Of a stretch of 64,000 nt of DNA, positions 1 through 64,000 are shown one piece after another. Positions within the stretch are counted from its first letter, which is position 1; every line of letters begins with the position of its first letter. The DNA is from Candidatus Acidiferrales bacterium. GTDB lineage: Bacteria; Acidobacteriota; Terriglobia; Acidiferrales; UBA7541. Location of the stretch: contig CAVXOG010000015.1 of assembly GCA_963763395.1 (NCBI GenBank), positions 156,235 through 220,234 of the forward strand. Direction: 5' to 3'. The notes under the pieces were generated by a model, which was not told the DNA's origin, ran no database searches, and saw only the letters and a list, made by a program, of their open reading frames with translations. The position numbers were made by a program, and so were the translations under genes.

Positions 1-1187
1 GGATGTTGATGCTCGTCAATGACAGTGAGCATGCGGAGATTGTACTTGTCGAATAGTTCGAAGACGTCTTTTTCGCTGGCATCGGATGTGACGCTGATGA
101 GCGGTTCGGTCTTCATGTCGGACATGAGCTGATCGGAAGGAGCAAGAAGCATGCGCGCCACCGGAACGGTGCCGGAGAAATTGGCCATTTTGTCGATCAG
201 GACGATGGTGTCCAGCTGTTCCAGATTAAGTTCCTGATTGCGCATCCATTGAAGCACTTCGTCGCGGTTGGAAAGCTCGCTGACATATACAAATTCGGTA
301 TTCATCATGCCGCCGGCAGTGGAGGGGTCGAAGGCAAGGAGTTCACGGACTTCCTTTGCTTCCTGATTGGGCATTTCGTCGAGAAGTTCTTCCGAAGTCT
401 CCTTGGACAGGTCGGCGAGCAAATCGGCTGCCGCGTCGGGAGCCATCTCTTCAATAATGTCGGCCGCTTTTTCGGGATCGAGTTTTTCTACAATCTGCGT
501 AGTGAGGCGCTCATCGAGTTCGGCGAGCACGGCTGCGGCCGTTTCCTCGTCAAGAGAGGCGATAATTCCCTGCCGTTCGGCCGCGGAAAGTTCTTCCATC
601 ATTTCAGCCAGATCAGCGGGATGTAAATCTTCCAGCTTTTCGTGGGTGATCCGAAGCTTTACGCGCCGAAGTGGATCCGGCTCAATCAGGTTCACAAATT
701 CCCAGAGAATCGCGCGCTGGGGAAGCTTGGTTTGCAGGCGGCGCATCATTTTGGAAGGCGCGAGACCCTGAAAAAGACGGCGCATTGCTCCCGGAAGGCC
801 GACGTCCACCTGGGCAATACGCAGTTCGATATGCTCGTTGGTACGGAACTCGGAGAGGTCAACGTCGTTGACACGGACGACTTTGCGCCCTTCGGTATCG
901 ATAATCTGCTGGTCGAGCAAATCTTTGCGAACGGCGAGCCAGGATTCATTGGGCTGGTAAGCGTCCAAAGCGCGCTCGTTTACGTTGAGATCGATGCGTC
1001 CAGGGGTGACTTTTGAAACTTGATCGTAGCGAGCGACCAGCGGTTGAAAACGGCCACGCGAGATCAGGAAATGAGATACGCGATTGGGCTGCTCGGCGGG
1101 CTCAATAAAAAATTCGCGGACGCGCCCAACGAAATTGTTGTTGGCGTCGTAGGCAGCGGAGCCCATCAGTTCGGTTGCGTACAACAT
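1..1187 (-). CDS. mgtE: Mg2+ transporter MgtE, N-terminal part. The gene runs off the left edge. Covers a PRC-barrel-like N-terminus, MgtE_N and the CBS region.
   Basis: My own minus-strand translation from ATG 1187..1185. It is absent from the ORF track because there is no in-window stop. Sequence: MLYATELMGSAAYDANNNFVGRV...HPADLAEMMEELSAAERQGII...LLAFDPSTAGGMMNTEFVYV. The frame stays open to position 1. Confidence 0.85.
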   Translation of the reverse strand, partial: MLYATELMGSAAYDANNNFVGRVREFFIEPAEQPNRVSHFLISRGRFQPLVARYDQVSKVTPGRIDLNVNERALDAYQPNESWLAVRKDLLDQQIIDTEGRKVVRVNDVDLSEFRTNEHIELRIAQVDVGLPGAMRRLFQGLAPSKMMRRLQTKLPQRAILWEFVNLIEPDPLRRVKLRITHEKLEDLHPADLAEMMEELSAAERQGIIASLDEETAAAVLAELDERLTTQIVEKLDPEKAADIIEEMAPDAAADLLADLSKETSEELLDEMPNQEAKEVRELLAFDPSTAGGMMNTEFVYVSELSNRDEVLQWMRNQELNLEQLDTIVLIDKMANFSGTVPVARMLLAPSDQLMSDMKTEPLISVTSDASEKDVFELFDKYNLRMLTVIDEHQH

Positions 1188-1241
1188 AAAAGCACACTTT
1201 CTGCGGAGTCAGAGCGGCGGGGGACGGGGCGCCCTGCTCCT

Positions 1242-1281
1242 AAAAACAAAAAACCCGCGATGCTGTTGAGGCGGCCGCGGG
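1242..1281 (-). terminator. Intrinsic terminator inside the mgtE 5' leader
   Basis: Minus strand reads CCCGCG-(16 nt loop)-CGCGGG followed by UUUUUUGUUUUU. It ends about 55 nt upstream of the mgtE ATG. Confidence 0.6.
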
Positions 1282-1494
1282 CAAGAATTACGCGATTCTA
1301 GGCTTACCGTTAGCCGGAGGTGAAGGCTCCCACGAGGACAGTTCTGGCACAGCCCCGAGACGAAGGGGGCAAAGCGGTCGAGTGGCGGCGCCTAACCCGG
1401 GGGCGACTAGGGTGAGGGTCGAAATCGCTGGACGCGCTCATCGTGGAAAATTCACTCCGAAATTAGGAATAAGCCCGTCACGAATTAATGTCAA
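1282..1494 (-). promoter_or_regulatory. Candidate promoter plus long structured mgtE leader (riboswitch-like; M-box membership unresolved)
   Basis: Minus strand has TTGACA (1494..1489), a 17-nt spacer, then TATTCC (1471..1466). About 175 nt of GC-rich hairpin-forming RNA follows before the terminator. GUUAGG, GCC-AGAAC-UGUCC and GGCUAACGG motifs loosely resemble M-box blocks. Confidence 0.35.
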
Positions 1495-1575
1495 GAAAAA
1501 TCAGTCTTTACGAGAATATTTTTTGAATTTTTATGCGGAAAAATGTCGTAGCGATGACTCCCGCTTGCGGTGAGC

Positions 1576-2256
1576 CTATTTATCGGCCACAAAGAGCATA
1601 TCTGCAGGCTGTTGTCCGCGTTTCTTGCAGTCGTCGAGGTAGAGAACAAGGTAGTTTTTCAAGATGTAGTCGGACGGAGTGAATCCAAGTTCACGCGCAG
1701 CACGGTCAATGGCGTCCGCGGCCCCTTCAAGTTCTACATAGGTTCCAATCGGAGTTTCGTCCACCTCAATCAACAGTCCCTGCGCCCATTTGGCTCGACC
1801 CGGGAGTTTGTATGTTGTGCGGTACTTCTCGTAGCGGAACCATCCGCGAAGTCCCAGCCCTTCGAAGATCTTCTGTAGCGAGCCCGCGTCGGTAATTACC
1901 AACTCCGTCTCCTCGCGAACTTTGTAGCGTCGGCCGCCGACCGGAGGGGCATCTGTGTGGAAGTCGGCAGCTTGCGCGCCCATCGCCAGTGATTCTGGAG
2001 GGCTCTTAAAGGTCAGCACATGCCGCCGAGGTGCTCTCGGGTCGAATTTTTTGTTCGCTGGAGCAGCAGTTTCGGTGCGTATCCGCAAGAGTTGCCCGTG
2101 CTTGGCCAGTCCCCCTTGTGGCGTGTCAAAAATGAGGTTGAACTCATGAACCCGCGGCGCTTTAGGGAAGACAGGCTGGGCGTCCAGCCGTTTAAGAGCT
2201 CTTGCAAATGATTTCAAATCGTCGATATGCAGCTTGATTTCGGTTTCGCGTGGCAT
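1576..2256 (-). CDS. CYTH-domain protein (CyaB-like / triphosphate tunnel metalloenzyme)
   Basis: N-terminal ExExK motif (MPRETEIKL), plus LLRIRTE and VDETPIGTYVELEG blocks typical of CYTH. Confidence 0.75.
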   Translation of the reverse strand: MPRETEIKLHIDDLKSFARALKRLDAQPVFPKAPRVHEFNLIFDTPQGGLAKHGQLLRIRTETAAPANKKFDPRAPRRHVLTFKSPPESLAMGAQAADFHTDAPPVGGRRYKVREETELVITDAGSLQKIFEGLGLRGWFRYEKYRTTYKLPGRAKWAQGLLIEVDETPIGTYVELEGAADAIDRAARELGFTPSDYILKNYLVLYLDDCKKRGQQPADMLFVADK

Positions 2257-2431
2257 GGTGATTGGATGAACCGTCTGCGAGGAGCGGCACTGTCAGTTCG
2301 TGAATAGAGTACCTCAGGTTGGTTCCATACGGCGGTGTCTTTGCCTAGGAGCGGAGTTCGGCTAGTATGTCGAATGCACGAAGAGTGGTAGGGCGATTGA
2401 CACCCACCTGGGGGCTTCAGACAAAGAGACT

Positions 2432-4609
2432 ATGGCGACCGACTTCAATTCGGCTTTGACTTCTCTTTCCCAAGAGCAGGCCAATGGCGGGAATGCTCAG
2501 CTGCCCGTAGCCCATCGGGAAGCAGTGGAACACGTCGCGCACGGGGACAGGCGGGTGGACGAATATGCGTGGCTGCGGCACAAAGAAGATCCCCGAGTAC
2601 TGGCTCATCTGAATGAAGAAAATGCTTATACCGATGCAATCCTGAAGCCGACCGAGGGACTGCAAGAAACGCTGTACCAGGAAATGCTGGGACGGATCCT
2701 GCAAACGGACTTGAGCGTGCCATCGCGACTGCGTGGGTACTCGTATTATTCGCGCACGATTGAGGGCAGGCAGTATCCGATCTATTGCCGAATTGTGGAA
2801 TCTGGCGATGCCCAGGCCACAACGGCCGATCCCACCAGTCATTCCGTTCCCGAAGAAGTGCTGCTGGACCTGAATGCGGTCGCTGAGGGGCATTCTTTTT
2901 TGGGGCTGGGCTGCTTTGAGGTGAGCGACGACAACCGCCAATTGGCCTACGCCACGGACACGACGGGATACCGGCAATATACCCTGGTGATAAAAGACCT
3001 TCAGATGGGAGAGCTACTTCCCTTCAGGGTGGAACGGGTAACCAGTGTGGCGTGGTCGGCAGACAATAGTGTTCTGTTCTACGTTATGGAAGACGAAACA
3101 ACAAAGCGTTCGCACCGGCTGTACAGGCATGTGTTGGGCTCAGGCGCTGCCGACGATCTGATTTACGAAGAGCCGGACGAGCGGTTCCGCATTGAGATCG
3201 AGCGGACACGAAGCGGAGCCTACTTGCTGCTTGTGGCCAACAGCCACACCACTAGCGAAGTGCGGTATCTGCGGGCGGACCAACCCTACGCAGAGTTCCA
3301 AGTGGTGGCAGTGAGAGAGGATGAACACGAGTATTCGGTCGATCATCATCCGGGAAGTTCGGACGACGCCTTTGGCGGGGTGTTCTTCGTGCGCACGAAC
3401 AGCAATGGCCGCACATTCCGCCTGATGACCGCTCCCACCATTGAACCTGCTCGCGAGCGCTGGCATGAAGTTGTGCCGAATCGTCCAGGCGTGATGCTGT
3501 CGGCGATCGCCTGCTTCCGCGATCACCTGGTGCTTTGCGAGCGGGAAGACGGATTGCCCTACCTGAGAATAGTCGATTTAACTCGGGCAGCAACCTCGGC
3601 GTTATCTGCTTCGCACCGCATTGAGTTTGCGGAACCTGCGTACAACGCGGTGTTTGGTGCAAATCCAGAGTTCGACACCGAGCATTTGCGATTCTCCTAC
3701 GAATCCTTCATTACGCCGCGTTCGGTTTACGACTACAACGTGAAGAGCGGTGAACGAGTGCTGCGCAAGCAACAACCCGTGCTTGGCGGCTACGACAATA
3801 CCCTCTACGGAAGCAAGAGGCTGCATGCGACAGCCGAAGATGGGACGCAAGTACCCTTATCGGTGGTGTATCGCCACGAATCGATTCGGGATGGCGGAGC
3901 GCCTTTGCTGCTCTACGCGTACGGAAGCTACGGAATCTCCATGCCGGTAACATTCAGTTCAAACCGTTTGAGCTTGCTCGACCGTGGTGTGATTTTTGTG
4001 ATTGCGCATATTCGTGGCGGGGGCGAGTTAGGCAAGCCATGGCACGACATGGGGCGAATGTACCATAAGATGAACACCTTCACGGATTTCATCGCGGCTG
4101 CAGAACATTTGATCGCTGAGGGTTATACGTCGAAAGACAAACTGGCCATTGAGGGCGGAAGCGCTGGCGGCCTGTTGATGGGTGCGGTCGTAAATCTGAG
4201 ACCAGATCTGTTCCGCCTGGTAATTTCGCACGTGCCGTTTGTGGATGTGTTGAACACGATGATGGACCCATCCCTGCCCCTGACGGTGGGAGAGTACGAG
4301 GAGTGGGGCAATCCTCAAGTGGAGCAGGATTACTTCTACATGAAGAAATATTGCCCTTACACCAACCTGGAGAAGAAAGACTATCCAACCATGCTGGTGA
4401 AAACGGGATTAAACGATAGCCAGGTGATGTACTGGGAGCCGTCGAAGTATGTGGCGAAACTAAGAGCGCTCAAGACCGACGCCAATTTACTTTTATTCAA
4501 GGTAAATATGGGGGCGGGCCATGGCGGTGCCAGCGGCCGATACGACTATTTACGCGAGATTGCGTTGGACTACGCATTTTTGCTGACGCAGATGGGTTTG
4601 GGAAATTGA
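2432..4609 (+). CDS. ptrB: Oligopeptidase B / S9A prolyl oligopeptidase family serine protease
   Basis: 725 aa. N-terminal propeller region (DEYAWLRHKEDPRVLAHLNEENAYT) and catalytic GGSAGGLLMG serine motif. Confidence 0.85.
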   Translation: MATDFNSALTSLSQEQANGGNAQLPVAHREAVEHVAHGDRRVDEYAWLRHKEDPRVLAHLNEENAYTDAILKPTEGLQETLYQEMLGRILQTDLSVPSRLRGYSYYSRTIEGRQYPIYCRIVESGDAQATTADPTSHSVPEEVLLDLNAVAEGHSFLGLGCFEVSDDNRQLAYATDTTGYRQYTLVIKDLQMGELLPFRVERVTSVAWSADNSVLFYVMEDETTKRSHRLYRHVLGSGAADDLIYEEPDERFRIEIERTRSGAYLLLVANSHTTSEVRYLRADQPYAEFQVVAVREDEHEYSVDHHPGSSDDAFGGVFFVRTNSNGRTFRLMTAPTIEPARERWHEVVPNRPGVMLSAIACFRDHLVLCEREDGLPYLRIVDLTRAATSALSASHRIEFAEPAYNAVFGANPEFDTEHLRFSYESFITPRSVYDYNVKSGERVLRKQQPVLGGYDNTLYGSKRLHATAEDGTQVPLSVVYRHESIRDGGAPLLLYAYGSYGISMPVTFSSNRLSLLDRGVIFVIAHIRGGGELGKPWHDMGRMYHKMNTFTDFIAAAEHLIAEGYTSKDKLAIEGGSAGGLLMGAVVNLRPDLFRLVISHVPFVDVLNTMMDPSLPLTVGEYEEWGNPQVEQDYFYMKKYCPYTNLEKKDYPTMLVKTGLNDSQVMYWEPSKYVAKLRALKTDANLLLFKVNMGAGHGGASGRYDYLREIALDYAFLLTQMGLGN

Positions 4610-4660
4610 GGCAAGCGCCCGGAAAACTGTCCCCACGCAGAAAAGGCCAGAAACCGCTCG

Positions 4661-7333
4661 ATGAGTGAAGCTTCAACGCCACTGATGCAACAGTACAACG
4701 GGGTGAAGTCCCGCTACCCGCATGCGCTGTTGCTATTTCGGTTGGGCGATTTCTACGAATTGTTTTACGAAGACGCGATCATCGCTTCGCGCGAACTGCA
4801 GATAACTCTTACTTCCCGGAACCGGGAAAAAGGACAGCCGATTCCCATGTGCGGCGTGCCCTATCACGCGGCAGACGGATATATCGCGCGGTTGATTCGG
4901 GCGGGCTTCAAAATAGCGATTTGCGAACAGATGGAATTGCCGGGACCGGGCAAGAAGCTCGTAAGGCGCGAAGTTACACGCGTAATTACGCCGGGCACAG
5001 CCACTGATGTTTCGGTGCTCGATGCCCGAGAAAACAATTTCCTGGCGGCGGTTTGGCAAGACTCGGCGAAAGCAAAGATTGGCCTTGCGCTGGTGGATTT
5101 GTCCACAGGCGATTTCCAGGCCACGGAGTTTTCCGGACCTGGGGCGGAAGATTCGTTGAGGGACGAATTGCAATTGGTACGGCCTCGAGAAACGCTGCTG
5201 CCACGGCCACAACAATTGTTTGAGACGGCAAAAACTTCCCTGCTGGAGGGAGCTGGCGGCGTCGAGACAAGGCTGGAAGAATGGATTTTTCACCTCGATT
5301 ATGGAGAACGAATCCTGCGAGAGCAGTTCGGCGTGGCAGAACTGACGGGCTTCGGGATGGATGGACATCCGCACGCGCTTTCTGCCGCTGGAGCGGTGGT
5401 GCACTACCTGCGCGAAAATTCGGCTCGAGGAGAAGACGGACCTAGTGTCGAGGCGCTGCGCCATCTCGATCACATTCGCTATTACCAACAGCATGAAGCG
5501 TTGCTTCTGGATCCCGTGTCGGTACGAAACCTGGAGCTCCTCTCACCGATTTTCAGCGAGGACAGTAAGGTAAGCGGACCAACGACACTGGTGGCCGCCC
5601 TGGATTCTACCGTGACCGGCATGGGCGCACGGCTTTTGCGAGCATGGGTCCTGAAACCGCTGATCGATCGAGATGCCATCGAAGAGAGGTTAGGGGCAGT
5701 AGGACATCTGCTGCAGCAGACCGTCGTTCGCGGAGAGATTCGAAAAGAGTTGCGCGGCATCCAGGATCTGGAGCGGTTGACGAGCCGGATCACACTGGGA
5801 TTGGCAACGCCGAGAGAATTGGTGGCCCTAAGGAAGTCGTTGGCGCAATTACCCATTTTGAAAAACTTCGTGACTCCGCCAGCAACTGGTGGAAGCGACT
5901 TGTTGCGGGAATTATATGGAGAGATCGATGAGTTAAGCGACGTACGCGAACGGCTGGAGAAAGCCGTCGCTGACGAACCTCCCGCCACAGCCAACGATCC
6001 GGGGATTATCCGCGGTGGATACAACGCCGAACTGGACGAACTGAGGAATTTGAGCCAGCACAGCAAGCAGATTATTGCTTCGATGGAGGAGCGCGAACGG
6101 AAACGAACGACAATCGGCTCACTGAAAATCCGATTCAACAACATTTTTGGGTATTACATTGAGATTTCGAAGGCGAACCTGCATCTGGCTCCCGCGGACT
6201 ACGAGAGAAAACAGACACTGGTGAACGCGGAACGATTCACGTCACCCGAACTGAAGGAGTACGAGCGAAAGATACTGGCGGCGGATGAACGTATCCTGGA
6301 AATTGAGCGCCAACTATTTGTGGACCTGCGCGCAGACATCGCGGCGAAAGCAGGACGGCTGCGACGAACGGCCGCCGCAATCGCACAACTTGATGTGCTG
6401 GCGTGCTTCGCGAAACTGGCGGCTGACCGCAACTATGTGCGGCCTGAGTTTAATGTACAGGGAGAGTTATTGATCGTCGGCGGGCGGCACCCCGTCATCG
6501 AAGAATTGCTACGAGGCAAGGGAGAGCGCTTCATCCCGAACGATCTCTGCTTTGAACCGAAATCGCAACAGTTGCTGCTGATCACCGGCCCGAATATGGG
6601 CGGTAAATCTACTTACCTACGGCAAACCGCGTTGATCGTGCTGATGGCACAGGCTGGATGCTTTGTTCCGGCACGGCAGGCGCGATTGCCATTAACTGAC
6701 AGGATCTTTACCCGGATTGGGGCCAGCGACAATCTGGCACGAGGGCGATCGACGTTTTTGGTAGAGATGAGTGAGGTGGCAGCGATTTTGCATCACGCCA
6801 CGCCAGCAAGCCTGGTATTGCTCGACGAGGTGGGGCGCGGAACATCGACCTTTGACGGGCTATCCATCGCTTGGGCTGTTGTCGAGCATCTCCAGAAGTA
6901 CACCAAGTCGCGCACGTTGTTCGCAACGCACTATCATGAATTGACGGAGCTTGGCGATTTGCTGCCGGGCGTGAAGAATGTCCATGTTTCTGTAAAAGAA
7001 ACTCCGAACGAGATCATCTTCTTGCGCAAGGTGGAACCGGGGAGCGCGGATAAAAGTTATGGGATTGAAGTAGCTCGGCTGGCAGGATTGCCGAAAAGCG
7101 TGATCGAGAGGGCGCGCGAGGTGTTAAGAAAGCACGAGCAGAGTGAACATGAGTTGAGCGAGACGCTTTCGCCCGGCGCGACGGAGTTTGGACATAAGAA
7201 TGGGAATCAGAACGTGTTGTTTACGGCGATCGATCGCGCCGTGATTGACAAGCTGCGCGGAGCGGACCTGGACGAGATGAAGCCAATTGATGCGCTAAAT
7301 CTGTTGGCGGAATTAAAGAAACAGGTCGAGTAA
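4661..7333 (+). CDS. mutS: DNA mismatch repair protein MutS
   Basis: 890 aa. TPLMQQY N-terminus, Walker A GPNMGGKST, and the DEVGRGTSTFDG and THYHEL motifs. Confidence 0.97.
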   Translation: MSEASTPLMQQYNGVKSRYPHALLLFRLGDFYELFYEDAIIASRELQITLTSRNREKGQPIPMCGVPYHAADGYIARLIRAGFKIAICEQMELPGPGKKLVRREVTRVITPGTATDVSVLDARENNFLAAVWQDSAKAKIGLALVDLSTGDFQATEFSGPGAEDSLRDELQLVRPRETLLPRPQQLFETAKTSLLEGAGGVETRLEEWIFHLDYGERILREQFGVAELTGFGMDGHPHALSAAGAVVHYLRENSARGEDGPSVEALRHLDHIRYYQQHEALLLDPVSVRNLELLSPIFSEDSKVSGPTTLVAALDSTVTGMGARLLRAWVLKPLIDRDAIEERLGAVGHLLQQTVVRGEIRKELRGIQDLERLTSRITLGLATPRELVALRKSLAQLPILKNFVTPPATGGSDLLRELYGEIDELSDVRERLEKAVADEPPATANDPGIIRGGYNAELDELRNLSQHSKQIIASMEERERKRTTIGSLKIRFNNIFGYYIEISKANLHLAPADYERKQTLVNAERFTSPELKEYERKILAADERILEIERQLFVDLRADIAAKAGRLRRTAAAIAQLDVLACFAKLAADRNYVRPEFNVQGELLIVGGRHPVIEELLRGKGERFIPNDLCFEPKSQQLLLITGPNMGGKSTYLRQTALIVLMAQAGCFVPARQARLPLTDRIFTRIGASDNLARGRSTFLVEMSEVAAILHHATPASLVLLDEVGRGTSTFDGLSIAWAVVEHLQKYTKSRTLFATHYHELTELGDLLPGVKNVHVSVKETPNEIIFLRKVEPGSADKSYGIEVARLAGLPKSVIERAREVLRKHEQSEHELSETLSPGATEFGHKNGNQNVLFTAIDRAVIDKLRGADLDEMKPIDALNLLAELKKQVE

Positions 7334-7424
7334 TTTCTAACACAATTCTGGCCACACTGACTTTCAGGAACATTTCCATCAGGCAGAAATGGATGCTTCC
7401 GTAGAGGTGTGTTACAACGAGCGC

Positions 7425-8609
7425 ATGGGAAAAAAGGACATGTTGGTGATAGGCGTGATGTCGGGTACATCGGCGGACGGTATCGATGTGGCGCTGGCGC
7501 GCGTGAGTGGCGGCGGGAAAACTCGCGTTCGAGGAGAATTGCAGGCTCATGCAACATTTCCTTTGCCCAAGGAAGTCAGGAGAGCGATCTTGCGAGTTGC
7601 GGAAGGCGGTGCAACAACCGCGAGAGAGATTAGTCAGCTAAATTTTCGCCTTGGCCTCGAATTTGGCGATTCAGTGGTGCGGGTCTGTAAACAGTTTCGC
7701 GTATCGCTGTCGAAGATTGATCTGGTAGGGAGTCACGGACAGACGATTTTTCATCAGGGTGTAGCAGTTCCCTTCCTGGGGAGAGCAACGGCTTCCACAC
7801 TGCAGATTGGCGAAGGTGCCGTGATCGCCGCACGCACGGGAATTACGACCGTGACGGATTTTCGTACCGCGGATATGGCGGTGGGTGGGCAAGGAGCGCC
7901 TCTCGTACCGTACGTGGACTGGCTTTTGTACTCGCACTCGAAAATCGGAAGGGTGTCGCTGAATCTGGGTGGGATTGGGAATGTAACCGTGCTTCCGGCA
8001 AGCGCCGCCGCATCGCAGGTGTACGCGTTCGACACGGGTCCCGGAAACATGGTGATTGACGCGCTGGTTACGCACTTCACGAAGGGCCGCAAACGGTTTG
8101 ATGAGGACGGACGAATCGCCAGGCAAGGCGCGAGCAACCAGAAGTTGTTGGCCGAATTGATGCGTGACAAGTATCTGAAAGTGCGGCCACCGAAGAGCAC
8201 CGGCCGCGAATACTATGGACGCGCTTACGTGGAACGATTGCTGAAGTTGGGGAACCGATTTGGCGCGTCTCCGGATGATATGGTTCGAGGGGCGACCATT
8301 TTTACCGCTTTATCTGTCGCAGATGCGCTAAAACGATTTGTCGTGCCCCGAACCAAAATCGATCAGCTCATCGTTTCGGGGGGCGGAGCGCATAATCCGG
8401 TGATTATGGCGCAACTTGCGGCAGCCTTGGAGCCAATCAGGGTGATGCCGTCGGCTGAGTTTGGAGTCGCTTCCGACGCGAAGGAAGCATTCGCGTTCGC
8501 CTTGCTAGCGTATGAGACCTGGAATCAGCATCCCGGCAATCTGCCGTCAGCTACTGGAGCAAAAAAATCAGCGATCCTGGGGAAAATTTCTTATGCGTCC
8601 GGTCGTTAA
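7425..8609 (+). CDS. anmK: Anhydro-N-acetylmuramic acid kinase
   Basis: GVMSGTSADGIDVAL N-terminal motif. The track ORF starts at 7389. I prefer an internal ATG at 7425 or 7440 because the family starts just before this motif. Confidence 0.88.
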   Translation: MGKKDMLVIGVMSGTSADGIDVALARVSGGGKTRVRGELQAHATFPLPKEVRRAILRVAEGGATTAREISQLNFRLGLEFGDSVVRVCKQFRVSLSKIDLVGSHGQTIFHQGVAVPFLGRATASTLQIGEGAVIAARTGITTVTDFRTADMAVGGQGAPLVPYVDWLLYSHSKIGRVSLNLGGIGNVTVLPASAAASQVYAFDTGPGNMVIDALVTHFTKGRKRFDEDGRIARQGASNQKLLAELMRDKYLKVRPPKSTGREYYGRAYVERLLKLGNRFGASPDDMVRGATIFTALSVADALKRFVVPRTKIDQLIVSGGGAHNPVIMAQLAAALEPIRVMPSAEFGVASDAKEAFAFALLAYETWNQHPGNLPSATGAKKSAILGKISYASGR

Positions 8610-10122
8610 GCACCTGCACGCTCGTCTGATCGCAATGATGTGCATACCCGCAGGACTATTAGGCGGGTGTTCGCGAATCCCCCATGACCCCTCCGCAGTT
8701 ACATTTCTTATCGAATCAAGTCCAACAAATCTGGATCCGCGATTTGGAACGGACGGCGTTTCGCAACGTATCGACCGCCTGCTATTCAATGGGCTTGTGA
8801 AGCGTGACGTGAAAATGGACTTACATGGGGATTTGGCGGCGAACTGGGAGAATCCCGATCCCCTTACTTATGTGTTCCACCTGAAATCCGGGATCAAATT
8901 TCATAATGGCCTTCCGCTTTCCGCAAAAGATGTAAAAGCCACGATCGAGTACATGATGAATCCGGCAAATAAGTCGCCAAAGCGTGGAGCGTTTACGATG
9001 ATTGCGTCGATTGAGGCTTCCGATCCGTTGACGGTAATTTTCCACCTAAAGGAACCTTATGCATCGTTTTTGTGGAATCTGGAACGGTCGGCCGTCGGAA
9101 TCGTCCCCGAAGATGCTGGCAACGATTTTGGGAGAGGTCCAATTGGCACTGGGCCATTCCGGTTCGTGAGTCAGGCGCAAGATGAAACCGTCGTAATTGA
9201 ACGAAATCCAACCTACTTCGACGGTGCTCCTTCGCACTGTAGCAAAGTGAACTTTCGCATCGTGCCGGATTCGATCGTGCGAGCGCTGGAGTTGCGGAAA
9301 GGTTCGGCGGACGTGGAGATGAGTTCCCTTTCGCCAGACATGATTCCCGTGTTGGCCAAACGCCCGGAACTGGAAGTGAGCGAGGAGCCAGGAACGAATT
9401 TTGCCTACCTGGGGCTGAATCTTGAAGATGCCATCATGTCGCACAAGGAAGTGCGTCAAGCGCTGGCCTATGCTACAGATCGTGAATCGCTGGTGAAGTA
9501 TCTGCTGCATGGACAGGCTCGTTTGGCTACTGGGATCCTGCCACCGAATCACTGGGCCTATGACGGCGACGTCAACCTCTATGGATACGATCCATCGGAA
9601 GCGGAACGTTTACTGGACAAGGCCGGCTTTCGGCGAGGGGTCGACGGCAAAAGGCTGTACTTGACGCTGAAAGTTTCGACGCTGGAGCAAGCGCGACTGA
9701 TCGGAGCGGCTCTACAAGATCAGTGGAAAAAGATAGGTGTGGATTTGGAAGTCCGGCCTCTCGAGCTCGCCACACTCTTTTCGGATTTAAGCAAAGGCAA
9801 TTTTCAGTTGAGCTACTCCATCTGGATTGGGGCGAATAACGATCCCGACGTATTTGATCTGGTGTTTTCGTCAAAACGAATTCCGCCCAACGGATCGAAC
9901 CGCGGACATTACCGAAACGCTCGTGTCGATGAATTGATTGGTGAGATCCGAGCGGAGATGAACCAGGAGAAGCGCAAAGAATTGTGCAGCGAAGTACAGA
10001 ATATTGTGTCGGAAGATTTGCCCTACTTACCGCTATGGTACGTGGATGTGGTGAGCGTACATCGGCGGGCGTTGAAGGTACAGTTGACACCGACTGGAGA
10101 TTTCGATTTCCTGGCGCAGTAA
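8593..10122 (+). CDS. ABC transporter substrate-binding lipoprotein, family 5 (peptide/nickel type)
   Basis: SBP_bac_5-like sequence. ATG 8593 gives MRPVVKHLHARLIAMMCIPAGLLGGC, a signal peptide with a lipobox. It overlaps the anmK end by 17 nt. The track start at 8512 lies inside anmK. Confidence 0.8.
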   Translation: MRPVVKHLHARLIAMMCIPAGLLGGCSRIPHDPSAVTFLIESSPTNLDPRFGTDGVSQRIDRLLFNGLVKRDVKMDLHGDLAANWENPDPLTYVFHLKSGIKFHNGLPLSAKDVKATIEYMMNPANKSPKRGAFTMIASIEASDPLTVIFHLKEPYASFLWNLERSAVGIVPEDAGNDFGRGPIGTGPFRFVSQAQDETVVIERNPTYFDGAPSHCSKVNFRIVPDSIVRALELRKGSADVEMSSLSPDMIPVLAKRPELEVSEEPGTNFAYLGLNLEDAIMSHKEVRQALAYATDRESLVKYLLHGQARLATGILPPNHWAYDGDVNLYGYDPSEAERLLDKAGFRRGVDGKRLYLTLKVSTLEQARLIGAALQDQWKKIGVDLEVRPLELATLFSDLSKGNFQLSYSIWIGANNDPDVFDLVFSSKRIPPNGSNRGHYRNARVDELIGEIRAEMNQEKRKELCSEVQNIVSEDLPYLPLWYVDVVSVHRRALKVQLTPTGDFDFLAQ

Positions 10123-10123
10123 T

Positions 10124-10780
10124 CTAGCTAAGCACGCCATCGTCGCCTTCCAGTGCGACGCGAATATCATCGGCTGGGATAGCTCCTTCGCGTCCCACGC
10201 ACCAGTGGTCGCCTCTAAGTTCAACGATCGTGGACGGCATGATGCCGTTGGTTTCGCCCGCATCGAGAATCAGCGGGATCCGATCACCCAGTTGACGAAA
10301 GACCTCATCGCCGCTGGCGCAGGTAGGAGAGCCAGAGATATTGGCACTGGTGCCGGTGAGGGGTACGCCCAATTCGTTAATTAATTGAGAGACGATGGGA
10401 TGAGCAGACCAGCGCAGAGCAACGCGCCGAGTATTCGCAGTCACCTTTAAGGGCAGCCGCGTCGAGGCATCCACCACGAGAGTAAGCGGGCCGGGCCAGA
10501 ACGCTTCCGCAAGGCGATAGAAATTGTCAGGGAGTTCCCGCGCAAGGATCGCTGCGTGGTCGAGAGAATTGATGAGAATCGGCAGGGCGCGTGTCTCAAG
10601 ACGTCCCTTGACGCGAAAAATCTCATCCACGGCAGCCAGATTCACGGGATCCGCGGCCAGCGCATATAACGTATCGGTAGGCACAGCTACGATAGCGCCG
10701 CGATTGAGCCATTGCGCAGCATAACGGATGGAGCGCGAGTCCGGCTTTTCCGGATTTAACTTCAGAACTTCAGCGGACAA
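10124..10780 (-). CDS. tsaC: L-threonylcarbamoyladenylate synthase (TsaC/YrdC/Sua5 domain)
   Basis: 218 aa. The blocks AVPTDTLYALAADP, FRVKGR and TSANISG are typical of YrdC/Sua5. Confidence 0.85.
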   Translation of the reverse strand: MSAEVLKLNPEKPDSRSIRYAAQWLNRGAIVAVPTDTLYALAADPVNLAAVDEIFRVKGRLETRALPILINSLDHAAILARELPDNFYRLAEAFWPGPLTLVVDASTRLPLKVTANTRRVALRWSAHPIVSQLINELGVPLTGTSANISGSPTCASGDEVFRQLGDRIPLILDAGETNGIMPSTIVELRGDHWCVGREGAIPADDIRVALEGDDGVLS

Positions 10781-10942
10781 GTGACGTTCCTGGCGAATCT
10801 GGATTTACGGTGGGAGCGTTCACCGCTCAACGTGACGCTACCACACGGTTTGCCAGTTCCGCAATGCAAGCGAACGGAGAGTTTAACAGGTGTCAGTGAA
10901 CTAATTGTTGGCTTCCGATAACCTATCGCGATCTACTGCTTC

Positions 10943-11518
10943 TCAGTTGGAATATTTCTGTAGAAGATCGGAGACTGCCTTTTTCAGGTCGGCATAGGGC
11001 ACATCGGAAAAGGGCCCGTGTGTCTGCCAGAAAACATGGCCATCGAAATCTGTAACGACGATGTAGGCATCGTCGGGAGCGCTGAAGTTCACCAGTTTTT
11101 TCCAATCCTCCTGTTTGTCATAGAGAGGCACGATATGCGCCAATTGCTCCGGAGTCGTGTCTCTGCGCAGCCCGCGAAGTATTATGGGTTTTACGAGGCC
11201 GGGCACTCCCTCCACATGTGGCAACTGGTAGTAGTTCACGCGGGGATCGAGCAGGAGTTCAGCGCTGACATGTTTTGCCCAAGGCTGACAAACTTCTCCG
11301 CTCTTCTTGGAGAAACCAAGAATCAGAATCTGGATTTGTTGCGCGGAAGGCTTGGGCAAGGTGACCTCCGAATCGTCAAGAGCCTTGGCCTTAACTGAAG
11401 GGATGGTCTGAGCGGACACGGCACAGGCAAACAGGAGTGCGCACAAGACACCAGGAACAAGGAAAGAAATACGACGCAAGTGTTTCTCCATAGACAGCAG
11501 AGACAGCGTTTTCTTCAC
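10943..11518 (-). CDS. Secreted hypothetical protein
   Basis: 191 aa with an N-terminal hydrophobic signal-like segment (VPGVLCALLFACAVSAQ). I recognise no family motif. Confidence 0.6.
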   Translation of the reverse strand: MKKTLSLLSMEKHLRRISFLVPGVLCALLFACAVSAQTIPSVKAKALDDSEVTLPKPSAQQIQILILGFSKKSGEVCQPWAKHVSAELLLDPRVNYYQLPHVEGVPGLVKPIILRGLRRDTTPEQLAHIVPLYDKQEDWKKLVNFSAPDDAYIVVTDFDGHVFWQTHGPFSDVPYADLKKAVSDLLQKYSN

Positions 11519-11667
11519 TACTTGTCAGAGTAACGGGATAGATGGCGTGCCGAGCCGAGAAGTTGTATGCCAAGGAAGGCGCGACGCGTAAGAGTAATTC
11601 CCTTCTCGGAGACCGAAATGCGGACACTGCACCCTACCGTGAAAGAAGCTGATTTGTTAGAGTCGCG

Positions 11668-12591
11668 GTGATGGCTGATGGGGGAAAAACACGGCGTAGT
11701 GGCGGACGTGCGGCAACGTCTCTGCCTGGACCGGAAGCAGGGGTTATCACCAGCAGGGACAACCGCTGGCTGAAAGCGTTTCGATTGACCTTGCGCGGTG
11801 GGCTGGCAACAGAGAGTGGCAGCATTGGGGTAGAAGGCGTCCGGCTGGTCGAAGAAGCACTGCGGTCAACCGCGACTGTCGAGGCAGTGCTTCTGAGCGA
11901 GTCTGGCGAACGGCACCGCGAGAGACTGGCACCGCTGATCGACCGTGAAGAGTTGGGATTTCCCGTCTTGCGAACGACAGATCGGTTGTTTGAAGGAATC
12001 GCGGACACGGAACATCCCCAGGGTGTGGCGGCCCTGGTAAAGCCACGAGTGATGAAACTCGAAGACCTGCTGGTCGTGCCGGACAAAAGGCATTCTCCCC
12101 TCTTGGTAGTTTTAGCCGGCGTGCAGGATCCAGGAAATGTGGGAACGATTTTGAGGACGGCAGCGGCATTTGGGGTGACTGCAGCGGTTGCTGCGTCAAC
12201 GGGGCAAGGTGGAACGGCGAGTCCGTTTAGTCCTAAGGCGTTGCGTGCTTCGGCCGGGGCGGCCCTGCATTTGCCTGTGATGGAAGGTATGTCCCTGGCG
12301 ATCCTGATGACACAGTTCAGGGTGCAGGGGATCAAGACCGTGGCCTCTTGCGTCCACGATGATGCGCGAGGAGACCTGAAAGCTCCGGTGTGTCCATGGG
12401 AAGTGAATTGGTGCGAACCCATGGCTCTGCTGGTTGGGAATGAAGGTGCGGGTCTGCCGGAAGAGGTTGTGCACAGTGCGGATGAACGAATTCACATACC
12501 GATGGCAACAAAGGTGGAGTCGTTGAACGCAGCGGCTGCCGCAGCAGTTTTGTTCTATGAAGCCTATCGACAGAGATCGAGAAGAGAGTAG
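11668..12591 (+). CDS. TrmH/SpoU family RNA 2'-O-methyltransferase
   Basis: C-terminal SpoU motifs: LAGVQDPGNVGTILRTAAAFG, LLVGNEGAGL and ESLNAAAAAAV. Confidence 0.85.
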   Translation: MMADGGKTRRSGGRAATSLPGPEAGVITSRDNRWLKAFRLTLRGGLATESGSIGVEGVRLVEEALRSTATVEAVLLSESGERHRERLAPLIDREELGFPVLRTTDRLFEGIADTEHPQGVAALVKPRVMKLEDLLVVPDKRHSPLLVVLAGVQDPGNVGTILRTAAAFGVTAAVAASTGQGGTASPFSPKALRASAGAALHLPVMEGMSLAILMTQFRVQGIKTVASCVHDDARGDLKAPVCPWEVNWCEPMALLVGNEGAGLPEEVVHSADERIHIPMATKVESLNAAAAAAVLFYEAYRQRSRRE

Positions 12592-12598
12592 GTTGCGA

Positions 12599-13630
12599 AT
12601 GAAATTGGTCAAGGGACTTAAGAGGGATCGAGATTGTGCCAGCTATGTGAGGTGTGCCTCGTCCTGGATGGTCATCGCGGGACTTGTATTCACAGGAATA
12701 GCGCGAGGGCAATCAAAGCCAACAGAAATGAGCCCTCCGGGAACGCAGTTGGTGATCATTGATACGGATATTGGCGATGATGTCGATGACGCGTATGCCG
12801 TTGGGCTGGCGCTGCAGAGTCCGGAGTTGAAGATTTTGGGGATAACCACAGCCTGGGGAAATACGTCACTACGCGCACGATTGGTTGCACGTTTGTTGGA
12901 AGAGACCGGCAGGCAAGAGATACCGGTAGCAGTCGGCGTTGAGAAATATCCGGAAAAGGGGAAACTCACTTTCTCGCAAGAACGATATGCCATGCGTGGT
13001 CCACAAAGACAATTGCCTGACGCTGTTGATTTCCTGCTGGATCAGATTCGGGCACATCCAGAGGAAATTACGCTGATTGCGATTGGGCCCGAAACGAACC
13101 TGGGAGCGGCAATTGACCGAGACGCGGCAACATTTCGAAAGTTGAAACGGATTGTTCTGATGGGTGGATCGATCTATCGGGGTTATGAAGGGTTTTCGTA
13201 TCCAACGGCGGCCCCAAATCCACAGTCCGAATGGAACATCCTTTGTGACGTGGCGGCGGCGAATAAAGTGTTCACTTCAGGAGTTCCGCTGTACGTGATG
13301 CCGTTGGATTCCACGCAGATACGGCTGCAAGAGTTGGAGCGCGCCAGAATCTTCAGCAGAGGAACTCCCTTGACGGATGCGCTGACCGTGTTGACGCAAC
13401 AGTGGAGCACTACGACCAATTCGCCAACACCAACGCTGTTTGATGTCGTTGCCGTGGCCTATGCCATCCAGCCAGAGCTTTGCCCCACGAAGCCGATGCG
13501 CTTGCGTATAGATAGTGAGGGAAACACAAGAGTGGAAGAAGGAGCAGCCAACGCGCAAGTGTGCTTGCGATCGGACTCCGATCAGTTCTTTGAGTTTTAT
13601 ATGCCTCGCATCCTCAAGGGGAATAGGTAG
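12599..13630 (+). CDS. Nucleoside hydrolase (IUNH family), probably secreted
   Basis: DTDIGDDVDDAYAV aspartate cluster. The track start at 12557 overlaps trmH, so ATG 12599 (or 12668) is preferred. A hydrophobic N-terminal segment is present. Confidence 0.8.
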   Translation: MKLVKGLKRDRDCASYVRCASSWMVIAGLVFTGIARGQSKPTEMSPPGTQLVIIDTDIGDDVDDAYAVGLALQSPELKILGITTAWGNTSLRARLVARLLEETGRQEIPVAVGVEKYPEKGKLTFSQERYAMRGPQRQLPDAVDFLLDQIRAHPEEITLIAIGPETNLGAAIDRDAATFRKLKRIVLMGGSIYRGYEGFSYPTAAPNPQSEWNILCDVAAANKVFTSGVPLYVMPLDSTQIRLQELERARIFSRGTPLTDALTVLTQQWSTTTNSPTPTLFDVVAVAYAIQPELCPTKPMRLRIDSEGNTRVEEGAANAQVCLRSDSDQFFEFYMPRILKGNR

Positions 13631-13688
13631 GGCACAACGGAAGCGAGGCGCGGCGTGAGAAGGAGGGCTGAGTTACACTCGTAGGGCT

Positions 13689-15074
13689 ATGGGATTGTTT
13701 TCGGCATTGCCTGAACCGGAGACAGCGGCAGGATTGCAGCCGTTGGCGGAACGGATGCGTCCGCGAACGCTGGATGAGTTTATGGGCCAGGAAAAGCTCC
13801 TCGGGCCCGGCAAGCCTCTGCGAGTTCAAATCGAATCAGACAATTTGGGATCGATGCTGTTCTGGGGACCGCCGGGGTGTGGCAAGACGACTCTGGCGCG
13901 TGTCATCGCGCGGCTGACCAAGGCGGAGTTCATTTCATTCAGCGCGGTATTGAGTGGAATTAAAGAGATTAAAGAAGTGATGGCGGTAGCGGAACATAAG
14001 TCGCGCGGCGGAGCACGCACGATCGTTTTCGTGGATGAGGTTCACCGGTTCAACAAGTCGCAGCAGGACGCGTTCCTGCCGCACGTAGAGGCTGGCCATA
14101 TTTTGTTTATTGGCGCCACCACAGAGAATCCCTCGTTTGAAGTGATTTCGCCTTTACTGTCACGGACGAAGGTGTACGTGCTGGAGTCGCTGACGACTCC
14201 TCAGATTGTCGAGTTGCTGGAGCGGGCGTTGACGGACAAGGAACGCGGCTTGGGGAATGAACGAATCGAGGTTGAAGAATCACCGGGCGGCGTAAAGCCG
14301 CCCCTACCGGGACGCCAGGAGAACGAGGTGTTGTGGCGGATCGCGGCGTTTGCCAATGGAGATGCAAGGACGGCCTACAACACACTGGAGTTGTGCACGA
14401 GGAGCGCGGAACCGGATTCGTCTGGAGAGCGGCATATTACCGCCGAACTGCTCGGCAACGTACTGCAACGGAAGATGCTGCGGTACGACAAGGCAGGCGA
14501 AGAACACTACAATCTGATTTCGGCACTACACAAATCCGTGAGAAATTCTGATCCCGACGCGGCCCTGTATTGGCTGGCCAGGATGATTGAGAGTGGCGAA
14601 CAGCCGCTGTTTCTGGCGCGGCGTATGGTTCGCATGGCCAGTGAAGATATTGGATTGGCAGAACCGGGTGCCCTGGCTGTTACGCTCGCCGCGAAAGATG
14701 CGTTTGATTTTCTAGGTGCCCCCGAGGGGTATCTGGCATTGGCGCAGGCGGCGGTGTATCTATCCCTGGCACCGAAATCGAATGCCCTTTATACGGGTTA
14801 TGGCGCAGTGATGGAGGATGTGCGCAAAACAGAAGCCGATCCGGTTCCGCTTCACTTAAGGAATGCGGTGACAGGATTGATGAAGAATGTGGGATATGGT
14901 GATGGATACAAGTACGCGCATAATTTTGAAGACAAAATAACCGACATGCAGTGCCTGCCGGACAACCTTGCGGGAAATACGTACTACAGGCCGACTGACC
15001 AAGGATTTGAAGTCAGGCTGCGCACTCGAATGGAAGAGATTCGGAAGTTGAAAGTGCGGGGAGCCGGAAAATGA
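13689..15074 (+). CDS. rarA: Replication-associated recombination protein A (AAA+ ATPase)
   Basis: Walker A GPPGCGKTT, VFVDEVHRFNKSQQDAFLPHVE, and a MgsA C-terminal domain (ISALHKSVRNSDPDAALYWLARM). Confidence 0.93.
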   Translation: MGLFSALPEPETAAGLQPLAERMRPRTLDEFMGQEKLLGPGKPLRVQIESDNLGSMLFWGPPGCGKTTLARVIARLTKAEFISFSAVLSGIKEIKEVMAVAEHKSRGGARTIVFVDEVHRFNKSQQDAFLPHVEAGHILFIGATTENPSFEVISPLLSRTKVYVLESLTTPQIVELLERALTDKERGLGNERIEVEESPGGVKPPLPGRQENEVLWRIAAFANGDARTAYNTLELCTRSAEPDSSGERHITAELLGNVLQRKMLRYDKAGEEHYNLISALHKSVRNSDPDAALYWLARMIESGEQPLFLARRMVRMASEDIGLAEPGALAVTLAAKDAFDFLGAPEGYLALAQAAVYLSLAPKSNALYTGYGAVMEDVRKTEADPVPLHLRNAVTGLMKNVGYGDGYKYAHNFEDKITDMQCLPDNLAGNTYYRPTDQGFEVRLRTRMEEIRKLKVRGAGK

Positions 15075-15982
15075 AAATGATGAGACGGGCCCTTTTGAGC
15101 GTAGTGACGCTGATGATTGGGACGTCGGCGATTTTTGCGGCGGAGACGGCAGGGCGGCCGAAGATTTACGGCATTGCGTACGTCAAAGTGAAAGTAACCG
15201 ACCTGGAAAAATCGAAGGAGTTCTATGGAGGGATTCTAGGGTTACAGCCGGGAGGACCTGGCTGTAAGGGCGTTTCGAATGCTTGCTTCAGCATTAATGC
15301 GGCACAACACGTGGAACTGCTAAAAACGAATGCCGGAGATAAAGGCCCGTTCCTGCCGGAGATCGGACTGGCGGTCAGCAGCGTGCCGCAGATGCTGAGC
15401 TACCTGACGGCAAAAGGAATCTCGGCAAGTAAAGTGCTGCGGCGCCCCGGCGGAGCCCCATACATTGAAGTACTCGACCCCGAACATCATCAACTCGTAT
15501 TCATCGAAGGAATGGCAAGTGAGTCTGGGGAGATGAGGAAAGGGGCGATCAGCAATCGCCTGCTTCACGCGGGCTTTGTGGCCAAAGACAGCAAGGCAGA
15601 GAGCCGCTTCTATGAGGATCTGCTGGGGTTCAACGTCTATTGGCATGGCGGATTCAAGGATGATGAAACGGACTGGTACATGGTGCAGGTGCCGGATGGC
15701 ACCGACTGGATCGAGTACATGTTGAATATTCCGGCGGACGCGGAACACCGCGAGTTAGGAATTCAGTATCATTTTTCTCTGGGCGTGCAGAACGTGAAAG
15801 CGACCGCAAAGTGGCTGGAAGCCAGAGGCGTGCGTGTGGATGGGCCGCCGTTGCTCGGGCGCGATGGGAAATGGCAACTGACCTTGTACGATCCGGACGA
15901 TACGCGAGCGGAAGTGATGGAGTTTACACCTGCAGAAAAGCCGTGCTGTTCGGAATATGGAGGAACGCAGCCAAAGCCATGA
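15071..15982 (+). CDS. Secreted two-domain VOC (glyoxalase/dioxygenase fold) protein, paralog 1
   Basis: Signal peptide MKMMRRALLSVVTLMIGTSAIFA and two VOC-like halves. ATGA overlap with the rarA stop. C-terminus reads EKPCCSEYGGTQPKP. Confidence 0.75.
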   Translation: MKMMRRALLSVVTLMIGTSAIFAAETAGRPKIYGIAYVKVKVTDLEKSKEFYGGILGLQPGGPGCKGVSNACFSINAAQHVELLKTNAGDKGPFLPEIGLAVSSVPQMLSYLTAKGISASKVLRRPGGAPYIEVLDPEHHQLVFIEGMASESGEMRKGAISNRLLHAGFVAKDSKAESRFYEDLLGFNVYWHGGFKDDETDWYMVQVPDGTDWIEYMLNIPADAEHRELGIQYHFSLGVQNVKATAKWLEARGVRVDGPPLLGRDGKWQLTLYDPDDTRAEVMEFTPAEKPCCSEYGGTQPKP

Positions 15983-16902
15983 AGTCAACCTTTGTATTAT
16001 TCATTCTTGTTTGCCTTGCCTTTTCGACGCACGGACAACAACCTAAACGGCCGCAGATTCGCGGTATTTCCCAAGTTCGAATATTGGTGAGCAATGAAAA
16101 GCAGGCTAACGATTTCTACTATGGGATTTTGCGAACAGTGAGCCCCACAGGAACTGAGAGTAGTCCTTGTGACTGGTGCGAACGAGCACCGATTGGGGAT
16201 GGCGTATGGCCAATCGAGTTTGACCCGATTCATGGAAAACCCCCTCATAATCTTCTGAAATCGATCACGTTTCGCACTGACGATGCGAAAGGGCTGCACG
16301 AGCTACTAAAAAAGAACCGAATTAAGGTTAGCTCCCTGAAAATATGGAATGGCGGATCTGGCTTTTCCGCGACAGACCCCGAACAGCATCGGCTCGCCTT
16401 TGTGGAAGGAAATGCTAACTCACCTTCTGAGTCTGGCCTGTCGGGCGCTTATGCGTCTGGGGGACGCCGTTGGGCTCCCATGCTCCATGCCGGCTTAATC
16501 GTGAAGGATCGGGCGGCGATGGACAAATTTTACCGGGACATTTTAGGATTTCATTTGTATTGGTCGGGCGGGATGAAGGATGGGGAGACGAATTGGGTGT
16601 CGATGCAGGTGCCGGATGGGACGGATTGGATCGAGTACATGCTGAACGTGGATCCGAACGCGGATCAACATCTGCGCGGCGTGATGAATCACATCGCGCT
16701 GGGCGTGCCTAGCGTAAAAGAGGCTGCCATCCAATTGGAGAAGAATGGCGTCAAACTAACCGAGCAGCCAAAGATCGGCCGCGACGGAAAGTGGCAGTTA
16801 AATCTCTATGATCCCGACCAAACACGAGTGGAATTGATGGAATTTACACCAGTGGAAAAACCTTGCTGTTCCGAGTTCACGGGGATCCATCCTAAACCAT
16901 GA
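15979..16902 (+). CDS. Secreted two-domain VOC protein, paralog 2
   Basis: ATG 15979 gives MKSTFVLFILVCLAFSTHG and an ATGA overlap with paralog 1. The track start at 15811 lies inside paralog 1. The C-terminal half closely matches paralog 1, including EKPCCSEFTGIHPKP. Confidence 0.75.
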   Translation: MKSTFVLFILVCLAFSTHGQQPKRPQIRGISQVRILVSNEKQANDFYYGILRTVSPTGTESSPCDWCERAPIGDGVWPIEFDPIHGKPPHNLLKSITFRTDDAKGLHELLKKNRIKVSSLKIWNGGSGFSATDPEQHRLAFVEGNANSPSESGLSGAYASGGRRWAPMLHAGLIVKDRAAMDKFYRDILGFHLYWSGGMKDGETNWVSMQVPDGTDWIEYMLNVDPNADQHLRGVMNHIALGVPSVKEAAIQLEKNGVKLTEQPKIGRDGKWQLNLYDPDQTRVELMEFTPVEKPCCSEFTGIHPKP

Positions 16903-18029
16903 CGAGACGAGTTGTGGCGAGATCAGTCGCTCTATTCCTGGTTTTGGAGCTGCTTCCCTGCGCGGCTCCCACTCCTGCGCGGGCACAGGAGATGAGCAAG
17001 CCGGTTACCACCGTCGACGAAGAGGTAACCGCGTTTGCCTATGCGCTTGACGGGCGAATCGCTTACTCCGTGAGGCGTATGTACAAGGCCAAGAAGTATG
17101 ACCTGGAACGCGACGACATCTTCATGCTGGATACCAGCGGCAAGCGAAAGAAGATCTTTTCGGGTGAGAAGTTTTCTACGGGTGACAAACCGCTGACGTA
17201 CCTGATCGAAAGTTTTACCTGGTCGCCAAACAGCAAAATTCTGGCCGTACAGATGAACACCATCACAGTGGACATTGAAGATGGCCACACTGACGAAGCA
17301 CGGGCGCTGTTGTTCATCGACGATTCGGGGCGAGAGCTGCGCCCATCGAGCAAGGGCGTGCTCCTGAATGCGGAGAATCCTGTGTGGTTGCGCGACAATG
17401 CGACCGTGCTTTACATGTCGGAAGAAGTCACGCCGCGGACCCTGTTTTCAATGCAGTACATGAACATTTACAGTGGGCCGGCAGGCAAGGCGTTTGAAGG
17501 CAGAACGTTTGCCGCTGCGGCAAGAATCTCCGGCACCAACTCCGCGATCGCCGTGGAGCGCGACCGCAGCATGGACGGTCCTCCCCGCCTGCAATTGCTG
17601 GAACTGCTGGCACAGGACGACAAGGAAGTGGCGACGCTGGACGCTTATGCCGGCGGGCTGACTCTGTCTCCTTCAGGCGACTACGCCGCCTATTATCTCG
17701 ACAATGAAGTGCTGGAGATTCGCGAGATTGGCGCGCCAAAACGGATTACGCGCCTGCGCATCGGATTAGGCGTGCTGCAGTGGTCCGCAGATGAGACAAA
17801 GATATATTTGAAACGGACTGTCGAGAAGAAATCGGCGGATCTGGTCAGCTTCACGGTGCCGCATCTGGAAGCTTACCCAAATCGGGCAGAAGTTCCCGTC
17901 AGCGAGCCGACTCCCGACTTTCTGCTGCACGGTTTAACGATACGCGAATACGGAGTATCACCCGATGGGCGATTCATCGGAATTGTTTTGCCGGGAAAAC
18001 GGAACCTGCAGATTTTCGCGATGAAATAA
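16899..18029 (+). CDS. Secreted PD40/TolB-like beta-propeller protein
   Basis: Signal peptide ending ARAQE. Repeated WSPNSK, LSPSGDY, WSADETK and VSPDGRF motifs. ATGA overlap with the preceding gene. Confidence 0.6.
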   Translation: MTRRVVARSVALFLVLELLPCAAPTPARAQEMSKPVTTVDEEVTAFAYALDGRIAYSVRRMYKAKKYDLERDDIFMLDTSGKRKKIFSGEKFSTGDKPLTYLIESFTWSPNSKILAVQMNTITVDIEDGHTDEARALLFIDDSGRELRPSSKGVLLNAENPVWLRDNATVLYMSEEVTPRTLFSMQYMNIYSGPAGKAFEGRTFAAAARISGTNSAIAVERDRSMDGPPRLQLLELLAQDDKEVATLDAYAGGLTLSPSGDYAAYYLDNEVLEIREIGAPKRITRLRIGLGVLQWSADETKIYLKRTVEKKSADLVSFTVPHLEAYPNRAEVPVSEPTPDFLLHGLTIREYGVSPDGRFIGIVLPGKRNLQIFAMK

Positions 18030-18085
18030 GCATTGTAGCTAGTAGCTCGTAGCCAGGAGACGGGACAGGAAGAGACTCGAGGTGC

Positions 18086-18520
18086 CTATCGACGGCGCCT
18101 TTTTTTGTGTTCAACCAACAGACACGCATCTTCAACAACTAGAAGGCCAGCGGATCGCGCGGCTTCCGAAGCGACGGAATTCTCAATTCCGAGCTGCAAC
18201 CAGAGAGACTTGGGCTTGATGCTGATCGCAGCGTCGGTAACCGCTGGAACATCTTCCGCACGACGGAAAACGTCAACCATGTCGATTGGGTCGGGAATAT
18301 CTTCGAGACGCGCGTAGGCTTTTTCACCCAGCACTTCCTTCTCGTTGGGATTGACGGGGATGATGCGATAGCCCACGGACTGCATATATTGCGCAACCTC
18401 AAAACTGGCGCGGGCGGGATTGGAGGAGAGACCGACCACGGCAATGGTTTTCGTTTCGCGGAGCACATCGGCGATTGGATCAGAAGACGTAGTGGAGTTG
18501 TCTGGCAGATGAACCTTCAT
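18086..18520 (-). CDS. CoA-binding domain protein (YccU/YneT-like)
   Basis: The segment IAVVGLSSNPARASFEVAQYMQSVGYRIIPVNP is typical of the CoA_binding_2 family. Confidence 0.8.
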   Translation of the reverse strand: MKVHLPDNSTTSSDPIADVLRETKTIAVVGLSSNPARASFEVAQYMQSVGYRIIPVNPNEKEVLGEKAYARLEDIPDPIDMVDVFRRAEDVPAVTDAAISIKPKSLWLQLGIENSVASEAARSAGLLVVEDACLLVEHKKRRRR

Positions 18521-18631
18521 GTTGAATTGGATGCGCTAATCTCCGATGAAGTTAACACGTGAGACAGTGAGGAAATAGACGAGAATACTGCCGTTCCTCT
18601 AATCAGCGGTCAACTCTTGCCGTAAGTTTCC

Positions 18632-19762
18632 TCAAGAATGCTTAATGGTCACCACAGGAACCGAATGCTCCAGTAAATGGGCGATCGCGCCAAGAAGCTT
18701 CGTATTTTCCGCCGGATTGCCAACGGAAATACGGATCGCATCGGGAAACCCCATCCAAGCCATTGGACGCACGATTACGCCTTCGTGCAGTAAAGCGTCG
18801 CAGAATGGCTTGGCGTTCTGGCCCAACTCCATAAACAAAAAGTTGGTTTCGCTGGGAATTGGGTTCAACCCCAAACAACGTAGTTCCGTGTAGAGCCGTT
18901 TCCGTTCCACGCGATTCATCTCGGCAGAGCGCCGTACATGCTCCGCATCGTCCAATGCAGCAAGCGCCGCCGCCTGGCCAATGCTGGTGACATTGAATGG
19001 CGTACGAAGCTTGTTCATTTCGGCAACCAACGTGGGGTGCCCGATGCCGTAGCCGATGCGCAGTCCTGCCAATCCATAGACCTTCGAAAAGGTGTGCAGC
19101 GTGAGGATGTTGTTGTATTGCCGGAAGAGCTTCATGGCGTCAGGAAAATCAGTGCGTTCCGCGTACTCCTTATACGCTTCGTCATAAACCACCAGAACGT
19201 CGCCGGGAACCTTATTCATGAAGTCGGCAAATTCAGCAGCGCCAAAAGCTGTTCCTGTTGGATTGTTGGGATTGGCGATGTAAATGATCCTGGTTTGTGG
19301 CGTTACAGCCCGGGCGATGGCGTCGAGATCAAACGCATAGTTCTTCAGCGGTGTCAGGACGAGTTTGCCGCCACTGGCGCGAATGGCGATGGAGAACAAC
19401 GCAAACGAGCCATCGCTGGTTATACCCTCGAGGCCGGGACGCAGGAGAACACGGGAAGCCAAGTCGATGATTTCGCTGGAACCGAGGCCGACAAAAACCT
19501 CTTCGGACCTAACGCCGTATCGGGCAGCCAGAACTTCACGCAACCGCTTGCTGCCGCCATCGGGATACCAATTGGCATCGCCAAGGGCACGGCGAGCGGC
19601 ATCAATGGCTTTTGGAGAGGGACCCAGTGGGTTTTCGTTGGAGGCCAACTTCACCGCGTGGATCTTCAGGTCTTGCTCTACCTCTTCGACCGGCTTGCCG
19701 GGTACGTACGCCGGGAGTCCCTGGATGTAATCGGGGATGAGTTCTTCGAGGGTGTGGGTCAT
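18632..19762 (-). CDS. hisC: Histidinol-phosphate aminotransferase
   Basis: 376 aa class-II aminotransferase. Motifs KLASNENPLGPSP, NPNNPTG and the PLP-lysine block TFSKVYGLAGLRIGY. Confidence 0.9.
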   Translation of the reverse strand: MTHTLEELIPDYIQGLPAYVPGKPVEEVEQDLKIHAVKLASNENPLGPSPKAIDAARRALGDANWYPDGGSKRLREVLAARYGVRSEEVFVGLGSSEIIDLASRVLLRPGLEGITSDGSFALFSIAIRASGGKLVLTPLKNYAFDLDAIARAVTPQTRIIYIANPNNPTGTAFGAAEFADFMNKVPGDVLVVYDEAYKEYAERTDFPDAMKLFRQYNNILTLHTFSKVYGLAGLRIGYGIGHPTLVAEMNKLRTPFNVTSIGQAAALAALDDAEHVRRSAEMNRVERKRLYTELRCLGLNPIPSETNFLFMELGQNAKPFCDALLHEGVIVRPMAWMGFPDAIRISVGNPAENTKLLGAIAHLLEHSVPVVTIKHS

Positions 19763-19900
19763 GAGAGTCGTTGCCTTCGCATACTAACAAAACTTATGGG
19801 CTGCATATCGATATGCTTATTATGCACAAATGGGGCGCCGAGTGAAGTGACCGCGGGCATAGATGTTCGAGAGAGGAACCGGCCACCTGACTTGCCCTTC

Positions 19901-20659
19901 TTAGGGCCCAGTGCGTGCACTCGCAGTGGGGGCAGCAAGACTCTTTAACTGGAAGATCTCGGCCTTACTGAGCGGACGAAATTGCCCTGGAGGTACATCC
20001 AGTGTGATGGGGCCCAACTGAACGCGTTTGATTTTTTCCACCAGGAAGCCGACCTCCAGAAACATCCGGCGAATCTGCCGGTTGCGGCCTTCAATCAGGA
20101 CCACCTCATACCAGGGATTGGTGGCGTCCTCGGTGAGCCGAATCTTTGCAGGCGAAGTCTTCACGCGCCGGCCATCTTCCAACGGGATGCTGATTCCTGC
20201 GCGTAACTTCCGGATGGCCTGTTCATTCGGTTTGCCACTGACTTTCACCAGATACGTTTTCGGTATGTGCGAGCCGGCTTTGGTCAGTTTTTGCGCCAGG
20301 GCGCCGTCATTGGTCATCAGCAATAAACCTTCGCTCGCATAATCCAATCGGCCGACAGGATAGACGCGCTGATTTAACTTTCCCAGTAACTCCATGACGG
20401 TGGGACGGCCTTCGGGATCGGTGACCGTGGTGACATAACCCTTCGGCTTGTTCAGCAAAAAATAAACGAAAGGTTCGGCGCGCTTCAACGGCTTGCCGTC
20501 AACGGTGATGGCATCGACCAGCGGGTCCGCTTTCGTTCCCTGCTCGATAACGACACTGCCGTTCAGCGTGACGCGGCCCGCGGCAATAATCTCTTCCGCT
20601 TTGCGGCGCGACGCAATTCCCGCAGCGGCTAGAATTTTTTGTAGGCGTTCGGCTGCCAT
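19901..20659 (-). CDS. Pseudouridine synthase, RsuA/RluB family (S4 domain plus catalytic domain)
   Basis: S4 N-terminus (RLQKILAAAGIASRRKAEE) and catalytic VGRLDYASEGLLLMTNDG. Confidence 0.88.
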   Translation of the reverse strand: MAAERLQKILAAAGIASRRKAEEIIAAGRVTLNGSVVIEQGTKADPLVDAITVDGKPLKRAEPFVYFLLNKPKGYVTTVTDPEGRPTVMELLGKLNQRVYPVGRLDYASEGLLLMTNDGALAQKLTKAGSHIPKTYLVKVSGKPNEQAIRKLRAGISIPLEDGRRVKTSPAKIRLTEDATNPWYEVVLIEGRNRQIRRMFLEVGFLVEKIKRVQLGPITLDVPPGQFRPLSKAEIFQLKSLAAPTASARTGP

Positions 20660-20680
20660 GGGAGAGATCGGCGACAGAAA

Positions 20681-21946
20681 CTAGCGAGGCGGCCGTGGTT
20701 TGCGTGGCGGAAAACTGCGATGAGATTTGGGCCGCGCCGAGGAGCGACGTGGGGGCTTTCCCGAACCATGCGACGGACGATCGAATTTGTTGGAGAAAGA
20801 GGAACCACCCAGATGATGAGGTTTGCCGGATGATTCCTTCTTGGCTGAACCAAATTTGCGAGGTCCCTTGGGCCGAAACGATTTAGAGTCCCGACCAGGC
20901 TTGCCGCCGGAACGAAATGCCGGCGATGGATTTGCTGGCGGACGGCTCGTGGTCAGCCATGGGGCACGCGGCGCTTCCCTGCTTTCCAGACGCTCGTCGT
21001 CAAACTCGTCGAAGTTCTCAGGAGCATTAGGAGGCGTAGAAGGGCGGCGCTGGAATTTGCCATAGTGCGCAGGCCGATCCTGTGTTTTTGCGAAGGAAGG
21101 GTTCGAAAAGCGTTGGAATTTGCCAAACGGACTTGGCGGACGATGCGAATGGGGAGAAGAAGCGGGACGGTTCGCGGGCTTCACGGCAGGTTTCACAAAC
21201 GTCTTTGCCCTTGGGTGCGGCGTGAATTTCATCGGCCGCGTGGGATGGCGCAATGCCTCGGCCTGTTCTTTATTCAAGATGACGTAGTGGCCAACGGGAA
21301 CGCCTTCCAGCGAAAGTGGCCCCAGGCCGATGCGTTTCACCTTCTCCAGCGGATGATTGTCTTTCATCAGCGCAACGCTGAGGGTATCCAGTTTCGAGCC
21401 GGTCACTTGAGCCTCATACCAGAAATTCTGCGCATGCCCGCGGGTGGAATCCGGCTGACGAATCACGCGAACCATGGTGTTGGTCTTCTGGCCGAGCGCG
21501 TCGAGTTGGCCCAGATCGAGGCGGCCCTTAATCTTGATGTGGTAAAGCTGCGGAATATTGGACCACGACTTGAGCATGGTATCCGTCAACGCGCCGTCGT
21601 TGGTCATGAAGATCAGCCCGCTGGCCGAATAATCGAGATTCCCTACGGGATATACCCGTTCCGGAAAGCCGCGCAGGAAATTGCGCAGAGTCTTGCGGCC
21701 CTCGGGGTCGACGAGAGTGGAAACCACCTCGGGCGGTTTGTGCATGACGAGGTAAACGGGCGCGCGTTTTTCTTCAACAAGTCGCCCCGCGGCTTCGATT
21801 TTGTCTATGGCGGGATCGGCTTTGCTGCCAAGCTCGCGAACGACGACTCCGTTGACCAGGACCTGGCCAGAAAGGATGAGTTGCTCCGCATGTCGGCGCG
21901 AAGCGATACCGGCGTGCGCGATGATTTTTTGTAAGCGTTCAAGCAT
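20681..21946 (-). CDS. RluB-like pseudouridine synthase with a roughly 180-aa basic low-complexity C-terminal tail
   Basis: S4 domain and VGNLDYSASGLIFMTNDG. The tail is rich in P/R/K/S with repeated GKFQR. Confidence 0.85.
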   Translation of the reverse strand: MLERLQKIIAHAGIASRRHAEQLILSGQVLVNGVVVRELGSKADPAIDKIEAAGRLVEEKRAPVYLVMHKPPEVVSTLVDPEGRKTLRNFLRGFPERVYPVGNLDYSASGLIFMTNDGALTDTMLKSWSNIPQLYHIKIKGRLDLGQLDALGQKTNTMVRVIRQPDSTRGHAQNFWYEAQVTGSKLDTLSVALMKDNHPLEKVKRIGLGPLSLEGVPVGHYVILNKEQAEALRHPTRPMKFTPHPRAKTFVKPAVKPANRPASSPHSHRPPSPFGKFQRFSNPSFAKTQDRPAHYGKFQRRPSTPPNAPENFDEFDDERLESREAPRAPWLTTSRPPANPSPAFRSGGKPGRDSKSFRPKGPRKFGSAKKESSGKPHHLGGSSFSNKFDRPSHGSGKPPRRSSARPKSHRSFPPRKPRPPR

Positions 21947-22000
21947 GTAGTTCTATGGTAGCTGAAATAGGGAGGAACAACTAAGGGCTTCAGCCTGGGC

Positions 22001-22846
22001 TTACTCTCCGGCGGCTTTGGCGTCGACTTTGGGAGGGGCTTCGTCGAGTTGGCCGCTGGGCATGCCTTCACCGGTAGCAGTGACTTCTTCTTCACGCAGG
22101 ACGGGGTCGGCATTCGCATCGGCGAGAACTTCGGCCTCGATTGCAGCGGCAGTTCTCTGCTCGGGCGTACGCGCAGAGGAATGCGTTGCCGCGAAGACTT
22201 CAGCGGAGCTTTCCGGGAGAGGAAGATTCTCGAGCGTGTCAGCCGTGGGCGAATTGAGAAGAGCTTCGTCGGTAGATTCCGGGGAAACGGCAATGCCTTC
22301 ATCGGTGCCCAGTGCTTCGCGTGCCAGCGCTTCAAATTCCTTCAGACTGGGCAGTTCGTCGAGATCGCTGAGACCAAAACGCATCAGGAATTCTTTGGAA
22401 GATTTGTACAGAATCGGGCGGCCCATCACTTCTTTGCGGCCCGCGGTGGTGATCAGCTTCTTGTCGAGAAGCGTGCTAATGACGCCGGAGGTGTTGACGC
22501 CGCGAATTTCGGAAATCTCGGGAGCCGTCACGGGCTGCTTGTAGGCGATGACCGCGAGTGTTTCGAGTGCAGGCATGGAGAGGCGCAGCGGCGGGCGCAG
22601 ACTCTTGATGAAGCGTCGCACAACGTCATGATGCTGCGGTTTGGTGTAGAGCTTGTAACCACCGGCAACGGCGCGGACTTCGATGCCCCGTTCATCGTTG
22701 GCACAAGCAGCGATTAACTCGTCCAAGGAGGATTGCACGGCAAGCTTTTCTTCGCCAAGTGCGGTAGACAACTGCTCCAGGGTGGCGGGCTCATCGGCGG
22801 CGTAAATGATGGCTTCGAGTGCGGCTTTGCGTTCTTCGTTAGTCAT
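22001..22846 (-). CDS. scpB: Segregation and condensation protein B with an acidic disordered C-terminal extension
   Basis: The family-typical start is MTNEERKAALEAIIYAADEPATLEQL at ATG 22846. The track ORF begins at GTG 23041 and adds 65 non-family residues. Confidence 0.8.
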   Translation of the reverse strand: MTNEERKAALEAIIYAADEPATLEQLSTALGEEKLAVQSSLDELIAACANDERGIEVRAVAGGYKLYTKPQHHDVVRRFIKSLRPPLRLSMPALETLAVIAYKQPVTAPEISEIRGVNTSGVISTLLDKKLITTAGRKEVMGRPILYKSSKEFLMRFGLSDLDELPSLKEFEALAREALGTDEGIAVSPESTDEALLNSPTADTLENLPLPESSAEVFAATHSSARTPEQRTAAAIEAEVLADANADPVLREEEVTATGEGMPSGQLDEAPPKVDAKAAGE

Positions 22847-23037
22847 TGTGAATAGTTTTCGGTTCTCAGTTATCAATCTTCTCTTAGAAAAACGACAATC
22901 ATGGGCTCGGGTCTGGGGGACACGAAATTGTACATCATTTTCTGGAGTGCGGGAGCCAAGCTCCTGCTTTTGCGGAAGAGGAGAAGCCAAGATCGCGAAG
23001 GCGGCAGCCAGGCTGCAGCTTTCCAAGTGCCTGGCGC

Positions 23038-23817
23038 TCACTGGTACTCGGCATCGATGCGTAACGCGCCAGTCTCGTCGAAGGCTACATCGAACGCTTT
23101 TGCCTTTTTCACAACGATGTCGCCAAACTGTTTTTCCTGGCCAAGCAGGATGGCCTGAAGTTTGACCATTTCGAGGACGGCGAGGAACGCTACGATCATG
23201 GCGTGACGCGAGGGGCAGGCCTCGAAGAACTGAATCAGATTGACGGAACTGGTGTCGCTGGCAAGGATCTGGCCGCGAAGCTGCGTGATCATTTGCGCCA
23301 CTGTAAAAACGTCGTGGGTCAACTCGATGCGCGTGACTTCCTTCTTGCGCTCGAGGACTTGCTGAAATACCCGGACCAGATCGACCAGCGAAACAACCAA
23401 CTCTCCTTCGGTGCCTTCATCGTTGTAGAGCGATTTATCCGGCTTCGACCAGACGTTTTCCTCGATCTGCTGTTTCTGATAGAGGAGCTGCGCCGCGTTC
23501 TTGTATTTTTCATGTTCCAGCAGGCGCTGAACGAGTTCTTCGCGAGGATCAACGGCTTGTTCTTCGGTGGAGGCCAGCGGATCGGGCGGCAGCAGCATTT
23601 TGGACTTGATGTAGATCAGCGTTGCAGCCATGTAGATGAATTCGGCAGAGACGTCGATGTTCTGCACTTCGAGCTGGTGCAAGTAGTCGAGGTATTGCGA
23701 GGTGATCTTCGAGATTTGAATATCATGGATATTCATCTCCTGCTTTTTGATCAGGTCGAGCAGGAGGTCCAGCGGACCCTCGTACATGGGGATGGTGATT
23801 TTGTAAGGAGTGGCCAT
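23038..23817 (-). CDS. scpA: Segregation and condensation protein A (kleisin)
   Basis: YEGPLDLLLDLIKKQEMNIHDIQISKIT N-terminus typical of ScpA. Confidence 0.88.
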   Translation of the reverse strand: MATPYKITIPMYEGPLDLLLDLIKKQEMNIHDIQISKITSQYLDYLHQLEVQNIDVSAEFIYMAATLIYIKSKMLLPPDPLASTEEQAVDPREELVQRLLEHEKYKNAAQLLYQKQQIEENVWSKPDKSLYNDEGTEGELVVSLVDLVRVFQQVLERKKEVTRIELTHDVFTVAQMITQLRGQILASDTSSVNLIQFFEACPSRHAMIVAFLAVLEMVKLQAILLGQEKQFGDIVVKKAKAFDVAFDETGALRIDAEYQ

Positions 23818-23823
23818 CGTGAT

Positions 23824-23849
23824 TCAGTTCTCAGTTGTCAGTTCTCAGT
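23824..23849. repeat. Tandem TCAGTTCTCAGT x2 (minus strand AACTGAGAAC motif) just upstream of the scpA start
   Basis: Read directly: copies at 23824..23835 and 23838..23849. A third AACTGAGAAC copy lies at 22861..22871, upstream of scpB. Confidence 0.6.
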
Positions 23850-23943
23850 CCCAAGCTGCCAGCCGACAGCCACCAGTCTACAGCCAATACCGGAAACCCT
23901 ATAAGTCCCAAATATTGGTGCCGGTGGAAAAATGGTCCTGGGA

Positions 23944-24002
23944 ACGCCAATCTCCGGATTGGCGTCTTGGATTCCCGTCAGCTTGCCATTCAGGAGAATG
24001 GC
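23944..24002. repeat. Pair of related REP-like hairpins in the trpS-scpA spacer
   Basis: ACGCCAATC-tccg-GATTGGCGT (23944..23965) and GCCATTC-agga-GAATGGC (23985..24002). Confidence 0.6.
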
Positions 24003-24022
24003 GCTCCCGGGGAATACTAACC

Positions 24023-25300
24023 CTAGGATCCCGTGATTTCCTGGCGCTTGTGGGGCCAGTTGAAGATGGCGGTGCGGACGCGTTCCATGGTCAGCTGCGC
24101 AGATTTGCGGGCTTCGTAAGAGCCGTTGTCCAGGATCTCCAGGACGCGCTTGGGATGTTGCTCAAATTCGAGGCGGCGGGCGCGGACCGGTTCGATCCAG
24201 GTGATCAAATGATCGGCCATCTTAGATTTGCATTCGATGCAACCAATCCCCGCGGTGCGGCACCCCTCCGCAGCCCAGTCGAGCGTTTCTTTTGACGAGA
24301 AGAGTTTGTGCCAATCATACACGGGACAAATGTCGGGATTGCCCGGGTCGGTGCGACGTTTGCGCGCCGGGTCGGTGACCATCACTTTGGTTTTGGAACG
24401 AATGTCGGCGTCGGATTCAGAAAGCGTGATCGCGTTGCCGTAGGACTTGGACATTTTGCGACCGTCGAGGCCGGGAATCCGAGGAGTGGGTGTGAGGAGC
24501 ACTCCCGGCTCTTCCAGAACCCCACTGAACGAGAGGAATGGCTTAAGGCTGGGTGGGATTTTCTCAAAAAAATTAGACAGCCCCATTTCCAGCACGCGCT
24601 GGCGTATGTAAGCGGTAGCAATTGTTTTTTGTTCGCCGGTAAGTTCTGCGCCTTCGGGAATGATGGGGTCGTTCGCGGCTACGTCCAATAACTTAAAGAG
24701 GACGTTGCGGCCAAGTTTGCGATTTTGCGGCGTGAAAATGTCGAGATTGATGTTGAACCCATAGAAAAGGTTAAAGCGGCGCACCAGTTCGCGGGTGAAC
24801 TCGACATGAGAGACCTGGTCTTCGCCTACGGGGACGAAGAGGCCTTTTCCAGCTTCCGAGTACATCACGATGTCGGCAGCTTGCAGAACGGGATAGCCGA
24901 GGAAACCGTAGGTGTGCAAATCTTTGGTTTTGATATTCTCAAGCTGTTCTTTGTAGGTGGGAATGCGTTCCAACCAGCCCAGTGGCGTGACCATGGAAAG
25001 AAGCAGATGCAGTTCCGCGTGTTCAGGAACCAGCGATTGCAGAAAGATCGTGGATTTCGCGGGGTCAAGACCTGAGGCGAGATAGTCGATGGTAATTTGC
25101 AAACAATTTTCGGCGACGGCGGAGGTATCCGCGTAATCGCTGGTCAGCGCGTGCCAATCCACCACACAAAAGAAACATTCGTAAGAGGGATCGTTCTGGA
25201 GCTTGACCCAGTTTTGCAGCGCGCCGAAGTAGTGGCCGATGTGCAGACGGCCGGTGGGGCGCATGCCGGAGAGTACACGTTTTGTGGCGGTGGTGTTCAA
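24023..25300 (-). CDS. trpS: Tryptophan--tRNA ligase, long form (425 aa)
   Basis: HIGH-type motif GRLHIGHY and KMSKS (RKMSKS). TTG start. Extra segment between FNLFYG and KMSKS. C-terminal C-x21-C-x6-C-x2-C motif. Confidence 0.93.
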   Translation of the reverse strand: MNTTATKRVLSGMRPTGRLHIGHYFGALQNWVKLQNDPSYECFFCVVDWHALTSDYADTSAVAENCLQITIDYLASGLDPAKSTIFLQSLVPEHAELHLLLSMVTPLGWLERIPTYKEQLENIKTKDLHTYGFLGYPVLQAADIVMYSEAGKGLFVPVGEDQVSHVEFTRELVRRFNLFYGFNINLDIFTPQNRKLGRNVLFKLLDVAANDPIIPEGAELTGEQKTIATAYIRQRVLEMGLSNFFEKIPPSLKPFLSFSGVLEEPGVLLTPTPRIPGLDGRKMSKSYGNAITLSESDADIRSKTKVMVTDPARKRRTDPGNPDICPVYDWHKLFSSKETLDWAAEGCRTAGIGCIECKSKMADHLITWIEPVRARRLEFEQHPKRVLEILDNGSYEARKSAQLTMERVRTAIFNWPHKRQEITGS

Positions 25301-25535
25301 GAAACGAGCCTCGATGAAATAGGAATGATCGTGCTTGTCTAAAAAGCATATCAGATATCGGCGATGAGACCTGCGGAGCCAGGTTTTGATCGTTCAGTCG
25401 AACCGTGGTGGCGGCGAGGCTTTGGCACGATCCCTCCACTCCCAGCCGGAAAACCGTCGGCTCTCCGGTCGGGATGACAGATTAAGCCCGCCCCGTGGGG
25501 CCCGTCCGCTCCTGCTAATTGCCCTTTTGATTGCG

Positions 25536-26699
25536 TTACTTCGCCAGCAGATCGCGGGCGATAATGGTCCGTTGAATTTCGCTGGTGCCTTCGTAAATAG
25601 AAATTACGCGAGCATCGCGATAGATGCGCTCCACCTCGGATTCGCGCGAGTAACCCTGGCTGCCGTGGATTTGCACGGCTTTGTACGCCACGCGATTGAC
25701 CATTTCGCTGGCATAAAGCTTCGCACGCGAGGCCGCGGAACCCATTTTACCATTTGCATCCTTGATGGATGCCGCTTGATACAACAACACACGAGCAGCT
25801 TCAATCTCCGTATGCATATCAGCTAGCATCCATTGGATCACCTGGAAATCCGCGATGGACTTGCCAAATGCTTTGCGGTTGCGGGCGAATTTTGCGGATT
25901 CATAGAGTGCGGCTTGCGCCAGACCGACAGCTTGCGCGGCAATGCCGATGCGTCCTCCATCGAGCGCGGACAGAGCGATCTTGAGACCCTGGCCCTCTTC
26001 CCCCAGTCGATTAACCACAGGCACGACGCAATCCTTCAGAATGATTTCGACCGATGGCGAGCAGCGCTGTCCCATCTTGTCTTCGTGGCGGCCTACCTTG
26101 AAACCAGCAAAGGTTGGCTCCACGAGGAAGGCGGTAATCCCCTTCCCACCAGCTTCAGGATTCGTCTTTGCAAAAACGATTGAGACGCCAGCCGCGCTAC
26201 CGTTCGTCACCCACGTTTTCGTGCCAGACAGTTTGTAGTTGTCGCCATCACGTGTGGCTCGCGCCTGAATGCCGGCCGCATCCGAGCCGGCGGCAGGTTC
26301 AGTCAAGCAGAATGCGCCAATGATCTCGCCAGACGCCAACGGCTTCAGGTAGCGCTGCTTCTGCTCATCGGTGGCGAACGCAAGCAGCGGAAGTTGCACG
26401 GCGGAATTGGTCACGGCCAGCGCAGTGGAAATCGCAGCGTGCACGCGGGCTACTTCTTCGATCATCAGAACGTAAGAGATGGTGTCAAGCCCGGGGCCGC
26501 CCCACTCTTCGGGCATCAGCATGCCGCAACAACCCATGGCGCCAAGCTCTTTGATGATGTCGAGCGGGAAGTGGTCGGATTTCTCCCAGTCTTTGACGTG
26601 AGGACGCACTTCGGTGGCCATGAATTCGCGAACCGTGTCGCGAATAAGGAGTTGATGATCGGAGAGAGAGAAGTCCATGGCAGGAGGGAATGTTAACAC
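25536..26699 (-). CDS. Acyl-CoA dehydrogenase (short/medium-chain type)
   Basis: 387 aa. Typical blocks CLTEPAAGSDAAG, WVTNG and IYEGTSEIQR. Confidence 0.9.
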   Translation of the reverse strand: MLTFPPAMDFSLSDHQLLIRDTVREFMATEVRPHVKDWEKSDHFPLDIIKELGAMGCCGMLMPEEWGGPGLDTISYVLMIEEVARVHAAISTALAVTNSAVQLPLLAFATDEQKQRYLKPLASGEIIGAFCLTEPAAGSDAAGIQARATRDGDNYKLSGTKTWVTNGSAAGVSIVFAKTNPEAGGKGITAFLVEPTFAGFKVGRHEDKMGQRCSPSVEIILKDCVVPVVNRLGEEGQGLKIALSALDGGRIGIAAQAVGLAQAALYESAKFARNRKAFGKSIADFQVIQWMLADMHTEIEAARVLLYQAASIKDANGKMGSAASRAKLYASEMVNRVAYKAVQIHGSQGYSRESEVERIYRDARVISIYEGTSEIQRTIIARDLLAK

Positions 26700-26861
26700 G
26701 GGAGATGAGGCAGTCTGTAGCCGGTAGTCATTAGCTTATAGTTGAAAATCGGGCACGTTGGAAGCGTTGTCATCCCGACCGAAGAGCCAGCGATTGAAGT
26801 TCAGTCTAAACCTGCAACGTTAGTGGCCACGGTGGGGGCCAATCGAAGGGTACACCGCCTG

Positions 26862-27110
26862 CTACCCTCTCTTGCGAAACTGTTTAAAGAGCCAACTCGA
26901 ATACGTGCTGGCCAGAAGCAAGATAGCGTAGAAATCCCAACCACTGGCTGGCGACAGATAGTGCTTAAGCAAGAATCCTGCGCCAAAAAATGAACAAAAG
27001 AAAAACAGCATGACGACGAGGTCGTTCCTTGTCGGTTCCGCTTCGTCACTGACAATTGGTTGCCGATGGTCCCCGGAACCAAATAGTTCTGCCAATTGCG
27101 GCCTCTCCAA
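26862..27110 (-). CDS. Possible small 2-TM membrane protein downstream of the LytTR regulator
   Basis: TTG start 6 nt after the regulator stop. Two hydrophobic segments (MLFFFCSFFGAGFLL, FYAILLLASTYSSWLF). No SD and no family match. Confidence 0.3.
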   Translation of the reverse strand: MERPQLAELFGSGDHRQPIVSDEAEPTRNDLVVMLFFFCSFFGAGFLLKHYLSPASGWDFYAILLLASTYSSWLFKQFRKRG

Positions 27111-27116
27111 ACTAGG

Positions 27117-27893
27117 TCACAGCTTGAACAATTCGCGCAGGCGCTTGGTCTGCTGGCGCGACACCGGGATTTCAGACTGTTTTTTGTCGTTCATTTTCAG
27201 CATGAAACTGGATTTGAACCAGGGCACCACTTCTTTAATGTGATGGATGTTGACGAGATAGGAGCGGTGCGAGCGCCAAAACGACTCGGACTGCAGCGCG
27301 TCGAAAAGTTCTTCCAGCGTGCGGTAGTTTGACGAGCCTTCGACATCTTTGGCCACGACGGTGATCAGCCCGCCCTCAATAGAAGCGAAAATCAGGTCTT
27401 CTGCGTCGACAAGCAGCAACCTTTGTTGCGATTTGACCAGTATCTTGGAGGGAGATGTGGCCTGCTTCGTGGCGCCGAGCTGGTTGACAAGCTGCTCCAG
27501 TCGTTCCGTGGGACTTACTTGAGTTTCAATTTCACGGCGGGCGCGTTGAATGGCTTTCGCGATGCGTGCTTTGTCGAACGGCTTTAGAACGTAGTCCACA
27601 GCATTCACGTCGAAGGCTTGCACCGCGTAGTGGTCAAATGCCGTCGCGAACACCACGTGTGGAACCTTCAGCTTTCGTTCGACGAGTTTCTTGAGGACGC
27701 CAAAACCGTCCAAGCCGGGCATCTGCACGTCGAGGAAGACCAAGTCAGGCGAATGTTCCTTGATCAAGTTGACGGCATCGAGGCCATTCTTGCCCTGGCC
27801 GATTAGGTTGATCTCCGGGAAAGCTTTCAGAAGGAAGGCTAGTTCGTCGCGAGCGGGCTTTTCGTCGTCAACAATGATGGTATTGATCGGCAT
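27117..27893 (-). CDS. LytR/AlgR family response regulator (REC plus LytTR DNA-binding domain)
   Basis: REC domain (IIVDDEKPARDEL...DLVFLDVQMPGLDG). C-terminal LytTR block (FWRSHRSYLVNIHHIKEV). Confidence 0.9.
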   Translation of the reverse strand: MPINTIIVDDEKPARDELAFLLKAFPEINLIGQGKNGLDAVNLIKEHSPDLVFLDVQMPGLDGFGVLKKLVERKLKVPHVVFATAFDHYAVQAFDVNAVDYVLKPFDKARIAKAIQRARREIETQVSPTERLEQLVNQLGATKQATSPSKILVKSQQRLLLVDAEDLIFASIEGGLITVVAKDVEGSSNYRTLEELFDALQSESFWRSHRSYLVNIHHIKEVVPWFKSSFMLKMNDKKQSEIPVSRQQTKRLRELFKL

Positions 27894-27994
27894 GGGCGTA
27901 TGAAGCGAGTATAGCGCAACCTTTCGATCGAAGGATGCGGCTCCGGCAGATGCGAGTTATGATACTGAATTCCATTTCCGAGGGGTGAAAGAAC

Positions 27995-28552
27995 TTGGCG
28001 AAACAGGCGAAAGCACCGGTAAAAGGCGAAGAAAAGCTCCTAAGCAGCACCGTGATTTACGATGGTCCGATTTTTGGCGTACGCAGAGACGAAGTCATCG
28101 AACCGGATGGCTTGCACACTAAACGAGAGGTGATCACCCACCCTGGTTCAGTGGTGGTTCTGCCAGTTTTCGCGGATGGCCGCATCCTGATGATCCAGCA
28201 GTATCGCCATGCCACTCGCCAATACCTGTGGGAACTGGTGGCCGGACGTATTGACGGAGGCGAATCGCCAAAGAAGGCGGCGGCTCGCGAGTTGATTGAG
28301 GAAACCGGCTACCGGGCGAAGAAGTTCGAGGTATTCCTCGATGTATTTCCGACTCCCGGTTTCCTGGAAGAGCGTATGCTTATCCTGCTGGCTACAGGAC
28401 TCACAGCCGGGAAGGCTGAACCGGAATTTGACGAGAAAATAATTTCCCACGCTTACAAGCCGAATGAATTGAAAAAAATGATGCAACAGGGCCAATTGCG
28501 CGATGCCAAATCCATCGCAGGGATCCTCTATTATCTTACTTTTCTAAAGTAG
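27995..28552 (+). CDS. NUDIX hydrolase (ADP-ribose pyrophosphatase-like)
   Basis: Nudix box GRIDGGESPKKAAARELIEETGY. TTG start with GAGGGG upstream. Confidence 0.85.
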   Translation: MAKQAKAPVKGEEKLLSSTVIYDGPIFGVRRDEVIEPDGLHTKREVITHPGSVVVLPVFADGRILMIQQYRHATRQYLWELVAGRIDGGESPKKAAARELIEETGYRAKKFEVFLDVFPTPGFLEERMLILLATGLTAGKAEPEFDEKIISHAYKPNELKKMMQQGQLRDAKSIAGILYYLTFLK

Positions 28553-28629
28553 AATTCTTTTCCTGACAGTTTAATTCGATTTATCACAGGCCAAACTGTG
28601 CCTGCATCCACAACCGTTGAAATGTCCTA

Positions 28630-28657
28630 TTGACTGGAATTTTCATTTTGATAGACT
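28630..28657 (+). promoter_or_regulatory. Candidate sigma70-type promoter of the cold-shock gene
   Basis: TTGACT (28630..28635), a 16-nt spacer, then TAGACT (28652..28657). The roughly 70-nt leader contains a CGCAAT/ATTGCG stem. Confidence 0.45.
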
Positions 28658-28731
28658 CCGCGCAATTCGTGCTCATTGCGGCGATTTAAATGATGTCCGC
28701 CCAAGGAGTCACCGTCAAAAGGAGACACGAA

Positions 28732-28932
28732 GTGCAAGGAACTGTGAAATGGTTTAATAATTCCAAAGGATACGGATTCATCGGACGTGAAGACGGTCCG
28801 GATGTCTTCGTGCACTATTCGGCAATTGTCGGGGATGGTTACCGAACGCTGCAGGAAGGAGACCCGGTAGAGTTTGAGATCGTGCAAGGTCCCAAGGGAC
28901 CGCAAGCCTCGAACGTTGCCAAAGCGGGGTAG
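28732..28932 (+). CDS. Cold-shock protein (CspA family)
   Basis: [16 protein letters not shown]...[11 protein letters not shown] 28732 sits 7 nt after AAGGAG and gives the canonical 66 aa. The track start at 28690 lacks an SD. Confidence 0.9.
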
Positions 28933-28963
28933 TCGAAATAATTGAAGTCATGAATGTCAATTT

Positions 28964-29002
28964 GCCGGCGGTGGGCGAGGGCCTTTCCGCCGGTTTTTGT
29001 TG
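28964..29002 (+). terminator. Intrinsic terminator after csp
   Basis: GCCGGCGG-loop-CCGCCGG followed by TTTTTGTT. Confidence 0.7.
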
Positions 29003-29084
29003 GTGGCAAGAGGTGCTAAATAGGAAGGCGAGCACGATAGGTTGCCAGTGCCACTTCTAAACCAACCCGGATTATACTGTCGCT

Positions 29085-30884
29085 ATGGACAACAAACAGA
29101 TTGCACGAATTTTGCAGGAGACGGCACAACTCCTGGAGATCGATGGGGCCATCATCGGGCGTTACCGCAGCTACGAGAAAGCAGCTGAGCTGATCGCCAG
29201 CCTGCCCGACTCCGTGGAACAACTGGTGGCAACCCCGGAGAAGTTGACGGAGTTGCCAGGCATCGGCGACCGCATGGTCGAACACCTTGCGGAAATCGTC
29301 AAAACGGGAGATTACAGCCTGCGCGCGAAACTCCTGAAGAAATATCCGGCGACGATTCTCGATTTACTGCAACTCCAGTCACTTGGCCCGAAAAAAGTGG
29401 CCTTCTTGTGGAAGACTTTCAAGGTCGCCACTGTCGAGGACGTGGCAAAGATTGCCAAAGAAGGAAAGCTGCGCGATCTGGCGGGATTCGGCGAAAAGAG
29501 CGAGCAGAATATCCTCAAAGCCGTGGAAGTCTTCAAGAAGTCGTCCGGGCGATTCCTCATCAGCGTAGCTGAAGCCGCTGCACGCGCGATCACCGCGCAC
29601 ATTCAACAGGTAGGAAAGGCCGTAGAATCAGTTACGCCGGCTGGATCCTTGCGGCGCGGCAAAGAAACCGTAGGCGACCTGGATTTGCTTCTCACCCTGG
29701 CCGAGGGGCACACTTCGCAAAAGGAAGTGGACCGTATCGCGGAACACATTTTGACGTTTCCGCTGATTGACCAGAAGCTGGCACATGGCGAGAACAAGGT
29801 CAGCTTCACGCTGCAGGACGGTTTACAGGTCGACGTCCGTCTGCTGGAAAAAAAGAATTTCGGCGCCGCCCTGCTGTATTTTACTGGTTCGAAAGAACAC
29901 AACGTTGCGCTGCGCGGCCGTGCAAACGACCTCGGCTATACCCTGAATGAATACCAGTTGGCAACTCTCAAAGCCGAAAAGCACGTTGCCAGCAGGACCG
30001 AAGAAGAGATCTACGCGAAATTGAAACTGGACTTTGTTCCACCGGAGTTGCGCGAAAACGCGGGGGAAATTGCCGCAGCAGAAAATCACGAATTGCCAAA
30101 GCTCATCGAGCTGAAGGACATGAAGGGCGACCTTCAGATGCACACAACCGCAAGCGATGGAAAGAACTCCATTGAGGAGATGGCTGCGGCGGCAAAGGCT
30201 CTCGGACACGAGTACATCGCGATTACCGATCACTCGAAAGCCGTCACAGTAGCCAATGGCCTGAACGAAAAACGCATGGCAGAGCATATCAAGAATCTGC
30301 GAGCGGCCGACTCAAAGGGGTTAGGAATCAGGGTGCTGGTGGGCTCCGAGGTAGATATCCTGAAGGATGGCGCGTTGGACTATTCGGACGAGATTCTGGC
30401 GCAACTGGATGTCGTGGTCTGTTCCGTCCACTCGTATTTCAATATCCAGAGGTCGGAAATGACGGAGCGGATGCTGGCTGCCATTGAGAACCCCTACACA
30501 CAGATCATCGGTCATCCAACCGGGCGCCTGCTGCTGCGTAGGGATCCCCTCGATTACGACATGGAGAAAATACTTGATGCCTGCGCGAAACAGGGCGTGG
30601 CGATGGAGTGCAACTCTTACCCTGACCGCCTGGATTTAAAGGACGTTTACCTCCGGATGTGCAAGGACCGAGGCGTGAAGGTGGTAATCTCCACCGACTC
30701 ACACACAGCGTCAAACTTGTCCTTCATTCATTACGGAGTGACCATGGCCCGGCGCGGCTGGCTGGAGAAGAAGGACGTGATCAATACCCTGCCGACGGAC
30801 AAGTTCCTTGCCGCGTTACGAGCCAAGCCCGGCGTAAGCACTCGTCAACAAGGGGCTAAGAAGAAGGCCGCCAAGGGCGGGTAG
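29085..30884 (+). CDS. polX: Family X DNA polymerase with a C-terminal PHP domain
   Basis: 599 aa. HhH N-terminus, GSLRRGKETVGDLDLL nucleotidyltransferase motif, and PHP histidines (LQMHTTASDG, ITDHS). Confidence 0.9.
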   Translation: MDNKQIARILQETAQLLEIDGAIIGRYRSYEKAAELIASLPDSVEQLVATPEKLTELPGIGDRMVEHLAEIVKTGDYSLRAKLLKKYPATILDLLQLQSLGPKKVAFLWKTFKVATVEDVAKIAKEGKLRDLAGFGEKSEQNILKAVEVFKKSSGRFLISVAEAAARAITAHIQQVGKAVESVTPAGSLRRGKETVGDLDLLLTLAEGHTSQKEVDRIAEHILTFPLIDQKLAHGENKVSFTLQDGLQVDVRLLEKKNFGAALLYFTGSKEHNVALRGRANDLGYTLNEYQLATLKAEKHVASRTEEEIYAKLKLDFVPPELRENAGEIAAAENHELPKLIELKDMKGDLQMHTTASDGKNSIEEMAAAAKALGHEYIAITDHSKAVTVANGLNEKRMAEHIKNLRAADSKGLGIRVLVGSEVDILKDGALDYSDEILAQLDVVVCSVHSYFNIQRSEMTERMLAAIENPYTQIIGHPTGRLLLRRDPLDYDMEKILDACAKQGVAMECNSYPDRLDLKDVYLRMCKDRGVKVVISTDSHTASNLSFIHYGVTMARRGWLEKKDVINTLPTDKFLAALRAKPGVSTRQQGAKKKAAKGG

Positions 30885-30989
30885 GCCTGTAACTCTTCAG
30901 GCCCGGAGCTTGGGCGGCGCGCCTTCTCTGGGAACATTTTACAGGGTACCTTCGTTTATAGGGTTAGAAGCGCCTGGAGGCGAGATTCC

Positions 30990-31865
30990 ATGAAGACACT
31001 GACTGGTCGGTTGGGTGGTCTGGGGCTGGGATTGGCTGCTTTGCTGGTGGCAGGAACCTTGCAAGCCCCCGTTGCGACAGCAGAGGAAGTGGTCAAGTCA
31101 TTTACCGTCAGCGGGCACGCCAAGGTACGCGTGCAAACGGACGATGGGGCGGTCCGGGTTTCGACGGGCGATATCAAGCAGGTGGAAGTCCGCGTGACCT
31201 ACCGCGGCTACACTTTGGACAAGGATCTTCGGATCTCCGCAACCCAGAGCGGCGATAGCGTCGAAGTCGTTGCGAAAACCGGCAGTAGCTGGAGTTGGAA
31301 CTGGGGCGTAAACCACCGCGAATTGCGGGTGGAAGTCCATATGCCTAAGGACGCCGACCTTGATGCCACTACCGGCGACGGCTCGGTAGAGGCGGACTCG
31401 ATCATGGGAAACTTGGATATTAAGACTGGTGACGGACACATTACGGTGCAGGGCGCGAAAGGCGACATTCGGCTGCGTACCGGTGATGGTGCAATTGAAG
31501 GCCGCGGCCTGGATGGCCGTGTGGACGCTTCCACAGGTGATGGCCATATCAACATCCAGGGGCGGTTTGACTCCCTGAACCTTAAGTCAGGGGATGGCAG
31601 CGTTACCGCGAAGGCCAATGGCGGCTCGAAAGTGCAATCAACCTGGAATATCCATACAGGCGACGGCAGCGTCGATTTAGAGCTTCCTGGTGAACTCCAA
31701 GCCAACATTGATGCCAGCACACACGACGGCCACATCAGCCTGGATATCCCTGTAACGGTGGAAGGAACCTTCAGCTCCTCCCGTATCAATGGAAAGATGA
31801 ATGGCGGCGGAACACCAATCATCGTCCGGACGGGCGACGGATCGATTCACCTGAACAAGAGCTAA
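30990..31865 (+). CDS. Secreted DUF4097-like beta-helix repeat protein
   Basis: Signal peptide followed by eight (T/S)GDG(S/H/A)(V/I) repeat units. Confidence 0.7.
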   Translation: MKTLTGRLGGLGLGLAALLVAGTLQAPVATAEEVVKSFTVSGHAKVRVQTDDGAVRVSTGDIKQVEVRVTYRGYTLDKDLRISATQSGDSVEVVAKTGSSWSWNWGVNHRELRVEVHMPKDADLDATTGDGSVEADSIMGNLDIKTGDGHITVQGAKGDIRLRTGDGAIEGRGLDGRVDASTGDGHINIQGRFDSLNLKSGDGSVTAKANGGSKVQSTWNIHTGDGSVDLELPGELQANIDASTHDGHISLDIPVTVEGTFSSSRINGKMNGGGTPIIVRTGDGSIHLNKS

Positions 31866-32156
31866 GCTCAAAAGCTATAGCAGTACTAGGCTGCAATTCT
31901 GTGGGTTGCGGAGAACAAAGTTGCCCTTCCCAAGATACAGACGCTGAAGCGGGTGGCTGTAAGTCGCTCATTACAATAAACAAGACTTCTGGCAATAACC
32001 GTGCCTCCAAACTACGTGTTTGGAGGCGCTTCCCTTGATCGTTGTGATCCTCACGTTAGCGATCTTTGTACTGTTTGTCATCTCCTTGACCAGCTCCCTT
32101 TTCACGCAGGGCCGCCGGACTCGTTAGAGACTGCCGGGAACAGATGTGTAGTCATT

Positions 32157-32507
32157 TTAGGGCTTTTGCGCCGTGTGAGCGGCGACAGCGTCCATGGCTC
32201 GTAAAGAGTAAATCAGGGCTGCGCCGGCGTTCATAGCCATTGCCACGCCAAGGGCCTCGGAAATTTCTTCCCGTGAAGCACCCGCCTTAAGAGCGGCTTC
32301 CGTGTGAAATACAATGCACCCGTCGCATCGCGTGGTTACAGCCACGGCAAGCGATATCAGTTGCCGGGTCTTTTCGCCCAGGCGAGAATCTTTGCTATTG
32401 GCACCGGAAAGGGTCTGATAACCCTTCAAAGAGTCAGGAGAGAGCTTTCCGAATTCCGGGATAGCCTTTAGCAGATCGGATTGATAACTTTTCCAGTCGA
32501 GAATCAT
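32157..32507 (-). CDS. Carboxymuconolactone decarboxylase / AhpD-like family protein
   Basis: 116 aa. TTRCDGCIVFH CxxC motif typical of AhpD/CMD. Confidence 0.85.
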   Translation of the reverse strand: MILDWKSYQSDLLKAIPEFGKLSPDSLKGYQTLSGANSKDSRLGEKTRQLISLAVAVTTRCDGCIVFHTEAALKAGASREEISEALGVAMAMNAGAALIYSLRAMDAVAAHTAQKP

Positions 32508-32657
32508 CGTGCTTCCTTTCTGAAGCGGGAATGTAGTGCAGGTTCCGATTATATGATAGCGAGTGGCCGCAAAGCGTTCTTGCTTGGAATTGAGCGAACT
32601 GTTTACACGAGATTGACGAAACAGAGGATGAGGAAACCCAATCTTGGGGCATTTAAC

Positions 32658-33019
32658 ATGAAGACTTGGAGAGTTTGCGCGTTACTTATTTCGCTGTGGA
32701 TTTGTGCGATTGCAAGAGGACAGACTTCCGCTACCAATATAACCGTTACCGGCACACTGACGCGCGTGATGGCGATTGGCGGTGAGTCGACGGGCTGGGC
32801 GATTCAATTCGATAATCAAACTCCGGTGCAGGGAAAACAAGTGAGTTCAATTGAAGTGAAGTTCAACGATCCCACGCTGGCTGAAAAATACGTAAACAAA
32901 CGTGTGAAAGCCAAGGGACGGTAACGCACCGCCATGGAGTCGAAACGGGCGAAGTCGCGATTCTGGAAGTCACTACCGTCAAGGCGCTGAAGCCTCTAAA
33001 ACCACCGACCGGGCCCTGA
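32658..33019 (+). pseudogene. Small secreted protein gene interrupted by an apparent 1-nt frameshift near 32922
   Basis: ATG 32658 gives the signal peptide MKTWRVCALLISLWICAIARG. The frame stops at 32922..32924. From 32921 another frame continues as VTHRHGVETGEVAILEVTTVKALKPLKPPTGP, ending at stop 33017..33019. Confidence 0.5.
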
Positions 33020-33040
33020 CGAAGCCGGGAAGCAAATGCG

Positions 33041-33562
33041 CTACCGTGAAGTAAGGTCGAGCGACATCAGAACCTCGTCATAATACTTGCCACTTTGCTT
33101 TAGTGCGTGTTTCTCCAGACCATATCGGCGGAAACCCATACCTTCATAAAGACGGATTGCTCCCTCATTCTCGCTGACTACCACAAGCAGGATAAGTTCA
33201 ATCCGGCCGCGCGAGGCTTGAATGACGGCCTCTACCAGTTGACGTCCCACCCCGGCCTTCCTGACTTTCGGCCTGACGTACATGCTGCGCAGAAGTCCCT
33301 TGTGGCACTCCTTGCTCCCTTCCAGGAAAGTAAGTGCCACGATACCGACAAGCTTCGTGCTCTGGAATGCACCGAACATCTGAGATGAGATCATCCAAGC
33401 CGCGTATTTTGAAACGGGCGCGTCCTTCTCCGCTTCGTAGGTGCTGCCAAAGGCTTCGGGGTCGGTACGCAGGGCTTCCAGTCGAATCTCTCGAAACGAT
33501 TCCGCATCCTCGGGAGTCAACAATCGCACTTGAATGGAAGGAATGCTCACCTTTCCATTCAT
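33041..33562 (-). CDS. GNAT family N-acetyltransferase
   Basis: 173 aa. Acetyl-CoA binding block RKAGVGRQLVEAV. Confidence 0.85.
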   Translation of the reverse strand: MNGKVSIPSIQVRLLTPEDAESFREIRLEALRTDPEAFGSTYEAEKDAPVSKYAAWMISSQMFGAFQSTKLVGIVALTFLEGSKECHKGLLRSMYVRPKVRKAGVGRQLVEAVIQASRGRIELILLVVVSENEGAIRLYEGMGFRRYGLEKHALKQSGKYYDEVLMSLDLTSR

Positions 33563-33692
33563 AGCGCAACAGGTTCATCTCGACAACAAGGAAGAAATGT
33601 CAGGTAGGATTTCTGGGAAATAGCCGCGATGTGATACTGTTTTTGATTCGCTCTCGCTCCGCGAAATGCCCCAGGGGCATTGACCGTCAATT

Positions 33693-33710
33693 CCTCAGGC
33701 CTGAAGGCCC
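33693..33710. repeat. REP-like core copy (reverse orientation) upstream of icd
   Basis: CCTCAGGCCTGAAGGCCC is the reverse complement of GGGCCTTCAGGCCTGAGG. An adjacent hairpin reads AATGCCCC-a-GGGGCATT. Confidence 0.6.
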
Positions 33711-33731
33711 GAGTTACAGGGGAAGTTCCCG

Positions 33732-35132
33732 ATGAAAACTTCGTACAACGGATTGGCTGTGCCAGGTGATGGAAAGGCGATTGGCTACAGTAACGGCCTG
33801 CTGCAGGTGCCAGACAATCCGATCATCCCGTTTATTGAAGGAGATGGCACCGGCCGAGACATCTGGAAGGCTTCACGAAGAGTCTTTGACGCGGCGGTGA
33901 CAAAAGCGTACGGCGGAAAGCGCCACGTCGCCTGGTTCGAAGTTTTTGCCGGTGAAAAAGCATTCAAGACCTTCAAGCAGTGGTTGCCCGACGAGACGGT
34001 AGAAGCGGCGCGCGATTTCCGAGTGTCCATCAAGGGTCCGCTAACTACCCCAGTGGGTGGCGGCATCCGTTCCTTAAACGTAGCGCTGCGCCAGATCCTG
34101 GATTTGTATGCCTGCGTCAGACCGGTTCGCTATTACCCGGGAGTTCCTTCTCCCGTTAAAGAGCCCGAAAAAATGGACGTGGTGATTTATCGCGAAAACA
34201 CCGAGGACGTCTACATGGGCATCGAGTGGAAGTCGGGTACGCCAGAGGCCAAGAAACTGCTCGAATTCCTGAATCACGAAATGCTGAAGGACGGCAAGAA
34301 GCAAATCCGCTGGGATTCCGGAGTGGGAATTAAGCCGATTTCGCCGACAGGAACCAAGCGATTAGTCCGTCGCGCGATCAAGTATGCCCTGGACAGTGGC
34401 CGGCCGAGTGTCACTCTGGTACATAAGGGCAACATTCAGAAGTTTACGGAAGGTGGATTCCGCGACTGGGGTTACGATCTGGCCCGCGAAGAATTCCGTG
34501 GGCAGACCGTCACAGAACGCGAGAGCTGGATCGTGGATAATCTTGATAAGAATCCGGCGCTTTCGATCGAAGCCACTGCCGCGCTGATCGAACCGGGATT
34601 GGAACAAGCTACCGCCGATTTCCAGAAAGGTGTGTTCGCCGAAGTGAAAGCGACACTCGACGCCATTTACGCAACACACGGCAAAGGTCAGTGGAAGAAA
34701 AAACTAATGATTAACGACCGTATTGCCGATTCAGTCTTCCAGCAGATGTTGCTGCGACCCAGTGAATATAGTGTGCTTGCTACTTCCAATTTGAATGGAG
34801 ACTACCTCAGTGATGCGTGCGCCGCGCAAGTGGGCGGATTGGGCATGGCTCCCGGTTCGAACATTGGCGATGGTTATGGAGTTTTTGAGGCAACTCATGG
34901 AACCGCTCCCAAATACGCGGATAAGGACGTCATCAATCCCGCCTCCGTCATGCTGTCTGGTGCGATGATGTTTGAATTTATGGGTTGGGGCGAGGCGGGA
35001 AAACTGATCGAGAGCGGCATCGCCAAGACCATTCAGCAGAAAAAAGTCACTTACGACCTGGAGCGGCTAATGACCGGCGCTACCAAGCTGGGCACATCGG
35101 CATTTGCCGATGCGATTGTCGCGAATATGTAG
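33732..35132 (+). CDS. icd: NADP-dependent isocitrate dehydrogenase
   Basis: 466 aa. [23 protein letters not shown] and [10 protein letters not shown] motifs. Confidence 0.95.
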
Positions 35133-35161
35133 AAGTCGAGATCGATTGATTCTTCAGGAGG

Positions 35162-35219
35162 CAGGAGCTTCGGCTCCTGCATTAGTATGCTGGCAGACAC
35201 TGGGCCTTAGCCCCTGAGG
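35162..35219. repeat. REP-like element between icd and mdh
   Basis: Hairpin CAGGAGC-ttcg-GCTCCTG plus the core GGGCCTTAGCCCCTGAGG (35202..35219). Confidence 0.6.
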
Positions 35220-35304
35220 ACTCAATACGCTCTCTACTCTGAACCAGTAGGACAACAATTTCGCTCGAAGGATTACAGGCACTACGCACAAGGAGAGGCA
35301 CGCA

Positions 35305-36246
35305 ATGAGCAGGAACAAAGTAACGGTAGTGGGCGGTGGATTTGTTGGTTCGACCACGGCGCAACGAATTGTGGATCTGGAGCTCGCGGACGTAGTGTTA
35401 ACCGATATTCTGGATGGCCCACCCGCAGGCAAAGCGCTCGACATGATGGAATCCGGCCCGGTTACGCGCACCGATTCGCATGCCACAGGCATTTCCACGG
35501 CGAGCGGCGATTACAGCGCAACTGCTGGCAGCGATGTGGTCGTGATTACTGCTGGCTTCCCCCGCAAGCCTGGCATGAGCCGCGACGACCTGCTGAAGGC
35601 CAACTACGACGTAGTGAAGGCAGTAGTCGAGCAGATTGTTAAGCATTCGCCCAACTGCATCATCATTGTCGTCACGAATCCTCTGGACGCCATGGCGCAA
35701 GCGGCGTTCAAGGTCAGCGGTTTCCCGAAAAACCGCGTGCTGGGCATGGCAGGCGTGCTGGATTCCGCGCGCATGAGCACCTTCGTGGCACAGGAATGCA
35801 AAGTCAGCGTCGAAAACGTTCACTCCTTCGTTCTAGGCGGACATGGCGACGACATGGTTCCACTGCCGCGCTACTCGACCGTCGCTGGTATTCCCCTGCC
35901 CGATTTGCTGCCCAAAGAAAAGATCGACGCGATCGTGGACCGCACACGTAAGGGTGGTGCGGAGATCGTGAACCTGTTGAAGACCGGTTCAGCGTATTAC
36001 GCTCCATCGGCTTCCGCCGTTGAAATGGTTGAGGCAATTCTCAAGGACAAAAAGAAAATCCTGCCCTGCGCCGTCTATCTCGAAGGCGAGTACGGAATCA
36101 AAGGTCTGTTCGTTGGAGTGCCCGTAAAGCTCGGCGCAAAGGGTGCCGAAGAGATCATCCAGATCAAACTGACCGCCGAAGAGAATGTGGCTCTACAAAA
36201 GAGCGCAGCCAGCGTGAAGGAACTAGTCACCGTTCTCGGTATTTAG
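35305..36246 (+). CDS. mdh: Malate dehydrogenase (LDH-like MDH)
   Basis: [15 protein letters not shown] Rossmann motif, [16 protein letters not shown], and [10 protein letters not shown]. Confidence 0.95.
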
Positions 36247-36261
36247 CGAAATCCAGGCACT

Positions 36262-36645
36262 ATGTGGGGCTTGGACAAACCGCCATTCGAAGTCGCTGAT
36301 GGTTACGGAATTGATGTCAGCAATCTCGAAGCAGCTTGCAGTTGGTACAAAGAAAAACTGGGCTTTCGTGACGCTCCGGAAGTGGACGAAGACGACTCCG
36401 GACGGCCATTCCGCGGACTTAAGCTCGCAGACAAGGGTACTGCGCTATCTCTTGTAGAGAAAAACCAAGAAACGCAAGCGCAGCAACATATCATTTTCTA
36501 CGCTTCGAAGTTGGATAAGGCGCGAGACTGGCTCGTCAAGCGCGGAATCCCGGCCAGTGCCGTTGAGACCGATTCTGGCGGAAATCGCTTCTTCAAGTTC
36601 CAGGACCTAGACGGTAACACAATCGAGGTCTGCCTGGAGCCATAG
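36262..36645 (+). CDS. VOC (glyoxalase/bleomycin-resistance fold) family protein
   Basis: 127 aa single VOC-like domain ending DLDGNTIEV. Confidence 0.7.
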   Translation: MWGLDKPPFEVADGYGIDVSNLEAACSWYKEKLGFRDAPEVDEDDSGRPFRGLKLADKGTALSLVEKNQETQAQQHIIFYASKLDKARDWLVKRGIPASAVETDSGGNRFFKFQDLDGNTIEVCLEP

Positions 36646-36680
36646 CGCAGAGCTTTAAGAGAGGAAGCTGCTCGGCTCGT

Positions 36681-37766
36681 TCAGAAACCGAACAGCTTCC
36701 CTGCACCGATCACTAGCCCCAGAGTAAATACCGCAATGACGACTTCCCCGATGAAGCCGACGGCAAAGGGACGTAACCCTTGCTTGCGCATTTCCCTGAA
36801 GTTTGTGCGGAGACCGACACCCGCGAATGTCAACAGAAACGCCCAGCGGGAGAGATTGGCTAAAGCAGTGTTCTGATCTTTCGTAAAGAATCCAGCGGTA
36901 GCCAGTGCCGAGATCAGCAAAAAGCCCAAAACAAATTTAGGAAATTTCTGCCACAGAAATTTCGCCTTGTTACCGACAACCTGCGCCTGTCCTTTGCTGG
37001 CCCAGTAGATGGCGTACGCAAGCACGACAAAACCGATCAGCGCGTTGCGCGTCGTCTTGGTCAGCACCGCAAGTTTCGCCGCGGCATCGGAATAAAGCGC
37101 GCCCGCAGCCGTCGCTTCAGCAGTATTGTCCACGGCTAACCCCGCCCAAACGCCGTAAGCGTGATCGCTAAGGTGCAAGTAGTGGCCAATCAAGGGAAAC
37201 GTGAACAAGGAAATCGCGCCCAATGCCAGAATCGCGGCAATCGCGAAGGAAGAGTCTTCATCATCAGCCTCAATCGCGCCTTTCGTGGCAATGATGGCGC
37301 TGACGCCGCAAACCGCGGAGCCCACTGCCAGCAGCGTCGTGAGCTTCGGCCGCAGCCCGAACGCCCGTCCTAGCAGCGTCATGAACGCGATCGCGCCCGT
37401 GATCTCAATGCCCACAAGCAGGATGCTGACTCCGCCCAGCTTCCAGACATCGCCCAGCAAGAACCGCGAGCCGAGCAGCACGATTCCAGCCTTCAGCCAG
37501 AATTCATACGTCGCAACACCGGGCTTGAAAATCTCCGCAAGCCCGAAAATGTTCGAGATAGCCAAACCGATCAGGATCGCCCAGAGCACGTACTCGATGT
37601 TGGGAAAAATCAGGTGATGCGTTTTCGCGTAGAGATTGACGTTCCTCTCGAGCAACTTGCCGCCATAGCCGATTACGGCCAGCAACGCAATCCCGGGAAT
37701 CAGACGAAAACACTGGGTGCGTAACGATATGGGTGTTGCTTGTGGCAAAACGAGCGTCTCAGCCAT
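36681..37766 (-). CDS. YeiH/UPF0324 family membrane protein (putative sulfate-exporter family)
   Basis: 361 aa polytopic membrane protein with YeiH-like N-terminal and glycine-rich helices. Confidence 0.75.
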   Translation of the reverse strand: MAETLVLPQATPISLRTQCFRLIPGIALLAVIGYGGKLLERNVNLYAKTHHLIFPNIEYVLWAILIGLAISNIFGLAEIFKPGVATYEFWLKAGIVLLGSRFLLGDVWKLGGVSILLVGIEITGAIAFMTLLGRAFGLRPKLTTLLAVGSAVCGVSAIIATKGAIEADDEDSSFAIAAILALGAISLFTFPLIGHYLHLSDHAYGVWAGLAVDNTAEATAAGALYSDAAAKLAVLTKTTRNALIGFVVLAYAIYWASKGQAQVVGNKAKFLWQKFPKFVLGFLLISALATAGFFTKDQNTALANLSRWAFLLTFAGVGLRTNFREMRKQGLRPFAVGFIGEVVIAVFTLGLVIGAGKLFGF

Positions 37767-37796
37767 TTATTCCCCCATGTGAATTGCGTTCGTGCA

Positions 37797-37928
37797 TTAC
37801 CAGTTGACGCGCGGGATCACTCCCGTGCGAATCAAGAGCGCCGCAAGAAAGGCCAGGATTACAGCCCAGGAATCCAGCGAAAGACGACTCTTCTTGGTCT
37901 CCTCTTTCCTCGTTGACGATTGCGTCAT
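37797..37928 (-). CDS. 43-aa single-TM micro-protein between cobA and yeiH
   Basis: Below the track length cutoff, so I translated it myself: MTQSSTRKEETKKSRLSLDSWAVILAFLAALLIRTGVIPRVNW. AAGGAG lies 7 nt upstream of the ATG. Confidence 0.45.
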   Translation of the reverse strand: MTQSSTRKEETKKSRLSLDSWAVILAFLAALLIRTGVIPRVNW

Positions 37929-37950
37929 GCCATTTCTCCTTTGTAGAAAT

Positions 37951-38727
37951 TCAAGAAATCAGCGCGTCCTGCAAGACTCCGGCATCTGCCGACTTCTCCA
38001 GCCAATCCGCGCCGGCAGAGACAATTGCGTCTGGCGCTACTACTCGCCCAACAATCAGGACGGTAGGCGCAGGCAATGGTGAAGTCTCTGCCAGTAAGGC
38101 GGCGGTCGATATCTGCGTAACTTGATCGGGCTGAGTAGCCTTGGAAACCAGCACGCACGGCGTCGCCGAGGGCACTCCCGCTTGCAGCAGCCAGTTCGAC
38201 ACCTCGGCATAATTTGGCCCAGGCATGTACACCACCACAGTGGTGTCCGTCGTGAGTGTGCTTCGAAGCAATTGTTGCGCTTCCGGTGAGCGCGAAAATG
38301 TGGTGAACAGAACATTAGAAGCCAGCGCTCTATCGGTCAGCGGTGCGCCCGCAGCGGCAGCCGCTCCAAACGCGGCGGAAATGCCCGGAACGATTTCAAA
38401 CTCGATCTCGGCTTCGCGAAGAGCGTGAATTTCTTCCGCGGCACGGCCAAACAGCAACGGATCGCCGCCTTTCAATCGAACAACCTGCGCATGTCGTCGC
38501 GCAGCAGCTATCAGTAAAGAATTGATGTCCGGTTGCGTGAGCAGTTTGTAGCCGTGGCGCTTACCCACATCAATGCGCTCGGCAGTCTCCGGGATGAGTC
38601 GCAGAGTTTCTTCGCTCACCAGCGAATCGTGCAGAACGATATCGGCGCTCTGGAGTATCCGGAACGCCTTGCGTGTGAGGAGTTCCGGATCGCCAGGACC
38701 CGCTCCTACTAGAAATACCTTTCCCAT
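37951..38727 (-). CDS. cobA: Uroporphyrinogen-III C-methyltransferase (SUMT)
   Basis: VFLVGAGPGDPELLT motif. ATG 38727 is preceded by AAGGAG at 7 nt. The track start at 38814 is a TTG extension. Confidence 0.88.
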   Translation of the reverse strand: MGKVFLVGAGPGDPELLTRKAFRILQSADIVLHDSLVSEETLRLIPETAERIDVGKRHGYKLLTQPDINSLLIAAARRHAQVVRLKGGDPLLFGRAAEEIHALREAEIEFEIVPGISAAFGAAAAAGAPLTDRALASNVLFTTFSRSPEAQQLLRSTLTTDTTVVVYMPGPNYAEVSNWLLQAGVPSATPCVLVSKATQPDQVTQISTAALLAETSPLPAPTVLIVGRVVAPDAIVSAGADWLEKSADAGVLQDALIS

Positions 38728-38870
38728 CAGGCGACTCCTTGCTTCGAATTGCTTGAATTTGCCTGTTCCATGAATTTCTCGAACATGGGCTGGCTTGCCA
38801 AAGCATGCAGCCAACGTTTCGTGGCCTCTGGTTCCGAGGTGAGTTTAAGGAATACGGGAAACAGGCTCAT
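38727..38870 (-). CDS. 47-aa ORF bridging sir and cobA
   Basis: My translation: MSLFPVFLKLTSEPEATKRWLHALASQPMFEKFMEQANSSNSKQGVA. Its ATG overlaps the sir TGA (ATGA). Its TGA overlaps the cobA ATG (TGATG). Confidence 0.45.
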   Translation of the reverse strand: MSLFPVFLKLTSEPEATKRWLHALASQPMFEKFMEQANSSNSKQGVA

Positions 38871-40585
38871 GGACGGTCCTCGATTGTGTGTGGCACCTGG
38901 TCTACGGGAATATCGCGAAGCGCTATTTCGACTTCGTCTGCAGGTTTGCCAGAAAGGACGGACCGCAGCGACTCAACAGAATGCCTGGCGAGAAATCGCT
39001 GCAACGATTCATCGTGACGGCGGTTGCCGTGGAAAAAGTTGAGCAGACGCGCAATAGCATCGGGCACTTCGATGGAAGCGCAGCGGAAGCCAATCGGACG
39101 GGCGATCGATGCAACATGGCCGACACTGCCGCCCACACAAAAGTAATACGCATCGACCAGCACGACGCCATCGAGTCTTACTTTTTTTCCTTCGATGCCA
39201 ATGTCCGCGATCCAGTGCTGGCCGCAGGAGTTCGGGCAGCCGGTGATGTGGATCCGTATGTCGTCCTGATAGCCAGGGAGTCGCTCTTCGAGCTGTTCTG
39301 TAAGCCAGCGAGCGAAGCCTTTTGTTTCGGTCAGCGCAAGCTTGCAAAATTCCGATCCCGTGCACGCAACCGTGCCGCGCACGAAAGAAGAGGTTTGCAC
39401 AGGAAGACCGGCGGCGGAGAGTTCCCGAACAACGGTCTGAACATGCTGTTCCGGGATGTTGATGAGCAGGAGGTTCTGCATCAGGGTAGCGCGGAGATGG
39501 CCGTCGGCGTAACGCTTGGTGAGGCTGGCGGCAATGCGCAACTGATCGGGCGTGATTCTGCCACGTACTACAGCAGCGCCAACGGAAAACAGGCCGCGTT
39601 GCTTTTGTGGAATTACACCAAGGTGATCGCGATGAACACCGGCAGGAAGTTCTTCCTCAACCGCGGGATCAAGTGCGTAACCAAGTTCGGCCTCGACAGC
39701 GCTAAGAAACGAATCTGCGGCCCAACCATGCTGCAGGAACAGATACTTCATACGAGCCCTCTTACGGGACTCTCGCAACGGATCACTGGCGCGAAATACA
39801 TTGGTGATTGCTCGCGCGACCGGAATCACCTGTTCCCATCGAATGAATGCATTCAGTTTGACAGCCAGATGAGGTTCGGTAGAAAGTCCGCCAGCGACGC
39901 GAACCGTGAACCCAATCTCCTCCCGGCCATCTGCGAACCGGCGGCTGGCGGTGAATCCGATGTCGTTAATTTCTGGATACGAACACCATTCGGGGCAACC
40001 GGTAATGGTGATTTTGAATTTACGCGGGAGATTGTAGAACTCAGGATTGCCACCCAGTTCTTTGTCCAGAGCTAGGGCAATCGAAGAGACGTCTGCGATC
40101 TCATGGGCATGTAGACCGGCAAGTGGGCAGCCCGTGATATTACGCACCACGTCACCGCAGGCCCCGGTAGTGCGCAAACCCACCTCCTGAAGGCGCTCGA
40201 GGATCTCAGGAATGTCTTCGATACGAATCCAATGGAGCTGGATGTTTTGCCGGACCGTAATGTCGGCCACACCATTTCCGTATTTATCAGAAAGCTCGGC
40301 AATGAGCAGGGTTTGCTCAGCGGTAAGGAGCCCATTAGGGATCCGTATCCGCACCATGAAGTACTGCACGGACTTCCCTTCACCGTTCTTGCCACCGACG
40401 ACTCCCAATCCATCACCCTGGGTATAAATGCCCCAAGAGCGGAAATAGGTTCCAAGCCATTCGGGTGGCACCGAATCGAAGCCCTTGCGTGCAAACTCGC
40501 GGATCTCATCCAGATGGTCCCAGGCATTCTTCTCGCGTTTCAGGCGTTCGACGCGCTCTGATTTGGTTTCCTGCGGTAATGACAT
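38867..40585 (-). CDS. sir: Sulfite (or nitrite) reductase hemoprotein, ferredoxin-type NirA/Sir family
   Basis: 572 aa. Siroheme/4Fe-4S cysteine clusters CTGSEFCKLA and ITGCPNSCGQ. GGAG lies 8 nt upstream of the ATG. Sulfite is preferred from context (cobA, Cys-rich leader). Confidence 0.88.
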   Translation of the reverse strand: MSLPQETKSERVERLKREKNAWDHLDEIREFARKGFDSVPPEWLGTYFRSWGIYTQGDGLGVVGGKNGEGKSVQYFMVRIRIPNGLLTAEQTLLIAELSDKYGNGVADITVRQNIQLHWIRIEDIPEILERLQEVGLRTTGACGDVVRNITGCPLAGLHAHEIADVSSIALALDKELGGNPEFYNLPRKFKITITGCPEWCSYPEINDIGFTASRRFADGREEIGFTVRVAGGLSTEPHLAVKLNAFIRWEQVIPVARAITNVFRASDPLRESRKRARMKYLFLQHGWAADSFLSAVEAELGYALDPAVEEELPAGVHRDHLGVIPQKQRGLFSVGAAVVRGRITPDQLRIAASLTKRYADGHLRATLMQNLLLINIPEQHVQTVVRELSAAGLPVQTSSFVRGTVACTGSEFCKLALTETKGFARWLTEQLEERLPGYQDDIRIHITGCPNSCGQHWIADIGIEGKKVRLDGVVLVDAYYFCVGGSVGHVASIARPIGFRCASIEVPDAIARLLNFFHGNRRHDESLQRFLARHSVESLRSVLSGKPADEVEIALRDIPVDQVPHTIEDRP

Positions 40586-40599
40586 TCAATTTGCTCCAG

Positions 40600-40641
40600 A
40601 AATACAAAAAGCCCACGTGGCCTGGAATCTGGCACGTGGGC
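40600..40641 (-). terminator. Intrinsic terminator 14 nt upstream of the sir start codon (candidate attenuator)
   Basis: Minus strand reads GCCCACGUG-(13 nt)-CACGUGGGC followed by UUUUUGUAUUU. Confidence 0.65.
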
Positions 40642-40667
40642 TTCGAGAGTCTTAGAGTGAAACTGAG

Positions 40668-40760
40668 CTAAGTTCGAATGCGCAACTGGCCAGAGCAATC
40701 AAGCGGACAACAACAGACGGTTGTCGCGCAGCAACAGATGCTCTGGCAGAAAGAATTCAT
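40668..40760 (-). CDS. Candidate regulatory leader peptide, 30 aa with 8 Cys
   Basis: My translation: ATG AAT TCT TTC TGC CAG AGC ATC TGT TGC TGC GCG ACA ACC GTC TGT TGT TGT CCG CTT GAT TGC TCT GGC CAG TTG CGC ATT CGA ACT TAG = MNSFCQSICCCATTVCCCPLDCSGQLRIRT. Confidence 0.5.
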   Translation of the reverse strand: MNSFCQSICCCATTVCCCPLDCSGQLRIRT

Positions 40761-40769
40761 ATCCGTTTT

Positions 40770-40798
40770 AGGGTACGTGCAGGTGAACTCGAAGTCAA
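40770..40798 (-). promoter_or_regulatory. Candidate promoter for the leader ORF / sir operon
   Basis: Minus strand has TTGACT (40798..40793), a 17-nt spacer, then TACCCT (40775..40770). The -10 element ends 9 nt before the leader ATG, so the transcript would be leaderless or nearly so. Confidence 0.35.
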
Positions 40799-40874
40799 TT
40801 GCGTCATGAATGCAATTATTGGATAAATTGAATTCAGAAATTGAATAGCTCAGAGAGTGGGGTAACTCTTCCTC

Positions 40875-40910
40875 TGCTGACCGGGGCGGACGAAGCCGCC
40901 CCCTTCAGCA
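40875..40910 (-). terminator. GC-rich stem-loop just after the cyclophilin stop (no U-tract)
   Basis: Minus strand reads UGCUGA-AG-GGGGCGG-cuucgu-CCGCCCC-GG-UCAGCA. Confidence 0.4.
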
Positions 40911-40918
40911 GGATAAAG

Positions 40919-41737
40919 TTACTGTGGCTTGGGAGCAGTACTAGCCGGCTTAGCGGCAGGCTTGGCGGTAGTCGCCGGTTTCGGCGCGGTAGCAGGTTTC
41001 GCGGGTGTAACGGCTACTCCGACGAGGGTTGCGGATTTAATGATATCCATCTTGGGATACTTCGTCTCAATGTACTTCTTGCCGCCCTTGGTAATGGCCT
41101 CCTGGTCCAAGTCGCCTCCGTACTGATCGTAAAACATATTGACGACCTTCATGCCGTCGCCATCGACAATGCCAAACGGTGTGAATCCCTGGTTGTCCAG
41201 CCCAGGATTGTCCTTCAAATTGATGAAGAGTTGTGTGGTGCGCGTGTTAGGACCAGCCGTTGCAAACGTAACAGTTCCCTTTTTGTTGCTCTGATTATGC
41301 GAGTCGTCCTTGATCGTGGCCTTTTCCCAAGCCGCAGCAACCGACGGGTAGGCGCTGATGCCAAACTGTGCCACGAACTCTGGTATCACGCGGAAAAAAC
41401 TGGCGTTGTCAAAATAATGGTGCTTCACCAGATTGTAAAAGCGATCCGCTCCCAGGGGCGCCCAGGCACGAGTGACGGTCATGGTAAATTCCCCGCGGGA
41501 AGTGTCGAATTTAACTTGAAATGAGACAGGAGCCACCTCTTTCAGCAACGCCGGCTTCAGCAGAGCCCGGTCATATGTGGCGGCAGCAGCAGGTTTCGCC
41601 GCAGTGGTAGTCGCTGCTTTGGGCTTCGCCGCAGGAGCGGGCGTACTTGCCGGCGCTTGTGCAAGCGCCAATGAGCCCATCGTCACAAAAGTGAATGCTA
41701 CAAATGCAGCATGACAAACTGACTTTGTGGAACGCAT
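40919..41737 (-). CDS. Secreted cyclophilin-type peptidyl-prolyl isomerase with Ala/Pro/Thr/Lys-rich termini
   Basis: Core blocks FYNLVKHHYFDNASFFRVIPEFVAQFG and GTVTFATAGPNTRTTQLFINL. Signal peptide present. GGAGGA SD. Confidence 0.88.
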   Translation of the reverse strand: MRSTKSVCHAAFVAFTFVTMGSLALAQAPASTPAPAAKPKAATTTAAKPAAAATYDRALLKPALLKEVAPVSFQVKFDTSRGEFTMTVTRAWAPLGADRFYNLVKHHYFDNASFFRVIPEFVAQFGISAYPSVAAAWEKATIKDDSHNQSNKKGTVTFATAGPNTRTTQLFINLKDNPGLDNQGFTPFGIVDGDGMKVVNMFYDQYGGDLDQEAITKGGKKYIETKYPKMDIIKSATLVGVAVTPAKPATAPKPATTAKPAAKPASTAPKPQ

Positions 41738-41950
41738 GTGAATGATTTCCTCCGATGGTACTAACGGTAATTAATTTGTTTCCTGGCCCACTCGGACCTT
41801 GTGCGTAGGCACTGGCAAACGCAATATGCCGCAATGCCTGTCCTCACTGAGACTTCCAATCAGCGAAGCCGCACCATAACCAACCGCATTCTATGTTAGG
41901 AGAGCGCTGGTAGGAAGTGTCTAACAAAGGCAGCGTGACCAAAAAGAAGC

Positions 41951-42682
41951 TTATTCCGCACCCGGAAACCCCAGCGGCATTTGGTCGGGTGGTAATCCCG
42001 CGGCAAGTTCGTCATGCAATCGGCGGCTCAAATCGTCGCGATGTTCAAACGCGTACTCTGCCGCGTTGATCGGTGCAAGAAATTCCACCAATATGTCGCC
42101 AGGACTGATCAAGAGGCTGCGCTTTTGCATGATGCGATGAGCGTTCGAGCAGGCGACCGGCACAATCGGCACACCCGCTTTAATCGCCATCACAGCTACT
42201 CCCTTTTTAAAATGTTGAAGACGTCCATCCGGGCTGCGCGTGCCTTCCGGATAAATCAGGAAGGACTGTCCTTGTCGCAAAGACTCCGTGGCCTGCTCGA
42301 GGCTGACGATCGCGGAATCTCGATTGAATCGATCGACCGGAATAAAATGCGCGAGAGTAAATGCCTGGCCGACGATCGGGTACCTAAACAGCGAGCGCTT
42401 CAGAAGAATGGCGATCCGCCGCGGAATAGCTCCGACCACGGCCGGCGCATCCGCGGAACTGGTGTGATTTGCCGCGAAAATGCACGTCTCAGGGGGTATG
42501 CGCTCAATTCCTTTGACGTGAACATGGACACCCACGCAATTGATGAAGAACATGACCCCGCGAATGGCCGCCCAATACAATGGCTCGACGTTTTTGGTGA
42601 TAGCGGTATAAATCAGCAGGGGCGGTCCCGCAATCAGGATATACAGTGTGATGGAGATGCAAATAAACGCTGCACGAAGCAT
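41951..42682 (-). CDS. plsC: 1-acyl-sn-glycerol-3-phosphate acyltransferase
   Basis: HxxxxD motif (ANHTSSADA) and the YPEGTRS block. Confidence 0.85.
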   Translation of the reverse strand: MLRAAFICISITLYILIAGPPLLIYTAITKNVEPLYWAAIRGVMFFINCVGVHVHVKGIERIPPETCIFAANHTSSADAPAVVGAIPRRIAILLKRSLFRYPIVGQAFTLAHFIPVDRFNRDSAIVSLEQATESLRQGQSFLIYPEGTRSPDGRLQHFKKGVAVMAIKAGVPIVPVACSNAHRIMQKRSLLISPGDILVEFLAPINAAEYAFEHRDDLSRRLHDELAAGLPPDQMPLGFPGAE

Positions 42683-42728
42683 GGATTGAGGAAACTTTCT
42701 CGAATCATACAGGAATCGTCAAGGCTTA

Positions 42729-44576
42729 TTACCGGGCATTGGCTGTAACCGGAGCCGTCGTGCCGTGGAGCAAACCCTCGCGAATATGTTTCTCGCGCTC
42801 CGTAGCGTGCGAAGATTCGGCCACCTGGTAGCGTTTCTCGCGAAGTTCTCCCAGTCGCACCGGGACGTCCTCCTCTTTCTCCGCGCCTGCGTGGCGCACG
42901 CGAAGAATGATTTCGTCGCCAATCTTCTGCGAAAGGACCCAGCGTTCCGGCCGCCTTGGAGGATCGCCGTTGTTCCACCTCAGGATTTCATCCCCAGTGC
43001 GCAATTGCGATTTGGTGGCGGGAGCTTCGGGATCGATGCTGCGAACAACGATCGGGCCATTCCCCTGATTTTCGACGGCAAAGCCAAGGATCGGACGGAC
43101 AGTTTCGCGAGCGCGCAATTCTAATCCGCTGAGGGCAAAGACCTGGTCATACGGTAACGGCACGGCGCCACTGACGTAGTCTTTGAAGAATTCGCCCAGC
43201 GAAGCGCCTGTCACTTTTTCCGCGGTAAGGCGAACGTCCAGGCTGTCACGGTAGAACTTTCCTTCCTTGGCAAACTCCGTGTTCATGGCACGCAACACAT
43301 CATCGAGGCTCTTCTGGTTATCCGTTCGATCTCGAATGACAATGTCCAGGAGCACCCCGAGGACCTGCCCCTTTGTGTAATACGAAACGCTCCGTTGCGG
43401 TTGCGTGTACAGGGCGTACTTTTCCAACCAGGCGTCCAGGCTGGATTCTTCGGCACTCTGCCATTGCTCTGCGGGACTAGCCTCAATCTCGCTGATCTGA
43501 CTGCCCAAATCCTGGTAGAACTCCTGTTTGCTCCACAACCCCGTACGCACCAACGTATAGGAACCGTACGTGTTCGTAACCCCTTCGGCAAACCACAGAG
43601 AGCGTGTGTACATCTCTCGCGTGTAATCGACAGGCTCGAGCGTTGCCGGCCGGATACGTTTTACATTCCAAAGATGAAAAAACTCATGAGCGGATACATT
43701 CCACATGTAGGCATCGGAGGGAACGAAAATAGCCGTGGAGTTCGCATGTTCCATCCCACCACCCGAGCCCGCAGCCGCTTTCCCCACGTGGAACAGGAAT
43801 GTGTATTTCTGGTAGGGGGCTCCCTCCATTAATTTAAGCTCGTAAGCACAAATCTTGCGCAGCGCGTTCTCCACGTCGTGTTTCTTGTAATTGTTCCCAT
43901 GAATCACCACCTCGACAGGTGGAGTGAGGTCGTGAATCGTGAATTGCTCAAAGTTAGATGCTTCAATGGGCGCATCTGCCAGGGCATCGTAGCTCGGGGC
44001 TTTCAGTAGCGTCCCGTCGCTTTGATTCGCAACCAATGCCGACGACGCCACTTTCCATCCGGCCGGAATATCCTGCAATACCAGAGAGCAATCCTCGCTG
44101 CGCCGATCGGGCACGTACAGAAGGATCATTACTGGGTTAACGAAAGCATGTTCGGAATTCAATTGCGTGCTGAATGGCCCAACGTCGTCCCAGAACGTCG
44201 CGTACGTCACTTTTACGGTTCCAGTCGCGTTAACCTGCCAAGTCAGCTTGTCGAGCTTGGTGACGCCAACTTTCTGGCCATCTGCGAACGCTTCCACTTG
44301 CTGCACGTGGCTGCTGAAATCGCGAATCTCATACAGGGCGTTCCAGGCAGCCATTTGTAGCTTCAGTTCACCGTGCACATCCGGAATTTCGACCATCACC
44401 CTGAAAAGGTGCTGCTCCGGGTGCACCAGAGAAACGGTGTAGCGAATGGCAGCCGACGAAGGCTGCGTGAACAGCGCTAGTAGCGTCAGAGCCACAACCG
44501 CAATCTGCCAACGGCGATGCCTGATCACCTTGCCGTGAAATGGGATGCCCGCATTGGCAGAACCGCGAAACGCCAT
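42729..44576 (-). CDS. M61 family glycyl aminopeptidase with a C-terminal PDZ domain
   Basis: HEFFHLWNVKR zinc motif. ATG 44576 shares its A with the mpl TGA (TGATG). A signal-like segment follows the start. The track start at 44639 lies inside mpl. Confidence 0.85.
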   Translation of the reverse strand: MAFRGSANAGIPFHGKVIRHRRWQIAVVALTLLALFTQPSSAAIRYTVSLVHPEQHLFRVMVEIPDVHGELKLQMAAWNALYEIRDFSSHVQQVEAFADGQKVGVTKLDKLTWQVNATGTVKVTYATFWDDVGPFSTQLNSEHAFVNPVMILLYVPDRRSEDCSLVLQDIPAGWKVASSALVANQSDGTLLKAPSYDALADAPIEASNFEQFTIHDLTPPVEVVIHGNNYKKHDVENALRKICAYELKLMEGAPYQKYTFLFHVGKAAAGSGGGMEHANSTAIFVPSDAYMWNVSAHEFFHLWNVKRIRPATLEPVDYTREMYTRSLWFAEGVTNTYGSYTLVRTGLWSKQEFYQDLGSQISEIEASPAEQWQSAEESSLDAWLEKYALYTQPQRSVSYYTKGQVLGVLLDIVIRDRTDNQKSLDDVLRAMNTEFAKEGKFYRDSLDVRLTAEKVTGASLGEFFKDYVSGAVPLPYDQVFALSGLELRARETVRPILGFAVENQGNGPIVVRSIDPEAPATKSQLRTGDEILRWNNGDPPRRPERWVLSQKIGDEIILRVRHAGAEKEEDVPVRLGELREKRYQVAESSHATEREKHIREGLLHGTTAPVTANAR

Positions 44577-46009
44577 CACCGCGCGTGAGCCTCGGAAGGA
44601 ATTTGCCGTGAAGAGAGTCGTTTCAGCAGCTTTTCGCACAACCCGTCAAAGCTTCCATTGGACATGATTAGTAAGAGGTCGCCTGGATTGGCTTCGGTTG
44701 CCAGCATCTCCGCGATGGCATCGGCGTTTGGAAGCACATTCGCATCCCTGCCCAAGGCTCGCACCGTGGTGGCGACTGTTTCCGGGTCCAGACGTTGCTC
44801 TTCATTGAGGAGTCCAGCGCGATGCACACTTCCGAGCACCACGTGATCGGCCAGCGCCAGGGATTCCGGAAGGGTGTCTTGAAACGTCTTGCGTCGCATG
44901 GAGTTGGAACGCGGTTCAAGAACAGCCCAGAGCTGTCGATCGGGCCAGCGTAGTCGCGCTGCCTGAATCGTCGCGCGAATCGCGGTAGGATGATGCGCGA
45001 AATCGTCTACAACCAGAATACGATCCACCTCTCCCTTAACATCCATTCGACGGCGAACGCTGCGAAACGTTTCCAATGCCTTTTGAATGGCAGGAAGAGG
45101 AATGCCACGGCCATGCGCTACGATGAGGGCGGCCATCGCGTTCAGGACGTTGTGATGCCCCGTTGCCGACAATCGGAATTCGCCGAAATGCTGTCCCTTT
45201 TGCGACAGAGAGAATGCCATACCCTCCCCATCGGACTTCATATTCGTCGCTATCCAGTCGTTGCCCTTTTCGAAACCGTACCGAATCACCGGGCAGAACG
45301 CCTTGACCGTCACACTGTGAAGAGCTTCACCCGCTTCCGAGTCTCCCCAGACAACAACGCTTCCCCGTCGGGGTACGAGGTTAACTAGACGCCGGAAGGC
45401 CAGCTGGTACACCTCGAAATCCGAGTAGATATCCGCGTGGTCGAACTCCAGCGACGTGATAATCAAATCGTCCGGCTGATAGTGAAAGAACTTGGCCGCT
45501 TTATCCCAATAAGCGCTGTCGTATTCGTCGCCCTCAAGGATAAAGTCGTCTCCGCTTCCCAGTTGATAACTCTTCCCAAAATTCTCCGCGATTCCGCCAA
45601 CCAGAAAGCTTGGGTGCCGTCCCGCAACTTCAAAGATCCAGGCCAGCATGGCGGTTGTCGTCGTCTTCCCATGCGTTCCGCTGACAACGATGGAGTGCTT
45701 CCCAGGAAGAAACTCTTCTTCAAGAATCTCCGGAAGTGAACGGTGAGGAATTCTGCGCTCCAGCATCTCCTCCACTTCCACATTCCCGCGCGAAATCGCA
45801 TTTCCCACAACGATCAGGTCTGGCGCAGGCGTCAGATGTGCCGCATCGAAAGAAGTGAAGTACGCGATGCCAAGCGATTCGAGAAACGTGGATGCCGGCG
45901 GGTAGACCCCGGCGTCTGCGCCAGTGACGCGATAGCCGCGCTCTCGCAACATGCCAGCCAGCGGAGACATTGCCGAACCACCGATACCAATCATGTGGAT
46001 ATGCTTCAT
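44576..46009 (-). CDS. mpl: UDP-N-acetylmuramate:L-Ala-gamma-D-Glu-meso-DAP ligase (murein peptide ligase)
   Basis: HMIGIGGSAMSPLAGMLRERGYRVTGADAGVYPPAS and VSGTHGKTTT. The pattern is Mpl-like rather than MurC-like. Confidence 0.88.
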   Translation of the reverse strand: MKHIHMIGIGGSAMSPLAGMLRERGYRVTGADAGVYPPASTFLESLGIAYFTSFDAAHLTPAPDLIVVGNAISRGNVEVEEMLERRIPHRSLPEILEEEFLPGKHSIVVSGTHGKTTTTAMLAWIFEVAGRHPSFLVGGIAENFGKSYQLGSGDDFILEGDEYDSAYWDKAAKFFHYQPDDLIITSLEFDHADIYSDFEVYQLAFRRLVNLVPRRGSVVVWGDSEAGEALHSVTVKAFCPVIRYGFEKGNDWIATNMKSDGEGMAFSLSQKGQHFGEFRLSATGHHNVLNAMAALIVAHGRGIPLPAIQKALETFRSVRRRMDVKGEVDRILVVDDFAHHPTAIRATIQAARLRWPDRQLWAVLEPRSNSMRRKTFQDTLPESLALADHVVLGSVHRAGLLNEEQRLDPETVATTVRALGRDANVLPNADAIAEMLATEANPGDLLLIMSNGSFDGLCEKLLKRLSSRQIPSEAHAR

Positions 46010-46031
46010 CGCTCGTTACGCCTCTTCCATT

Positions 46032-46982
46032 TTAATCGATAACCGCTGGTTCCAAAATTTCCAGTGTGCCTTCCCCGGTGGCGTCTAGTCGCGCCTGCAC
46101 ACCCAGTGGGACCGTGAGCATTGCCCGCTTGGTGTGACCAATGGGAGCTCCGAAAACAACGGGAATGCCCAGTGGCCCCAGAATCCGTTCGCAGACTTTA
46201 CCGACCGAGGGACTGCCCTTCACCGGTGGCTCGCATCCCGGGAAGTCTCCCAACACAATTCCATGAACATTTTGAAACTTGCCAGCCTGCTTCAAATGCA
46301 TAAGCACACGATCCACCTGGTAGGGTTTCATGTGCGTGTCTTCCAACACCAGAATTGCGCCTTCCGTATCCAGTTCCCAGGGAGTGCCGATAGTGGTCTG
46401 CAGGATCGTGAGGCACCCACCCAGAACTTTTCCCTCGGCCTTGCCCCGCCGCAAAGATTCTCCACCAAGTTTCACGGACCACGTTCCAATCGTCTTCGTC
46501 ACGCCATTGAGAAAAGACTCTTCGTCATAGCCCGGTGAAGCATCTGAACTCCCGGAGAACCCGGCCAGGAGCATTGGCCCTTGAAATGTGACCCAACCGT
46601 GCTTCTGCCAAAGGAAAATCTGGAGCGTGGTGAGATCGCTGTATCCGATCACACACTTTGCAGGACCTACCTCTGCGTCGAGCAACGAATCGAGTAGATA
46701 GGTTGAACCGTACCCGCCTCGCAGTGCCACCAAAGCAGTGATCGATTTATCTCGCAGAGCACTCAGAAACCCTGTCGTTCGTCCCTCTAAGGATCCGGCA
46801 AAATAGCCTGAGGGGAGAATTTCATGCGCTTGCACAACCCCAAAACCCAGGCGATTCAATTCCTGCAATCCCTGGCGGATCGCCATGTCATCGTTTGGAG
46901 GAGAAGCAGGCGCAAAAAAAGCGATAGTCGATCCTTTGCGAAGTGCCTTAGGCTTGCGTACCGCCATCGGGCCTGCGCTCAT
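46032..46982 (-). CDS. ldcA: LD-carboxypeptidase (peptidase S66)
   Basis: AFFAPASP, GYSDLT (nucleophile) and IGHT blocks. ATG 46982 overlaps the mgtC stop (ATGA). The track start at 47249 lies inside mgtC. Confidence 0.85.
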   Translation of the reverse strand: MSAGPMAVRKPKALRKGSTIAFFAPASPPNDDMAIRQGLQELNRLGFGVVQAHEILPSGYFAGSLEGRTTGFLSALRDKSITALVALRGGYGSTYLLDSLLDAEVGPAKCVIGYSDLTTLQIFLWQKHGWVTFQGPMLLAGFSGSSDASPGYDEESFLNGVTKTIGTWSVKLGGESLRRGKAEGKVLGGCLTILQTTIGTPWELDTEGAILVLEDTHMKPYQVDRVLMHLKQAGKFQNVHGIVLGDFPGCEPPVKGSPSVGKVCERILGPLGIPVVFGAPIGHTKRAMLTVPLGVQARLDATGEGTLEILEPAVID

Positions 46983-47641
46983 GAGTGACGGCTTTCGACG
47001 GGAACTACTTCGGTGATTACATCCTGGCGGTTGAACTGCGCGATGATCAGTTCCTGCTGGTGATGGCTTACTTCGGATTCGAATTCCACGATCGATTTTG
47101 TCCCAACCATCGAGACACGGAAATGCTGCATGTTGATTTTTAAACCGCTCAGAAAACGCTGTACTTCGCCGGCAACATTGTCGGCATGCGAAGTAGTCAT
47201 CCGAAATAAAACGGCGTGCCCCTTCAGTCCAAAGCGGTCGGCTGCCCATGCCAGCACAACCAAGGCAAATAACACGATTAAGGTTGCGGCTCCCCCCACC
47301 GCGTACAGTCCGCCGCCCACGGCCATGCCGATGGCAGCTTCAACAAAGATCGTAGCGGCTGTGGTCATGCCTACTACGCCTGCGCTATCGCGGAGGATGG
47401 CCCCCGCGCCAAGAAAACCAATGCCCTGGACGATGTTCGATGCGATGCGAGTCGAACCAGTGTCCCCCCAGCGGTGAGACAGTTCACTCGAGAGCACTGT
47501 GAACAGTGCCGTGGCCATGCATACGAACATGCTGGTGCGAATCCCGGCGGGACGGCGGCGGAGGTCTCGTTCGACACCAATTGCCGCGCCGAGAGCGCCC
47601 GCAAATAACAGCCGTATCAGTATTTCATGAAAACTGAGCAT
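46979..47641 (-). CDS. mgtC: MgtC/SapB family membrane protein
   Basis: 220 aa. GIRTSMFVCMATALF and VQGIGFLGAGAIL blocks, plus a C-terminal ACT-like domain. Confidence 0.85.
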   Translation of the reverse strand: MLSFHEILIRLLFAGALGAAIGVERDLRRRPAGIRTSMFVCMATALFTVLSSELSHRWGDTGSTRIASNIVQGIGFLGAGAILRDSAGVVGMTTAATIFVEAAIGMAVGGGLYAVGGAATLIVLFALVVLAWAADRFGLKGHAVLFRMTTSHADNVAGEVQRFLSGLKINMQHFRVSMVGTKSIVEFESEVSHHQQELIIAQFNRQDVITEVVPVESRHS

Positions 47642-47682
47642 TCCGGATTGGGCCCACGCCCTTCTCTGGAAATTCTACTGAA

Positions 47683-48591
47683 CTACAGTTTGAATTGTGT
47701 CAATTTCGCAAAGTGCCGTGCTCTGGCGTGTATCTCCGCCCTCTTCAGCTTCAACAATCGCTCCAATCCGAAGCGTTCCACCGCAAAACTGCCGAGCACG
47801 GAGCCAAACACCATGGCGCGTCTAAGGGCGACATCATTTGTGCTTCCAGCCCCCGCCAGGTAGCCCATGAAACCTCCGGCAAAACTGTCTCCAGCACCCG
47901 TGGGATCGTGGGGCTCCTCCAGTGGGAAACCAGGAATGCAGAACACTCCATGCTTATCCACCATCATGGCTCCATACTCACCGCGTTTGACGACCAGGGC
48001 CGATGGGCCCATTTTGAATATGTGCTTGGCGGCTCGCAGCAGATTGTATTCGCTGGACAGTTGCCGAGTTTCGGAATCATTGATCATCAGAACGTCGACA
48101 TGCTTCAGAGTCTCTCTCAGGTCCGCGTTACTGCCTTCGATCCAGTAATTCATCGTGTCCATAGCTACGAGCTTGGGAGTGTCCTTCACCTGCTTCAAAA
48201 CGTCGTGCTGCAACGAAGGGGCGATATTCGCAAGAAATACGTACTTGGAATTGCGATATTTTTCGGGCAAACGAGGCTTAAAGTCCGCGAAGACGTTCAG
48301 CTCCGTCGCCAGCGTGACTCGTTCGTTGAGGTTTTCTGAATAGCGTCCGGCCCAAAAGAAGCATTTGCCTGGGGCACGTTCGAGCCCTTCAATATCGATC
48401 GAACGTTTGTGGAAGATGGCTTCGTCTTTGGCGTGAAAATCTTCGCCAACGATAGCCACCAGATTCACATGAGTGAAAAACGAAGCGGCGATGGAAAAGT
48501 AAGTTGCCGCGCCACCCAGTGTGCGTTCCACCTTTCCATAGGGGCTTTCCAGCGCATCATAAGCAACCGAACCGACAACGAGTAAGGACAC
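47683..48591 (-). CDS. PfkB family carbohydrate/nucleoside kinase
   Basis: PfkB signature DPTGAGDSFAGGF near the C-terminus. Confidence 0.8.
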   Translation of the reverse strand: MSLLVVGSVAYDALESPYGKVERTLGGAATYFSIAASFFTHVNLVAIVGEDFHAKDEAIFHKRSIDIEGLERAPGKCFFWAGRYSENLNERVTLATELNVFADFKPRLPEKYRNSKYVFLANIAPSLQHDVLKQVKDTPKLVAMDTMNYWIEGSNADLRETLKHVDVLMINDSETRQLSSEYNLLRAAKHIFKMGPSALVVKRGEYGAMMVDKHGVFCIPGFPLEEPHDPTGAGDSFAGGFMGYLAGAGSTNDVALRRAMVFGSVLGSFAVERFGLERLLKLKRAEIHARARHFAKLTQFKL

Positions 48592-48600
48592 GGAGATCTC

Positions 48601-49530
48601 CTAGGACAAATACTTCTTGAGGATGGCAGACAGATCTTTCTTTGTTTTGGCCGGAACAACTTTGGGATCGGTAAGAATTGCGTGGTTCAGCGCATCGCCG
48701 CACTTACAGGAGCGGTCCGTCGGAACCGTTTTGACCGCCTCTCGCAAAACGTTCTGTGCATTCGTCGCGTTCTGGTTCAGCGTCGCAATGATTTGCGCCA
48801 CCGTTACCGACTCGTGATCGGGGTGCCAGCAGTCGAAATCCGTGATCATCGCAATCGTCGAATAGCATATCTCTGCTTCGCGCGCCAGTTTGGCCTCGGT
48901 CACGTTCGTCATGCCGACCACTTCGAACTTCATCGCGCGATGAAAATTCGCTTCTGCCAAAGTTGAGAACTGCGGTCCCTCCATGCACACATACGTGCCT
49001 TTGCGATGCACCGGGACTCCAGTGGAAACACAGGCATCGGCAAGCACACCGGAAAGCTGCGTGCATGTCGGCTTGTCAAACGTCACGTGAGCAACGAGCC
49101 CGTTCCCAAAGAACGTCGAAACACGCCCCTTGGTGCGATCGAAAAACTGGTCTGCCACCAGGAACTCCCCAGGGCGAAGATTCTCTTGGAGCGATCCGAC
49201 GGCACTGACAGAAATGATTCGCTGTACGCCCAAAAGCTTCATGGCATAAACGTTCGCCCGAAAATTCAGTTCGCTGGGCATAATTCGATGGCCCCGTCCG
49301 TGCCTGGCCAAAAAGGCCACTCGCTTCCCTTCCAGTGTGCCAACAACGAAAGCGTCCGAGGGATCACCGAAGGGAGTCTTCACGCGAATCTCTCGCGTAT
49401 CCGCCAGTCCGGTCATCGAATAGAGTCCGCTGCCTCCGATGATGCCAATGTCTGCGACACGGCCGTTCCCCTTCGCCGGGCCATTTTTCGTCGCCGCAGA
49501 CTTCCCCTTCGTGTTTTTCGCTTTTGCCAT
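48601..49530 (-). CDS. mtnP: S-methyl-5'-thioadenosine phosphorylase
   Basis: GIIGGSGLY, LARHGRGHR and VGMT blocks of the PNP/MTAP family. Confidence 0.88.
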   Translation of the reverse strand: MAKAKNTKGKSAATKNGPAKGNGRVADIGIIGGSGLYSMTGLADTREIRVKTPFGDPSDAFVVGTLEGKRVAFLARHGRGHRIMPSELNFRANVYAMKLLGVQRIISVSAVGSLQENLRPGEFLVADQFFDRTKGRVSTFFGNGLVAHVTFDKPTCTQLSGVLADACVSTGVPVHRKGTYVCMEGPQFSTLAEANFHRAMKFEVVGMTNVTEAKLAREAEICYSTIAMITDFDCWHPDHESVTVAQIIATLNQNATNAQNVLREAVKTVPTDRSCKCGDALNHAILTDPKVVPAKTKKDLSAILKKYLS

Positions 49531-49548
49531 TCCCTGTTCTCCTGGAAT

Positions 49549-50391
49549 TTACCGGTTCAGGTCCACCGGTTCGATCTCGATTTTGCCGTTGTGTTCGTGG
49601 AGCGTTGCTGCCTGCACATCAGGGTCATGCCCAAATACAACGATCCAGCCCTCTTTCACGATCTGAGGAACCCACTTTCGCTTCGTTTCGAGGGTCTGCA
49701 ATGGATACAAGTCATACGCCATGATCCAAGGCAATGGAATATGGTGACGGGTCGGAAGCAAATCTGCAACAAAGACCAGCGTCTTTCCACCTCCGGTCAG
49801 TTTTACCGCCTGTATTCCCGCGTTATGGCCGGGAACGGGTTCGACGGAAATGCCTGGCAGTATCTCCGCGTTGCCATCGACCAGGTCCCATTGTCGCGTA
49901 TCGATCATCGGCTGATAGTTCTCCACAAGGTAGCTGGCACGGTCGCGTTCTGTTGGCTGGAAGGCATGCTCCAATTCGTTCTTTTGCACCACGTAGCGAG
50001 CGCGCGCAAAAGTGGGAACGGCCCGGCCATCCATAAAATGAGTATTGCCACCCGCATGGTCGAAATGCAGATGCGTGTTGATCACGATATCGATTTCCCT
50101 GGGTGAGACGCTCGCATTGTGCATCGAATCGAGCAGAGGATCTCCCTCCGGGATCCCGTAAATGTTTCTTAGTTTGGTCTCGAGCTTGGTGCCATTTCCG
50201 GTTTCGATCACGATCGTCTTGCCTGCGGCACGAACCAGCAGCGAATTTGCACGCATGCGGATCCGATTTCGTTCATCCGGTGGCGATTTCTTTTCCCACA
50301 GTGTCTTCGGCACCACGCCGAACATCGCGCCGCCGTCCAGACCGAACGGACCGCCATCGAGGTACTTGATTTCTATATCGCCTAGATGCAT
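49549..50391 (-). CDS. MBL-fold metallohydrolase, AiiA-type lactonase-like
   Basis: NTHLHFDHAGGN zinc motif, identical in form to the AiiA HLHFDHAGG block. Confidence 0.75.
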   Translation of the reverse strand: MHLGDIEIKYLDGGPFGLDGGAMFGVVPKTLWEKKSPPDERNRIRMRANSLLVRAAGKTIVIETGNGTKLETKLRNIYGIPEGDPLLDSMHNASVSPREIDIVINTHLHFDHAGGNTHFMDGRAVPTFARARYVVQKNELEHAFQPTERDRASYLVENYQPMIDTRQWDLVDGNAEILPGISVEPVPGHNAGIQAVKLTGGGKTLVFVADLLPTRHHIPLPWIMAYDLYPLQTLETKRKWVPQIVKEGWIVVFGHDPDVQAATLHEHNGKIEIEPVDLNR

Positions 50392-50403
50392 GAACGTGAG
50401 CCC

Positions 50404-51399
50404 TCAGTCGACGAAACGGCTTTCTTTCAAAATCCGGCTTACGGCTGTGAATGGATCAATCTTTCGAGTTGCCACTTGTGCCGCAAAATCGTGTAGTTTC
50501 TCCTTGCCGCCCTCTCTACCCAGAATCTTCTGAAGCACGCGCGATTCGAGCAACTCAACCAGGCGCTTCTCCCAATGCTGGACATGTTTCTTTTCACGAT
50601 CGCCACTGGACTCAAAGTGTTTGCGGAATTTTGCAATCGTCTCCGCCAGCACATCCACGCCTTTATCTTCCGATGCCACCGTTCGAACCACCGGGGGATG
50701 CCAACCGTCGCGCGGCATCACCAGCGAGAGCATCGCGTGGAGTTGCTGCTCCAGTCGGTCGGCGCCCTCACGGTCTGATTTGTTCAGGACGAAGACATCG
50801 CCGATCTCCATCAGCCCAGCCTTCATATTCTGTATGTCGTCGCCCATGCCTGGAACCAGAATCACCATCACGCAATCAGCCAGCCGGACAATATCAATCT
50901 CATCCTGCCCGACGCCTACTGTTTCGATCAGTACCTGCCGTTTACCGGCAGCATCCAGCAAAAGAGCTACTTCCGCCGTAGCTCGTGCCAAGCCGCCCAG
51001 GAACCCGCGTGTAGCCATCGATCGTATAAACATGCCTTCATCGCCGGCATGTCCTTGCATACGAATCCTGTCACCCAGAATCGCACCCCCGGAATAGGGA
51101 CTGGTCGGGTCGACCGCAATTACTCCAACGGCTTCCTTGTTCTTGCGATGATACGCAGCCAGACGGTCAACCAGCGTGCTTTTGCCCGTGCCGGGCGCTC
51201 CCGTGATACCGGTCAGGTACGCTTTACCAGTTTGCGGAAACAGCCGGCGGAGCAGTTCTTCGGCTTCCGGTGCGTGGTTCTCGATAGCGGTAATTGCCCG
51301 GGAAATCGCGCGAACGTCGCCCTCGCGGATCTTGGAAGCCCAGTCCTGCACTTGAGAACTCATTCTTGCGAGAATCCTGGCTGAAGAAACAAACGGCAC
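50404..51399 (-). CDS. meaB: MeaB/ArgK-type G3E GTPase
   Basis: GITGAPGTGKSTLVDRL P-loop, ETVGVGQ and NKSD motifs. The start may be the internal ATG at 51363. Confidence 0.88.
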   Translation of the reverse strand: MPFVSSARILARMSSQVQDWASKIREGDVRAISRAITAIENHAPEAEELLRRLFPQTGKAYLTGITGAPGTGKSTLVDRLAAYHRKNKEAVGVIAVDPTSPYSGGAILGDRIRMQGHAGDEGMFIRSMATRGFLGGLARATAEVALLLDAAGKRQVLIETVGVGQDEIDIVRLADCVMVILVPGMGDDIQNMKAGLMEIGDVFVLNKSDREGADRLEQQLHAMLSLVMPRDGWHPPVVRTVASEDKGVDVLAETIAKFRKHFESSGDREKKHVQHWEKRLVELLESRVLQKILGREGGKEKLHDFAAQVATRKIDPFTAVSRILKESRFVD

Positions 51400-51414
51400 G
51401 AAGACATTCTTCTA

Positions 51415-52563
51415 TTATTTATTCCCAAGCAGCTGTCTAGCAATGACCAACTTTTGGATTTCACTGGTGCCCTCGCCGATCGTGCAGAGCTTTACGTCGC
51501 GGTAAAACTTCTCGGCCGGATAATCCTTGATGAAGCCATAGCCGCCGTGGATTTGCACGCACTCGTTGGCAACACGCACTGCCACCTCGCTGGCAAACAG
51601 TTTGGCCATGCTGGATTCGCGCGTAAACCGCACATTCTTGCGATCGGCGAGCCACGCCGCCTGATAAACCAGCAGTCTTGCTGCTTCAACTTCCGTGGCC
51701 ATGTCCGCCAGTTTGAATTGAATCGCCTGAAATTCACTGATGGCTTTGCCAAATTGTTTGCGCTGCTTGGCATACTTCGTTGCCGCCTCCAAAGCGCCTT
51801 GGGCCATTCCCAGCGCCAGAGCCGCAATCGATATGCGCCCTCCATCCAGAATCTTCAGGCTGCTGATGAATCCTTCCCCTTCGGGCCCCAGCAGATTTTC
51901 CGCGGGGACGTGACAGTCGGTGAAAACAACTTCAGACGTATCACTGGCGCGCATGCCCAGCTTGTTCTCTTTTTTGCCAGGTTTGAATCCAGGCAACCCC
52001 TTCTCCAGAATGAAAGCACTGATGCCGTGAGACTCCTTGGATTTGTCTGTCACCGCCATCGCCACGCAGATGTCGGCATAGTGGCCATTCGTGGTGAACG
52101 TTTTGGCGCCGTTAAGCACCCATTGGTTGCCCTGGCGAATCGCCGTTGTTCGGGTTCCGCCTGCGTCCGAACCCGCTTCCGGTTCAGTCAGGGACCAGGC
52201 ACCCAGTTTTTTGCCTTCCGCAAGCGGAACCAGGTATTTGCGTTTCTGCTCTTCTGTTGCAAATTTAAAGATGTGGTTGGAGCACAGTGAATTGTGCGCG
52301 GCGACAAAAAGCCCCACGGACCCATCCACCCGCGCAAGTTCCTCGATCACGGTGGCGTACTCTACGTACCCAAGTCCCGCGCCACCATATTGTTCAGGGA
52401 AAATGACGCCCATCAGGCCCATTTCGGCCAGCTTGGGCAGGATTTCGACCGGAAAATGAGACGCCTCGTCCCACTCCATCACATGGGGAGCGATTTCCCC
52501 TTCGGCAAACTCGCGTACCGTCTTACGGAGATGATTTTGTTCATCGGAAAAGGTGAAATCCAC
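51415..52563 (-). CDS. Acyl-CoA dehydrogenase
   Basis: 382 aa. [18 protein letters not shown] and [10 protein letters not shown] blocks. Confidence 0.9.
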
Positions 52564-52683
52564 GGGAACCTCGCCTGAAGGTTGTACAAATAGTCAGACT
52601 AAGTTTATCTTATGATGCGATTTTCTGCATCCCGAGGTTCTGAAGGTCGCAACAGACATCCGCGCCCGTAGTTGCCGCCAACA

Positions 52684-54522
52684 TCACCACCCGACAGGAT
52701 AGTTATTCTTCTTGTTCTGTTCGTCGAGCCAGGTCTTCAGCGGCGCGAAATAGTCCGCCAAGGCTGTCGCATCCAATTCTCGCTTGCCGGTCAACGCCTG
52801 TAATTCATCCGGCCATGGTTGGCTTTTGCCCATCGCCAGCATCTGATTCAGCTTTTCGCCGGCCTTCTTATTCCCGTAAATAGAACAACGATGCAGCGGA
52901 CCATCCACACCAGCTTCTTTGCATAGCGCCCGCTGAAACTGGAATTGATAGATGCGCGCGAGAAAATACCGCATGTACGGCACATTCCCCGGAACGTGGA
53001 ACTTCGCGCCAGGATCAAAATCTGCTTCACTGCGTGCTACGGGCGGCGCCACGCCCTGGTACTTCAAGCGGAGGTCCCACCATGCCTTGTTGTACTGCTC
53101 AGGCTTCACGGACCCGGAAAACACTTCCCAACGCCATTTATCGATGACCAGGCCAAACGGCAGAAACGCCACCTTCTCCAGCGCTTGCTGCAACAGGTAG
53201 TCCGTATCTCCCGAAGCTGGCGGCACTGTGTCAATCAGTCCGATCTGCTTCAAATACTCGGGCGTGACGGAGAGGGCCAGCGTATCGCCAACTGCCTCAT
53301 GGAAACCATCGTTGGCGCTGTCCCGGAACAACACGGGCTGCGTGTTATAGGCGCGCTGGTAGTAGTTGTGCCCCAGTTCGTGGTGGATGACCCGGAACTC
53401 TTCCTCCGTGGTCTGAATGCACATCTTCACCCGCAGATCGTCCTTGAAATCCACGTCCCAAGCACTGGCATGACACACCACATCGCGATCAGCAGGTTTC
53501 GTAAACAATGACCGTTCCCAGAAAGTGGCAGGAAGCGGGGCGAATCCTAATGACGAGAAGAAGTTCTCCCCGTACTTCACCATTCCGCGGGCGTCCGTCT
53601 TGCGCTCTTGTAGAATCTTCGTCAGGTCGTAACTCTGCGCGGGCTTCGGCGGATCCATCAAGTCATAGACGTTGTTCCACTCCTGCGCCCAGATATTGCC
53701 GAGCAAATGAGCGGGAATGGGCCCTGAAGGCGGCACGACCGTCGCGCCATATTTCTTGGCCAGTTGGCCTCGCACATACGCGTGCAAGGACAAATACAAT
53801 GGCTTCAACTGGTCCCACGTGTGATCCAGCTCTTTTGCAAACTGGTCGGGCGGCATGTCGTAGTTCGAACGCCACAGCGCGCCAACGTCGGAGTAACCCA
53901 GTTCCTTCGATCCTTGGTTGCCTAGTTCAACCATGCGAGCGTAGCGTTGGCGCATCGGTGCGCCAACCGCGTGCCACCCGATCCATGCGCGCTTTAACTC
54001 TTCCGGATCACGGCTTGTGGCGAGCAGTTTGCCAACTGCGGTCACATCCAGGCAAGGCTTGGCATTCCCGTCGGGACACCACTTCCCTTTCCCGTAATCG
54101 CCATCGAGCGACGCTAGAACCTGCGCCAGTTCTTTTTGTGATTTAGCATCATTTGGTGCCGGGAATCCCGTGGCAAGTTCCAGCAACAGTCGCTTACGGG
54201 CCAACTCCGGCGGCAATTGCAGCTTGTCGAAACGGTGCGCTTCCTTCGCATAGTTCGTGCTGGCCGTGTTCACTACCTCATTCGCATCCGCGGCGATCTG
54301 CTCGGTATCTTCCGTAATGAAATTTTCCGCTACCCAGGATGCGCGCGAAGCCTTCACTCCAAGGTCAAGCAACTTCTGCTCCGCATCATTAATGAACTTT
54401 GTTGCTTCTTCCACGGTGGGCGCCGCTGATTTGCTTTGCGACCAACTGGCAGGCGTGACTGTGAAACTGACTGCGAGGATTGCTACCCCGAGAACTCTTG
54501 TTCGATGACAGGCACAATTCAT
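52684..54522 (-). CDS. Secreted M2 family peptidyl-dipeptidase (angiotensin-converting-enzyme-like)
   Basis: HHELGHNYY zinc motif plus HEAVGDTLALSV, matching the ACE HEMGH / EAIGDVLALSV pair. Signal peptide present. Confidence 0.85.
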   Translation of the reverse strand: MNCACHRTRVLGVAILAVSFTVTPASWSQSKSAAPTVEEATKFINDAEQKLLDLGVKASRASWVAENFITEDTEQIAADANEVVNTASTNYAKEAHRFDKLQLPPELARKRLLLELATGFPAPNDAKSQKELAQVLASLDGDYGKGKWCPDGNAKPCLDVTAVGKLLATSRDPEELKRAWIGWHAVGAPMRQRYARMVELGNQGSKELGYSDVGALWRSNYDMPPDQFAKELDHTWDQLKPLYLSLHAYVRGQLAKKYGATVVPPSGPIPAHLLGNIWAQEWNNVYDLMDPPKPAQSYDLTKILQERKTDARGMVKYGENFFSSLGFAPLPATFWERSLFTKPADRDVVCHASAWDVDFKDDLRVKMCIQTTEEEFRVIHHELGHNYYQRAYNTQPVLFRDSANDGFHEAVGDTLALSVTPEYLKQIGLIDTVPPASGDTDYLLQQALEKVAFLPFGLVIDKWRWEVFSGSVKPEQYNKAWWDLRLKYQGVAPPVARSEADFDPGAKFHVPGNVPYMRYFLARIYQFQFQRALCKEAGVDGPLHRCSIYGNKKAGEKLNQMLAMGKSQPWPDELQALTGKRELDATALADYFAPLKTWLDEQNKKNNYPVGW

Positions 54523-54666
54523 GTACCCTCCCTTTTCAGGTACTCAGACGTATCAAACTGAAATTTGGTGTGCGCGACTACTGCTCTCGTCCAGCTATCT
54601 CACAAACCGCCATGCAACCGATGTGACGGCCAACGAGCGTGCAACCAGCCAGTCACCGGCACTCTA

Positions 54667-55782
54667 TCAGGAACTGGCGCCGAGCCTTTTTCCCACTACA
54701 GAATGCAATTCGATAAGCGCGCGAACGATGGCGTTGTGGTCCACATTCCAGTGCGTAACCATCCGAACCAGATACGGGGCGGTATCCTGCGCCCATACAT
54801 TGTTTTCGTGGAGGGCGTCGCATAACTCGACGGCATTCATCCCCGATCCGCTGCAATCGAAAATCACGATGTTGGTACGCACGCGAGTCGGATCAATCTT
54901 AAGTCCGGGAATCTGCGCTATGCCAACGGCAAGCGCTTTCGCATTGGCATGGTCTTCATGCAAACGCTGCGGCGATTTCTCCAGCGCCACCAATCCCGCC
55001 GCCGCAAGCACACCGACCTGTCGCATACCACCGCCAAACATCTTGCGATATACCCGCGCGCGTTCAATGAATTCCTTGGGACCAACAATCAGGGACCCGA
55101 CCGGAGCGCCCAACCCTTTTGAAAGGCAGAACATGACGGAGTCAACGCTCTTGGTCATCACGGAAACCGGTTCGTTCAGCGCCGCTGCGGCGTTAAAAAT
55201 CCGCGCACCGTCCATATGTACCTTCAAACCCAGGGCATGGGCGTTTTTGCAGATTTCATCGACACGCTCGGTCGGATACACAGTTCCACCCGCCATATTG
55301 CTGGTGTTTTCCAGGCAGATCAGCGCGGTTTGCGAGTCGTAGTAGATCTTCGGGCGAATGGCGGCTTCCACCTGTTTCCAGGTCATGATGCCATCTTCAC
55401 CACCACGAACTGCGCGCGGCATGCATCCTGCAATCGCCGACATCGAAGCAAGTTCGTACAGATTCACGTGTCCGCGCTCTTCGCAGACAACTTCGTTGCC
55501 ATGATGCGTCCAGATCTTAATCGCAATGAGATTGCCCATGCATCCCGTTGGAACAAAGAGGGCCGCCTCTTTACCAAAGATCTCCGCGGCCCGTTTTTGC
55601 AGCAGATTTACGGTTGGATCTTCGCCGTAAACGTCGTCGCCCACTTCCGCTGCCGCCATGGCCCGGCGCATCTCCTCGCTGGGGCGTGTAACGGTGTCGC
55701 TGCGAAGATCGATGGCGTTCTCCACCGCCCCCACATGATCCGGATCAACCAACTGATTTCCTTTTGCTACTGTGTAGCTCAT
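54667..55782 (-). CDS. ltaE: Low-specificity L-threonine aldolase
   Basis: DLRSDTVTRPSEEMRRAM...GDDVYGEDPTVN N-terminal block. PLP-lysine region FCLSKGLGAPVGS. Confidence 0.88.
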   Translation of the reverse strand: MSYTVAKGNQLVDPDHVGAVENAIDLRSDTVTRPSEEMRRAMAAAEVGDDVYGEDPTVNLLQKRAAEIFGKEAALFVPTGCMGNLIAIKIWTHHGNEVVCEERGHVNLYELASMSAIAGCMPRAVRGGEDGIMTWKQVEAAIRPKIYYDSQTALICLENTSNMAGGTVYPTERVDEICKNAHALGLKVHMDGARIFNAAAALNEPVSVMTKSVDSVMFCLSKGLGAPVGSLIVGPKEFIERARVYRKMFGGGMRQVGVLAAAGLVALEKSPQRLHEDHANAKALAVGIAQIPGLKIDPTRVRTNIVIFDCSGSGMNAVELCDALHENNVWAQDTAPYLVRMVTHWNVDHNAIVRALIELHSVVGKRLGASS

Positions 55783-55832
55783 TTTCCCTCACTCGGCCGA
55801 AAATCCAATTGCATGAATCATCGCGCATTCCG

Positions 55833-56996
55833 TTAGCGCAAAAGTTCCACGATTATCTCGTTGGAGATGCCCAGCTTTCCCGCTGCCAAGCGTACCTGCT
55901 GTCCGTTCTGTTCCACCATGCCCGCGGAAGCCAGTTGCCCCACCTTTTCTTGCAGGTCCACACGGTACTGTTTTTCGATGCGAGCCAGATCAATCCCAGA
56001 TAGTTGGCGCAAGCCCAGAAAGAGTTCTTCTTCCAACGCCATTCCCGGCGTTACCGCGTCAACCGATAGAGTGGTGCTACGTCCTGAGGTTATGGCCTCA
56101 GCGTACGCAAGAGCGTCATGCGCGTTAGCCCAGCGCTGCGTGCCGGAAAACGAATGGGCGCCAGCACCAAATCCGAAGTAGGGTTCCCGCCGCCAATATT
56201 TCAAGTTATGTTGCGACGCAAAACCGGGCTTCGCCCAATTCGAAATCTCGTACTGGTCATAACCGGCGGCCTTGAGCACCATTTGAGCAGTTTCATAGAA
56301 TTCCGCCATGGATTCCTCGACAGGCAAATCTTTGGCGCTATAACGCGAACCGCCCTGCAATACCTCCAACCCCAGACGGCTGCCTTCGTCGATTTCCATC
56401 ATGTAAATGGAAATATGCTCCGGCGCAAGTGCAATTGATTCTTCAAGCGATTCGCGCCAGGAATCCGTGGTTTGCTTGGGCAAGCCCGCAATCAAATCGA
56501 AACTGATATTGCCGATTCCAGCGCCGCGCAGAATTGGCACCGCGCGATAGATATCCGCCCGCCGATGCCTCCGGCCTGCCGCTTTCAGCTCTTCGTCAAT
56601 AAACGATTGGGTGCCAAAACTGATGCGATTGATCCCCGCAGCGGCCCAGGCAACCGCTTTCTTCTCTTCGATTGTTTCAGGATCGGCTTCGAGAGTAATT
56701 TCAGCAAACTCGCAAGGGAAGGATTCTCGGACAGCGTCCAACATTCCGCCAAGCAGTTCAGTCTCGAGCAAGCTGGGCGTGCCCCCGCCAATGTAAACCG
56801 TATCTACGATCCCGGTGTTGGTGGGAAGTTCGATGCCGGCGATCCGATAGTTGTCCCGAAACTCGCGAATCTCTCGCGAAACCGCAGCCGCATAAGGCGC
56901 AAAACGGCCTGCAGACACTACCCCTGTGTGGAAGTTGCAGTAGGTGCACTTCGTTTGGCAGAACGGAACCTGGATGTAGATGCCGAGTTTGCCCAT
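55833..56996 (-). CDS. hemW: Radical SAM heme chaperone HemW (HemN-like)
   Basis: YIQVPFCQTKCTYCNF CxxxCxxC motif. GGGTPS block. Confidence 0.88.
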   Translation of the reverse strand: MGKLGIYIQVPFCQTKCTYCNFHTGVVSAGRFAPYAAAVSREIREFRDNYRIAGIELPTNTGIVDTVYIGGGTPSLLETELLGGMLDAVRESFPCEFAEITLEADPETIEEKKAVAWAAAGINRISFGTQSFIDEELKAAGRRHRRADIYRAVPILRGAGIGNISFDLIAGLPKQTTDSWRESLEESIALAPEHISIYMMEIDEGSRLGLEVLQGGSRYSAKDLPVEESMAEFYETAQMVLKAAGYDQYEISNWAKPGFASQHNLKYWRREPYFGFGAGAHSFSGTQRWANAHDALAYAEAITSGRSTTLSVDAVTPGMALEEELFLGLRQLSGIDLARIEKQYRVDLQEKVGQLASAGMVEQNGQQVRLAAGKLGISNEIIVELLR

Positions 56997-57046
56997 CGCA
57001 AAACTGTAACACAGGGCACCGTGTGCCGAGCGATGGCTCGTCAGTC

Positions 57047-57460
57047 TTAGCGGCCGTCCGTTTTGGTATCTTCCTGGATTTTCACGAACAAGCTGCGCTC
57101 GCGCGGACCATCAAATTCCGCGAAGAATATCCCTTGCCAACGACCCAGGGCCAGCTTGCCATTCTCGACAAAGACAAACTGGCTCATTCCAACGAGCATG
57201 GTTTTGACATGGGAATCCGTGTTTCCTTCCGCGTGCTTAAACTCCGGATCATCGGGCACCAGTCCGTCAATCGCGCCTTCCGCATCGGAGGCTACGTCGG
57301 GATCTGCATGTTCGTTGATCACTAGGCCAGCGGTAGTGTGCGGAACGTAGAGAAAGCAAATTCCAGACTTAGCTCCAGAGTTTTGCACAATCCGTTGCAC
57401 TTCATTGGTAATGTCCAACAGTTGCGTGCGGTCTTTGGTCTTTACGTGAAGAACTTGCAT
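57047..57460 (-). CDS. yjbQ: YjbQ/UPF0047 family protein (secondary thiamine-phosphate synthase)
   Basis: 137 aa. VPHTTAGLVINE and GNTDSHVK blocks. Confidence 0.85.
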   Translation of the reverse strand: MQVLHVKTKDRTQLLDITNEVQRIVQNSGAKSGICFLYVPHTTAGLVINEHADPDVASDAEGAIDGLVPDDPEFKHAEGNTDSHVKTMLVGMSQFVFVENGKLALGRWQGIFFAEFDGPRERSLFVKIQEDTKTDGR

Positions 57461-57462
57461 GA

Positions 57463-59085
57463 TCAGGGAATCGGAACCAGAAAATGAAGTCCTGGCTTCT
57501 TTGCGCTCGCGTGCTTCTCCAGTTCGGTCAGTCCGGGCGAGCCCCAGCGGGAAAGAAAAGGCAGGAAACAGAGGTCGCGGGATTGCAACCCCTTTTGCGG
57601 ATAGAGTAGGTTCTCGAGAAACTGTTCGTGCTGGTCAATCACCTTTTCATGACGGTCCAGTGCGGCGCCGGTCTTCTCGCGCAATTTCTCAATCTGGTAG
57701 TGAATGCGTTTCTCGGCGCGCGCGATCGTGCCCTGTATGGTGGGATCAAACTTCGCAATTGCCTTCTGCAACTTCTTTACTCCCTTTTCCATCTGTCGAA
57801 GGTTGGTGTCAAATTCACGCGTCAGCTTCTTCGGAACGCTCTCGCCATACATGCGCTTTCGAAGCGTTTGTTTCCCTTCCCACACATTTTCCACTTCCAA
57901 TCCATATTTCTTCAGGATGCGCACTGCTTTTGGATCGACGAGAGTAAAATCGGCGCGCGGAAGCATGACAGGCATGCGGCCGAGCAAATTCTCGTACAGT
58001 ACCTGCGACTGTGCAAAATAGGCAATTTCCGCTGGTCCACCAAAATAGGCAACGGTGGGCAGCATGTAGTCCTGCACAACAGGACGAAACAAAGCGTTCG
58101 GGCTGAAGAGTTTCGGGTCTGTTTCCAACTTCTGCAGCCACTCCTGGAGAGGTGCCGTGTGCCCGCCACTGGTAAATGCATCGCCATTGGCGGCCGATAT
58201 TACGTGGCGCTTGCCGCCTTCCAGAGAAAACAACACGGTACTGTTTGACGTTACGTTGACTTGTGCGACGTACCCCGCATGTTCAAGTGCTTTTCCTCGC
58301 TTTAACAAAAGCGCGTTCAATTCATCTCGCCGTTCCAACGCTTGCTTCATCACTGGCGCAGCCAAGAGATGCAATCCATCGTCCAACGGATCGAGCAGAA
58401 TCAATCCCTCATCAGCAAAAACACGGGCGAACAGTCGTGCAAAAGCTGAGCCATAAGTGGCAGAAGGCACATAGGACTGCTGCAGAATACCCGCAACCAT
58501 CTGACTGTCCGGACCAGCAAGCAAAGCTATCGCTTGCTGAACAAGCCCGTTGATGTCCGGGCCCAACGGAATACGGCCCACGGGAATATCCGCTTCCACA
58601 GGCTTTGGCAATTCAAAACGATGTAGCTTCCCTTCGTGGAACCACGTAGCATGCCGCACTTCGTCAACGTCGTGATCTTCGGTGGCCATCCAGAAAACGG
58701 GAACAGCTTCGATGCCTTCTTTGCTCAGTTGCCGAGCCGTGCGAATCGCCGTCAGTGCCTTGTAAAAAGCGTAGGCAGGACCGCCGAATAGACCGACTTG
58801 TTGTCCGCTGACGACAGTTACGGCTTCGCGGCCAAGCCGGTCAAGGCTCTCCATCGTTTTTGGACTACTGCCGAACTGCGTGTTTTGCGCTCGAAGAATG
58901 TCTACTACCTGTCGACGACGCTCGGCGGGAAATTCCAGTTTTCTTGCTTCAGCGAAGACCGACGCCAGATCGGGAGGGTGGGAATAGAAACTTTCCAGTT
59001 TGGAAAAATTTGTAACGTAGTCGCGGATGAGCTTTGAGGTGTGCGGCAGTTGATTGGGTAGGAGGGCGCGACAGTCCATGGGCAT
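57463..59085 (-). CDS. bshC: Bacillithiol biosynthesis cysteine-adding enzyme BshC
   Basis: 540 aa, about the length of BshC/YllA. The N-terminal region and the SGQQVGLFGGPAYAFYKALTAI block are family-like. Confidence 0.75.
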   Translation of the reverse strand: MPMDCRALLPNQLPHTSKLIRDYVTNFSKLESFYSHPPDLASVFAEARKLEFPAERRRQVVDILRAQNTQFGSSPKTMESLDRLGREAVTVVSGQQVGLFGGPAYAFYKALTAIRTARQLSKEGIEAVPVFWMATEDHDVDEVRHATWFHEGKLHRFELPKPVEADIPVGRIPLGPDINGLVQQAIALLAGPDSQMVAGILQQSYVPSATYGSAFARLFARVFADEGLILLDPLDDGLHLLAAPVMKQALERRDELNALLLKRGKALEHAGYVAQVNVTSNSTVLFSLEGGKRHVISAANGDAFTSGGHTAPLQEWLQKLETDPKLFSPNALFRPVVQDYMLPTVAYFGGPAEIAYFAQSQVLYENLLGRMPVMLPRADFTLVDPKAVRILKKYGLEVENVWEGKQTLRKRMYGESVPKKLTREFDTNLRQMEKGVKKLQKAIAKFDPTIQGTIARAEKRIHYQIEKLREKTGAALDRHEKVIDQHEQFLENLLYPQKGLQSRDLCFLPFLSRWGSPGLTELEKHASAKKPGLHFLVPIP

Positions 59086-59129
59086 TTAGATGATAGACGT
59101 TCAAAAAAGTGACGGCAAACTCAGAATAG

Positions 59130-60026
59130 TTAGACGGAGGCAACAGCCGGATGGAGTGCCGAAATAATGGCGGTAATCTCCTGCTTTTTCTCTTCTTTCA
59201 GAGGCAATAAGGGCAATCGCGGCAACCCACCCTTATATCCGCGCAAGTCCATGGCAAATTTTACGCCCGCAATGCCCCCCTCAGAGACGATGCGCTTCGA
59301 GGCATAAGCCAACTTTAGCTGCAATTCCCTGGCGTTTTCGTGCTGACCCGATCTCACGTATTCAAACACTTGCGTGCAGTGTTCCGGCAGAGCACTGGCC
59401 AGCGCGAGGATCGCACCGCGGGCGCCCACAACCAGGGCCGAGTAGATCACCGCAGCTCCCCCAGTCAGCACCTGAAAATCCGGCCGCGCCGCTCCTACGA
59501 CTTCGCCAACCCGTTGCATCACGCCAGAACTGTCTTTGATACCAATGATATTCGGGTGTTCCGTTAGAGCCAGAATCTCCGGAGTCTCCAGAGACACGCC
59601 GGTGAACTGCGGCACAGAATACAGGAGAATGGGAATTGGCGACGCGTCTGCAACCGCCCGGTAGTGATGCAAATAGGTCTCGGGTTTGTAGACTGGTTTG
59701 TAATAGTAGGGCGTCTTGACCAGTGCGATTTTGTATCCAAGGTCCGCCGCTCGCTTGGTGCGGGCAATGGTCTCTGCCGTTGACTCTGCGCCAGTCCCGG
59801 CAATCAGTACTTTTTCGGTCGCAGCCGATTCTCGTACCGCCACCAGGATCGAATCCGACTCTTCCCGAGAGAGCATGACAGACTCTCCCGTTGAGCCCAG
59901 CACCACATAGCCCGAGACGCGCGTCCGATTGTAGAGACCTATGTTGTGCTTAAGAGCCGCTAGGGAGACGGCTCCTGACGGGTCATAAGGAGTAACAAGC
60001 GCTGGAAAAACACCGCTGATCTGCAT
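59130..60026 (-). CDS. DapA/HpaI-type class I aldolase (dihydrodipicolinate synthase family)
   Basis: FPALVTPY...VVLGSTGES...; a conserved Lys region is present. Substrate specificity is not assignable. Confidence 0.85.
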   Translation of the reverse strand: MQISGVFPALVTPYDPSGAVSLAALKHNIGLYNRTRVSGYVVLGSTGESVMLSREESDSILVAVRESAATEKVLIAGTGAESTAETIARTKRAADLGYKIALVKTPYYYKPVYKPETYLHHYRAVADASPIPILLYSVPQFTGVSLETPEILALTEHPNIIGIKDSSGVMQRVGEVVGAARPDFQVLTGGAAVIYSALVVGARGAILALASALPEHCTQVFEYVRSGQHENARELQLKLAYASKRIVSEGGIAGVKFAMDLRGYKGGLPRLPLLPLKEEKKQEITAIISALHPAVASV

Positions 60027-60029
60027 GGC

Positions 60030-63000
60030 TCAATCTCCCGAACCCTGCGTCCCTGAAGCAGCCACCTTGCTCAGATGAAGATCCTGCAGGCACGCTACTT
60101 CACGTTTCAATTCTGTAATGGCGTGAATCCCGCGAACCGCAGCATGCGCCGCGGAGAGAGTAGTAATGCAGGGGATGTTGTACCGAATTGCGGCGCGCCG
60201 AATCGATTTCTCGTCGTAAAACGATTCGCGTCCTAACGGCGTATTGAAAATCAGGTTTATTTTCCCCGTTTTGATCAAATCGACGATGTTGGGACGGCCT
60301 TCATTCACTTTGAAGACTTCGTCGCAGGGAACGCCAGCGGCATGAAACGCTGTCGCCGTCCCTCGCGTAGCCACCAGCTTGAACCCCAGCGCCACCAACT
60401 CTTTACCAAGCGGGCCAATCTGACGCTTATCACGATCGTTCACGCTGATAAACACCGTCCCGGAGCTTGGCAATTTCTGTCCTGCTGCAAGCTGTGCTTT
60501 GGCAAACGCCTGTCCATACGAAGTGGAGACGCCCATTACTTCCCCTGTGGAGCGCATTTCCGGGCCAAGAATCGTATCGACGCCTCGGAATTTGTTAAAC
60601 GGAAAAACAGGCGATTTCACGGAGTAATAATCATGCGTCGCAACTTCCGCCACGCCGTTGTGCACCACCAGTGGCAGCTTCATATCCGCCAGTCGCTTCC
60701 CCACCATCAGTCGCGCCGCCACCTTCGCCAGCGGCACTCCCGTTGCCTTACTGACATACGGAACCGTGCGCGATGCGCGTGGATTGACCTCAAGCACGTA
60801 GACTGTGTCGCGCTGAATGGCATACTGCACATTCATCAATCCAACCACCTTCAACGCGAGCGCCAGCCGCTTGGTGTAATCACGGATGGTATTCAGGACC
60901 GTCGGCGACAGACTCACCGCCGGCAGCACGCACGAAGAGTCGCCAGAGTGCACGCCCGCCTCTTCGATGTGCTCCATGATTCCCCCGATGACCACATCCG
61001 TGCCATCGGCCAAAGCGTCAACATCGACTTCGGTCGCCTCTTCCAGAAACTGATCGATCAGAACGGGCCGTGCCGGGCCCATAAGCGCCGCCTGTGCCAC
61101 ATACTCCTGAACGGTGTTCACGTCATACGCGATGACCATGGCTCGGCCGCCAAGAACGTAGCTCGGGCGCACCAGCACCGGCATTCCAATTTCTCCAGCC
61201 ACCCGCGCTGCCTCTTCCGGGACCAGGGCGGTGCCGTTGCGTGGTTGCGGAATCTTCAGTTCATCGAGCAGACGCCCAAACCTGCGGCGATCTTCAGCGA
61301 GATCGATGGACTCCGGAGCCGTGCCAACGATGGGTACGCCGTTACGCTTCAATTCAAGAGCCAGATTCAACGGCGTTTGTCCGCCAAACTGTACGATCAC
61401 ACCCGTTGGTTTCTCGCGTTCCACGATGGCCAGCACATCTTCCAGCGTCAACGGTTCGAAGTACAGGCGGTCAGAAGTGTCGTAGTCAGTCGACACCGTT
61501 TCCGGATTGCAGTTCACCATGATGCTTTCAAATCCGTCTTCACGCAGCGCGAAAGATGCATGGCAACAGCAGTAATCGAACTCGATTCCCTGCCCGATGC
61601 GGTTCGGCCCGCTGCCCAGAATCATGATTTTCTGACGCGTCGTGGTCTCCGCTTCGTCTTCATCCTCGTAGGTGGAGTACATGTATGGCGTAAAGGACTC
61701 GAATTCCGCCGCACACGTATCCACCCGCTTGAACACCGGCGAAACCCCGTATCGAGCGCGCTGTAACCGCACCGCCGCCGGAGTCGTCTTCCACATCTGC
61801 GCCAGCGTCTCATCGCTGGTGCCAACGCGCTTCACTTCCCTCAGTAAATCTTTCGACGCCGTCTCCACCGTAACGGCCGCCGCACGACGGTTCGTGGCGA
61901 TAATCTCCTCGATCTGGTGGATGAACCACGGATCGATCTTCGTCAACTCGCAGATTTCCTCACTTGGCAGCCCGCGCTCAACCGCCGTCAGTAACCAGTG
62001 AATGCGATTTGGCCGGGGCGTGGATAGCTTCTCGCGCAACAGGGAGACCGGAGTCTCCGCCGGGGCCCGCCATGGCGTACTCGGTTCAAGTGACCGGATG
62101 CCCTTCTGCAGCGCCTCTTTAAACGTGCGCCCGATGGCCATCACCTCGCCGACAGACTTCATCTGCGTTCCGAGAGTGCTGTCCGCTCCGGCAAACTTCT
62201 CAAATTGCCATTTCGGTATCTTCACCACCACATAGTCGATTGCCGGTTCGAAACAGGCTGGCGTCTTCTTGGTAATGTCGTTGGGAATTTCATCCAGGGA
62301 CATGCCTACCGCCAGTCGTGCCGCAATCTTCGCGATCGGGAATCCCGTCGCTTTACTGGCCAACGCCGAACTCCGCGAAACGCGCGGGTTCATTTCAATC
62401 ACCGTCATCCGCCCGTTTTCCGGGTTGATGGCAAACTGCACGTTCGATCCCCCGGTCTCGACGCCGACCTCGCGGATAATGGCCGCTGCGGCATCCCGCA
62501 TCCGCTGAAATTCCTTGTCGGTAAGAGTCTGCGCGGGTGCCACAGTAATGGAATCGCCCGTATGTACGCCCATGGGATCGAAATTCTCAATCGTGCAGAT
62601 GACCACGAAGTTGTCGCGATAGTCGCGCATAACTTCCAGTTCGTACTCTTTCCAGCCGAGCACCGACTCTTCCACCAGCGCTTCGTGTACCGGACTCATA
62701 TCCAGTGCGTGTGCAATCGCCTCTGCAAACTCTTCTTTGTTGTACGCGATCGACCCGCCACTTCCACCCAGTGTGAAGGAAGGACGAATTACCAACGGAA
62801 AACCAAGCTGATCGCATAAGCGCAGCGCATCCTGAGCGTTATTCACCAAAGCAGAGGCCGGTACTTCCAGCCCGATCTTTCGGCAGGCATCCTTAAACCA
62901 CAGCCGGTCTTCGGCAACCTTAATCGCGCGCAGAGAAGCGCCGATCATTTCCACTTTGTGTTTTTCTAGAATACCGCTCTCGGCCAATTCCACTGCCAGG

Positions 63001-63290
63001 TTCAGCGCCGTCTGTCCGCCAACTGTAGGAAGCAGCGCGTTGGGCCGCTCTTTAATGATGATTTCTTCGATGTATTCCTTGGTCAGCGGCTCGATATAGG
63101 TTCTGTGCGCCAACTCCGGATCGGTCATGATCGTCGCGGGATTGGAATTCACCAGCACAACTTCGTATCCTTCGGCCCGCAGCGCCTTGCAAGCCTGCGC
63201 TCCCGAATAGTCAAATTCACAAGCCTGTCCAATAATGATGGGGCCCGAGCCGATAATCAGAATCTTCTTGATGTCAGTGCGTTTGGGCAT
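60030..63290 (-). CDS. carB: Carbamoyl-phosphate synthase large subunit
   Basis: 1086 aa. Duplicated ATP-grasp halves and an MGS-like C-terminal domain. N-terminus reads [30 protein letters not shown]. Confidence 0.97.
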
Positions 63291-63312
63291 CGTGTTTCTT
63301 AGAGTGCGGGTA

Positions 63313-63407
63313 CGTCAGGGCACGGCTTCAGCCGTGCCGCAAAACCGCTTCCCCTTTCTGAAAGGGCTTCAGCCCCTGAGGTGGTCGGCTATAGCCGTGC
63401 CCTGACG
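63313..63407. repeat. Compound palindromic element in the carA-carB spacer
   Basis: Perfect 15-bp inverted repeat CGTCAGGGCACGGCT (63313..63327) / AGCCGTGCCCTGACG (63393..63407). Inner hairpin GGCACGGC-ttca-GCCGTGCC. Core GGGCTTCAGCCCCTGAGG at 63364..63381. Confidence 0.7.
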
Positions 63408-63428
63408 GCCGTAATTTCGAAGACAAAT

Positions 63429-64000
63429 TCATCCCCTCGAACTTCCCGGCTGCTGGAATTCCTTCATCAGATCGGTGAACTGAGTGAACAAATAGTGCGA
63501 ATCGTGAGGACCAGGCGATGCTTCCGGGTGATATTGAACGCTAAACAGCGGAAGGTTCTTGTGCCGCATGCCCTCGTTAGTATTGTCGTTCAGATTGACG
63601 TGCGTGATTTCAACATCGCTCGATGGCAATGATTCCGGATCAACACAGAAACCGTGATTTTGCGCGGTAATCTCCACCTGGTTCGTCAGCAAATTCTTTA
63701 CGGGATGATTTGATCCGTGATGACCGAATTTCAACTTGAAAGTCTTGCCGCCAAGAGCCAGTCCGCACAACTGATGGCCCAGACAGATCCCGAAAATCGG
63801 CACTCGTCCAGCCAGCTTGCGAATATTGTCGATGGCGTAGTTGATTGGCTCAGGATCGCCCGGTCCGTTCGAGAGAAATACACCGTTCGGTCCGAACGCC
63901 AGCACGTCCTCTGCACTGGTGTTCGCGGGTACGACCGTCACATCGCAATGATGATCGACCAGCAGCCGAAGAATGTTCTGCTTGATGCCGTAATCGTAGG
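63429..64000 (-). CDS. carA: Carbamoyl-phosphate synthase small subunit, C-terminal glutaminase part (gene runs off the right edge)
   Basis: GICLGHQ catalytic Cys block and [12 protein letters not shown]. The frame stays open beyond the track ATG at 63941 up to position 64000. Confidence 0.93.

Follow-up and report, generated by a model that had tools for sequence, protein, structure and literature searches.

The sir operon and its cysteine-rich leader

On the minus strand of the window (the whole 64-kb stretch of acidobacterial DNA analyzed here), a sir-cobA-yeiH operon lies behind a short leader region. The first gene, sir (feature 38867..40597, with a Shine-Dalgarno (SD) sequence GGAG at 40597..40594 and its ATG at 40585), encodes a 572-aa sirohaem Fe-S reductase of the NirA/Sir family with the Pfam domains NIR_SIR and NIR_SIR_ferr; its matches to the NCBIfam NirA family and ferredoxin-nitrite reductase models fall below cut-off. 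Profile matches identify the next two genes, both on the minus strand, as a cobA-like uroporphyrinogen-III C-methyltransferase (38814..37951) and a putative sulfate-export transporter of the YeiH family (37766..36681). Among 80 related loci, sir is followed on its strand by cobA in 70 and by yeiH in 14.

The leader contains a minus-strand ORF at 40760..40668 with the translation MNSFCQSICCCATTVCCCPLDCSGQLRIRT*, comprising 30 codons and a stop. Eight of these codons specify cysteine (codons 5, 9-11, 16-18 and 22), including two runs of three: TGT TGC TGC at 40736..40728 and TGT TGT TGT at 40715..40707. Only 0.0014 ATG-initiated ORFs of 20-60 codons with at least eight Cys per 30 codons would be expected by chance in the window, and comparable Cys runs are absent from every other short intergenic ORF of the 64 kb. 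Translation thus bore out the ORF, the Cys count and the two runs described in the original prediction, whose other sequence statements also held at their coordinates. At 8 Cys in 30 codons, the ORF appears to be of the kind rich in codons that specify the amino acid its pathway supplies.

Between this ORF and sir lies an intrinsic terminator on the minus strand (40600..40644), consisting of a 5′ arm GAAGCCCACGUGCC (40644..40631), a loop, a 3′ arm GGCCACGUGGGCUU(U) (40622..40608) and, after the hairpin, a U-tract UUUUUGUAUUU at 40610..40600. The 9-bp core initially described at 40641..40611, 26 nt past the leader stop codon, is correct, and the full hairpin extends to 14 bp with a folding energy of -23.8 kcal/mol. 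Both the terminator region (z = -4.05) and the 190-nt leader (z = -3.85) fold more stably than dinucleotide-shuffled sequences, none of 200 being as good in either case; a generic terminator scan reported just the apical 5 bp of the hairpin. Between the end of the U-tract and the sir ATG are 14 nt that include the GGAG, as originally noted, and they leave no space for a separate sir promoter after the terminator.

The putative leader promoter (40770..40798, minus strand) comprises a -35 box TTGACT (40798..40793), a 17-nt spacer and a -10 box TACCCT (40775..40770). It was not listed by a generic promoter scan because the -10 box is weak, matching three of six positions. The -10 box stops 9 nt short of the leader ATG, a spacing that suggests a probably leaderless mRNA or one whose 5′ UTR measures at most 3 nt. 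An Rfam 15 scan of positions 38000..43000 (E up to 10) gave four chance-level matches (15.9-18.2 bits against thresholds of 43-73) and none inside the leader, with amino-acid leaders, T-box elements, SAM riboswitches, Acido-1 and Acido-Lenti-1 all included in the search.

Conservation among Acidobacteriota

We assembled 80 Acidobacteriota loci chosen by Sir homology alone, of which 72 carry an ORF of 26-32 codons with 4-10 Cys; the leader is missing from the other eight. The homologous ORFs have a median of 30 codons and 7.5 Cys, corresponding to about 25% Cys compared with 2% in Sir, and their non-Cys residues drift among relatives. The promoter pattern TTGACN-16..18-TAnnnT is kept in 67 of the 72 leaders, its -10 box ends 7-10 nt 5′ of the leader ATG in 63, and an SD-like motif precedes the ATG in only six, in line with the TTGACT-17-TACCCT promoter and near-leaderless start first proposed from the window. 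Together with the two runs of three Cys codons and the lack of an SD in the window, this pattern resembles that of mycobacterial leaderless ORFs with at least two consecutive Cys codons.

All 70 leaders analyzed for this feature have a terminator homologue after the leader ORF and ahead of the first structural gene (median 13 bp and -24.7 kcal/mol). Its onset lies 21-31 nt past the leader stop codon in 70/70, and when these leaders were folded at full length without constraints, 99% of its base pairs formed. The original prediction had named loss of the ORF and its Cys runs in relatives as grounds for doubt; the ORF is instead kept in 72/80 loci, at a fixed distance from the terminator wherever the latter was analyzed.

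A metagenome scan with a structure-only pattern, which specified segments 2, 3 and 4 of the leader (defined below) and the U-tract and left the ORF unspecified, returned 120 loci, 117 of them with an in-frame ORF containing 4-11 Cys. The genes downstream of these matches encode Sir (98), a CysG-like sirohaem synthase (9), CysH (3) and a porin (1). Overall, about 190 sequences from soil Acidobacteriota carry the conserved device. The position of a Cys leader upstream argues that the NirA-family enzyme, which falls below both nitrite- and sulfite-reductase cut-offs, is a sulfite reductase. The element also links the YeiH transporter and the porin to sulfur metabolism, and the roughly 190 unannotated small ORFs are candidates for annotation and for Rfam-type libraries.

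Alternative helices and ribosome position

Four complementary segments of the leader RNA (GCCAGA / UCUGGC / GCCAGA / UCUGGC-like) provide the mutually exclusive pairings 1:2, 2:3 and 3:4, the last being the terminator. Segment 1 (CUGCCAGAGCA, 40739..40749, minus strand) lies just 5′ of the first Cys run and forms the 5′ strand of hairpin P1. Segment 2 (UGCUCUGGCCAG, 40686..40697, minus strand) includes the Ser-Gly codons UCU GGC (40694..40689) and can pair with segment 1 in P1 or with segment 3 in the antiterminator. The P1 stem around the Cys runs had been proposed from the window by eye, and it is part of the minimum-energy structure at -28.3 kcal/mol. Its GCCAGA:UCUGGC pairs occur in 16/16 leaders of the window clade, segment 2 is paired upstream in 63/70 leaders (with P1 in 63/70 minimum-energy structures) and 92% of Cys codons are enclosed by P1.

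The original prediction had found no convincing antiterminator, only a 6-nt UCUGGC/GCCAGA pairing. We found that this hexamer pairing forms the core of a longer, conserved 2:3 helix, which supplies the missing antiterminator. In the window the antiterminator (40628..40694, minus strand) combines the outer helix of UCUGGC (40694..40689) with GCCAGA (40633..40628) and further pairs that enclose a nested hairpin, P2; only six base pairs of the 2:3 helix are contiguous, and the structure as a whole has an energy of -19.6 kcal/mol and sequesters 11 of the 14 nt that make up the 5′ arm of the terminator. Across the 70 leaders, the five core pairs of the 2:3 helix are each canonical in no fewer than 96%, and the canonical fraction of the helix is 73% in register versus 36-45% when it is slid by 1-3 nt. 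The predicted energies in the window are -28.3 kcal/mol for P1, -19.6 kcal/mol for the antiterminator and -23.8 kcal/mol for the terminator; the antiterminator helix uses the 5′ arm of the terminator, and P1, as the anti-antiterminator, uses the other strand of that helix. P2 (40642..40678, minus strand; UUCGA-ACUUAG ... CUAAG-acu-CUCGAA) carries the leader stop codon UAG (40670..40668) in its 5′ arm and folds alone at -5.0 kcal/mol. It shows compensatory changes in both clades (pair 29-61: UA 20, UG 20, CG 4; pair 28-68: CG 12, GC 3; pair 30-66: AU 5, GC 5, GU 3) and is part of the predicted minimum-energy structure in only 39/70 leaders.

The helices were compared by anchored gapless comparisons and per-sequence constrained folds in place of a covariance model. 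RNAalifold on a MAFFT alignment of all 70 leaders recovered only six basal terminator pairs, because the clades differ in stem register and place segment 1 at different codons; run by clade, it recovered P1, P2 and P3 in the window clade and only the terminator and a P2-like helix in the majority clade. Duplex energies compared with shuffles were moderate (median z = -1.7 for 2:3 and -2.3 for 1:2) because all segments are GC-rich. The core helices are near-invariant, so strict covariation is confined to a handful of divergent sequences, and since the leaders are related, the conservation counts given here are inflated.

Within segment 2, the nucleotides xCU GGC are fixed and the first base varies (TCT 46, ACT 13, GCT 8, CCT 1), giving Ser, Thr, Ala or Pro, which points to a constraint at the RNA rather than the peptide level. 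In 64/70 leaders, segment 2 keeps a constant position in the reading frame and a constant distance from the stop codon. These patterns bear on the idea that the ORF is an independent small gene whose functional product is a Cys-rich peptide, for instance one that binds metal or sulfur, or a RiPP precursor. Such a gene would have a terminator of its own, and sir would be expressed by constitutive leak-through. The peptides do keep to about 30 aa, certain non-Cys residues (SG and the final T) are conserved, and Canestrari et al. left room for an independent role of such peptides (10.1101/834739). We nevertheless judge this idea improbable, as the conserved non-Cys codons are fixed by nucleotide with a varying amino acid and are located in helices, no maturase or partner gene lies nearby, the element always sits directly 5′ of sulfur-assimilation genes (in four contexts) and there is no space for a promoter of sir's own. 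Assignment to the RiPP, SCIFF or metallothionein-like peptide genes was rejected for want of a nearby maturase and in view of the nucleotide-level constraint.

Divergent leaders change their segments jointly: in one (L072) all four segments read GUCAGA/UCUGAC, and four others (L054, L055, L077 and L026) have other sequences with the architecture unchanged. G-U substitutions are tolerated in the helices. Four hexamer copies in alternating orientation, with segments 3 and 4 forming a near-perfect palindrome, might instead suggest that GCCAGA/TCTGGC are DNA operators of a transcription factor, either a roadblock or a sulfur-regulon repressor, next to an incidental Cys-rich ORF. This is the least probable of the explanations that we weighed, and very improbable in itself: recurrent G-U-type substitutions keep the RNA pairing and break the DNA palindrome, divergent members stay complementary with wholly different sequences, the U-tract always follows segment 4 and 117/120 matches to the structure-only pattern have an in-frame Cys-rich ORF. 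A GCCAGA-repeat operator was rejected on the G-U changes and the divergent yet complementary sequences.

We modeled ribosome positions thermodynamically only, by masking the segments that a ribosome would cover and folding the remaining RNA. When pairs spanning the ribosome were excluded, a stall at a Cys codon was predicted, for 94% of 521 positions, to let the 3′ part of the ORF tie up 5 nt or more of the terminator 5′ arm, a level of sequestration still seen in 54% of shuffled controls. At least 8 nt were sequestered in 64/70 leaders versus 14-33/70 in 20 shuffle sets. An earlier mask model, which allowed pairs spanning the ribosome and under-calls antitermination at late Cys codons, had 5 nt or more of the 5′ arm sequestered in 69/70 stalled leaders versus 22/70 when the ribosome was placed at the stop codon. 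Folding with ribosome-covered Cys codons had been suggested as a check on the original prediction; in the window, the antiterminator is predicted to form in the nascent transcript with a ribosome on a Cys codon and not with a ribosome at the stop codon. Stalling would thus lead to the antiterminator and arrival at the stop codon to the terminator, as far as the thermodynamic model goes. With region 4 included, the terminator is the minimum-energy fold in 66/70 leaders even with a stalled ribosome, and therefore the switch must be kinetic. The same is true of the Escherichia coli trp attenuator.

The same structures could act on translation, as in mycobacteria, with RNA occluding the sir SD and AUG unless a ribosome stalls and with the hairpin and U-tract serving mainly as a translational sequester. 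The validated cysteine case, Ms5788A, does act translationally (10.1101/834739), the SD region (CUGGAGCAAAUUGA) pairs with sequence just past the leader stop in the window's minimum-energy structure, and the sir start codon adjoins the terminator in several loci (the ATG abuts the U-tract in eight, and U-tract-to-ATG spacing is 0-10 nt in several relatives). What is conserved, however, is the GC-rich hairpin with its U-tract (70/70 leaders) and not SD pairing or SD context; the distance from terminator to ATG lies anywhere between 0 and over 200 nt, several loci lack any SD, and the conserved alternative pairing is aimed at the terminator 5′ arm. We consider translational control unlikely, if less so than an operator or a peptide gene.

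Proposed mechanism and known leader systems

Most likely, the element is a transcription attenuator of the classical type, ribosome-mediated through a leader peptide and responsive to charged tRNA-Cys. From the conserved sigma-70-type promoter we infer that the transcript would begin 0-3 nt ahead of the leader AUG, and that a ribosome would load on the leaderless or near-leaderless 30-codon ORF. With cysteine plentiful, the ribosome would pass the eight Cys codons and reach the UAG, where it would occupy the stop-codon hairpin and block pairing of segments 2 and 3. Behind it, segment 1 (GCCAGAGCA) would re-pair with segment 2 (UGCUCUGGC), and the freed segment 3 would join segment 4 in the 14-bp terminator with its U-tract, halting RNA polymerase about 15 nt before sir. 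When Cys-tRNA is scarce, the ribosome would stall within the Cys runs and either cover segment 1 or separate it from segment 2. Segment 2 and the 3′ end of the ORF could then capture the terminator 5′ arm as it emerges, enclosing the stop-codon hairpin, and the terminator would form too late to keep polymerase out of sir-cobA-yeiH, whose products would provide the sulfide and sirohaem used in making cysteine. The kinetics and the in vivo response to cysteine are presumed here from the arrangement of these parts.

In soil, Acidobacteriota belong to the most abundant bacteria, and their gene regulation is poorly known; almost none of their predicted attenuators has an assigned function (Naville and Gautheret, PMC2965389). 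The element offers a concrete switch candidate for their sulfur assimilation. More speculatively, assimilatory sulfate reduction in Terriglobia-type Acidobacteriota may form a ribosome-sensed regulon (sir-cobA, sirohaem synthase, cysH, the porin and perhaps TonB-type uptake), each member behind its own leaderless polycysteine ORF and terminator/antiterminator switch, and the terminated leader RNA of about 160 nt or the Cys-rich peptide might act in trans. We offer this only as a tentative possibility; if the regulon is real, it would be the first for cysteine to work by classical transcription attenuation. In Sinorhizobium, rnTrpL and peTrpL act in trans.

Like the trpL, hisL, leuL, thrL, pheL and ilv leaders of E. 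coli and Salmonella, the acidobacterial leader has a short ORF rich in end-product codons, an intrinsic terminator immediately ahead of the first structural gene, and four segments with exclusive 1:2, 2:3 and 3:4 pairings among which ribosome position would decide, the terminator being stabler than the antiterminator. Unlike them, it would sense cysteine, its host belongs to the Acidobacteriota and not the Proteobacteria, its ORF is apparently leaderless with no SD, and its antiterminator encloses an extra hairpin with the stop codon. No Rfam leader family resembles it in sequence.

Cysteine-sensing leader ORFs have precedents, and the novelty implied in the original prediction was overstated (10.1101/834739; PMC8632094). 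Mycobacteria carry polycysteine leaderless short ORFs including Ms5788A (Canestrari et al. 2020, 10.1101/834739), and candidate Cys leader peptides have been described in Actinobacteria (Seliverstov et al. 2005, PMC1262725). The mycobacterial ORFs are likewise leaderless, have runs of Cys codons and lie 5′ of cysteine and sulfur operons, several of which are so equipped and constitute a regulon through ribosome stalling. In contrast to the acidobacterial element, the mycobacterial case studied acts on translation by SD sequestration (10.1101/834739), and the actinobacterial leaders are without obvious terminators, whereas terminator and antiterminator are the conserved core in Acidobacteriota. 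The two groups belong to different phyla with no homology evident; a leaderless start with a polycysteine run appears to have arisen in unrelated phyla, a case of recurrent evolution, and the acidobacterial leaders would extend cysteine-sensing ORFs from mycobacterial translational devices to a canonical terminator/antiterminator design.

A second precedent is uORFC-8-2 upstream of cysS in Rhodobacterales, a predicted ribosome-mediated attenuator (Brewer et al. 2021, PMC8632094). It similarly places Cys codons within the first of its two stems and ends in a terminal hairpin and U run, but has only two tandem Cys codons (positions 14-15), occurs in alpha-proteobacteria and is likewise only predicted. 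Judged by its published description, it is set apart by its target, the tRNA synthetase gene cysS as opposed to the assimilatory sulfate-reduction genes behind the acidobacterial element. Our literature searches found no report of such a cysteine attenuator in Acidobacteriota, and cysteine versions are known only as the mycobacterial translational polycysteine ORFs and the predicted Rhodobacterales cysS leader. We place the acidobacterial element among the leader-peptide transcription attenuators, a known kind of device, as a new family.

Layout and conservation of the sir leader

On the minus strand of the window, a PPIase gene (41737..40919) lies upstream of a promoter-like TTGACT (40798..40793) and TACCCT (40775..40770), which are separated by a 17-nt spacer. 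A gap of nine nucleotides, without a Shine-Dalgarno (SD) motif, separates this -10 box from a leader ORF of 30 codons (40760..40668, product MNSFCQSICCCATTVCCCPLDCSGQLRIRT), the UAG stop codon of which is held in a small hairpin. A 14-bp GC-rich hairpin (40644..40608) follows, then UUUUUGUAUUU (to 40600) and a fourteen-nucleotide stretch with GGAG that leads to the sir ATG at 40585. The sir gene (38867-40585) encodes a 572-aa NIR_SIR protein and is followed on the same strand by genes for a uroporphyrinogen-III methyltransferase and a YeiH-family transporter. On re-reading of the sequence, all coordinates and pairings of the original prediction were correct. The 190-nt leader region had a folding z of -3.85 relative to dinucleotide shuffles and its terminator part a z of -4.05, while the chance expectation for an ORF as Cys-rich as the leader was 0.0014 in the window. 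No Cys runs were found in the other short intergenic ORFs of the 64 kb, and Rfam 15 gave no credible match at the leader region. Directly 3' of the PPIase stop codon is a further GC-rich hairpin without a U-tract (GGGGGCGG-cuucgu-CCGCCCC; 40866-40930), which gave Rfam matches at chance level only (mir-1744 and Sso133; E of 4-9) and could serve as a 3'-terminal structure for that gene.

The best NCBIfam models for the reductase (38867-40585, minus strand) were ferredoxin-nitrite reductase (377 bits) and the NirA family (373 bits), both below cut-off, and it fell far short of the CysI and Sir equivalog models. The Cys leader, cobA and YeiH 'sulfate export' transporter that accompany the gene argue for a sulfite reductase; NirA/SirA of M. 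tuberculosis offers a parallel.

With the Sir protein as query and one genome per species, we obtained 80 loci (Sir identity, 57-72%), nearly all from Acidobacteriota (Terriglobia-type) MAGs. A Cys-rich ORF was present just 5' of sir in 72 of these (26-32 codons, median 30; 4-10 Cys, median 7.5), typically encoding M..SNLRQ.CMCACCCCACVCSGAGRLLT, and cobA followed sir in 70 of the 80. The terminator hairpin and U-tract occurred in all 70 leaders analysed in detail (median, 13 bp and -24.7 kcal/mol), starting 21-31 nt past the leader stop; both elements of the original prediction are therefore kept in relatives. Cys made up ~25% of the leader peptides versus 2.0% of Sir. Leader Cys codons were 59% UGU (309 UGU, 212 UGC) and those of the adjacent sir genes 91% UGC (747 UGC, 76 UGU), a bias of the leaders that could reflect slower wobble decoding sharpening the sensor or the need for a weakly structured Cys run.

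Several loci departed from this pattern. Two sir genes (L009 and L011) are preceded by degenerate leaders of the window clade, the group that includes the window leader, with 3 Cys only (for example, MNLIRQMLRCAGATNAACCLASISGQGDSRT); these may be attenuators in decay or of lower sensitivity. The leader of L012 resembles a frameshifted copy. Neither L032 nor L048, which are labelled Methylomirabilota or uncultured bacterium, has a Cys leader; at ~300-130 nt 5' of sir they carry instead an ORF of 69 aa that looks like a zinc ribbon, with a pair of CPxC motifs (CPNCKTRI...CPRCKIW).

The promoter proposed originally also recurred, with TTGACN, a 16-18-nt spacer and TAnnnT in 67 of the 72 leader loci. 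The distance from the -10 box to the leader ATG was 7-10 nt in 63/72, and an SD-like motif preceded the ATG in only 6/72. Because of this conserved spacing and the scarcity of SD-like motifs, the mRNA from which the leader is translated is probably leaderless or nearly so.

Alternative pairing and ribosome position

Four complementary segments recur across the leaders: segment 1, GCCAGA-like and early in the leader ORF; segment 2, UCUGGC(G), at the "Ser-Gly" codons and 26 nt ahead of the stop-codon end in 64/70 leaders; segment 3, (C)GCCAGA, at the upper end of the terminator's 5' arm; and segment 4, UCUGGCGGUGGG, after which comes the U-tract. Their pairings 1:2 (hairpin P1), 2:3 (antiterminator) and 3:4 (terminator) have the topology of classical attenuators. 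Unconstrained full-length folds contained the terminator in 70/70 cases, with on average 99% of its base pairs formed, and paired segment 2 upstream in 63/70; the resulting P1 encloses 92% of Cys codons. Across the 70 leaders, the five core pairs of the 2:3 helix were 96-99% canonical and its whole 13-pair register 73% canonical, falling to 36-45% when slid by 1-3 nt.

Classical covariation is sparse across the leaders because the helix cores are almost invariant. One locus (L072) has GUCAGA/UCUGAC in all four segments, five others (L054, L055, L077, L026 and L074) keep the same three-hairpin plus alternative-hairpin architecture with other sequences, and G-U replacements are found in all helices. 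Compensatory changes are seen in the hairpin at the stop codon, P2, in the window clade as well as the majority clade. The G-U changes contradict a DNA operator made of the GCCAGA repeats, as do the divergent variants that remain complementary and the obligatory presence of a U-tract and an ORF. The "SG" motif, with a first codon xCU in which x is any of the four bases (residue S, T, A or P) and GGC next in 63/70, appears to be constrained at the RNA rather than the peptide level. A free-standing Cys-rich peptide gene is unlikely, since conservation outside Cys is at the nucleotide level and within helices, a partner gene is absent and there is no space for a separate sir promoter.

To model stalling, 28 nt were masked around the A-site Cys codon and the nascent RNA was folded to the terminator loop, before segment 4 exists. 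In the version that excluded ribosome-spanning pairs, 94% of the 521 Cys positions gave sequestration of 5 nt or more of the terminator 5' arm, and the arm was sequestered in 68/70 leaders for a stall at the first Cys codon and 69/70 at the middle one. When spanning pairs were allowed, sequestration occurred in 69/70 stalled leaders and in 22/70 when the ribosome was placed on the stop codon. At least 8 nt were sequestered in 64/70 leaders versus 14-33/70 with the intervening sequence shuffled (20 sets).

The original prediction had found no convincing antiterminator by eye, a gap now filled by a modelled helix at 40694..40628, in which UCUGGC:GCCAGA and inner pairs form around the stop-codon hairpin (-19.6 kcal/mol) and occupy 11 of the 14 nt that make up the 5' arm of the terminator. 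For a ribosome positioned on the stop codon, none of the arm is occupied by the antiterminator and P1 (-28.3 kcal/mol) forms, so that folding with ribosome-covered codons predicts the antiterminator for a stalled ribosome and P1 for one at the stop. Once segment 4 is present, the terminator (-23.8 kcal/mol in the window) is the equilibrium winner in 66/70 leaders, so the switch has to be decided kinetically; in the E. coli trp attenuator, too, the terminator is favoured at equilibrium and the decision is kinetic.

Translational control by SD occlusion, the mycobacterial mechanism, may contribute, but it is not the conserved feature, as SD context and spacing vary among loci and the sir ATG lies against the U-tract in eight of them. 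At these eight (L016, L017, L026, L035, L046, L053, L059 and L071), the ATG abuts the U-tract without an SD, with the junction at about 2985-3001 in most (for example, GGGUUUUUCUUUUUAUGGCAGAA), so sir translation there must begin SD-free on a U-rich leader.

Structure-only scan and candidate regulon

Metagenome contigs were scanned with a pattern of segments 2, 3 and 4 plus the U-tract, with no Cys codon specified. The pattern matched 120 loci. In 117 of these, an ORF of 21-33 codons lies in frame and contains 4-11 Cys (median 8), giving 110 distinct peptides. The next gene downstream was sir at 98 loci, a cysG-like sirohaem synthase (NAD_binding_7 + Sirohm_synth_M + TP_methylase) at nine (L081, L098, L102, L112, L118, L129, L133, L159 and L163), the PAPS/APS reductase gene cysH (PAPS_reduct) at three (L117, L121 and L176) and a Porin_5 protein gene at one (L138); at nine loci it was indeterminate, the contig end being too near. 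Since a structure-only scan recovered Cys ORFs and sulfur genes, their association with the RNA structure is not an artefact of choosing the first 80 loci. Leader peptides ahead of sirohaem synthase, cysH and porin are distinct (for example, MSLSRQMCCRCCCCCCTCVHTGAGELLT and MFSNQNPGAGCVCCCRPFACSGAGVLLS), and the occurrence of Cys leaders ahead of several gene types suggests a cysteine attenuation regulon. The attenuator appears to be used at several sulfur-assimilation operons of soil Acidobacteriota.

A second, unrelated polycysteine sORF (MIKIPSQCCCCTAPCAGCCRPLCI; 7055..7129) was seen in L057:7020-7400, with its own promoter (TTGGCA-17-TATCAT) ending 10 nt short of the ATG. It lies ~250 nt upstream of a secreted-protein gene, by eye of carboxypeptidase-regulatory or TonB-receptor type, and no clear terminator was seen in the region.

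The observed feature is real, and conservation, pairing, the stall model and the metagenome scan together support its original interpretation as a cysteine-sensing attenuator ahead of sir; we consider it likely that the leader is a cysteine-responsive leader-peptide transcription attenuator.

Relation to known attenuators

Translational attenuation by leaderless polycysteine sORFs was shown in mycobacteria by Canestrari et al. (10.1101/834739), to whose knowledge uORF-mediated cysteine attenuation was previously undescribed. Cys leader peptides of Actinobacteria were described as "without obvious terminators" (Seliverstov et al., PMC1262725), and for Rhodobacterales an attenuator of the terminator type, containing two Cys codons, was predicted upstream of cysS (Brewer et al., PMC8632094). 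Attenuators of Acidobacteria were essentially unannotated (Naville and Gautheret, PMC2965389), and full-text literature searches turned up no account of cysteine attenuation ahead of sulfite reductase or in Acidobacteriota. The sir leader appears to represent a new family among regulators of an already known kind. Its proposed mechanism is the same as that of trp/his/leu-type leader-peptide attenuation, and it shares a leaderless polycysteine ORF with the mycobacterial system, to which it would add a canonical terminator/antiterminator switch.
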